NCBI GenBank assembly: GCA_002502855.1
Contig: DAQK01000046.1
Span: 20,652 to 52,651, forward strand
Length of the DNA stretch: 32,000 nt
Direction of reading: 5' to 3'
From: Methanobacterium sp. UBA279
GTDB taxonomy: Archaea > Methanobacteriota > Methanobacteria > Methanobacteriales > Methanobacteriaceae
Part shown: positions 1 through 32,000 of the stretch, one piece after another
Position numbering within the stretch: the stretch's first letter is position 1
Layout: every line of letters begins with the position of its first letter
Translations under genes and position numbers: made by a program
Notes under the pieces: generated by a model
What the model saw: only the letters and a program-made list of their open reading frames with translations
Database searches by the model: none
Told to the model about the DNA's origin: nothing

Positions 1-99
1 GCAGGTATTGGAGACATATGGATTGATGTAGCTGTACTTCTAGGGTTCACTGCATTATTCTTCCTGATGGGCGTATTCAGATTCAACAGAGATATTTAA
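1..99 (+). CDS. 3' end of a membrane-protein gene that starts upstream of the window (possibly an ABC-2-type permease C-terminus)
   Basis: Frame 1 is open from base 1 to TAA at 97-99 and reads AGIGDIWIDVAVLLGFTALFFLMGVFRFNRDI*. This is a hydrophobic helix with a basic tail. The family guess rests on 32 aa only. Confidence 0.35.
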   Translation, partial: AGIGDIWIDVAVLLGFTALFFLMGVFRFNRDI

Positions 100-155
100 T
101 GAATTAAACAGGAAAATTAAGTGATATTTAATGATTAAATAGGAAAATAGGTGAT
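92..155. repeat. Tandem ~32-bp duplication of the translation-initiation region of the beta-propeller gene
   Basis: 92-125 is ATATTTAATGAATTAAACAGGAAAATTAAGTGAT. 124-155 is ATATTTAATGATTAAATAGGAAAATAGGTGAT. Thirty of 32 aligned positions are identical, with 2 single-nt indels. Confidence 0.7.
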
Positions 156-161
156 TATAAA

Positions 162-1400
162 ATGATTGGAAAGAATGATAAGATCATCGGACTCCTTATG
201 GTGGGTGTTTTAGCCTCCGTAATGACCTTCACACCGGTAGCAGCTGCTGATTGGCCCATATTCCATCAGAATATTGACCACACCGGTTTTCTAATACAGC
301 CGGGTGATTTCTCCCCGACAATCTGGAACTTCAACGCTGGCGACATCATACAATCCTCACCAGCCATAAAAGATAAAATAATCTTCTTCGGCTCCCACAA
401 CGGAATAATTTACGCCGTCAATATGGAAGACAGTACGAAAACATGGGAATATAAAACAGAAGGACCGGTAATTTCATCCCCAACCCTGGTTAATGATACA
501 TTATATATAGGATCATCAGATGGCAATATATACGCCCTTAACACGGCCAACGGTGAGTTGAAATGGAAATATGAAACTGGTGGTGCAGTTGAATCAACTC
601 CATCAGTGATAAATGGTACGCTATACGTGGGTTCAGATGATAAAAACGTCTACGCCATAAACGCTGATGACGGAAGTTTATTATGGAATTACGGAACCGG
701 AAAGGAGGTTAAATCTTCACCAGCAGTAGTTAACGATACATTATACATAGGATCTGATGATGGTATAATTTATGCGTTAAGTGCCGGGAACGGAAGTTTA
801 ATCTGGCATTACACCACTGGTGATAAAGTCCAGTCATCACCTTCCGTCTTCAGCGGAACCTTATACGTGGGGTCTGATGATGGAAAACTATATGCCCTGA
901 ATATAACCAGCGGAACTGTTAACTGGACTTACTCCATGGGAAAACCCGTCTCCGCATCACCCACCATAGATGAGTTCAACTACAACCTGTACATCGGAGC
1001 GGATAACGGCCAGTTTTCCTGCCTGGACACCAGAACCGGGGAACATAAATGGTCAGTCCAGACTGGTGCAGCTATTGAATCTACCGCAGCACTCTCCGGC
1101 AACCGTACGGTATTTGGATCAGACAATGGAAAATTGCACGTAGTCAACAAGTTTAGTGGTACTGTGGATTGGACTTACGAGCCAGGATACTATTTATTCA
1201 ACGCACCCATCCGCTCTTCACCTGCTTCCTATGGAAATATGACCTACTTTGGGAGTAACGATGGATATCTCTACGCAGTGAATATAGAAAAACAGAACTC
1301 ACCAACATCCATATGGGCTTACTACGTTGTTGCGATTGTAGTTATCATCGTTGCGGTGATAATCGGTCTGAGAATATTAAGAAGCAAGTTCAGGAAATAA
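162..1400 (+). CDS. Secreted/anchored PQQ-like (BamB-type) eight-bladed beta-propeller repeat protein
   Basis: N-terminal signal-like helix. Eight ~40-aa repeats of the form GSxDGxxYA(L/V)N...G...W.Y.TG..V.SSP. C-terminal TM helix plus basic tail (IVVIIVAVIIGLRILRSKFRK). SD AGGTGAT lies 7 nt before the ATG. Confidence 0.85.
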   Translation: MIGKNDKIIGLLMVGVLASVMTFTPVAAADWPIFHQNIDHTGFLIQPGDFSPTIWNFNAGDIIQSSPAIKDKIIFFGSHNGIIYAVNMEDSTKTWEYKTEGPVISSPTLVNDTLYIGSSDGNIYALNTANGELKWKYETGGAVESTPSVINGTLYVGSDDKNVYAINADDGSLLWNYGTGKEVKSSPAVVNDTLYIGSDDGIIYALSAGNGSLIWHYTTGDKVQSSPSVFSGTLYVGSDDGKLYALNITSGTVNWTYSMGKPVSASPTIDEFNYNLYIGADNGQFSCLDTRTGEHKWSVQTGAAIESTAALSGNRTVFGSDNGKLHVVNKFSGTVDWTYEPGYYLFNAPIRSSPASYGNMTYFGSNDGYLYAVNIEKQNSPTSIWAYYVVAIVVIIVAVIIGLRILRSKFRK

Positions 1401-1412
1401 ATGATATAATTT

Positions 1413-1496
1413 GAGGGGTTTCCCCATAATACAGGGATGTTTAAGGAGTGTCTCCTATTATTTAATGGGGTTCCCCTCCTTAACCTTTATTTTTTT
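1413..1496 (+). terminator. Nested GC-hairpin cluster followed by a T7 tract (putative terminator / 3' UTR structure of the beta-propeller gene)
   Basis: GGGG-TTT-CCCC (1415-1425), AGGAG-TGT-CTCCT (1444-1456) and GGGG-TT-CCCC (1467-1476). An alternative long-range pairing joins 1413-1427 with 1465-1478. T7 lies at 1490-1496. Confidence 0.5.
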
Positions 1497-1602
1497 AAAA
1501 TTATGCAGAATTGGATTTAAATAATTTTTAATGAATATTAAAAGTAAATGGTTGTTACACTAACGATAGCAGAGAACATCCAATAAAATCGATTTAAATC
1601 GA

Positions 1603-1878
1603 TTAAAGTTTGCAAAGTTGTATTTCTATGGTTGATACGTTGGTGTTTGATCCTTCGTTGCTCACTATCTCTTCTGTGGAGATATCTATGCCGCCGATAT
1701 CAACGTCGGTTATGAATCTGTTTCGCACTATTTCGGCAACATCCACTGCTCTACTTATAGCTCGACCTCTTGCTTTCAAAACAACTTCCGGAACTCCCCC
1801 GTTCATCTGGGTCACTACAGCTAAAACATAGTTCATTACCGGCTTGTTTCCGATGTACACAACATTTTCCTCTGACAT
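1603..1878 (-). CDS. albA: DNA/RNA-binding chromatin protein Alba
   Basis: 91 aa. Contains the hallmark [23 protein letters not shown] and the N-terminal [22 protein letters not shown] lies 7 nt before the ATG. Confidence 0.9.
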
Positions 1879-2049
1879 TCACTTACCTCCAAGACTATAC
1901 CTTGATTGTTTTTAACTATTAATCTTATTTAAAGTTTATGAGTTTAATATGGGATTTTTAACATAATTTTTTACTTAAAAACGCCTTTAAAGTAATAAAA
2001 CCTTAATATGTATAAAAAAGTGGATTCCTACCCCTAAGATGTTGGTTGG

Positions 2050-3252
2050 TTACCCACTTTTTACTTCCAATGTATCCTTTATTTTCCTAGCCAGCCCTAT
2101 TGCCCCTTCAAAACCAAATGTGGCCTCCTGACCATGCATAACATCTACTAAAGGTATTCCCAGTTCAGTGGATAATCCGATCTCTCCCATTCCTCCAAAT
2201 ATTATGTCTGGTTTTAAATTTTCCACTTCTCGGAGTATTTCTGTGTAATCTGGCTGTTTTAAAATGATAGGATGGATTTTTCTCTCTTTAATTATCTCAT
2301 TCAATTTAGAATCGGTGTATTTTCCTTCAAAGTCCAGGCAGATGAGAACCGGTTTCATACCCAGCTCAGATAGAAACCTGGTAAGTGCGATGGCCCGGGT
2401 TGCTCCCGCCACGATCACCGCCTTTTTACCTCTTAGATAGGGCAGATATTTCTTTAACTCCTTTTCTGCCCTTTTTTCATCCTCAGCGAAGACGTAATCC
2501 CTGTCGAGTTTTTTACATATCTCCTGGAGATAATTTCCCGTGGCTTTTACACCTATTGGTAAGGTTTCGTGTAGAAATGGGATGCCAAATTTCTTCTCCA
2601 TCAGTTCACAGGGCTCTATCCCTGAAGCTTCACACATGGAGATATTCAGAGATGCTGTGGGTGCCAATTTAACTTCTTCTAACGTGCACCCGGAGGTTAA
2701 AACACAGGTAAGTTTGATGCCCAGTTTATCAAAATATTCTTTAAGGATTTTTAGATCCGGGCCTCCCCGGTATTGTCCTATGAGATTGACCGAGTTTTCT
2801 CTAACAGTTACTTCTTTTGGTGGTGGTTCCATCAAATCCACCAGGACAGTTAAACATTCTAGGTAACCTTCTATTTGGCTTCCCTCAAACCCTCCAGAAC
2901 TGATGGTTATTAATTCTGCCTTAACGTTATTTTCAGCCTCATCTATAACCTTGTCTATGTTTTCGCCTATTATACTGCTTGCACAGGAGCTTAAAACAGC
3001 GATGAGTTGTGGTGAATATTTTTCATCGGCTTCACAGATTTTCTGGAGGAGTTTATCCTCCCCTCCAAACACTATGTCGTTTTGATCCATCTCAGTGGAG
3101 AGTATTCTGATGGGTCTGCTGCTGCGCAGGCTCAGAAGATATTTTATATGATAATAACAACCGATGGGTCCGTGTATTAAGGGCAGTGCTCCTTTAATTC
3201 CCAGTACAGTCCGGATTACTCCGAATAGTTTGCAGGTTCTTAGTGATTCCAT
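2050..3252 (-). CDS. cfbD: Nitrogenase component-1-type oxidoreductase, NflD/CfbD-like (putative Ni-sirohydrochlorin a,c-diamide reductive cyclase subunit, F430 biosynthesis)
   Basis: 400 aa, shorter than NifD/K/E/N. Has the NifD/K-fold motifs LIHGPIGC and SSCASSIIGENI. There is no adjacent nifH/nifK. A methanogen context favours the Nfl/Cfb family, but this subfamily assignment is an inference. Confidence 0.6.
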   Translation of the reverse strand: MESLRTCKLFGVIRTVLGIKGALPLIHGPIGCYYHIKYLLSLRSSRPIRILSTEMDQNDIVFGGEDKLLQKICEADEKYSPQLIAVLSSCASSIIGENIDKVIDEAENNVKAELITISSGGFEGSQIEGYLECLTVLVDLMEPPPKEVTVRENSVNLIGQYRGGPDLKILKEYFDKLGIKLTCVLTSGCTLEEVKLAPTASLNISMCEASGIEPCELMEKKFGIPFLHETLPIGVKATGNYLQEICKKLDRDYVFAEDEKRAEKELKKYLPYLRGKKAVIVAGATRAIALTRFLSELGMKPVLICLDFEGKYTDSKLNEIIKERKIHPIILKQPDYTEILREVENLKPDIIFGGMGEIGLSTELGIPLVDVMHGQEATFGFEGAIGLARKIKDTLEVKSG

Positions 3253-3292
3253 GATCGTTGCTACTTAATCTCAAAATTAATTTATTTCCTTT

Positions 3293-3685
3293 TTACTTTC
3301 CATGGAAAGTTTTCTCTATGAGGGAATGTGAATCTTCTTTCTTAAATGGTTTGTTTAACAGTCCAAAAAATTTTTTAACCGATGGTTCTGTTATTTTGGC
3401 TCGTTGAAGTGTTTTTTCATCACTGTAGGCCGTTAGAAATATCAACGGGATAGAGTGACTGTCCCAGATTTCTTCTGCTGCTTCTACCCCGTCCATCTCG
3501 CCCTTTAAATTGATGTCCATCAACACCAGATCAACCCCTGTATCTTCTACTTTGTTGATGGCTTCTTCTCCAGAAATTACCAGGCTAACTACCTGATATC
3601 CCTGGTTTTTCAGGGCTAATTTAATGTGTTCTGCTGTGATTATCTCATCTTCCACCACAAGAATTTTATCATCCATTCTCTCCAC
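3293..3685 (-). CDS. Stand-alone response regulator receiver (CheY-like REC) protein
   Basis: Motifs ILVVEDE...DLVLMDINL (phospho-acceptor Asp context), FLTAY and NKPF. No output domain. The track start is GTG at 3685; an alternative ATG lies at 3676. Confidence 0.85.
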   Translation of the reverse strand: MERMDDKILVVEDEIITAEHIKLALKNQGYQVVSLVISGEEAINKVEDTGVDLVLMDINLKGEMDGVEAAEEIWDSHSIPLIFLTAYSDEKTLQRAKITEPSVKKFFGLLNKPFKKEDSHSLIEKTFHGK

Positions 3686-3754
3686 TCAACCGCCCATCTT
3701 TCAACTCGAGATATGTGAATTATCATTCTATAAAACTTATCTTCTCTATAAAAC

Positions 3755-5290
3755 CTATCTTCCCACAAGTATCCTGTTAATAGCGTATAATACTGCCTCT
3801 ACACTGGCTAATACAATGTCATCTGCTGCGGAACGGCCTATGGCATTGTTCCCCTTCTTATCACCCATTATCACGAAGACTTCCGCCAGTGAGTCAGGGC
3901 CTCCGGTAATTGCTTCAATATTATATTCCTTAAGCTCCATATCGGCAGTTTCACTCATGAGACTCTGTATAGCGTTTATAGCCGCATCTACTGGTCCTAC
4001 ACCAGTTTTCGCTGCGGTACTTATCTTGCCGTCTATGTTCAGTTTAACTGTGGCGGTGGGCATAACGTTGTCCCCGGTCATGACCGAGAATCCTTCCAGT
4101 TTCACTATCTCATTTTCAGCCCGGCCGAGAACCGTCTCTGCCATGGCCTTTAAATCCGCGTCGGTTACACATTTACCTTTATCTCCCAGTTTCTTTACCT
4201 GGTCGAAGATCTGGTTGAACTGTTCATCCGTGACTTCTATTCCATATTCGGTTAATTTTGATCTTATGGCGTTTGCACCGGTGTGTTTGCCCAGGACTAT
4301 TTTTCTGGTATGCCCTACCATCTCTGGGGTGATTGGTTCGTAAGTTTCTGCTTTTGCTAATACCCCGTGTACGTGTATGCCTGCTTCATGGGCAAAGGCA
4401 TTTTCACCTACGATGGCCTTGTTAGGGGGCATTTTAACCCCGGTTATCCGGGCTACCTGCTCGGAGGCATCCACCAGTAGCCGGGTGTTGATGTTCATAT
4501 CCACTCCGTAATCTATTATGAGGGCCATTACCACCTCTTCCAGCGACGCGTTTCCGGCGCGTTCTCCCAGTCCGTTTATGGTGGCGTGCACCTGTTCAGC
4601 ACCAGCTTCCACTGCACTTAATGAATTGGCCACGGCTAATCCAAAGTCATCGTGACAGTGCACGCTTAGGGGAACTTTTAGGTACCTTTTAAGCTCAGAT
4701 ATAAGATATCTCATGGAACTAGGGATCATCACCCCTACAGTATCCGGGACGTTGATGTAATCCACTTTAGCGCTTTCTACTGCCTGGTATACTTCTTTCA
4801 GATAGTCAAATTCTGTCCTGGTAGCGTCTTCGGCGGAAAATTCCGCGGTTATACCGTGATCTTTGATGTACTCCACCGCATCCACTGAGAGATTTAATAT
4901 CTCCTCTTTACTCTTTTTTAACTTATATTCCCGGTGTAACGGTGAAGTCCCAATAAATGTGTGTATATAATCTACTTCAGAATTGACAGCCGCTTCTAAA
5001 TCCTTTTCAAGGGTTCTGGCCAAACCGCAAATCTGGGTGTCCAGGTCAAGTTTCACTATCTCCCGGGCTGCTCTCCTTTCACCCTCTGAGGAAGCTGGAA
5101 ATCCCACTTCCAGGGTGTCAACTCCTAATTTATCCAGTCTTTTTGCGATTCTGATTTTCTCATCCACTGTCAGGGCCACTCCCGGGGTCTGCTCTCCATC
5201 CCTCAATGTGGTGTCGAAGATTCGAACCCTCTCCGGTAGTTTCATAGCCCCCTTTACTTCGTCTATGTACATAAAAAATCCGCCTTGCAT
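3755..5290 (-). CDS. 2-isopropylmalate synthase / (R)-citramalate synthase family enzyme (LeuA/CimA) with C-terminal regulatory domain
   Basis: Motifs [40 protein letters not shown] and [11 protein letters not shown]. The LeuA-dimer-type C-terminus is present. The LeuA versus CimA paralogue cannot be resolved by eye. The true start is probably an internal ATG (5272 or 5245). Confidence 0.85.
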
Positions 5291-5355
5291 TGAATTTGAA
5301 TTTGGTGTGTGGTTATGTATTTAATTTATTGGGGTATATTTAAGTTCCTATAATT

Positions 5356-6159
5356 TTAAGTACCCATAATTAAACTCAATAAATCCCTTAAACCCGTGGA
5401 TATCCCCAAAATAAGTATCGCCAGCTTCAACATGTTTTTAATGGTTTTATCTTCTATGTAACTATCGATAACGTACAGCGCGAATAATATAACTATTATT
5501 TTAAGTGGGAACATCACCAGGGCTGTCCCGGTGAGGCCTATTAAAGCGTTGGGAAGTACATGCTGCTCCCCATAGGGATAGAAATCTATGGCCACGAAGG
5601 TTGCACTGGCATCGAATATATGGGCCAGTAGAACGCTTAAATTAAATTTATCCTTGATTAAGCTCCATTTATTTCTGAAGATTACAAAAACAGATGATAC
5701 CAGTAGCCAGGACCCTAACACCTGCGCTAACGCCACGAAGTTGATATGGGATATGTTCAGGATGTTGGGTATACAGATAACTACCCCCACCAGGAAGATG
5801 AGGTACCGGTAATCCAGGTTGGTCTTCCTTTCAATGTAAACTGACACTAAAAGGGTTATAATCGTCGCTAACCCCGTTATGATATATATCCCTGGCGTGA
5901 TCAAGAGGTAACTGAGGGGGTAGATGCCGTTGTCCACCAGTGCCCGGGTGCTGGATCCAAAGAAGATAAAGGGTGTCACCGGGATTATCAGGTCTTTAGG
6001 GTCCTTTTTAATGTACCGAAACATCTTTATGAGTAAAATAACGATGATACCAAGTATAATGCCGAAAACAAGCGTGTTAAGTACGTTGTAACCCGGGCCG
6101 AAGTAGACTATGTGGGTGGTGATGAATTGAGTTATCTGTGATTGTAAGTCCAGTAACAT
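5356..6159 (-). CDS. Polytopic integral membrane protein (archaeal DUF63-like)
   Basis: 267 aa with 7-8 predicted hydrophobic helices. The overall pattern recalls archaeal DUF63 proteins. The family call is from memory, not from a search. Confidence 0.55.
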   Translation of the reverse strand: MLLDLQSQITQFITTHIVYFGPGYNVLNTLVFGIILGIIVILLIKMFRYIKKDPKDLIIPVTPFIFFGSSTRALVDNGIYPLSYLLITPGIYIITGLATIITLLVSVYIERKTNLDYRYLIFLVGVVICIPNILNISHINFVALAQVLGSWLLVSSVFVIFRNKWSLIKDKFNLSVLLAHIFDASATFVAIDFYPYGEQHVLPNALIGLTGTALVMFPLKIIVILFALYVIDSYIEDKTIKNMLKLAILILGISTGLRDLLSLIMGT

Positions 6160-6304
6160 AAATCAGAGTTAAATGGTTTTGTGATTTAAATATATCTACA
6201 GAAATTGAGTTTATCTCCCATATGTCTCGGAATGCGAAAAATATATGCAAGATTTAGAATTAATCTCCAAAAATAAATTAAATCTCCTAATGCCCGAAAT
6301 ATCC

Positions 6305-6955
6305 CTATAATTTGTTGATTATCTTCTTCCTAATTACTTCCTTCATTATGAGGGGTAAAGGAGTTCTATCACCAAATACATTGGTTTTCCCAGATAATAT
6401 GGTCTTAAGTACACTTTCTGTTGTAAAATCAGCTTCCAGTTCCGTTACACAGCTACCAATTGCACCCAGGAAGTGGGCATCGCTGGATCCTATCTGGGGA
6501 ATATTCCTCTTTTCTGCTAATTTACAGGCCCTCCAGTTGGAGATGCCGAAGATGTACCGGCTGTTAAGGGTTTCAATGGCATCTATGTCGAGATTTTCCA
6601 CATAATCACATAAACCCTCCCTGTAGCGGACGAATGGGTGGGGGACAATGGCTATACCGCCCTGGGATCTGATATCATCTATGGTCACCTCTGGTGAATT
6701 TCCCTTCTCCACCTCCCGGGTTACACCCAGTGCAACTATGTGTCCTTTGCTGGTGGTGACTTCCATGGCGGGTATGACCAGGAAGTTGTCCAGTTTCTCC
6801 GCCAACTTCAAAGCCACCTGAGAACCACGGAGGGTATTATGATCCGCTATGGCAATGGCATCGAGTCCAATTTCCTGGGACTTCTCTATAATCTGCGCAG
6901 GTGTTGGTGTAGCATCACCAGAATAATTGCTGTGGATATGCGGGTCTAGGATCAT
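6305..6955 (-). CDS. PHP-domain metal-dependent phosphoesterase
   Basis: N-terminal DPHIHSNYSGD, plus AIADHNT, VPHPF and SSDAHF. These are the four His/Asp metal-binding motifs of the PHP fold. Confidence 0.8.
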   Translation of the reverse strand: MILDPHIHSNYSGDATPTPAQIIEKSQEIGLDAIAIADHNTLRGSQVALKLAEKLDNFLVIPAMEVTTSKGHIVALGVTREVEKGNSPEVTIDDIRSQGGIAIVPHPFVRYREGLCDYVENLDIDAIETLNSRYIFGISNWRACKLAEKRNIPQIGSSDAHFLGAIGSCVTELEADFTTESVLKTILSGKTNVFGDRTPLPLIMKEVIRKKIINKL

Positions 6956-7000
6956 TTAATCAGCTTTCTGTAAATTTTTAGGTTCTTTTCTCATTTCAAA

Positions 7001-7052
7001 CTCATTGGTTTTTTTAAAGACTCATTGGTTTTTCAAAAATCATTGGTGTTTT
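7001..7052. repeat. Three direct repeats CTCATTGGT(T/G)TTTT at 19-20 bp spacing
   Basis: Copies at 7001-7013 and 7021-7033 are identical 13-mers. The copy at 7040-7052 matches 12/13. The array sits between the DUF1786-like gene stop and the PHP gene start. Confidence 0.75.
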
Positions 7053-8071
7053 TTAATATACTTAACGGCCTTCACCAGCCCAGAAGGTCCGGCCATCATA
7101 ACATCTCCTGTTGGGGCGGCGTTATGGACTTTAAAACTTGTCTTCTTGAGGATCCCTCTCTTTGGCCCGGTGGCCACCAGGCACTGGAAATCACCGATTG
7201 GCTCTGCAACCCAGGCCCCATGGCCGCCGTCTTCATGGATCTGTTCATGACGGAGGGTGCCCTGTGCCAGTTCCCTGCAGAATCTGGTGATCTTATCCAG
7301 GGTTAACATGCCGGTGTGGTGTTCGAAAACTCCGGAAATTTTCCCATCTTTAAATGAAGCGGCCAGTGTGTGACCGTTACCAACATCTAATGCTATAAAA
7401 CTATCTAAATCTTTAACGTATTCATCGCAGGTGGCTCCACAGATAGAGGCAAACTTCGAGTCCATTATAACCACATTGTATCCTTTAAGAGTTCTTAAAA
7501 CCCCGTTCATCCTGGTTAAATACTCCGGGGCGGTGTTGGAGTAAGCGAATACTTCAGGCGGTTGTGGTGATTCCAGTTTTTCCTTGATTTTACTGAATCG
7601 GAAGTTTCGATCACCTATGCCCTCTGAGTATCCGTGATCCTGGACTGCCACTGCGATGTAGTCGAATTCCAGTTCCACGTCGAATACATTAAATGCTTCC
7701 CTGATTGCCTCTAAATCCACATCTTTAAGTTTAATCTCTGAAATTTCAGGGTACCTCTCTCCAGGAGGGATTATTTCGATACCTAAAGATTTAACCCTGT
7801 TAAAATCATCTCTTACCGTCCTGGCAGCATTTTCAGTCATTAAAACCCGGTACCCTTTCTCTAGATGATTTTTTATCGCCTTATTTATTGACCCTCCCCC
7901 CATGGTTTCGCCGCTTAAAAACAGGTCGTTGTGGTTTTTGCGTATTTTTTCGGCGAAAATCCTGGTTGGAGAAGGTAAAACCATTTTATAAGAGTTTTCA
8001 ATGGGTTGTTCAGAGTCATAGAGCATTATATCCTGGGTTCCAGCACCCACATCGATGGCCAGTATCTTCAT
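7040..8071 (-). CDS. ASKHA (actin/sugar-kinase-like ATPase) fold protein, DUF1786-like, function unknown
   Basis: N-terminal phosphate-1 motif KILAIDVGAGTQD and a second motif IALDVGNGHT. 343 aa. Confidence 0.6.
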   Translation of the reverse strand: MKILAIDVGAGTQDIMLYDSEQPIENSYKMVLPSPTRIFAEKIRKNHNDLFLSGETMGGGSINKAIKNHLEKGYRVLMTENAARTVRDDFNRVKSLGIEIIPPGERYPEISEIKLKDVDLEAIREAFNVFDVELEFDYIAVAVQDHGYSEGIGDRNFRFSKIKEKLESPQPPEVFAYSNTAPEYLTRMNGVLRTLKGYNVVIMDSKFASICGATCDEYVKDLDSFIALDVGNGHTLAASFKDGKISGVFEHHTGMLTLDKITRFCRELAQGTLRHEQIHEDGGHGAWVAEPIGDFQCLVATGPKRGILKKTSFKVHNAAPTGDVMMAGPSGLVKAVKYIKKHQ

Positions 8072-8213
8072 GTTAAATTATATGGAGGCGGGTTTTAAAA
8101 AAGCTATCCTATATATGTTCAACAAAGTTTAAATATCTACAGGATTTAATCAGATATCACTATCTTTTGAAGATCTAGATTTAAACAAAAAATTTTATGG
8201 AAAAAGTGGTTTT

Positions 8214-9506
8214 ATGTACAAAATTACCCTATCAGAAAAAGACACTCCAAAAAACTGGTACAACATAGCTGCTGATTTACCTGTAGAACCCCCAGAATAC
8301 TCCCAGACCGAAGAGGGAAAACAACTGGAAAATTTACCCAAAATATTCTCCAAGGGAGTTTTAGGACAGGAACTATCGACTGAACGATGGATTGAAATTC
8401 CAAAAGAAGTTAGAAAGGTCTACCAACAAATAGGTAGGCCAAGTCCCCTCTTCCGTGCTAAAGGCTTGGAAGAACACCTCGACACTCCGGCCAAGATATT
8501 CTACAAACGAGAAGACATGTCACCCACCGGCAGCCATAAACTCAACACAGCCATAGCTCAGGCCTACTACGCAAAGCAAGATGGTGTTGAAAGGCTTACA
8601 ACAGAAACCGGTGCCGGACAATGGGGAACAGCCCTGTCCCTAGCATGTAAACTCATGGGATTAGACTGCCTGGTCTATATGGTTAAGGTATCCTTCCAGC
8701 AGAAACCCTACCGAAAAACTGTCATGCAGATCTACGATGGAGAGGTCATCCCCTCACCCAGCAACACCACCGAGTACGGTAAAAAAGTGCTGGCAGAAAA
8801 ACCAGACCACCCCGGATCCCTGGGTATAGCCATATCAGAAGCCATAGAAGTGGCATTAAACGATGATAAAGCTTATTACTCACTGGGAAGTGTGTTAAAC
8901 CATGTGATGCTGCACCAGACCGTTATCGGCCAGGAGATTAAGATGCAGTTGGATAAAATCGATGCCACACCGGATGTAATGATTGGATGCGTCGGTGGTG
9001 GAAGTAACCTCGCAGGATCAACCTTCCCCTTCATCAAGGACAAATTAAGCGGAGACCTGGACTGCCAGTTCATCGCAGCAGAACCCGCCTCTTGCCCAAC
9101 AATCACTCAGGGAGAGTACAAGTACGACTTCGGTGACAGCTGCGGTTTAACACCCTTAATTAAGATGTACACCCTGGGCCATGACTACATACCCCCATCC
9201 GTACACGCCGGAGGCCTGCGTTACCACGGTATGGCACCTCACGTAGCACTACTGGCACATGAAAAAGTCATAGAAGCACGCACCGTCCACCAGACCGATG
9301 TCTTCGGGAGCAACAAAATCTTCGCCCAAACAGAAGGCGTAATACCCGCCCCAGAAACAGGACATGCAGTCAAAATCGGAATAGATGAAGCTATCAAGTG
9401 CCGTAAGACCGGAGAAGATAAAAACATCGTCATAAACTTCTCAGGACACGGTTTACTTGACCTTCAAGGTTACGATGATTTTCTGGAAGGTAAATTAGAG
9501 GATTAA
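8214..9506 (+). CDS. trpB: TrpB2-type tryptophan synthase beta-like PLP enzyme (stand-alone)
   Basis: 430 aa. PLP-lysine motif [11 protein letters not shown], plus [12 protein letters not shown] and GCVGGGSN. The extended N-terminus is typical of TrpB2. No trpA or other trp genes are adjacent. Confidence 0.9.
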
Positions 9507-9699
9507 CCATATTTAATCCTTTTTTTCTATTTTTAAAGATCTGTAACGTATTTTCTTCCAATAGTGGCCACTAGTATTAAATTTCCAGTAGAAGAGTTAT
9601 TACTAACTAAAATCATTCATTGGTTTACCAGTGCCACGAAACGGTCTGTAAATTATTTATTTTCCAAAAAAAAGTATTTGCTTACTTTAAATTTCAGCG

Positions 9700-9715
9700 A
9701 AATATATAAATAATA
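9700..9715 (+). promoter_or_regulatory. TATA-like box upstream of the zinc-finger/PMBR operon
   Basis: AAATATATAAATAATA lies ~140 nt upstream of the TTG start and is followed by palindromes. This is position-based inference only. Confidence 0.35.
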
Positions 9716-9855
9716 GGTTATTTATAACCATTCTCAGCTAATGTTAGGAAATTTTTTTTAGACTCCCAATATTAGCTGAAGAACGAAAAAGATTAGAAAT
9801 AGAAAACAACCCCAAAAAAAGACTATATAGAAAAAGTAGAAACAGGTGATATAAT

Positions 9856-10245
9856 TTGAGGCAAAACATAGCCTTACTAATAATAGGAGTAGTAGTGTTA
9901 GCCGGGATAGCTGGTGTACTGGCCATGACCATGTTCAACAACACCAACCAGACCAACAATACAACTTTTAACAATACTACTGTAAACGACAGCAACAACA
10001 ACACAACTAAAAATAAAGATGACACCGCAAACCCCAATTCGTCCCAAGACCAGACTACTGACGGTAATGATGACGGCAATATAGATAATGACAACAATAA
10101 CGGTGAACCTAGTGGCCAGGGCCATTATGTAACTTGTCCTACTTGTGGTGGATCTGGTGTCCTTGAAAACCCAAATGACCCTCATGGTGTCCAAATAATA
10201 TGCCCAACCTGCCATGGTAATAAAAAAATATGGGTTAACGATTAA
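9856..10245 (+). CDS. Small membrane-anchored Asn/Thr-rich protein with C-terminal DnaJ-type CxxCxGxG zinc finger
   Basis: TTG start with SD AGGTGAT 5 nt upstream. N-terminal TM anchor IALLIIGVVVLAGIAGVLAM. The low-complexity region has many N-x-S/T sequons. C-terminus contains CPTCGGSG...CPTCHGNK. Confidence 0.6.
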   Translation: MRQNIALLIIGVVVLAGIAGVLAMTMFNNTNQTNNTTFNNTTVNDSNNNTTKNKDDTANPNSSQDQTTDGNDDGNIDNDNNNGEPSGQGHYVTCPTCGGSGVLENPNDPHGVQIICPTCHGNKKIWVND

Positions 10246-10256
10246 TACAAGGTGAT

Positions 10257-11462
10257 ATGATGAATAAGAAAAAGTTAATATTACCCATTCTTTTAGCTCT
10301 GTTCCTGTTCGTGAGTATAGGAGCATCAGCAGCAGCTACTAACACTTTCAACACTACGGAGATTACTAAATCCGCGGGAAATCTTAAGCTATTCGTGGAT
10401 TCTAATCACCGTGCTCCCAATACGGTGAGCGTATACAACACAGGGAATGTCAAACAAACTGTAAACACCCAGCAATTCCTTTATTTGGCGACTAAAGCTA
10501 CAACAAATATTAACAAAAATATTACAACGCCAATAACCATTAAAACTACCGCGAAACCAACAGGCCCTAGTGAATCATTGACAGGCAGTAGCCTTACCAA
10601 AGCACAGTATTTAACTGTCGCCAATAACGTAGCCACCTTTATTTCAAAGAATGGTAAAGCACCAAACTTTGCAACAACCCCCATAGGCAAAATACGCTAT
10701 GACAATCTGGTTTACACGTACAGCAAAATATTGAACTACTACGGTGTAAACAAAAGATTACCCAACACAGTTTCAGTACAGAAATGGTCAACAACAACAT
10801 ACACAGGAATACCAAAACCAGTGACAGTGACAGACACCAGCAAGGCCAAAATCAAGTGGACAAAGAGTGATTCAACAGGATATGTCGAATTAATCGGCCC
10901 ATATGGTAATGCTAACAGTAAAAATAAAGTAGCGGTTATTGTAGGTGTACATCCTCTGGAAGGAAATGCTCACTTAGCCATGACCAATGCATTAAAATCT
11001 TCATCATCCAGTTTGAAAAATGTACAGATATGGGTTTTCAGTGTTAACGTAAAGGTCAAATACTGGACTAATTACGAGACAAGTAGAACCTTAGGTCAAA
11101 ATCTAGCTAAAAAGTTCGTAGTGCCCTACATAGACAGTTCTTACAAATTAGTGGTGGATACCCATGGAAATCGTGGAAACTACAAGTACAACGACAACCA
11201 ACTGATGGCAGACTTCATATTTGCACCTAATAAGGATACAAAATCAGTGTCTTATGCTAATAAAATCAAAAGTAAGACCAATTTCCTGAATTACTACTAT
11301 GTGCCAGGTACCAGTCCTAAAGATGTAACTATACCTATAGCCCAAAAAGGAATACCCGCAGTTGTCTATGAGCTTTACACAAACATCTATAACTATCCCA
11401 CAGCACTGTACAACAAATGTCTCCAAGTAGTTAAAGCATTAAACACCATAGTATACGTTTAA
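10257..11462 (+). CDS. Secreted pseudomurein-binding-repeat protein with C-terminal HxxE...H...E domain (putative Zn-dependent peptidase/amidase)
   Basis: Signal peptide MMNKKKLILPILLALFLFVSIGASA/AA. Repeated PMBR-like units: EITKSAGNLKLFVDSNHRAPNTVSV...QQFLYLATKA, then LTKAQYLTVANNVATFISKNGKAPNF...LVYTYSKILNYYGVNKRLPNTVSV. C-terminal motifs VGVHPLEGNAH, VVDTHGN and AVVYELY. SD AGGTGAT precedes the ATG. The gap to the upstream gene is 11 nt. Confidence 0.65.
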   Translation: MMNKKKLILPILLALFLFVSIGASAAATNTFNTTEITKSAGNLKLFVDSNHRAPNTVSVYNTGNVKQTVNTQQFLYLATKATTNINKNITTPITIKTTAKPTGPSESLTGSSLTKAQYLTVANNVATFISKNGKAPNFATTPIGKIRYDNLVYTYSKILNYYGVNKRLPNTVSVQKWSTTTYTGIPKPVTVTDTSKAKIKWTKSDSTGYVELIGPYGNANSKNKVAVIVGVHPLEGNAHLAMTNALKSSSSSLKNVQIWVFSVNVKVKYWTNYETSRTLGQNLAKKFVVPYIDSSYKLVVDTHGNRGNYKYNDNQLMADFIFAPNKDTKSVSYANKIKSKTNFLNYYYVPGTSPKDVTIPIAQKGIPAVVYELYTNIYNYPTALYNKCLQVVKALNTIVYV

Positions 11463-11835
11463 AAACAGCCTTATTTATTTTTTATGGGCTGAAATTCCTC
11501 TTTTTTATTTTAAAAATTCATTCTTATTCAAGACCTGAAATTTATAGTTAACAGCATTAAAAATTTTACAAAATGGCAATGTTTACCATTAGTTATGTGG
11601 ACCAAAATTAAGTATAAACGAGGATTTTGCAAGTGTTAAACAGCTTCAAATTAAAATAATTTTTAGGATAATGGACAAAAAATTTATAAAAAATTAAAAT
11701 TTTCAATGTCGTAGACTATAATTTTCGAAAAAGATTCATGTGGTTACTAGAACCAAGAAAATTTATTTATACTCCAATTCCCAATAAACATCTATTGTAA
11801 CTCTAATTAAACCATAATTTGGAGGATTAATAACC

Positions 11836-13077
11836 ATGTATAATATTGGGGAAGCTTTAATAGGAAGCGGAAATGAACTTGCTCATATTGATCTAGTTAT
11901 AGGAGAGAAAAATGGTCCGGTGGGCTCGGCATTTGTGGAAAACATGACCAGCCTATCCATAGGACACACTCCACTTTTAGCAGTGATAAGACCTAATTTA
12001 CCAACCAAACCATCCACATTGATCATACCCAAGGTAACTGTGGGCTGCCTGGATGATGCTAACAAGATATTCGGACCGGCACAGACCGCAGTAGGAAGGG
12101 CTGTGGCTGATGCTGTTTCAGAAGGCATAATAGATAAGGAAAAAGCCGAAGACCTGGTTATCATGGTCACGGTATTTATCCACCCGGAAGCGAAGGATTT
12201 CCGTAAGATCTACCAGTACAACTACGGAGCCACCAAGCTGGCCCTGAAAAGGGCCATGGATAGTTACCCATCCACTGAAAAGGTCACCGCGGAAAAGGAC
12301 AGGGGAACACACCCTGTAATGGGCTTCAAAGTGGTAAGACTATGGAACCCACCCTACCTGCAAGTGGCTTTAGACCTGGACAGTATGGAGGATATGGAAC
12401 GTATAATCGACAGTCTACCTAACCGGGAGAGAATCCTCATAGAAGCCGGTACCCCGCTGGTTAAGAAGTTCGGTGTGGGTATAATAAGTAAGATCCGGGA
12501 GCTTAGAACGGATGCCTTCATCATCGCCGATCTTAAAACCCTGGATGTAGGCCGTATTGAAGTTAAGATAGCTGCAGATGAGACAGCTGATGCTGTGGCC
12601 ATATCTGGACTGGGAACCCCAGAATCAATTCAGAAAGCTGTACAGGAAGCGTCCAAACAGGGAATATACTCCATACTGGATATGATGAACGTGGACAACT
12701 TCGTGGAAAAACTCAAGGGCCTCAAATACAAACCAGACATACTATTACTACATCGTAACGTGGATCTTGAAACCTACAAGGCAGAAAAAGGTGAAAACCT
12801 GGGTGACATGACCGAATGGGGTAACATAAAAGAGATCAAAGAGATCCTCGGTGATAACAGGCTGGTGGCCGTTGCCGGAGGTATCACTCCAGATAAAGTT
12901 GACCAAGCATTGGGAAGTGGAGCAGATATCATAGTAGTGGGACGTTATATCATCGGATCCAGGGATGTAAGACGTGCAACTGACGATTTCCTGAAATACC
13001 TGCCACAGGACCCGGACACCATGAGGTTAGCCCTGGAAGAGGATGAACCTCTAGAACTCAACGATGACAAAAAATAA
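11836..13077 (+). CDS. fae-hps: Bifunctional formaldehyde-activating enzyme / 3-hexulose-6-phosphate synthase (Fae-Hps)
   Basis: N-terminal Fae domain ([27 protein letters not shown]...GHTPLLAV). C-terminal OMPdecase-fold HPS domain (LQVALDL...EAGTPL...[10 protein letters not shown]...VAGGI). SD GGAGGA. Confidence 0.9.
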
Positions 13078-13165
13078 CTTCTTTTTTTAATTCCCTTTTT
13101 TAGAAAATTTTATTATTTCTTAGATGCAATTTTAATATAAGAATTGAAATGAGGAGATATTCTAT

Positions 13166-13762
13166 ATGATATTGGGGATATGTGGCAGTCCAAGAAAACA
13201 GGCCACGGATCATGTATTAAACGAAGCATTGAAGATGCTGGAAGAGAGGGGTTTTGAAACTGAATTTTTCGGTGTGCGTGGTAAGGATATCAGTCCTTGC
13301 CTGCACTGTGATTACTGCATGCGCAAAGGAGTATGTATTCAGAAGGACGATATGTACGAAGTATACCCCCTAATGACTGAAGCCGAAGGGATAATAATGG
13401 CCACTCCCATCTACAACGGCGGATTAAGCGCTCAGCTTAAGGCGATAATGGACCGTACCCGGGCATTAGGTGCGGTTGACTACAATTTCCTGCGCAACAA
13501 AGTTGGAATGGCCATATCTGTTGGTGGAGACAGAAGCGGAGGACAGGAATTAGCTATACAGCAAATATTCACCTATTATATACTCACCGGGATGATTCCC
13601 GTTGGTGGAGGTGCCTTCGGAGCTAATCTAGGTGCGAATTTCTGGTCCCAGGATACCTTGGACGGGATTAAACAGGACGAAGAGGGATTTAGAGGTCTTC
13701 GTAAGACTGTTAAAAGATTCGGAACCTTTCTAGAAAACTTCGAGTTTAAGCAAAAGGAATAA
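13166..13762 (+). CDS. Iron-sulfur flavoprotein (Isf) / NADPH-dependent FMN reductase family
   Basis: Flavodoxin-like N-terminus ILGICGSPRK. Compact Cys motif CLHCDYCMRKGVC (Cx2Cx2Cx5C). ATPIYNGGLSAQLKAIMDR is present. SD GAGGAG. Confidence 0.75.
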   Translation: MILGICGSPRKQATDHVLNEALKMLEERGFETEFFGVRGKDISPCLHCDYCMRKGVCIQKDDMYEVYPLMTEAEGIIMATPIYNGGLSAQLKAIMDRTRALGAVDYNFLRNKVGMAISVGGDRSGGQELAIQQIFTYYILTGMIPVGGGAFGANLGANFWSQDTLDGIKQDEEGFRGLRKTVKRFGTFLENFEFKQKE

Positions 13763-13791
13763 ATCTTTTTTTAAGAAACTAAAATGAATTA

Positions 13792-13941
13792 TAACTTATA
13801 AGTTAAAAGTTCTAATTGATAAACTTTGAAGTTTTAAGTTATAAGTATTAAAGAGATTTAAAAGGGAAAAATTACAAATAAAGGAATAATCATCGGATTA
13901 AAAATCATATTAAATTTGCTTAAAAGTTATAAGTTATAAGG
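13792..13941. repeat. Cluster of AAGTTAT-heptad / AACTT-AAGTT palindromic repeats
   Basis: 14-bp perfect palindrome TAACTTATAAGTTA (13792-13805). AAGTTCTAA (13807-13815). AAGTTATAAGTA (13836-13847). Tandem AAGTTATAAGTTATAAGG (13924-13941) runs into the ferredoxin SD. Confidence 0.8.
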
Positions 13942-13949
13942 AGTTTTAG

Positions 13950-14177
13950 ATGAGGATCGAAGTTGACAAGGAGAAATGCATCGGCTGTGGAACATGCCAG
14001 GAGATCTGTCCCAAAGGTCCTCGGATCTGGAAGATTAAAGATGGGAAAGCAGAGGCAGGTAACCTACAATACTGCCATGTATGCACCCTTTGTGCATCAA
14101 AATGTCCTGTAGGAACTATACACGTAATAAGAGATGGTCAAAATGGAGAGAAAGAAAAAGTTAGCGAGAAAGACTAG
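13950..14177 (+). CDS. 2x[4Fe-4S] ferredoxin
   Basis: 75 aa with two CxxCxxCxxxCP motifs (CIGCGTCQEICP and CHVCTLCASKCP). SD AAGGAG lies 6 nt before the ATG. Confidence 0.85.
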   Translation: MRIEVDKEKCIGCGTCQEICPKGPRIWKIKDGKAEAGNLQYCHVCTLCASKCPVGTIHVIRDGQNGEKEKVSEKD

Positions 14178-14721
14178 TGAAACAGATATCACGATAACAC
14201 TTAACCTAGATGGGGAAGGAAAATCCCAGATAAATACAGGGATAGAGTTTTTCAACCATATGCTAGAATCCTTCGCCAGACACGGGTTGTTTGACCTGGA
14301 ATTAGAAGCAGAAGGGGATCTGGATATAGACGACCACCACACCGTGGAAGACGTGGGAATAATCTTAGGTGAAGTATTAAACGACGTTCTGGGAGATAAA
14401 AAAGGTATCAGAAGAATGGCACATGCCCTGGTTCCCATGGACGAAGCACTGGCCATGGTAGCCATCGACCTATCCGGGAGGAGTTACACCGTATTAGATC
14501 TGCCGTTTAAGAAGGTGAAAGTCGGCGGGTTAAGCACGGAGAATGTGGGGCATTTCCTGGAATCCCTGGCGCAAAATGGTAAGTTTAACCTCCACGCCCG
14601 CTGTGAGGGGGATAATGACCACCACCAGGTAGAGGCTTTATTTAAGGCACTGGCACGGGCATTACACGATGCAACCAGGGTAACCCATGGATCCATACCC
14701 AGTACTAAGGGTGTTATTTAA
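14134..14721 (+). CDS. hisB: Imidazoleglycerol-phosphate dehydratase
   Basis: Motifs RKTSETDITITLNLDG, FFNHMLESFARHG, DDHHTVEDVGI and GDNDHHQVEALFKALARAL. The start is ATG at 14134 or 14143. Either one overlaps the ferredoxin 3' end. Confidence 0.9.
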   Translation: MVKMERKKKLARKTSETDITITLNLDGEGKSQINTGIEFFNHMLESFARHGLFDLELEAEGDLDIDDHHTVEDVGIILGEVLNDVLGDKKGIRRMAHALVPMDEALAMVAIDLSGRSYTVLDLPFKKVKVGGLSTENVGHFLESLAQNGKFNLHARCEGDNDHHQVEALFKALARALHDATRVTHGSIPSTKGVI

Positions 14722-14756
14722 ATTAAGAAAAATAGAGTCGTAGTATTAATTGATTC

Positions 14757-14798
14757 AAATAAAAAAACAAAAAGAGTAAGCAGTCCCAGAGACTGCTT
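14757..14798 (-). terminator. Hairpin plus oligo-T terminator downstream of mtd
   Basis: On the minus strand, the 8-bp stem AAGCAGTC/GACTGCTT (14778-14798, 5-nt loop) is followed by ACTCTTTTTGTTTTTTTATTT. Confidence 0.55.
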
Positions 14799-14808
14799 TG
14801 GATTATAC

Positions 14809-15639
14809 TTATTGTGGTTTTTCGAGTAATACAGTTTTAGAGACTGTTGAACCGACTGCACCGTGTGGGGTTCTTAAAACTGTATCATTACCTTTTTCGA
14901 TGTTTCTTGCTTCAACTGCGAGTTTTGCAGCTGCAGCAATGAGTTCGTGTGCAGCAGCGACCAATGGTATGTACTGGTTGGGGTCTTTAACCATGAAACA
15001 TCCTTTTAAGTCGATGTCAGCAACTTTTTCTGCAGCAGTGTATGCAGCGATAGCTTTGGCTTTGGCGTAGGTGTTGGTGAATCCTGCAGCTTCTGCAGCT
15101 TTTTCAGCTGTGATTATAACTTTTGGTAATTCTATGTCTTCGCCAGCGTCGACAGCAGCTATGATACCATCGATGGTATTCTGGACGATTCTGTAAGCAC
15201 CGGTTAATGCTAAGACTTTTATTACGTCAGAGTTGAAGGATGCCATTTCAGTTGGGTCGAGTAGTTCTCTTCGGGCACCGATCATGGGGTCACCTTTAAC
15301 TATGATGTAACCTAGTCCCTGTTCATCCATTTCATCTTTTTTACCTGCACCAGGAGCATCTCCAATAATAACGGCTGGGATGTCATAGGTAGATAGTAAT
15401 TCCCTTGCTTTGGCAGGTCCTGGAGCACCAGGGTTGGGGCTTATGAATATTGCAAAGTCTGGTTCAAATTCCTTAACCTTAGGGACTACCTCTTCGACCT
15501 GTTCCGGATTCATTTTTGCACCGGAACCTATGATTCTTACATCAATATTAGGCCTATCTGCACGTTCATCCAGTAATAAGTCTAATACTGGTGAGGTACC
15601 TATATTTCCGCTTTTAATTATTCCTATTTTTACAACCAT
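14809..15639 (-). CDS. mtd: F420-dependent methylenetetrahydromethanopterin dehydrogenase
   Basis: The N-terminus MVVKIGIIKSGNIGTSPVLDLLLDERADRPNIDV is characteristic of Mtd. 276 aa. SD GGTGAT lies 4 nt before the ATG. Confidence 0.95.
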   Translation of the reverse strand: MVVKIGIIKSGNIGTSPVLDLLLDERADRPNIDVRIIGSGAKMNPEQVEEVVPKVKEFEPDFAIFISPNPGAPGPAKARELLSTYDIPAVIIGDAPGAGKKDEMDEQGLGYIIVKGDPMIGARRELLDPTEMASFNSDVIKVLALTGAYRIVQNTIDGIIAAVDAGEDIELPKVIITAEKAAEAAGFTNTYAKAKAIAAYTAAEKVADIDLKGCFMVKDPNQYIPLVAAAHELIAAAAKLAVEARNIEKGNDTVLRTPHGAVGSTVSKTVLLEKPQ

Positions 15640-15706
15640 TTTATCACCGATTTTGTTATCTGGATAATCAAATAAGTATTTTTTGATTTAATTTTTTTAA
15701 ATCATA

Positions 15707-15714
15707 TTTATATA
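15707..15714 (-). promoter_or_regulatory. TATA-like box upstream of mtd
   Basis: TTTATATA/TATATAAA lies ~70 nt upstream of the mtd ATG. Confidence 0.35.
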
Positions 15715-15831
15715 GGATCGTTGGAATGGAAACTTTTAGACCTAATTACAGGAGTAATACTTTTATGTTAAAATTAGACGATGATTTCCAGTGTAAAATT
15801 AGGTTTTTATACAAGACTTAATTTAAGCACT

Positions 15832-17103
15832 CTAGCCATTTAAAGCTTGATCTCTCCTGAGATAAAGCCATGTAAATATCAGAAGAGATATTATCCCCAA
15901 CGAGTAGAAGAACCATACCATACTATCTGTAGGGCCTGTTTCAATCCAGATCAGGGTATGGGCAAGTATTATGGCATATAAACCTATAAATACGCCCCCT
16001 GCTATCTTCTGTGCACTGTGCATGAACTGGAGTACCAAACCCAGTAAAAACATCTGCACTGCCAGGCCCCATGCACCGAAATCTAGAATAGCCGGCCCGA
16101 ACAGGGTGGAAGTTATACTGGTGGTGATGCCGCTTCCTGGTTGATAAAAAGAAGGTAAAACCACATATCCCACAGTAACCCTAGGATGTCCTCCAGTAAG
16201 CGCCTGATAAAAGAGTTCCCCACCAGTAAATCCAGGCATGTGTACGATTTTATCCAGGACCATCATGGTGAAACCCGCCCGGTAAAATATCAGTTCCAGC
16301 GGATTTAAAACCCAGGTCTGCCACTGGATAGCATTCACTGCAATATAACCCAGGGCGATGCCTATTATTGCCATTAATATTATTAAAAGGAAGACATATT
16401 TCGCTTTTAATCGCATGGTATAATAGGTGGTGATTATTACGCTTAATATGATGGCCATAGATGATGTACGGTAGCCATTTACTGCAAACAGGACTAATCC
16501 AACAACAAATAAGATGTAATACCATTTACGGGGATATTTCGCGAGTAACAGGTTTAAGACTGGGAGGAAGATGACGTAAGCAATCCTCCACAGATCCGTT
16601 GTGGCTTGAAATTTAAGGTAACCACTGAGTAATGGGATACCGCCGAGTAAGACCAGGTTTGCACCCTGTAAGATAATAGCAAGGATAACTAAAGAAAAAA
16701 GGACCCTCTCATCCACCAGAAGTTTTATTTTAGAGTACCAGGTGGCTTTCTCCTTGGCACTGTTTATCTTTAGGGTGAATTTCTTAAAGTTGCCTATAAT
16801 TCTAGGGAAGTACAATCCCAGTATGAAAATTACCACTCCAAAGATTATATAATAATAGGTGATGGAATCAGCCCAATCCAGGTTTCGGATATGGTAATAA
16901 TAGCCCAAAGCAGCCAGAAAAACGTAGATTATTATAAATACTACTACGATGTAGGGGGAGAAGATATCCACTTCGTTGAGTTTCTTATTCAACTTTTCAG
17001 AGAATGTCAAATTTATCTGGTCTCCTAAAAATTTTTCAGTCTCTAAATTTTTCCTTAAAATAGGTTCACAGTTCTCCTGCACTGGTGGTGAAATTCGAAG
17101 CAA
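15832..17103 (-). CDS. Polytopic membrane protein, oligosaccharide repeat-unit polymerase (Wzy)-like
   Basis: 423 aa with about 10-12 hydrophobic helices. The function is guessed from topology and size only. There is no in-frame ATG in the first ~214 codons. The track start is TTG at 17103. Alternatives are GTG 17082 and TTG 17010. Confidence 0.45.
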
Positions 17104-18415
17104 ATGAAGGATAGGCGGCGGTATGGGTGTGAATGTAGCTTGCCACGGTATTTTTAGACATCATACCATCCTGTTGGTTGATGATACCACTTCCTCTTAA
17201 GATTTTAAAGGCAAATTCGGGGTTTCCATCAGCTATTTCAACTTTTGAGTAGTGGAACTCATGCCCCTTGATGATATCGTCTTTATCTGCGATTATACTC
17301 TTCTGTTTAGCTTTAGAGACAACGTAACTTAAAGCCTGTGGCTTTTTGGTCATGACCGAGTCGTAACCAAATATGTTACACATTTTGTGATGATTTATGG
17401 AGCGGCAGACGTACATGAGTCCACCGCATTCAGCATAGATTGGCCTTCCTTCCCTGTGGAATTTTAAAATAGAATCCCGCATGGACTGGTTACCCTCCAG
17501 TTCATGGGCGAATATTTCCGGATATCCTCCACCGATATAAACCCCATCCACGTCCGGTAATTCTTCATCATGGAGGGGGCTGAAGTAAACCAGTTCTGCC
17601 TGGTTTTCTTCAAGGGCATCTAAATTATCACGGTAATAGAAGGTGAAAACTTCATCCATGGCCACGCCCAGTTTAACCTTCTGCCCGTTCTGGGTCTCCC
17701 ACAGGCTTTCCCTTCCCGGGGGAAGCTTATTTACGTCTTTCATCAGGGAGATAAGGTTGTCCAGGTCTATGTAATCCTTTACCATCTCAACCCATTTATT
17801 GATGGATCCTAAAATGTTTTTCCTTTCCACGGCAGGTACCAGGCCCAAGTGTCTGTCTTCCACTCTAATGGCACCACTGCGGGGTATACCTCCTACTACT
17901 TTAGTTTTGGCCAGTGTTTCCACTGCTTCCTTGGTTTTCAGGTAGTGTTTGCGGTTTTTAACCTGATTTAGAATAACTCCTTGGATATTGATGGTGGGAT
18001 CCAGTGCTTTAAATCCCAGTACAACAGCGGCAGCGCTTTTCACTAGGCTTCGAGAATTTAAAATTAATACCACGGGGGCGTCCAGTGCCCTGGCAATGGA
18101 TGCGGTGTTACCCACATCGCCTGTAGCACTGATACCCTCATATAAGCCTCTTACACCCTCAATTATCCCAAAATCAGCATCGGAAATCTTCATGCCTCTT
18201 TCAAATCCCTGCCTGATCTGTCCGTCGGTCATGAAAAAGGAGTCCAGGTTACGGGAATAGTTGCCGGTGGCCAGGGTGTGATAGGTGGGATCTATATAAT
18301 CCGGGCCGACTTTAAAGGGTTGGACGGTGTATTCGTCGGATAATGCTTTCATTATCCCTGTAGCGATGGTTGTTTTTCCTACAGCGCTTCCTGTTCCTGC
18401 AAGGACTAATCTCAT
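17066..18415 (-). CDS. Cobyrinate / Ni-sirohydrochlorin a,c-diamide synthase (CbiA/CfbB family, glutamine amidotransferase)
   Basis: P-loop [13 protein letters not shown]-terminal GATase motif YAECGGLMY. 449 aa. Methanogens carry both CbiA and CfbB paralogues, which cannot be separated by eye. Confidence 0.85.
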
Positions 18416-18566
18416 ATTATATTAATTGGAATGATTCTATTTAAATAAGATTTGTCTTGGAAAATAATTTTCAATTTTAAATAAAAATTTCCCTTGGAGT
18501 ATATCTTATCTGCTCTACCCATAGATTAAACTATATTAAATAACAGAAAAATAGTCAGGATAGATC

Positions 18567-19694
18567 ATGACTAATTTGAGCAAAAAATTGGAAATTCTGG
18601 GTGAAAGTGCCAAGTTCGACCGGTGCAGCTACATCAACACCAACGTCGATAACTTCCTGACCAAGCAATTGCCAGGCATATACAATGCCAGCACCAGAGA
18701 TGGGTGCACAGTGCCTCTATTTAAAGTATTGATGACCAATAAATGCTCAAATGACTGTAGATACTGCATTAATCATAATAAACATAGTTTTAACCGGGTA
18801 GAATTTTCACCTGGAGATGTTACTTCCATTTTCCTTGATTATTATAATAACAGGTTGGTTGAGGGTTTATTTTTAAGTTCTGGCATCCCCCAAGATCCAG
18901 AATATTCCATGGAAAACATGGTGGAAGTGGCCCATAAATTAAGGATGGACCATGGATACCAGGGGTATATCCATTTAAAGATTCTACCAGGCAGTCCCTA
19001 TGATTTAATTAAAAGGGCTGTTAGTTTAGCAGACCGGGTTAGCATCAACCTGGAAGCAGCCACCCCTGAAGGAATGGAGAATCTTTCCAGCACCAAAAAT
19101 TACGATACAGATATTTTAAGGCGTATGAAATGGATTAAAAGGCTTCTCAAGGGTAACAAAGAATTTTCCCCCTCAGGGCAGACCACCCAGTTTCTGGTAG
19201 GTGCTGGTGATGAGACAGACCAGCAGATCCTGGAAAAGGCCAACTGGTTATATGAAAAGATGGACCTTAAAAGAAGTTATTTCAGCCCATTTGAAGCAGT
19301 CAAAGACACACCACTGGAGTCCCATGAAGAACCACATCCAAAAAGGAGTCCAAGGCTATATCAGGCTGATCACCTCCTGAATTCCTATGGATTTGACCTT
19401 AAAGAATTGGTTTTTGATGACGATGGTAACCTGAATTTGGACAGTGATCCTAAATATGTGGCAGCCCAGGCACATGAGGAACACTTCCCAGTGGAGATCA
19501 ACGAAGCATCCTATAAAGATCTTCTCAGAGTCCCGGGAATAGGTAAAATATCAGCCAGAAGAATCATCCAATCTAGAAAACTGGGTAAAAACTTCCTTAA
19601 ATTAGAAGAGCTAAAAAATATAGGCGTGGTCATTAAAAGGGCCGAACCATTCATTAAATTAAATAAAAATTACCAGACCACCCTTGAATTTTAA
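18567..19694 (+). CDS. Radical SAM protein of the putative DNA modification/repair family (rSAM + C-terminal helix-hairpin-helix)
   Basis: CSNDCRYC (Cx3Cx2C) cluster motif. Motifs LEILGESAKFD, EGLFLSSGI, GYIHLKILPG, SGQTTQFLVGA and RLYQADHLL. C-terminal HhH LLRVPGIGKISARRI. The pattern matches the bacterial family usually paired with a UDG-like protein. Confidence 0.75.
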   Translation: MTNLSKKLEILGESAKFDRCSYINTNVDNFLTKQLPGIYNASTRDGCTVPLFKVLMTNKCSNDCRYCINHNKHSFNRVEFSPGDVTSIFLDYYNNRLVEGLFLSSGIPQDPEYSMENMVEVAHKLRMDHGYQGYIHLKILPGSPYDLIKRAVSLADRVSINLEAATPEGMENLSSTKNYDTDILRRMKWIKRLLKGNKEFSPSGQTTQFLVGAGDETDQQILEKANWLYEKMDLKRSYFSPFEAVKDTPLESHEEPHPKRSPRLYQADHLLNSYGFDLKELVFDDDGNLNLDSDPKYVAAQAHEEHFPVEINEASYKDLLRVPGIGKISARRIIQSRKLGKNFLKLEELKNIGVVIKRAEPFIKLNKNYQTTLEF

Positions 19695-19743
19695 TTTTTA
19701 GATGTTATTTTAGGTATTAATCTACTGTTATATGTGATAAGAG

Positions 19744-19794
19744 ATAAGTTATAAGTTTTAACAGGTACACTTATAACTAATAAGTTCTAACTTA
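19744..19794. repeat. AAGTTAT-heptad repeat cluster downstream of the parA cassette
   Basis: ATAAGTTATAAGTT (19744-19757). Its perfect 10-bp inverted copy ACTTATAACT (19769-19778). TAAGTTCTAACTTA (19781-19794). Positions 19768-19790 match 13793-15 at 19/23. Confidence 0.8.
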
Positions 19795-20217
19795 CAACCC
19801 CTTTTCCTCGAATATTTTCCAGATATCCGGATGCCTATCCTTCACAGCTTCCTCAATGAGGAGTGATGCCTCATTGCTTATGCTGAACTCAGGTTTTGTT
19901 TTCTTTAAAAACCTTAAAACTGCAGCTGATTTAGCAGACCATAATGATATCCGTGGATTCTTATGCACTTCCAAAAGTACCGCATCGACGATCTTATCAT
20001 CTACGCTGGGAGTTGATGATTCCTGTATTTGTGTGCTAACATCAGTTTCAGCAGTTTCTGCTTTTTTATCTTTTGAGATTTTTGCAGAACCAGTGCTTTT
20101 TGCCTGTTTTTTCCCTGATTTTTTTGGTCTTTCCTCTTCCTCATCTAGGTAATCCTTCCTTATAAGGGCGTCTAATCCTTTACCAAGGGCATTTTCCGGC
20201 CTTTTTCTGGGTGTCAT
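19792..20217 (-). CDS. ParA partner protein: ParB-like N-terminal peptide, charged linker and small C-terminal helical domain (SegB-like / mini-ParB)
   Basis: The N-terminus MTPRKRPENALGKGLDALI resembles the bacterial ParB/Spo0J N-terminus (basic-GLGRGLDALL). A K/E/S-rich linker follows. The C-terminal ~65 aa look helical. The ATG overlaps the parA stop (ATGA at 20214-20217). Confidence 0.6.
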   Translation of the reverse strand: MTPRKRPENALGKGLDALIRKDYLDEEEERPKKSGKKQAKSTGSAKISKDKKAETAETDVSTQIQESSTPSVDDKIVDAVLLEVHKNPRISLWSAKSAAVLRFLKKTKPEFSISNEASLLIEEAVKDRHPDIWKIFEEKGL

Positions 20218-20999
20218 TTGTTGTCACCCTCACCTTCCATTTGAATGATCTCCTTAGCCAGTTTCTGGTAGGCCTCTGTACCGCTGCATTTTTCATCATA
20301 CAGGATACAGGGGATTCCATGGCTGGGTGCTTCCGCTAACTTAACATTACGGGGAATGGTGGTTTTGAAGATGTGCTCAGTCTCTCCAAAGTACTGTTTC
20401 ACGTTGTTGTAAACATCCCTGCCCAGACGGGTCCTGGAATCATATAAAGTTAAAAGAATTCCCTTGATGGGTGAAGGGCTGTTCAACCTGGTTTTTACCA
20501 GATCCATGGCCTGGATTAAATCAGCCATCCCCTCTAATGCATAAAACTCCGCTTGTATTGGTATGATAACGCTGTTAGAAGCTACAATGGAATTTAAAGT
20601 CAACAATCCAAGGGAGGGTGGGACATCTATGAAAATGTAATCGTAGTTATCAACATATCCATCAACAGCTTCTTTTAAAATTGAATGGGGGCCTATAGTT
20701 TTACTTAATTCCAGTTCTGCCCCGCTTAAGTCGATGTTACTAGGTAACAGATCCAGTTGAGGTATGCTGGTTTGTATTATGGACTCTTCTACGGTGCTTT
20801 GCCCAGATAGAACTGAATAGATAGTATTTATTTGGTTATTTTTCTCCATTCCCAACCCCGTTGTGGCGTTACCCTGGGGATCCATATCTATTACCAGAAC
20901 ATTTCTATCTGAAAGGGCCAGTGCTGCTGCAAGGTTTACTGCAGTGGTAGTTTTCCCACATCCTCCCTTCTGGTTTAATATAGCTATAATCTCGCTCAT
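20214..20999 (-). CDS. parA: Soj/ParA-type partition ATPase (SegA-like)
   Basis: Deviant Walker A ILNQKGGCGKTTTAVNLAAALA. Motifs VIDMDPQGNAT, FIDVPPSLGLLTLN and IPRNVKLAEAPSHG. The preferred start is ATG at 20999 (MSEII), preceded by GGGAGG. The track start 21017 adds 6 aa. Confidence 0.9.
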   Translation of the reverse strand: MSEIIAILNQKGGCGKTTTAVNLAAALALSDRNVLVIDMDPQGNATTGLGMEKNNQINTIYSVLSGQSTVEESIIQTSIPQLDLLPSNIDLSGAELELSKTIGPHSILKEAVDGYVDNYDYIFIDVPPSLGLLTLNSIVASNSVIIPIQAEFYALEGMADLIQAMDLVKTRLNSPSPIKGILLTLYDSRTRLGRDVYNNVKQYFGETEHIFKTTIPRNVKLAEAPSHGIPCILYDEKCSGTEAYQKLAKEIIQMEGEGDNK

Positions 21000-21022
21000 A
21001 AAACAATCCTCCCACATTTAGT

Positions 21023-21056
21023 GATAACTTCTAAATGATAAGTTATAAGTTATAAT
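21023..21056. repeat. AAGTTAT-heptad repeat cluster in the parA promoter region
   Basis: GATAACTT (21023-21030) is inverted relative to ATAAGTTATAAGTTATAA (21038-21055). The cluster lies 40-57 nt upstream of the parA ATG and overlaps the only TATA-like sequence. Confidence 0.8.
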
Positions 21057-21170
21057 ATAAATATTTATCGTTGAATAGGGGTTTATTTAAGCTGATTTTG
21101 TAGAAAATTAGGAGTAATTAAAAAGGAATATTTTAGAGAAATTTTAATGAAAAAAATAAAAAACTTATCC

Positions 21171-22997
21171 TTAAAACTGGACTCTCTGGGATAATTTAAC
21201 GGGTAAAGGAAGCTTCCTAAATGGCATTCCATTTGTTTCCTCTTTTATACGTTCAATCAAAGTTTTTTTATCCATCAAAACTTTATCCTGGGTTTCACGT
21301 ACATTAACCATGAGCTTGTCGCTTTCAAGTTCTTTATCTCCAACGACGATTACATAAGGGACCCAATCCCCTGCAGCGTTACGTATTTTCTTTCCCACAG
21401 TCTCCTGACGGTCATCAACATCCGCCCGTATCTGTTCATTCCGTAATTCCTCTGCTAAAGAGAAAGCAAAGTCCATGTGTCTTTCTGCAATGGGTAAAAC
21501 CCTCACCTGGCTGGGTGAAAGCCACACCGGGAACATGGGCGATTGAACTTCCATCTGAATAGCGCTGTTTTCCAGTAAAGCACCGATCACTCTTTCAATA
21601 CTTCCAGTAGGGCTGCAGTGTATGATTATGGGTGTTTCCTCCTCTTCATCAGGACCTATATACTTAATCCCAAATCTTTCCCCACTTTCTACGTCTATCT
21701 GGATTGTTGGGTTTTCGATGGGCCTGCCTAAATAATCTATTGCAGCGAAATCCATCTTACAGATCCAGTAATGTTTTCTCCTGGGTAAAATCTCTAAAAG
21801 GACTGGTTTTCCCACCTTCTGGGCAGAATCCATGACCCATTCCCTGTTTTCCTCCAGGAAATCTGCGGTAACCCTCATTATTGCCTCGTAGTTGATCTCG
21901 AGGTCCTCACCTGTCTGGGCGCACATGGTGATCTGACTGTCGAACTCCTCCATGGACTGCCCCACATTGGTACAAATGGTATGCATATCAGGCATGGTAA
22001 ATCCCCTGAGTCTTTTAAGGCCTACCACTTCTCCTCTTTTCTCTAAACGGAAGCTGTACGTTGATAACTCATAGATTGCCAGAGGGAGGTTTTTCCAGGT
22101 TAAAAATGTATCAGAAAGTAATCGGAAGGCACCGAAGCAACAGGCGTATCTGAGCATGAGATTCTTACTTTTAGTACCCATACGGTACTGCCTTTCCCCG
22201 AATTTCTCTGCATGGACTCTGATGGCCTCATCACCCAGATCGTACATTATAGGTGTTTCTACCGGCATGGCTCCTCTATCGGTAACCAGATTATAAACAT
22301 AATCTGCAAGTAAATCTCGGATAAGCCTTCCTTTGGGGTACCATCGCAGATGGCCTATATCCGCTGATGGTTCATAGTCAGCCAAATCCTTTTCCCTCAT
22401 GAGTTTTACATGAGGAGGCTCTTCACCAGTTGATTCTAATTCACCCAGTTCATAGGCCACCAGTTTCTCCAGGTCACTGCTCTGGTAAGTGAACTCACCA
22501 GGGTCGTACAGTTCATCTTCACTTAATATATAGAATCTGGAGGGTTCTTCTTCTCCTTTCTCCTCATGTGCTTTTTCCACCACTATGTTCCGGGAAAGCT
22601 CGGAGAGGGGATGTCCTTTACAGGATAGTTCGAAGGATTTATACCAACCAAAAGGTACTCTCTCCACCTTGAGTCCATCTGCTGCTAATACCTCTTTCAT
22701 TTCCTTTAAAATCTTCTTTGCAACGTCGGGCGAGCTTAAAGATGAGCTTAAATGTGCATAAGGATAGATTACTATATTATCTGCTTTTACCTTTGAAAAT
22801 ACGTCTTTTATCTCCTTAACAGCTTTTTCCACAACAGCCTGGGGGTCCTCCTCATCCTGTTTCTCCACAGCAGTGAAAACCACTAAAGAATTTTCAAAGT
22901 GCATTGACTTCTGTTTATCTTCAATATCTTCTGCTATTTTGGTCTTAGACTTAGTTTTATAGTTTATATAATCAGAATGAATCAGTAGTATCCTCAT
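21171..22997 (-). CDS. thrS: Threonyl-tRNA synthetase, archaeal type with N-terminal editing domain
   Basis: Class II motifs ([24 protein letters not shown]). The N-terminus [10 protein letters not shown] is typical of the archaeal editing domain. A C-terminal anticodon-binding domain is present. The start is set to ATG 22997 because the track TTG start (23009) lies inside the SD GGTGAT. Confidence 0.95.
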
Positions 22998-23251
22998 TTT
23001 TATCACCAATTTTATATCATGTTAAATTTAGATGCGTAATTCTAATTTGATCATGGCCCGTAACATAATCGTTTTATTAATATGATGATATTTAAATTAT
23101 GTAAACGATATTAAATAAAGGAGCAAAAAAATTTTAAAAAACATGTTTTTTAGTAAAATTTTGATGCCCTTAACTTATATAATAATCAATAATGAAGCAT
23201 TATTTTAAAAAAATTATTTTTCAACATAGAGAACAGATTCAAGTTGATAGA

Positions 23252-24907
23252 ATGAGAAGCGATACCATTAAAAAAGGCTTACAAAGAGCACCCCACAGAT
23301 CTTTGCTGCGCGCCTGCGGTGTAACCGACGAGGAAATGAAAAAACCTTTCATCGGTATAGCTAACAGCTTCACAGATATAGTACCCGGACATATTCATCT
23401 TAATCAAATAGCTGAAGCAGTTAAGTTAGGTATAAGTCAAGCAGGTGGCGTGCCCTTTGAATTTTCTACCATGGCCATCTGTGACGGTATCGCCATGAAC
23501 CATGAAGGCATGCGTTACTCCCTGGCCTCCCGGGAGATAGTGGCAGACACCGTGGAAAGCATGGCCCAGGCACACCAGTTCGATGCCCTGGTTCTAATCC
23601 CATCCTGTGATAAAATAGTCCCAGGAATGCTCATGGCCGCTGCCAGGCTGGACATACCCTCCATCGTAGTTACCGGAGGCCCCATGCTACCGGGAATATT
23701 TAAAGATGAACCGGTGGATCTCATAAATGTCTACGAAGCAGTAGGTGCAGTTAACGCTGGTAAAATGACTGAAGAAGAGTTAAGGGAACTGGAAAAATGC
23801 GCCTGCCCGGGTGCGGGTTCATGCGCCGGACTATTTACCGCCAACACCATGGCCTGTCTTACAGAAGCAATGGGTATGAGTTTACCAGGATGCGCCAGCA
23901 GCCACGCTGTTTCCGGGAAGAAAATACAGATCGCCCGATCATCAGGCCGGCAAATCCTCCAACTCCTGGAGAAAAACCTCACACCATCCCAGATAATGAC
24001 CCAGGAAGCCTTTGAAAACGCCGTTATGGTTGATTTAGCACTGGGAGGATCCACCAACACCACGTTACACTTACCCGCCATTGCATATGAACTGGAAGAT
24101 AAAGGAGTTAAGGTAAATCTGGACCTCTTTGAAGAATACAATAAGAAGATACCACATATTGCTTCTATCAGCCCCTCTGGGAAACACACCATGCTAGATC
24201 TGGAACAGGCCGGGGGCATTCCCGCAGTTCTAAAAGTTCTAGAAAAGGAATTAAATGAGGAAGTCTTAACCTGTACTGCACAAAGTCTTAAGGATAATAT
24301 AAAAGATGTCAGTGTATTAGACAGTGAAATAATCAAGCCCCTGGATAATCCAGTCCACAAAGAAGGAGGACTGGCTATTTTAAAGGGTAACCTGGCACCT
24401 GATGGGGCTGTTGTAAAACAAGGCGCGATTGATTCGGATATGCTGGTCCATGAAGGTCCTGCCCGGGTTTATGAGAGTGAAGAAGAATGTGTTAACGCCA
24501 TAAATCAGGGCGAGATAAAGGAAGGAGACGTAATTATAATTAGATATGAGGGACCTAAAGGCGGTCCTGGTATGAGAGAGATGTTAAACCCAACTTCTGC
24601 AATATCTGGAATGGGAATAAAATCTGTGGCACTTATAACTGATGGAAGATTCTCAGGAGGTACCCGAGGCCCGTGTGTCGGCCATGTATCCCCGGAAGCA
24701 GCTGCTGAGGGACCCCTAGCAGCAGTCAAAGATGGTGATATCATCAAAATAGATATACCCCGGAGAAAGTTGGATATTAAAGTTACACCAGAAGAGATAG
24801 ATGAACGGATTAAAAAAGCTGTTAAACCGGACAGACATGTTAAAGGATGGCTAGCCCGGTACAGGAAACTCTCTACTTCCGCAGATAAAGGAGCTATCCT
24901 TAAATAA
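23252..24907 (+). CDS. ilvD: Dihydroxy-acid dehydratase
   Basis: Canonical N-terminus [23 protein letters not shown]. Motifs [11 protein letters not shown] and [15 protein letters not shown]. The start is set to ATG 23252. The track ORF carries a 20-aa extension from 23192. Confidence 0.95.
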
Positions 24908-24916
24908 GGTGAATTT

Positions 24917-25354
24917 ATGACGGATACCAAGGAAATACTAAGCTACGTTGCAATTATTATTATTGGAATTCTCCTGGCCCAACACTTAAACGTGGTGGTT
25001 TCCGGGAGTATGGAACCTACCTTCGCCAGAGGAGATGTGGTAGTCATTCAAAAGGCTAATTTTTTCGGCCTATCTGAATTAAACACCACCAATTTAGAGG
25101 TAGGAGACGTAGTAATCTATGATGCAACCTGGTTCCCCGAACCAGTGATACACCGTATCATAGAAAAAGGAACCAGCCCAGATGGAAGATTATATTACGT
25201 AATCAAGGGTGATAATAATCCAGGCCCTGATCAGGCACCAGTATATCCAGAACAGATCCAGGCCAAGGTCATCTCCTTCGGAGAAAATCAGGGTGAAAAC
25301 CTGTTTATAATTCCTTATATAGGTCGAATTACCCTCTGGATAAGAGGATTATGA
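24917..25354 (+). CDS. Signal peptidase I, archaeal/eukaryal Sec11 (S26B) type
   Basis: N-terminal TM helix. Catalytic Ser motif SGSMEPT, plus HRII and KGDNN. SD AGGTGA. Lies 9 nt downstream of ilvD. Confidence 0.85.
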
Positions 25355-25427
25355 AATAAATCTCTTAAAAACTTAAAAATATTAAAATACTTCCCCTTTT
25401 TTATGCTTTTTATTTAAGGTGAATCTA

Positions 25428-27269
25428 ATGTTTAGAAAATTACATAGAGATGTAAGAAAGTCTGTCAAAGAAGCTATAATTGAGTTGGGCTGGGATTTAC
25501 CAGATAACATACCAATAGAGGAACCTCCACGTCCTGATATGGGGGATGTGGCAACTTCAGTGGCCTTTGAACTTGCAAGTAAGTTAAAAAGGTCGCCAGT
25601 GAAAATAAACAGAGAATTAATGGAGGTTATCAAAAAACCAACCATCTTCAAAGAAATTAAATCGGTAGGCCCCTACCTCAACTTCTTCATAAACTACCAG
25701 AACTATTCAGAATCCGTACTGGAAACTGTGGATGAAGACTATGGTAAATTAGAAACTATCCATGAAAAAATAATACTGGAACATACATCAGCAAATCCCA
25801 ACGGACCATTACATATTGGACATATCCGAAATTCAATTTTAGGCGATTCTTTAAGCCGTATATTAAGTAATTCAGGATGTACGGTGGAAACACAGTATTA
25901 TGTAAATGATATGGGCCGTCAGATAGCCATGGTTGTCTGGGGATTACTGAACCTGAAATTCGACCCCAGTAAACTGGCCGATCAATCACCTAAGGATATC
26001 GATCCCTACCAGCAAATAGATAACATCATCAAAGAGCACTCAAAACTCAATGATCTGGAAGGGACGTATTTAAACGGACTCAAAAACATCTTATACCTAC
26101 AGATCTTCATAGACGCGGAATTACGCGATCACCAAATCGGTGAACTCTACTTTCAGGTTAACCAGGAACTTAAAAATAACCCAGACCTTAAAGGTGGTGT
26201 TGATGAGTTATTAAGGGTTTATGAAAGGGGTAACGACCCGCTTCTGGGATTTTTCTTTAAAGAAGCAGTAAACGCCTGTTTAGAGGGAATGGACCCCACA
26301 CTCCAGAGGTTGCATGTGCACCATAAACGCTTCATCTGGGAGAGCAAATTTGTCCGGAACGGCTCTGTAGATGAAATAATCACCAAACTTAAAAAAGACG
26401 GCCACACCCAGGAAAATGAGATCCTCTGTTTGAATCTGGAGGATTACGGTATCGAAAAAGAACTGGTGCTCATGAGATCAGATGGCACGTCCCTCTATTC
26501 TACCCGTGACCTAGCCTACCACCTGGAAAAATCAAATGAAAGTGATGTGGTAATCGATATCCTTGGATCAGACCATAAACTGGCCATCCAGCAGATCAGC
26601 ATAGTTCTGGGATTTTTAGATGGTAAATCCCCGGAAGTGATTTTCTATGAATTCATAACTCTTCCTGAGGGTTCCATGTCCACCAGAAGAGGGGTATTCA
26701 TCAGTGTGGATGATCTACTCGAGGAATCCACCGAAAGGGCGATGGAAGAAATTAAGAAGAGGAGAGATGACCTGAGCAATGATGAAGCCAGGGAAATAGC
26801 TGAAAAAATTGGGGTGGGGGCTGTAAGGTTTTATATCGCCCGCCTATCTCCAGAAAAACACATCGTGTTCAAGTGGGATGAAGCACTGAGTTTTGAAAGG
26901 GGCTGCGCCTCTATACAGTATGCTCATGCCCGGGCCTGTAAAATACTCCAGAAAGCAGAATTTGATTCTTCCACTGTGAATCTGGAGGGTATTTTAGGTA
27001 AATATGACCTGAAAAGTCCGGAGAGGGAACTGGTCAAGGTCATATCCCAGTTCACCTGGGTGGTTGAAGAATCCGCCCGCAGTAGAAAAGTCCACCTTGT
27101 CTCACAGTACTGCCTGGACCTGGCCAGTGCCTTCAACAAGTTCTATAAATCCATGCCAGTGATAGGCTCTGAAGAAGAAGAATTCAGACTTGCTCTGGTT
27201 GATAAATCTCGGATAACCCTGAGGAACAGTCTGGAATTACTGGGTATCGATGCCCCGGAATCCATGTAA
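25428..27269 (+). CDS. argS: Arginyl-tRNA synthetase
   Basis: HIGH motif [18 protein letters not shown] motif GSMSTRRG and DALR-type C-terminus. The start is set to ATG 25428 because the track GTG (25419) lies inside the SD AGGTGA. Confidence 0.95.
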
Positions 27270-27275
27270 ATTCAT

Positions 27276-27328
27276 TCTACAGCGAAAATCTGCGTTCTAC
27301 AGTAGATAAATTTCTTCTACTGTAGGAA
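27276..27328. repeat. Three direct repeats TTCTAC(A/T)G at exactly 20-bp spacing, with a 9-11 bp hairpin
   Basis: Copies start at 27276, 27296 and 27316. CTACAGTAG (27298-27306) is the exact reverse complement of CTACTGTAG (27318-27326). Located in the convergent argS/argF intergenic region. Confidence 0.75.
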
Positions 27329-27389
27329 ATATGATTTTAAAAATTAAAATGTTCTGCTATTTTTATCTTAAAAAAATAGAAGTTTCCAC

Positions 27390-28295
27390 TTATTTTTTAC
27401 CCAATAAAATGCTGAGTATGGCCTTCTGCACATGCAACCTGTTTTCCGCCTGGTCCCAGACAGCTGCCTGGCCGCAACTCATCACCTCTTCCGTGATTTC
27501 CTGGCCCCTGATTGCCGGTAAGCAGTGCATCACCATGGCCTGGGGATTAGCGAGGTTTAAAACATCACTGTTAACCTGATATTCGCTTAACATCTTCAGA
27601 CGCTGGTTTACTTCCTCTTCATCACCCATACTGACCCAGACATCGGTGTAAATCACGTCAGCTCCTTTTACCTCGTAAACATCGTTAACCACTTCTAACT
27701 TCGACCCAGACGTTTGAGCATACTTTCTAGCCTGTTCAAGTATCATAACGTCTGGTTCGTAGCCTTCCGGGCTGATCACAGTCATATCCATACCAACCAG
27801 GGAGGCTGCAAGTAACAAAGAATTACATACATTATTTCCATCCCCTAAATAAGTAAGATGCACGTTAAATGTTTTTTTATCCTGGTATATGGTGAATATA
27901 TCAGCTAAAGCTTGACAGGGGTGTTCAAGATTTGTTAACCCATTTATAACAGGGATGGTTGCGTTTTCTGCAAATCTAACCACGTCTGAATGTTCTCTAG
28001 CCCGGATCATCACCCCATTTACGTAGCGGGACATCACCTTGGCCGTGTCCTCTATGGGTTCTCCACGTCCCAGCTGGAGTTCTGATTTAGATAGGTAGAG
28101 GGCATGACCACCCAGCTGCAGCATGCCCACTTCAAAGGATATTCTGGTTCTGGTGGATGATTTTTCGAAAATCATAGCTAATACGTTATTTTTAAGGGTT
28201 TGATAACCCCATGGATCCTTTTTAAGTTTATCCGCCAGTTCCAGTATGTCCAATATGTTATCCTGAGTATCGGTGACTGATAGAAGATGTTTCAT
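27390..28295 (-). CDS. argF: Ornithine carbamoyltransferase
   Basis: Motifs [22 protein letters not shown] and HCLPA. 301 aa. SD AGGAGG. Confidence 0.9.
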
Positions 28296-28359
28296 GATAT
28301 TCTTATCCTCCTAAAATTTGGTAATTTGATGTTAATATTTCCTTACCTTAAAGTAATTA

Positions 28360-29676
28360 TTACCCCAGTAACTCCTGCATATGCTTAATTCTCTTTTCTA
28401 TAAGCTCGGAAGTCCCCACGTCCCTTCGGTGATAGACATCCCCATCAATAAACTGGGTGGACGCTTCACATATTCCTTCTGCCTCGTCTATAGTATCACC
28501 CACAGATACCAGGGCCAGGGCCCGGGAAGAGGAGGTGTAAATCTGGTTGTCTTTCTGATTCACCGCAGCATAATACACGAGGGTGTTATTTTCTTTAATT
28601 TTTTTTTCATCTACCTTTATAATCTGGTTGGGAACTGTTTTACCCGGGTATCCTTGGGGTACGATGTATTTACAGACGGTTGCATGAGAATCAAATTCAG
28701 CGCCCCTTAGATTACCGTCTACTATGCCATTGCAGATATCCACAAAGTTGGTCTGTAGAAGTGGTAAAACGTTCATGGCCTCTGGATCTCCGAATCTGGC
28801 GTTGTATTCGATTAATTTAGGCCCGTCCTTAGTCAGCATGAACTGCCCATATAGGAATCCTTTATATGGTCCTACTTCATTATTTATAGCCTTCACCGTG
28901 TTTTCCATTATTTTAACAGATTCGTCCCGGTATTTTTCATCAAGAAATGGTAGTAAACCATCTGTATCAGAGTAAGAACCCATTCCTCCTGTGATGGGGC
29001 CGAGATCTCCTTCGAATGCGTAGGGATGGTCCTGAACCACCGGCATGGGGGTTATGTTTGTACCATCCACAAAGGCCTGGACTGTGTATTCCTCACCAAC
29101 AGCTCTTTCCTCTATAACTACACCGGCGTATCCACCCATCCTGGTGTCGATGACTTCTTTTGCATAGGATTTTGCTTCTTCGTTATCCTTTAACTGTTCT
29201 CCCACAATTTTAACCCCTTTACCACCGGTCAGTCCGATGGGTTTCACCACCACATCCTGGCCGAAATCATCTATGAAATCACCAACCTCCTGGAAATCAT
29301 CGAATACCTTGTAAACCAGGGATCCGCCGATCTTATAATCCTCGAAGAGATCACGCATGAACGCTTTATCTGTTTCTATCTTAGCAGCCTCCATAGTGGG
29401 GCCCACACAGTCAACACCAGCTTCTACCAACGAATTAACGATGCCTTTCTCCAGCGGGGCTTCTGGGCCTATGATGGCCATGTCTACATTATTATCCAGG
29501 GCGAATTTGGTCACCGTGGGTATGTCATTTTCACTGGCAATCTTAAACTCCGATATCCTGGCTATTCCCGGATTTTGATTGCTCATAATAGAATACAATT
29601 CAGTTTCCTCATCCTGAATGGCTGCCTGGCATATGGCATGCTCTCGCGCTCCGGTTCCTACCACAAGAATCTTCAT
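28360..29676 (-). CDS. purD: Phosphoribosylamine--glycine ligase
   Basis: N-terminus [17 protein letters not shown]-grasp core and C-terminal PurD domain. 438 aa. SD GAGGAGGG. Confidence 0.95.
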
Positions 29677-29840
29677 TAATGGTTCCCTCCTCTAAAATAA
29701 TCTAATTTTTTTCCCTTAAATCCCAACTATCATTTATAAACATCCAAAGATCATGTATACTTGTAATATTTCAGAATATATGCAATGTTTTTTACACTTT
29801 CAGGTCTGAAATATAGTCCATAAAAGAATATAACTACGAA

Positions 29841-29848
29841 AATATAAA
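29841..29848 (+). promoter_or_regulatory. TATA-like box for a near-leaderless integrase transcript
   Basis: AATATAAA is centred ~32 nt before the integrase ATG. There is no SD between them. Confidence 0.35.
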
Positions 29849-29876
29849 AACTGATCCCCTAATCCAAGACTTCTTC

Positions 29877-30995
29877 ATGAGCAGAAGCCTAACAGCCAGA
29901 ACACGAAAACAATACCTAATGATACTAACTAATTTCTGCAATTGGAAGCAGCAACTACCCACAGAGTTCATAGAAGAAGCAGAAATTGAACAAAACCAGA
30001 ATATAAAGCTAAAGAAAAGAAAAATAAAAAAAGACCTGATAAGATACATACGATACCTGAAAGATGAAAACAAAAGCCAAAACACCATCTACAACTATAT
30101 CAGCTCCATAAAAGCCATCTACTATGATAATGATATAATAATACCCCGAAACCTACCCACCACACTAAGTAAAGATGAAATACTGAACCAGGAAATCGAG
30201 AAACTCCCAGAACTAAACGATGTGAAAAAACTTGTAACAGTAGCAGACCATAGAAACAGGGCCATTATTCTATTACAACTATCCAGCGGGTTAAGTAGCA
30301 GTGATATCAGAGTTTTAAAGTATAGAGATTTCCTCCAAGCCCTGCAACTACCAGTAACCAGGAAGGTCAATGTAGAATCTGTTATTGAGGAATTATCCAA
30401 TGCTGATGATGATGAGGAACTGATAGGATGGTGGCATTTGAAAAGGTATAAAACCGCTGTTGAATTCACCACCTTTAACAGCCCTGAAAGTACCAGGGCC
30501 ATATTAGACTATTTAGATTGGAGGATGAGGGAAAACAGACCAATAACAGATAATGATGATTGGCTCTTCACCACCAATAGGAACGAACAACTGAAACTAA
30601 GCACAATTACCCTATTTTACAAAAGACTGAATGTTAAAGCCGGTTTTAAGAAAAGACAGAATAAAAGGCATCTAATAACCAGTCACCAGTTAAGGGAGAT
30701 GTTCAGCAGCAGCTTATTCAGGAAAAAAGTGGATAAGATAAGGGTGGATTCTCTCCTGGGACGTAAAATAAACTCCCAAGATACAGCATACTTCAGAAAC
30801 AGTCCAGAAGACTTATACAAGGAATATCTTAAAGCCTTACCAGATTTGACCCTGGAGAAAGTGGAAATCAAGAGGGTGACCAGTAAGGAATATGAACAAT
30901 TACTCAGGCAGAATCGGGAAATGGAGGAGAGAATAGAGAATATGGAAGTCCTGATGAGGGAAATGGCAGAACAACTAACCAGTGGAGAGAAATGA
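29877..30995 (+). CDS. Tyrosine recombinase / phage-type integrase
   Basis: N-terminal SAM-like domain (RTRKQYLMILTNF...SQNTIYNYISSIKAIY). Box I RNRAIILLQLSSGLSSSDIRVLKYRDF, beta-hairpin Lys LKRYKTAVEF and box II SHQLREMF. LLGRK...DTAYF carries the Tyr nucleophile. A C-terminal coiled-coil tail is present. There is no SD. A TATA-like AATATAAA sits ~32 nt upstream, so the transcript is likely leaderless. Confidence 0.85.
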   Translation: MSRSLTARTRKQYLMILTNFCNWKQQLPTEFIEEAEIEQNQNIKLKKRKIKKDLIRYIRYLKDENKSQNTIYNYISSIKAIYYDNDIIIPRNLPTTLSKDEILNQEIEKLPELNDVKKLVTVADHRNRAIILLQLSSGLSSSDIRVLKYRDFLQALQLPVTRKVNVESVIEELSNADDDEELIGWWHLKRYKTAVEFTTFNSPESTRAILDYLDWRMRENRPITDNDDWLFTTNRNEQLKLSTITLFYKRLNVKAGFKKRQNKRHLITSHQLREMFSSSLFRKKVDKIRVDSLLGRKINSQDTAYFRNSPEDLYKEYLKALPDLTLEKVEIKRVTSKEYEQLLRQNREMEERIENMEVLMREMAEQLTSGEK

Positions 30996-31058
30996 ACAAA
31001 AAAATAGGCGGATGGATGATATGAGATAGATTTCTAATATATAATTCAATAAGGAGCA

Positions 31059-31823
31059 TCACCCGGAAACGGGGGTTTTAACCATTTTTTTCATATCAAT
31101 CTTTTTGCTATCATGTTTGAAACAAATTTTCCCTATTTCATCACCAATTTCTTCTTTTATGTCTTGTATTTTCTTCTGATTAGATTGGACACTATAATAT
31201 CCTTCTATTTTTTGAGAATTAATTAATTGTCTCCTAGTCTCATCATTAATAACTATTACTTCACCGTCCTTGATTGTTTTTTCATCAGTTATACTTTCAG
31301 GTAATCCTTTACCAGTTAAACCAAGCATTGCTCCTTCTAACCTTGCTTCGAGGTATTCTTTCATGAATTTTTCTTCTTCAGGACTTCGTATCTCATCAGC
31401 ATTAGTATGTGTGAAACTTTCCTCTCTCGTTTTGACTGTTACTGTCATTTCAAAAGTTACTTTATTATCATCTAATTCAAATAGTTCCTTATCTTCATAG
31501 GCCCAGTTTTTAATTTTCATAACGAAAGAATTTTTTTCCTTTTCTGGGGAAAGAACTGGTATTTGTCTTTCAGTTCTCATCTCTCCTAGAGTATTATATA
31601 ATGCTGTGGAAGAATTTTTTAAACAAAATCTGATTAAATCCCTATCTTCAGTTTCTAATGAGATGGTCAAATATGATTCTAATTCTGGAATGAATTCTTT
31701 ATCAATTCTTTCATCCTTTACTATCTCCTTAAAATATTTAGAACCCACTGAATCACGTATGATAACCCCTTTAAAATGAGATGGTGCAAGTGGATTGTTA
31801 ATTTCATCTAAAATATAATACAA
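31059..31823 (-). CDS. Hypothetical protein (island cargo), no recognisable domain
   Basis: 254-aa ORF rich in E/K. The only canonical start is TTG at 31823, with no SD. The frame stays open upstream to 31931. Confidence 0.5.
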   Translation of the reverse strand: MYYILDEINNPLAPSHFKGVIIRDSVGSKYFKEIVKDERIDKEFIPELESYLTISLETEDRDLIRFCLKNSSTALYNTLGEMRTERQIPVLSPEKEKNSFVMKIKNWAYEDKELFELDDNKVTFEMTVTVKTREESFTHTNADEIRSPEEEKFMKEYLEARLEGAMLGLTGKGLPESITDEKTIKDGEVIVINDETRRQLINSQKIEGYYSVQSNQKKIQDIKEEIGDEIGKICFKHDSKKIDMKKMVKTPVSG

Positions 31824-31912
31824 AGTATCATAATCTTGAACTAAGGAATATACTGGAGTGTATTCATGCTCATATTTTGTTACTTGTTTCTTTTTACTAA
31901 TGTCTTCTTCAA

Positions 31913-32000
31913 CTATTTTTTCCCATCTCCTTTACTATATAACCTTGAGCTATCCGGTGCTAGGCCATTGAAACATCCGGGGTTCAGTGGCAGTATATCC
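31913..32000 (-). CDS. 3' end of an unknown ORF entering from beyond the window
   Basis: The minus-strand frame is open from 31999 to TAG at 31915-31913 and reads DILPLNPGCFNGLAPDSSRLYSKGDGKK*. It ends inside an A6 tract. Confidence 0.3.
   Translation of the reverse strand, partial: DILPLNPGCFNGLAPDSSRLYSKGDGKK

Follow-up and report, generated by a model that had tools for sequence, protein, structure and literature searches.

Which kind of partition system is formed by the overlapping genes for a ParA-type ATPase and a 141-aa protein in a methanogen, and how would the small protein act upon the ATPase? The question is raised by a locus in the window, i.e. the 32 000-nucleotide stretch of Methanobacterium sp. 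UBA279 DNA analyzed here. An initial annotation had proposed that a Soj-type ParA is coupled to a 'mini-ParB', in an arrangement that recalls the SegAB system of Sulfolobus. What is understood of chromosome segregation in archaea comes nearly all from SegAB of Sulfolobus, a system that does not behave like ParABS of bacteria. Our analyses make it probable that the locus is a chromosomal partition cassette of the euryarchaeal SegAB type, in which a Soj-like ParA is combined with a SegB orthologue having a ParB-type tail.

Organization and genomic context of the gene pair

The features of the locus are collected in Table 1. Since the plus strand reads tcat at 20214–20217, the TGA of parA and the ATG of the partner gene overlap as ATGA, in agreement with the initial annotation, and the two genes may be translationally coupled. 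Of 76 related loci with a SegB ORF found, most have the same 4-nt overlap, and the overlapping ParA–SegB arrangement was also seen in loci L082, L084 and L085. The true start of parA is probably the ATG at 20999 (protein MSEII...), because a GGAGG lies 8 nt upstream thereof and because homologues have the KGGxGKT motif near residue ~10; the six-codon extension of the frame to 21017 is thus probably untranslated.

The neighbors of the cassette are housekeeping genes (thrS, ilvD, argS, mtd and fae-hps), and the gene order thrS > parA > segB < radical-SAM is kept in about 70 Methanobacteriaceae loci. No integrase or other mobile-element gene was found among 20 large ORFs scanned against Pfam. As judged from the order shared by those loci, the cassette is chromosomal and vertically inherited.

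Table 1. Coordinates of the features at the parA–segB locus, numbered from the first nucleotide of the window
Feature	Position	Strand	Basis
parA, Soj-type deviant Walker-A ATPase, 261 aa	20214..20999	-	ORF open to 21017
segB-like gene, 141 aa, putative centromere-binding protein with ParB-type N-terminal tail	19792..20217	-	SegB profile matches
ATGA overlap of parA stop and segB start	20214..20217	-	plus strand tcat
ALGKGLDALIR, residues 10–20, ParB-type ParA-binding motif	20158..20190	-	27 homologues
Lys/Glu/Ser-rich disordered linker of variable length, residues 21–73	19999..20157	-	alignment, AlphaFold pLDDT
C-terminal part of segB-like gene, aligned to SegB residues 33–101	19795..19998	-	profile, hhalign, model
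Proximal heptad site, ATAACTT (21024–21030) and AAGTTAT x2 (21040–21053), candidate SegB operator/centromere	21024..21053	.	conserved position
TATA-box-like TTTATATT, putative parA–segB promoter	21054..21061	-	sequence
Downstream heptad array, direct and inverted AAGTTAT-like copies	19738..19794	.	after and overlapping segB stop
Distal intergenic heptad cluster ~6 kb from segB, candidate extra site	13786..13942	.	TAAGTTATAAGTT-like matches

Family and architecture of the partner protein

When profile A1 was used in hmmsearch against the PDB, it matched the SegB structures 7DUV (E=7.1e-12) and 7DV2 (E=1.2e-8), and hhalign, run with A1 and aligned SegB sequences of Sulfolobales, gave 97.5% probability with E=5.5e-12 over 68 columns, confined to the C-terminal domain. 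We found 945 homologues of the partner. Its residues 86–94, K-N-P-R-I-S-L-W-S, were invariant in an alignment of 27 homologues and agree with the published SegB signature K/R-D/N-P-K/R-I-G/T-V/L-W-S (PMC12139799), with one position deviating (S for G/T). Its gene also has the position typical of the SegB family, directly downstream of, and overlapping, a gene of the ParA family. By these matches the partner is a true SegB orthologue and not a ParB, so that 'mini-ParB' is a nickname rather than a family assignment, the C-terminal 65 aa being homologous to Sulfolobus SegB. The proposed likeness to SegAB was real and in fact understated, the 7DUV and hhalign matches indicating that the body of the protein is itself SegB. 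Through this C-terminal homology the cassette belongs to the already known euryarchaeal SegAB family.

As the initial annotation had claimed, neither a ParBc/Srx domain (PF02195) nor an HTH was found in the partner with Pfam and NCBIfam at E up to 10. The ParB boxes GxxRxxA and ENLQRE and the ParB/Srx CTPase domain were lacking, and the parS-binding HTH and C-terminal dimerization domains of ParB gave no match in Pfam, NCBIfam or PDB profile searches. No Pfam or NCBIfam match to the partner was significant; one to Pox_VLTF3 was dismissed as sub-threshold (17 bits).

The alignment of the 27 homologues confirmed a three-part layout of peptide, linker and C-terminal domain. Residues 10–20 (ALGxGLDALIR) were invariant except for K/R at position 13, residues ~21–73 were of low complexity and hypervariable in both sequence and length with many indels and no conserved column, and residues 80–136 were again highly conserved. 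An AlphaFold monomer model, of modest quality (mean pLDDT 63.6), had pLDDT below 50 for residues 26–68 and 74–86 for the C-terminal domain, where a helix at 74–86 is followed by the non-helical NPRIS (87–91) and three helices. This order of elements is consistent with the alpha1-beta1-alpha2-alpha3-alpha4 of SegB (PMC8682754), in which the beta-ribbon forms only in the dimer. Foldseek with the monomer model ranked SegB 7DUV first at a non-significant E=0.31, so that this rank is no evidence on its own.

The N-terminal ParB-type motif

The motif ALG[KR]GLDALI was essentially invariant in Methanobacteriaceae, nearly all of whose loci had it, and the conservation expected for the peptide in the initial annotation was thereby found among the orthologues. 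[quoted passage not shown] Five residues of M. xanthus ParB are essential, L11, R13, L15, L18 and I19 (PMC12462528), and these correspond to L11, K13, L15, L18 and I19 of the partner with the same residue numbers. Spo0J of T. thermophilus (sequence of PDB 1VZ0) reads SGLGRGLEALLP, with GLGRGLEALL at residues 7–16 to be compared with ALGKGLDALI at residues 10–19 here, and the N-terminus MAKNKVLGRG of H. pylori ParB (PMC11229316) matches as well. The partner thus has what defines the ParB N-terminal motif, a basic run followed by L-G-K/R-G-L-x-A-L-hydrophobic. As the ParB 1–20 peptide alone stimulates ParA (PMC12462528), the SegB tail may likewise activate its ATPase.

In 1.37 million six-frame residues of the sequence examined, a strict regular expression for the motif gave 80 matches, with 0.19 expected, and all 80 were the N-terminus of a SegB-like ORF; within that material the motif is completely specific to SegB-like N-termini. 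In the wider family, 82 of the 150 best cluster representatives carried it, with the central K and R in the ratio 33:33, and about half of the bacterial ParB proteins have K at that position (PMC12462528). The architecture is consequently not confined to this methanogen and represents the norm in the euryarchaeal branch. A PDB search with profile A2, covering the N-terminal 34 residues, retrieved no ParB, the motif being too short for the HMMER filters, and its sole match, a protochlorophyllide reductase subunit, was rejected as a chance match. Many ParB constructs in the PDB are without the N-terminus.

The ParA ATPase and its pocket for the ParB peptide

The ATPase matched AAA_31 (1.8e-63) and CbiA in Pfam over its full length, and its nearest solved relatives were the bacterial ParA/Soj structures 8RAY (3e-70), 6IUB (4.5e-62) and 1WCV (2.7e-56). 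Bit scores were 240 for 8RAY, 213 for H. pylori Soj and 194 for T. thermophilus Soj, compared with 73 for archaeal MinD and 62 for S. solfataricus (Sso) SegA. It was 47% identical to both M. xanthus ParA and H. pylori Soj, which are no closer to each other (~47%) than to this protein, and 31.5% identical to Sso SegA. The Soj-type assignment of the initial annotation is hence well founded: with the deviant Walker A motif KGGCGKTT, a length of 261 aa without an N-terminal HTH domain, its closest similarity and its ParB-peptide pocket, the protein has the hallmarks of the chromosomal ParA/Soj subfamily.

Eight of ten mapped M. xanthus ParA residues in contact with ParB were identical here (Y81, D110, E117, L150, L152, L155, L187 and L192), the remaining two being V116, conservatively replaced by Leu, and E82, replaced by Ser. 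Among 72 Methanobacteriaceae ParA proteins, Y81, E117, L150, L187 and L192 were invariant, V116, L152 and L155 were always aliphatic, and E82 and D110 varied. The ParB-peptide pocket thus appears to be kept, a statement that leans mainly on the M. xanthus mapping since the published structural models, two in number (PMC12462528 and PMC11229316), do not fully agree on where the ParB peptide docks on ParA. E82 and D110 have been described as functionally conserved in bacterial ParA. The equivalent of the DNA-binding R238 of M. xanthus ParA is a K, within IPRNVKLAE.

Heptad repeats at the promoter, downstream of segB and at a distance

The proximal heptads separate the TATA-like box from the start of parA, and a AAATATTTATATT block is kept directly 5' of the heptads in related loci. 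Of 71 other loci, 63 had heptads at this position, with a density of 17.75 per kb versus a background of 0.445 per kb. The downstream array was the densest 150-nt part of the 32 kb, having nine copies with at most one mismatch versus a mean of 0.8, and at least two exact heptads followed segB in 50 of the 71 other loci. Over these loci the enrichment was 40-fold upstream and 30-fold downstream, with 160 observed versus 6.5 for shuffled controls. The window contained 20 TAAGTTATAAGTT-like matches versus 1.7 expected, nine of them in the distal cluster, where exact heptads start at 13791, 13836, 13924 and 13931. In locus L036, a 22-bp x 5 tandem array was found downstream of segB. The repeat search near the operon gave no TCTAGA-S-TCTAGA, the motif of Sulfolobus SegB, which was thus ruled out as the site here, the enriched element being AAGTTAT. 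We regard the AAGTTAT arrays as a candidate centromere/operator. As the heptads overlap the promoter, they may instead be bound by another regulator or form part of the promoter itself.

Comparison with known partition systems

With Sulfolobus SegAB (7DUT, 7DUV and 7DV2) the cassette shares the homologous C-terminal DNA-binding domain with its signature K-N/D-P-K/R-I-x-L/V-W-S, the overlap with an upstream ParA-family gene, and a disordered N-terminal tail followed by a variable linker. Site 1 of Sso SegB abuts the segA start codon, its motif TCTAGA-S-TCTAGA having a 7-bp register (PMC12284271), and the candidate sites here abut the ATPase start codon in a 7-bp register too, although with AAGTTAT heptads as the candidate motif. 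The base-contacting residues differ (Sso K52 > R89 and K75 > S112), and no segC was seen with this cassette.

The two systems are also unlike in the tail and the ATPase. The N-terminus of Sso SegB is MSELDFLLKKKRK, and Sulfolobales SegB proteins in general start with M-S-E-L-D-[FL]-[LI]-[LIF] and a basic run, whereas the partner (...ALGKGLDALIRK) has no such start; in place of the Sulfolobus tail MSELDFLLKKK it has the ParB-type ALGKGLDALI. Compared by eye only, the second half of ALGKGLDALIRK loosely resembles that tail (GLDALIRK versus ELDFLLKK), and hhalign left the N-termini unaligned. Residues 1–21 of SegB are required for the ~1000-fold stimulation of SegA ATPase activity (PMC8682754). 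Sulfolobus SegA is a 220-aa protein with an atypical, non-sandwich dimer, in contrast to the 261-aa Soj-type ParA here, which is only 31% identical to it; the gaps within SegA, the low score and the length set the present ATPase apart from the crenarchaeal clade with its dimer-interface residues. In alignment, Y81, D110 and L152 are missing from Sso SegA and a gap spans its L187–L192 region, its residue at E117 and L192 differing between the two alignments. The euryarchaeal partners termed 'SegA orthologues' are ~40 aa longer (PMC12284271). Because Sulfolobus SegAB, with its bipolar SegA structure, appears to work unlike ParABS (PMC12139799), a ratchet should not be assumed for every SegB-containing system.

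Bacterial ParABS (Soj/Spo0J; ParA 8RAY, 6IUB and 1WCV; ParB 1VZ0) has in common with the cassette the ~47% identity of the ATPase, the key residues of the N-terminal motif together with the ParA pocket and, presumably, the logic of a centromere-bound activator that stimulates a nucleoid-bound ATPase. Unlike ParB, the partner is without the ParB/Srx CTPase, HTH and ParB C-terminal dimerization domains, so that it has no CTP-gated clamp or sliding, and where ParB uses an HTH on a 16-bp parS, we predict here the beta-ribbon of an RHH on iterated heptads.

In type Ib systems (ParF/ParG of TP228 and delta/omega of pSM19035), the ParA-family ATPase is activated by a small RHH dimer whose N-terminal tail is flexible and which binds arrays of short repeats; omega binds 7-bp heptads, the type Ib repeats being direct and inverted and the operator serving as the centromere. 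The likeness to ParG and omega follows in part from published descriptions (PMC8682754 and PMC9499535). Neither had a PDB match in the A1 profile search and no sequence relationship was detectable; the activation motif here is furthermore of the chromosomal ParB type and the ATPase a chromosomal Soj, not a ParF or delta. The pNOB8 AspA-ParB-ParA system, also archaeal, likewise joins a ParA-interacting, ParB-derived module to an archaea-specific DNA binder. It does so, however, with three proteins, where a separate AspA binds the DNA and a real ParB N-domain is the adaptor (PMC8682754), whereas a single 141-aa polypeptide carries both a short motif and a DNA-binding domain here.

Alternative explanations

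The best-conserved heptads follow the TATA-like box and precede the start codon, which is the classic position for a repressor, and RHH proteins are often repressors. Both points would suit a small protein that is an RHH-type autorepressor or local regulator with the heptads as its operator, leaving ParA for some other positioning task; a regulatory role for the sites 5' of segA has not been excluded in the literature either (PMC5120986). We nevertheless find this explanation unlikely, as the further arrays downstream and ~6 kb away and the 22-bp tandem iterons of L036 form a pattern typical of centromeres, as a plain repressor would need neither a conserved motif for ParA activation nor strict coupling to a Soj-type ParA, and as autoregulation and centromere function coexist in ParG and omega. 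It is a little less likely still that the ParB likeness of the N-terminus is convergent or serves DNA contact or oligomerization, without ParA being engaged in the manner of ParB. The motif is admittedly short (~10 residues), hhalign did not align the SegB N-termini of euryarchaea with those of Sulfolobales, and the archaeal ParA proteins vary at E82 and D110, but the five essential M. xanthus residues match in identical order and spacing, the central K/R ratio is that of bacteria, the motif follows a basic run at the extreme N-terminus as in ParB, and the receptor residues of the partner ATPase are conserved. Convergence upon the same pocket would, moreover, still amount to the same mechanism.

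It is very improbable that the cassette is part of an integrated plasmid or virus rather than of the chromosomal segregation apparatus, even if pairs of a ParA and a small centromere-binding protein are typical of plasmids and the heptad iterons resemble plasmid centromeres; an integrated mobile element was ruled out by the conserved housekeeping synteny, with the thrS-parA-segB-rSAM order in ~70 Methanobacteriaceae genomes, and the Pfam scan of 20 large ORFs gave no mobile-element gene. The least probable explanation, to be given next to no weight, is a degraded and truncated bacterial-type ParB of which only the N-terminus was kept, with the motif as its sole support. The initial annotation had named such an outcome as one that would refute its reading, and it was ruled out by the profile searches, in which neither ParBc/Srx nor HTH gave a signal at E=10, by a C-terminal domain significantly homologous to SegB, and by a protein that is intact, syntenic and highly conserved in ~80 species. 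Those parts of the initial annotation that could be checked all held, and no outcome that it had named as refuting occurred.

Proposed mechanism of the cassette

For the preferred explanation, a SegAB-type partition cassette with a ParB-type tail, we propose that SegB dimerizes through its C-terminal ribbon-helix-helix and displays its N-terminus on the 50-residue disordered linker. The dimers would bind the 7-bp AAGTTAT arrays that separate the TATA box from parA, those just 3' of segB and those ~6 kb away, and would, once array-bound, build up a partition complex; given its promoter-proximal position, the first of these sites may also repress the operon. The displayed tails may fold as a short amphipathic helix (L11, L15, L18 and I19) and enter a hydrophobic pocket where the two subunits of the ParA dimer meet while it is bound to ATP and the nucleoid, with K13 contacting a Tyr/Glu site. 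Numbered along the ORF, the pocket comprises L102, L136, L138, L141, L173 and L178, and the Tyr/Glu site Y67 and E103. Such docking would stimulate ATP hydrolysis and free ParA from DNA, whereupon the resulting ParA gradient could move the SegB-bound chromosome region by a diffusion-ratchet or DNA-relay. Unlike with ParB, there is no CTP-gated clamp, avidity presumably coming from the RHH dimers on iterated sites.

Novelty and implications

SegB orthologues next to segA in Methanobacteriales have already been published (PMC5120986, PMC12139799 and PMC12284271). The link to the ParB motif is absent from these three SegAB papers, and equally absent from the SegAB literature cited are the ParB-type tail, the Soj-type ATPase with its pocket, the difference from the Sulfolobus tail, and the heptad arrays. 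It seems quite possible to us, if somewhat short of probable, that the ParA-binding motif is a portable module common to bacterial ParB and archaeal SegB that co-varies with the type of ATPase, so that most euryarchaeal 'SegAB' systems would be Soj-ParA systems with an RHH adaptor carrying the ParB peptide, and the well-studied Sulfolobus system, in which the tail is truncated and SegA is atypical, would represent a derived state. If so, the cassette would be a natural hybrid of a chromosomal-type ATPase and a type-Ib-style binder, statements denying any link in sequence between SegB and bacterial proteins would be overturned, and the horizontal transfer from Sulfolobaceae proposed for euryarchaeal SegB (PMC12139799) would be questioned. 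In this way the cassette bears on the evolution of the SegB family.

Should the Methanobacteriaceae and euryarchaeal systems indeed join a canonical ParA to a SegB bearing the canonical ParB activation peptide, that peptide and its pocket would be the core which ParA systems have conserved across domains, whatever body binds the DNA. To drive a Soj-type ATPase, 141 aa and no CTP clamp would then suffice, providing a minimal model for the role of the ParB CTPase, and the predictions that follow, on mutated peptides, on activation by the peptides of bacterial ParB and on binding to the heptad arrays, would be cheap to test. The heptad arrays would provide the first candidate centromere sequence for methanogens, and ATAACTT heptads were also seen 5' of parA in an Archaeoglobaceae locus.

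Identification of a Soj-type ParA gene overlapping that of a SegB orthologue

The two ORFs of the cassette were found to share a tcat on the plus strand at 20214–20217, so that the stop of parA and the start of its partner overlap as ATGA, as proposed in the initial annotation, with an AGGTGA-like sequence that precedes the second ATG by about 13 nt. Translation of ParA probably begins at the ATG at 20999 (MSEII), judging from a GGAGG located 8 nt upstream and the KGGxGKT motif at about residue 10 of homologues. Six open codons (MWEDCF, 20999–21017) lie ahead of this likely start, and homologues begin with M-[SAGT]-E-[IK]-I.

Features of the cassette and of selected neighboring regions in the window
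Feature	Position	Strand	Remarks
ParA-family ORF	20214..21017	-	ORF call
Partner ORF, 141 aa	19792..20217	-	ORF call
Heptad cluster 1	21032-21058		just upstream of parA
Heptad cluster 2	19738-19794		just after segB
Heptad cluster 3	13786-13942		intergenic; exact copies at 13791, 13836, 13924, 13931; ~6 kb from segB
FMN-reductase-like ORF	13166-13762		flanks cluster 3
Small ferredoxin-like ORF	from 13951		flanks cluster 3
Nitrogenase-component-1-like oxidoreductase	2050-3252
CobB/CobQ-type amidotransferase (CbiA + GATase_3)	17066-18415

The last two genes of the table are presumably coenzyme F430 biosynthesis genes (CfbD- and CfbB-like, respectively), ordinary for a methanogen.

ParA matched Pfam AAA_31 (1.8e-63), and its best matches among solved structures were bacterial chromosomal ParA/Soj proteins, namely M. 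xanthus ParA (8RAY, 3e-70), H. pylori Soj (4.5e-62) and T. thermophilus Soj (2.7e-56), with Sulfolobus solfataricus (Sso) SegA (7DUT) reaching only 4.9e-16 and ranking under archaeal MinD. In a four-way alignment, ParA shared 47.4% identity with M. xanthus ParA, 47.6% with H. pylori Soj and 31.5% with Sso SegA, the two bacterial proteins being 45.8% identical to each other. The earlier assignment of the ATPase to the bacterial Soj type was thereby upheld.

Searches of Pfam and NCBIfam found neither a ParB/Srx nor an HTH domain in the partner, in agreement with the initial annotation, which had described a non-ParB body recalling SegB. The non-ParB nature thus stood, but mere resemblance did not, as the protein is, by its sequence, a SegB orthologue and not a ParB. 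It has 945 homologues at E ≤ 0.01, those among the matches listed being 108–178 aa long and without any Pfam domain. A profile of 27 homologues matched the SegB structures 7DUV (E = 7.1e-12) and 7DV2 (1.2e-8) over the C-terminal 65–90 residues, and hhalign of the partner family against 21 Sulfolobales SegB sequences gave 97.5% probability (E = 5.5e-12). Residues 86–94, KNPRISLWS, agree with the published SegB signature motif (PMC12139799). In the AlphaFold model, residues 26–68 are disordered, and the C-terminal domain (pLDDT 74–86) consists of a helix, a non-helical NPRIS and three helices, which is the element order of the SegB RHH domain (PMC8682754). Foldseek ranked SegB first with a non-significant score, which is unsurprising where an intertwined dimer is modelled as a monomer. 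Of the base-contacting residues of Sso SegB, K52, W56 and K75 (PMC8682754), the profile alignment showed W56 to be kept as W93, with K52 replaced by R89 and K75 by S112, changes that would fit a different DNA specificity. Taken together, the cassette is almost certainly a Soj-type ParA plus a SegB orthologue.

Five SegB-like homologues of 134–144 aa (P0035, P0040, P0044, P0077 and P0118) are labelled ‘AAA family ATPase’ by NCBI; they have no ATPase domain, and the label therefore looks like an annotation error derived from the neighboring parA.

A ParB-type motif at the N-terminus of SegB and the ParB-peptide pocket on ParA

It had also been noted at the outset that the partner N-terminus matches the ParA-contacting peptide of ParB, and this was corroborated both by its conservation in orthologues and by comparison with bacterial ParBs. 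An alignment of 27 homologues, with identities as low as 51%, showed A10, L11, G12, G14, L15, D16, A17, L18, I19 and R20 to be invariant, with K or R at position 13. ALG[KR]GLDALI was likewise found at residues ~5–20 in nearly all full-length members of 76 SegB ORFs, taken from one-genome-per-species loci of Methanobacteriaceae, Methanosphaera included. When 1.84 billion cluster representatives were searched exhaustively with a profile, 256 clusters were obtained at E ≤ 0.001, and in the best 150 of these LG[KR]G[LIVM]x[ASVG]hh occurred inside the first 45 residues in 66, having K and R as central residue at 33:33, and in a relaxed form in 16 more. Many of the remainder were fragments or mis-started metagenomic ORFs, and one sub-group was architecturally different. 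Named members of the family include Methanobrevibacter and Archaeoglobaceae. In the 1.37 million six-frame residues of all DNA analysed, the strict pattern occurred 80 times (0.19 expected), always at SegB-like N-termini (80/80).

The N-terminus of T. thermophilus Spo0J is MSRKPSGLGRGLEALLP (PDB 1VZ0 sequence) and that of H. pylori ParB is MAKNKVLGRG, in which Leu7 and Arg9 are conserved (PMC11229316). ParA binding by M. xanthus ParB requires L11, L15, L18 and I19, and ATPase stimulation requires R13, where K is tolerated and found in ~50% of ParBs (PMC12462528). L11, K13, L15, L18 and I19 of the partner share residue numbers with these key residues.

On M. xanthus ParA, the ParB peptide was mapped by mutagenesis and NMR to V116, L150, L152, L155, L187 and L192, and ParB R13 to Y81, E82, D110 and E117 (PMC12462528); we anchored this numbering by the D60A substitution in the 8RAY chain. 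The corresponding ten residues of the window ParA are Y, S, D, L, E, L, L, L, L and L (eight identical, one conservative, one different). Among 72 Methanobacteriaceae ParAs, Y81, E117, L150, L187 and L192 were invariant, V116, L152 and L155 aliphatic in every case, and E82 and D110 variable. The pocket was also kept in ParAs accompanying motif-bearing SegB-like proteins of Archaeoglobaceae, Methanobrevibacter and two unclassified archaeal contigs, 45–49% identical to M. xanthus ParA.

Compared with Sulfolobus SegAB, the sole characterized SegAB, the window cassette differs in both interacting modules. All Sulfolobales SegB N-termini read M-S-E-L-D-[FL]-[LI]-[LIF]-x-[KR]-[KR]-K, resembling only the second motif half (GLDALIRK), with the L-G-K/R-G half absent. 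As aligned, Sso SegA lacks Y81, D110 and L152, the L187–L192 region falls in a gap, and the residues placed at E117 and L192 differ between two alignments. Tail type thus appears to co-vary with ATPase type, the sample outside Methanobacteriaceae being a small one of four loci plus Sso.

SegB orthologues are known from Euryarchaeota, including Methanobacteriales, always downstream of and overlapping a segA-like gene; the euryarchaeal ‘SegA’ is ~40 aa longer, and SegB is said to share no identity in sequence with proteins of bacteria, or to have no evolutionary relation to ParB (PMC5120986, PMC12284271, PMC12139799). The locus belongs to this published group and is therefore not categorically new. 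Euryarchaeal SegB N-terminal regions were considered to be little conserved and specific to individual lineages, with no function known, and horizontal transfer of SegB from Sulfolobaceae was proposed (PMC12139799). [quoted passage not shown] Peptide and pocket may form a cross-domain portable module, with Sulfolobus SegAB as the derived form, a reading that we regard as slightly less likely than not.

Conserved heptad arrays as candidate SegB sites

With up to two mismatches, TAAGTTATAAGTT occurred 20 times in the window (1.7 expected), 19 of these matches being in three clusters. The repeat unit is a 7-bp AAGTTAT/ATAACTT, both direct and inverted. Across 71 other loci, the 130 nt preceding parA contained exact heptads at a density of 17.75 per kb (at least two copies in 63 loci) and the 170 nt that follow segB at one of 13.7 per kb (at least two copies in 50), compared with 0.445 per kb elsewhere; the upstream windows held 160 heptads versus 6.5 in composition-matched shuffles. 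In alignments inspected by eye, a block ATAACTTATAACTT lies directly 3′ of a conserved TATA-like AAATATTTATATT, 25–40 nt ahead of the start codon. Site 1 of Sulfolobus SegB likewise adjoins the start of segA, and its motif TCTAGA-S-TCTAGA represents two hexamers in 7-bp register (PMC12284271); this motif is visible in locus L081. Position, conservation and this analogy make the heptads a probable SegB binding site, and cluster 3 may be an additional one.

In a related locus (L036, 4492–4677), 22-bp tandem units CTGGATCACTTATAACTTATAA follow right after segB (5 copies, 95% match; wider array 4492–4655), each containing the heptad, which resembles an iteron-like centromere. In an Archaeoglobaceae MAG (L082, 1–5327), ATAACTT heptads precede parA, and the SegB-like protein contains RNPRITLWS. 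The parA (249 aa) and SegB-like gene (108 aa, MKRLGRGLDAII...) of this locus are flanked by two cdc6/orc1 genes and therefore probably adjoin a replication origin; a PIN/RHH toxin-antitoxin pair is found immediately downstream. In a divergent locus (L085, 1540–1760), several tandem copies of a TAATTAC 7-bp repeat stand directly before the parA start, which suggests that the layout is general, with a sequence co-varying with the SegB beta-strand.

Proposed mechanism and alternatives

We consider it likely that the cassette functions in partition, with SegB on heptads and ParB-type tails firing ParA; all protein–protein and protein–DNA contacts of this scheme are what we infer. SegB RHH dimers would load on the heptad arrays into a partition complex, the promoter-proximal site also serving to repress the operon, and the long disordered linkers would display many ParB-type tails. 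Each tail would fold as an amphipathic helix and occupy the interface pocket of the ATP-bound ParA dimer, where K13 would engage the Tyr/Glu site and stimulate ATP hydrolysis cooperatively with DNA, as bacterial ParB peptides do (PMC12462528). ParA would then leave the nucleoid, and the SegB complex would track the resulting ParA gradient. As the partner has no CTPase clamp, avidity would have to come from dimers and iterated sites, as it does in type Ib systems with the RHH proteins ParG and omega (summarised in PMC8682754).

The promoter-proximal heptads would also suit a mainly regulatory role of the cassette, which we regard as unlikely, arrays being found after segB as well. A convergent motif with another function is a little less probable still, the pocket being kept in the ParAs of motif-bearing loci. 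The window DNA is chromosomal Methanobacterium, with thrS, ilvD, argS, mtd, fae-hps and a pseudomurein-binding-repeat protein as neighbors and Methanobacterium/Methanobacteriaceae MAGs as nearest genomes; the order thrS > parA > partner < radical-SAM/HhH is conserved in ~70 related genomes, and we find it very improbable that the cassette is an integrated element. That the partner is a degraded ParB is, despite its ParB-type tail, scarcely credible given the SegB profile matches.

Variants within the wider family

Some proteins of 235–332 aa (P0132, P0150, P0145 and L084 2501–3208) contain a tandem pair of SegB-like domains, preceded by just one N-terminal motif that is of ParB type or resembles it, the motif of P0132 being degenerate only (ALGDKAEDLF); these could be single-chain pseudo-dimers. 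Ten proteins of 156–214 aa (P0207, P0212, P0217, P0222, P0235, P0238, P0240, P0243, P0244 and P0266) have the SegB-like domain at the extreme N-terminus (…KITLYS…ILRYxxLTIPxF), with a C-terminal extension and no ParB-type tail. In P0216, P0219, P0234 and P0247 the tail is M..KxPIPxSRhxGhFSKKKK, in which a hydrophobic patch precedes a run of Lys; this recalls the layout of the Sulfolobales MSELDFLLKKK and not the ParB motif. Finally, a metagenomic contig (L083, 1643–2169) has parA split into ORFs of 95 and 77 aa upstream of an intact SegB-like gene, which points to a pseudogene or else to an error of assembly.

Follow-up and report, generated by a model that had tools for sequence, protein, structure and literature searches.

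Chromosome segregation in Euryarchaeota is, to our knowledge, essentially uncharacterised, and our reference was the SegAB system of Sulfolobales, namely SSO0034/SSO0035 of S. solfataricus and the system of S. acidocaldarius, with PDB structures 7DUV and 7DV2 for SegB and 7DUT for SegA. SegB is an established RHH protein, one dimer of which occupies each half-site (PMC8682754), and it bears the signature K/R-D/N-P-K/R-I-G/T-V/L-W-S (PMC12139799). In S. solfataricus, ChIP-seq of SegB gave the motif TCTAGA-S-TCTAGA (bioRxiv 10.1101/2025.02.07.637068); in S. acidocaldarius, segS reads [AGNGTNN]3 and immediately precedes segA (PMC12139799). Near segAB of a euryarchaeon, the principal ChIP study of SegB detected no motif for the protein, and its authors suggested that the motif is degenerate there. 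SegB has been proposed to track spherical cell shape, and to have been transferred from Sulfolobaceae to Methanobacteriales (PMC12139799). A second relevant system is delta/omega of plasmid pSM19035, of type Ib, whose parS consists of WATCACW heptads. Its RHH ParB, omega, recognizes heptads of 7 bp, direct or inverted, which overlap promoters; to activate ParA it requires at least four contiguous repeats (PMC9499535).

Here we describe a methanogen locus that resembles both. Within the window (the whole stretch of 32,000 nucleotides that was analyzed), the sequence-only reading had pointed to heptad repeats that bracket a parA cassette and proposed them as a candidate centromere/operator. The bracketing was borne out: one array lies past the 3' end of segB and another upstream of segA. 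A third array lies at a distance. The features are as follows.

20214..20999, minus strand: segA/parA, encoding a 261-aa Walker-type ParA ATPase of Soj type (Pfam AAA_31, 1.8e-63).
19792..20217, minus strand: segB, encoding a 141-aa SegB-family protein, putatively centromere-binding (from phmmer against 7DUV).
21022..21056, no strand assigned: array C, five contiguous heptads (TGATAAC, TTCTAAA, TGATAAG, TTATAAG, TTATAAT).
21054..21061, minus strand: TATA-like box TTTATATT, a candidate segAB promoter element, judged by the archaeal TATA consensus.
19735..19798, no strand assigned: array B, four heptads (19735-19762), an 8-nt spacer and four heptads (19771-19798).
13789-13940: array A, the distal array, with 5+3+3 heptads.
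13789..13845, no strand assigned: array A1, 3' of a flavoprotein gene and directly past its end; five phased heptads at 13789-13823 (scores 7, 7, 6, 5 and 5 of 7), a 1-nt slip, then three heptads at 13825-13845.
13920..13940, no strand assigned: array A2, three heptads (TTAAAAG, TTATAAG, TTATAAG).

The repeat unit is the heptad TTATAA followed by G or C (TTATAA+S), and 24 phased heptads are present in the window, distributed over the three intergenic arrays. The exact 12-mer AAGTTATAAGTT occurs at 13924-13935, 19746-19757 and 21040-21051, on the plus strand in all three cases. Inverted copies accompany it in array B (ACTTATAACT, a 10-mer at 19769-19778) and in array C (GATAACTT at 21023-21030). 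The 12-mer and both inverted copies are thus exactly where they had first been reported, and the repeats were found to be more extensive than described, array C comprising five contiguous heptads and not 2.5. A perfect 20-nt palindrome is formed by TTATAAGTTATAACTTATAA.

Array B separates the convergent 3' ends of a radical-SAM/HhH gene and segB, with its last heptad overlapping the segB stop codon. Array C occupies the interval from 23 to 57 nt before the segA ATG and is flanked by the TATA-like box and the segA Shine–Dalgarno sequence. We place the segA start at the ATG at 20999, which is preceded by GGGAGGA at 21007-21013, in preference to the ATG at 21017 given by the ORF finder. Because the start is at 20999, the upstream repeat, which the sequence-only reading had put some 40–57 nt from the parA ATG, measures 39–57 nt. 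The reported overlap with a TATA-like sequence also held: TTTATATT, which is part of the conserved block AAATATTTATATTATAACTTATAACTTATAA and which we infer to be the segAB promoter, shares 3 nt with the last heptad of array C. On this layout, array C is a candidate operator as well as a candidate centromere array. Array A2 abuts the Shine–Dalgarno sequence and ATG (13950) of a ferredoxin-hisB operon.

We next consider how specific the repeats are to this locus. In the window, eight sites match the 12-mer with at most one mismatch, versus 0.37 expected, and none of 100 shuffles reached eight, in keeping with the original assertion that its recurrence is far above chance. Scans of the whole assembly (2.12 Mb) found three exact copies, all within the window, and 30 sites with at most one mismatch, of which eight fall in one 7.2-kb stretch. 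Longer patterns were more discriminating. All 10 triple-heptad matches in the assembly (at least 18 of 21 positions) lie inside arrays A, B and C, with none outside them, and 9 of 10 near-perfect double heptads lie there too; a Markov null for heptad matches gave 0. The repeats flanking the parA cassette are therefore real and unique in the genome, and they are conserved family-wide among methanogens. No description of a TTATAA(G/C) motif in methanogens turned up in the papers that could be searched.

The cassette itself, which is chromosomal here and lies between thrS and housekeeping genes, is present with conserved synteny in 114 of 121 genomes of the family, and synteny between segB and the radical-SAM/HhH gene holds in all genera examined. 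Among 29 orthologous loci of 3.4 kb, heptads occur upstream of segA in all 29 and downstream of segB in 28, with no arrays inside genes or elsewhere in these loci. The repeats thus occupy the same two places in orthologous cassettes, as had been anticipated; the co-variation of repeat and protein suggested alongside was not found between genomes, and only genus g3 has looser spacing or scattering. Instead, the heptad is conserved from genus to genus, and so is the SegB beta-strand (KNPRI-S/T-LWS). A heptad frequency table of the orthologous loci is circular, the heptads having been selected by pattern, and we do not treat it as evidence. In the genomes of 15 relatives from 12 genera, 109 of 133 array matches fall within 50 kb of segB, a zone of about 4% of a genome, and 14 of the 15 have an array no more than 2.5 kb from segB, although these tallies overstate independence because related genomes were compared with a search pattern that came from this very motif. 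A control pattern gave 22 matches in total in the same comparison.

The sites are confined to three to five clusters near segAB and cdc6, with two exceptions in genus g3, where arrays are scattered (G002) or degenerate (G047). In relatives' complete genomes, the arrays gather round the cassette near cdc6, which accords with the earlier expectation of clustering near the par locus or origin; cdc6 and segAB are 31–44 kb apart in six genomes, and cdc6 is on the same contig here. The distal array is likewise retained: the position of A1 is syntenically conserved in G063, G025, G061 and G068, and in four relatives A2 stops 10–16 nt short of the ferredoxin start. The additional arrays of relatives are placed immediately 5' of genes.

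The 141-aa protein matched SegB 7DUV by phmmer (E = 1.3e-7, residues 49-138), and the PDB search returned nothing beyond SegB structures; neither Pfam nor NCBIfam had a family match for it. Its signature, KNPRISLWS, departs from the published one at a single position (S for G/T) and lies in a C-terminal RHH-type domain (residues 74-141). In an AlphaFold2 monomer model of modest quality (pLDDT 61, pTM 0.23), this domain comprises a helix, a short extended segment at the position of the RHH strand, and three helices, preceded by a K/E-rich, disordered linker (residues 29-68). Searching the PDB with the monomer model by Foldseek yielded no match with E below 1, a null that is uninformative because SegB is an obligate-dimer RHH protein with a long disordered linker. 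By alignment, K52, W56 and P72 of S. solfataricus SegB correspond to invariant R89, W93 and P109 here; the same K-to-R change has been reported for euryarchaea by Yen et al. R89 and S112 are candidate readers of the TATA core in a duplex such as TTATAAGTTATAAC.

The N-terminus of the protein carries a ParB-like, putative ParA-binding motif, ALGKGLDALIR (A10-R20). This peptide, ALG(K/R)GLDALIR, does not vary among 32 homologues, and it is similar to GLGRGLDAVF and GLGRGINVFF, the N-termini of two annotated ParBs encoded beside the closest bacterial Soj genes. No matches were obtained in the PDB with the N-terminal 29 aa (phmmer) or with a profile of 31 SegB N-termini, nor among plasmids with the N-terminal peptide (tblastn). 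The string 'LGRGL' was not found in searchable papers; the ParA-binding peptide motif has been described in words only (PMC12462528). The partner ATPase matched bacterial ParA/Soj structures over its full length (3e-70 to 3e-56) and S. solfataricus SegA 7DUT over residues 4-165 only (4.4e-16), and it is 48–51% identical to Firmicute Soj. These comparisons identify the ATPase as a ParA of bacterial Soj type. The segA TGA overlaps the segB ATG (ATGA, 20214-20217).

Taken together, the layout, distribution and neighboring protein suggest that the three TTATAA(G/C) arrays are probably the cognate segS/centromere-like sites of SegB. The candidate centromere/operator reading with which we began is thus supported, the computational tests it proposed favoring a specific element and the partner being a SegB homologue. 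Each RHH dimer would read one hexamer half-site, and dimers would stack along at least four contiguous heptads through the conserved proline of the alpha2-alpha3 loop, building extended nucleoprotein complexes at arrays A, B and C. The invariant peptides of bound SegB could then engage nucleoid-associated SegA, the Soj-type ParA, and stimulate its ATPase, so that the origin-proximal region would be pulled apart after replication. With array C placed between the TATA box and the predicted start of transcription, SegB bound there should also repress segAB, giving autoregulation, and occupancy of array A2 may affect the ferredoxin-hisB operon.

How much of this could be gene regulation alone? SegB might bind the arrays solely to regulate segAB, ferredoxin-hisB and a few neighbors, with no centromere role. 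RHH proteins are commonly repressors, array C occupies the interval between TATA-like box and Shine–Dalgarno sequence, in five genomes array A2 directly adjoins the ribosome-binding site of ferredoxin, and the extra arrays of relatives are upstream of genes. Yet array B sits between convergent 3' ends, which leave no promoter to regulate, and the same placement is seen in 28 of 29 relatives. SegB also keeps its invariant peptide of putative ParA-binding type, segB is translationally coupled to a Soj-type ParA gene, and the clustering of the arrays near cdc6 recalls that of parS sites near oriC. Moreover, in RHH type Ib systems operator and centromere are the same DNA (PMC9499535). We therefore regard a purely regulatory role as unlikely. 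The binder could instead be a protein other than SegB, such as TBP/TFB, a nucleoid-associated protein or the radical-SAM/HhH protein as a DNA-binding factor. TTATAA is TATA-like, so TBP or another AT-binding factor is conceivable, and the radical-SAM/HhH gene accompanies segB throughout the genera examined. But ordinary promoters lack phased heptads, there being no matches outside the three arrays, and a palindromic hexamer plus G/C with a 7-bp period is the layout demonstrated by experiment for SegB. In addition, G085 has a second cassette of ParA-SegB-like type, which is flanked on both sides by related units (TAACTTA/TAAGTTA) and has no radical-SAM neighbor among the ORFs listed. A different binder thus seems quite improbable.

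Iterated, AT-rich, intergenic repeats on the same contig as cdc6 are also reminiscent of ORB or iteron-like sites for Cdc6/Orc1. The distances of 31–44 kb in six genomes mean that cdc6 is not immediately adjacent, however, and the arrays bracket segAB rather than cdc6, with a unit that fits SegB-site architecture; origin elements are accordingly a very remote prospect. Equally remote is a generic repeat with no specific partner, be it REP/MITE-like, a terminator hairpin at array B or a chance product of AT-rich DNA. The perfect 10-bp inverted repeat in array B could form a hairpin between the convergent genes, but the unit is conserved across 12 genera, is restricted to three loci in the genome, and turns up about zero times in shuffles and a Markov null. 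A conserved terminator hairpin was rejected: relatives have direct tandem units at this position (L029, for example). So was a generic REP or promoter element, the spread of which the genome scan was meant to reveal; triple heptads occur at three places only.

If the arrays are indeed SegB sites, a larger proposal, to which we give an even chance, is that they form the sole true chromosomal centromere of Methanobacteriaceae, three to five origin-proximal arrays bridged by SegB into one complex of ∼7–40 kb. Such a machine would be parS-like and chimeric: its Soj-type motor and its ParB-type activation peptide would be bacterial and its reading head, SegB, archaeal. Its mode of action would match that of bacterial parS and depart from that of the genome-wide SegB sites of Sulfolobus, it would act in rod-shaped cells, counter to the proposed link of SegB with spherical shape, and expression of the ferredoxin-hisB operon would be coupled to occupancy by SegB through the conserved array in its leader. 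Most members of the family are rod-shaped, and the presence of SegB in 114 of its 121 genomes bears on the spherical-shape idea; the Soj-type ATPase and ParB-type peptide bear on that idea and on transfer from Sulfolobaceae (PMC12139799). A sharply defined, genome-unique and family-conserved heptad site offers a directly testable centromere candidate for methanogens, and the cassette is a candidate for stabilizing methanogen shuttle vectors. TCTAGA with K52/K75 and TTATAA with R89/S112 would further make a natural specificity pair for RHH-DNA recognition.

Compared with Sulfolobales SegAB, the locus has the same gene order, a ParA-type ATPase gene followed by a small SegB-family RHH gene whose product has an unstructured N-terminal tail, and a site immediately before segA. 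SegB retains the Trp that contacts bases and the Pro of the loop, whereas two further base-contacting residues, K52 and K75, are replaced by R89 and S112. As in S. solfataricus, the site combines a palindromic hexamer with one G/C at a 7-bp period. Yet TTATAA differs from TCTAGA at four of six positions (inner TATA versus CTAG), so the likeness is one of architecture, not sequence; only that architecture and an A-S-T core are shared. Unlike in Sulfolobus, the ATPase resembles bacterial Soj (3e-70) much more than S. solfataricus SegA (4e-16), SegB has a bacterial ParB-like N-terminal motif, and the sites are all intergenic and in three to five clusters, versus ∼40–50 that are mostly intragenic and chromosome-wide.

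The Soj-type ParA is shared with bacterial Soj/Spo0J/parS, as are few sites clustered round the operon close to a replication-initiator gene, and a site motif that is conserved rather than co-varying; the LG(K/R)GLDA motif at the N-terminus of SegB resembles that of ParB. In contrast to bacterial ParB, the protein has no ParB/Srx CTPase or HTH domain (Pfam, NCBIfam), and its C-terminal domain is SegB-type. The canonical 16-bp palindromic parS, TGTTNCACGTGAAACA, was rejected as the site, with no matches in the whole genome at up to one mismatch and four at two mismatches, all on other contigs. The centromere candidate is instead a heptad array, and sliding-clamp spreading is therefore not expected.

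The type Ib systems (omega/delta, ParG/ParF) offer a closer parallel in having a small RHH protein with a flexible, putatively ParA-activating N-terminal tail and a small ParA, here of 261 aa, that lacks an N-terminal HTH. No sequence similarity was detectable between omega and this SegB in the PDB search. Like pSM19035, the locus has contiguous 7-bp units, both direct and inverted, that overlap the par promoter, and its arrays have four to five contiguous heptads where pSM19035 needs at least four. That system resides on a bacterial plasmid, whereas this locus is chromosomal and core to an archaeal family; its heptad sequence is unrelated, and its unit is palindromic apart from the G/C. The original comparison with par centromeres thus stands as to centromere and operator, with a narrower model: SegAB/segS and the RHH/heptad systems of type Ib, not HTH-ParB type Ia.

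The 12-mer AAGTTATAAGTT, which the sequence-only reading had picked out in three copies, occurs on the plus strand of the window at 13924-13935, 19746-19757 and 21040-21051. Both inverted copies described with it are present too, one a 10-mer at 19769-19778, the other GATAACTT (21023-21030). Its recurrence is indeed far above chance: with up to one mismatch, the window contains 8 matches versus 0.37 expected from shuffling, and none of 100 shuffles reached 8. We also scanned the source genome (window, G000:C41:20652-52651; assembly, 2.12 Mb in 54 contigs, 40% G+C). Uniform spread over hundreds of intergenic regions was clearly not seen, all three exact genomic copies lying inside the window. 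Sites with up to one mismatch number 30, with 8 in one 7.2-kb stretch and the remainder dispersed as singletons. In register, the repeat unit is a heptad, TTATAA+S, in which a palindromic hexamer is followed by one G/C; TTATAAGTTATAACTTATAA, a perfect 20-nt palindrome, exemplifies this register. The window holds 24 phased heptads, in three intergenic arrays.

Heptad arrays and adjoining genes (window coordinates)
13789-13823 (5 heptads), 13825-13845 (3) and 13920-13940 (3): array A
18567-19694, plus strand: radical-SAM + HhH gene (NCBIfam TIGR03916 rSAM_link_UDG, E=1e-103)
19735-19762 (4 heptads), 8-nt gap, 19771-19798 (4): array B, its final heptad overlapping the segB stop codon
19792-20217, minus strand: segB, 141-aa product, SegB homologue
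20214-20999, minus strand: segA ORF, Walker-type ParA (Pfam AAA_31, 1.8e-63)
21022-21056 (5 heptads): array C

Ten triple consecutive heptads matching at ≥18 of 21 positions were found genome-wide, every one inside arrays A, B and C; a first-order Markov genome gave none. For double heptads (≥13 of 14), 9 of 10 genome-wide fall in these arrays.

We assign the segA start to the ATG at 20999, as in all orthologues, because orthologue alignments support it and GGGAGGA precedes it at 21007-21013. An in-frame ATG at 21017, from a mechanical ORF list, was rejected, as it would swallow the Shine–Dalgarno element. The segA TGA overlaps the segB ATG (ATGA). Matches of the segA product to bacterial ParA/Soj are full length (3e-70 to 3e-56; 48–51% identity to Firmicute Soj), versus a partial match to S. 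solfataricus SegA (7DUT, 4.4e-16). Judged by these alignments, the ATPase is much closer to the bacterial proteins.

The segB product has no family in Pfam or NCBIfam. Nonetheless, phmmer aligns residues 49–138 with the solved S. solfataricus SegB (7DUV, E=1.3e-7), and the published SegB signature (PMC12139799) is present as KNPRISLWS. Yen et al. list the S. solfataricus residues that contact DNA or mediate dimer stacking (PMC8682754). We mapped these through the phmmer alignment and took invariance from an alignment of 32 homologues. K52 corresponds to R89 (a K-to-R change reported for euryarchaea; PMC8682754), W56 to W93 (base and phosphate contact), P72 to P109 (dimer–dimer stacking) and K75 to S112 (base contact, changed), all four invariant. 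By homology, then, the protein is a SegB with conserved predicted DNA-contact and stacking residues. In the same alignment, the N-terminal block (A-L-G-K/R-G-L-D-A-L-I-R) is invariant, the K/E-rich linker varies and the C-terminal domain is almost invariant. The linker (residues 29–68) differs in length and sequence even between close relatives (whole protein, 108–178 aa), which fits reports that the middle of Sulfolobales SegB is prone to expansion. In a modest AlphaFold monomer (pLDDT 61), residues 29–68 are disordered, and the predicted order of elements (helix, short extended segment, three helices) is that reported for SegB; Foldseek with this model was uninformative.

ParB binds and activates ParA via a short motif of aliphatic and basic residues that has R/K at its centre (PMC12462528). 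The ParBs beside two of the closest Firmicute Soj genes begin ...GKGLGRGLDAVF... and ...AKGLGRGINVFF..., and SegB here has ...NALGKGLDALI... (GLG(R/K)GLDSLIP in more distant genera). This direct resemblance, although among few sequences, suggests that the SegB N-terminal peptide belongs to the ParB-type class of ParA-binding motifs. Automated peptide searches with the SegB N-terminus gave no hits.

SegB is present in 114 of 121 sampled family genomes, covering all 27 genera. The sequence-only reading had proposed the repeats bracketing the cassette as a centromere or operator, and orthologous cassettes do carry them. Of 29 orthologous loci (~3.4 kb each; ParA 66–98% identical), all 29 have heptad arrays in the 300 nt upstream of segA and 28 have them in the 300 nt downstream of segB; the genes and the rest of these loci carry none. 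On the upstream side, the element forms a single conserved block, AAATATTTATATTATAACTTATAACTTATAATTTAGAACTTATAA. In 15 relatives' genomes (12 genera), TTATAASTTATAASTTATAA with up to two mismatches gave 133 matches versus 22 for the reversed pattern, in a set of related genomes and with a pattern taken from the motif itself. Clustering near the par locus was evident as well: 109 of the 133 lie within 50 kb of segB (~4% of a genome), and in 14 of the 15 genomes an array comes within 2.5 kb of it.

Exceptions to clustering are mostly in genus g3. In one g3 genome (G002), strong arrays are found as far as 740 kb from segAB (C1 1310250, 1340832, 2303817-2313857), a scatter nearer to that of the dispersed SegB sites in Sulfolobus; another (G047) has just degenerate, spaced TATAACTT units at segAB. 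In more distant genera (G066, L041:3228-3759; G006, L042:3124-3250), where SegB is longer (173–248 aa), the array upstream of segA is greatly expanded, and in G066 its phased heptads extend over ~530 bp. G085 has a second, divergent cassette (L045, G085:C1:2073800-2077000) encoding a 256-aa ParA and a 100-aa SegB-like protein (NQPRISFW). It carries its own TAACTTA/TAAGTTA units downstream of the segB-like gene and upstream of parA, and is a natural control. Weaker SegB paralogues in G025, G061, G075 and G088 lack arrays.

Array A is syntenic: in G063, G025, G061 and G068 (three genera), both sub-arrays lie between a flavoprotein gene and ferredoxin-hisB, 7–11 kb from segB. The ATG of a 75-aa 2x[4Fe-4S] ferredoxin gene follows 10 nt after the end of sub-array A2 (window 13920-14177), and this gene and hisB (14134) overlap out of frame. 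Four relatives keep the spacing (10–16 nt), and in five genomes A2 directly adjoins the ferredoxin ribosome-binding site. SegB occupancy of A2 might gate the ferredoxin-hisB operon; the placement may reflect a regulatory link or merely a tolerated landing pad. Genera g26 and g13 share, in synteny, a further array between ~310-aa and ~275-aa genes, located from segAB towards cdc6 (L035:1781-1822, L036:2042-2083, L039:2218-2252); the source genome has none at the equivalent place. Most of the extra arrays are likewise found towards cdc6.

The heptad arrays are thus genome-unique, family-conserved and placed around a ParA–SegB operon near cdc6; the best-scoring cdc6 is 31–44 kb (1.2–2.1% of the genome) from segAB in the source genome and five others. 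In Methanobacteriaceae the origin presumably lies beside cdc6, going by Methanothermobacter work. We propose that SegB dimers, up to ~24 across the three arrays, cooperatively occupy the heptads. The N-terminal peptides of the bound SegB would engage nucleoid-bound ParA-ATP and trigger hydrolysis, which would drive the origin-proximal region apart. SegB should also repress segAB, since array C runs from the edge of a TATA-like box (21054-21061) over the expected transcription start, ~24 nt downstream.

It is unlikely that the arrays are operators only: array B sits where two genes converge by their 3' ends and no promoter is present for it to regulate, which argues for a wider role, and the ParA-binding peptide and parS-like clustering point the same way. 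Binding by another factor, such as TBP, a nucleoid protein or the radical-SAM/HhH protein, is improbable given the genome-wide exclusivity of the arrays and their SegB-type architecture. The radical-SAM/HhH gene is convergent on segB, has no adjoining UDG-like partner, and keeps its adjacency in every genus examined (L033-L042, L046, L047); it may be functionally linked to the partition locus. Origin repeats are a most implausible reading with cdc6 31–44 kb distant, and hardly any weight falls on a generic repeat or terminator hairpin, considering the genome counts and the lack of hairpin conservation.

SegB homologues in Methanobacteriales were already known (PMC12139799). In Thermococcus, Kabli et al. 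detected no such motif close to segAB, and they suggested that the SegB motif is degenerate in Euryarchaeota (bioRxiv 10.1101/2025.02.07.637068). Among searchable papers, we did not find the heptad sequence in a SegB or partition context, nor the DNA site of Methanobacteriales SegB, its distribution, the Soj-type motor or the ParB-type peptide. The Methanobacteriaceae are mostly rod-shaped. Their possession of SegB therefore conflicts with the proposal that SegB goes with a spherical cell shape (PMC12139799).

In architecture, the heptads resemble the S. solfataricus SegB site, defined by ChIP-seq and footprints as TCTAGA-S-TCTAGA, whose AGA-S-TCT core is almost invariant (bioRxiv 10.1101/2025.02.07.637068). 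Both have a palindromic hexamer, one G/C, a 7-bp period and an A-S-T junction, whereas the inner tetramer is CTAG there and TATA here. In S. acidocaldarius, the site (segS) reads [AGNGTNN]3 and immediately precedes segA (PMC12139799). In the SegB crystal structure, one dimer occupies each half-site, and the stacked dimers form a superhelix (PMC8682754). Mechanistically, the closest bacterial case is omega of pSM19035, a ribbon-helix-helix protein that binds as one dimer per 7-bp heptad, in direct or inverted orientation, at arrays that overlap par promoters, and that requires at least four contiguous heptads for ParA activation (PMC9499535).
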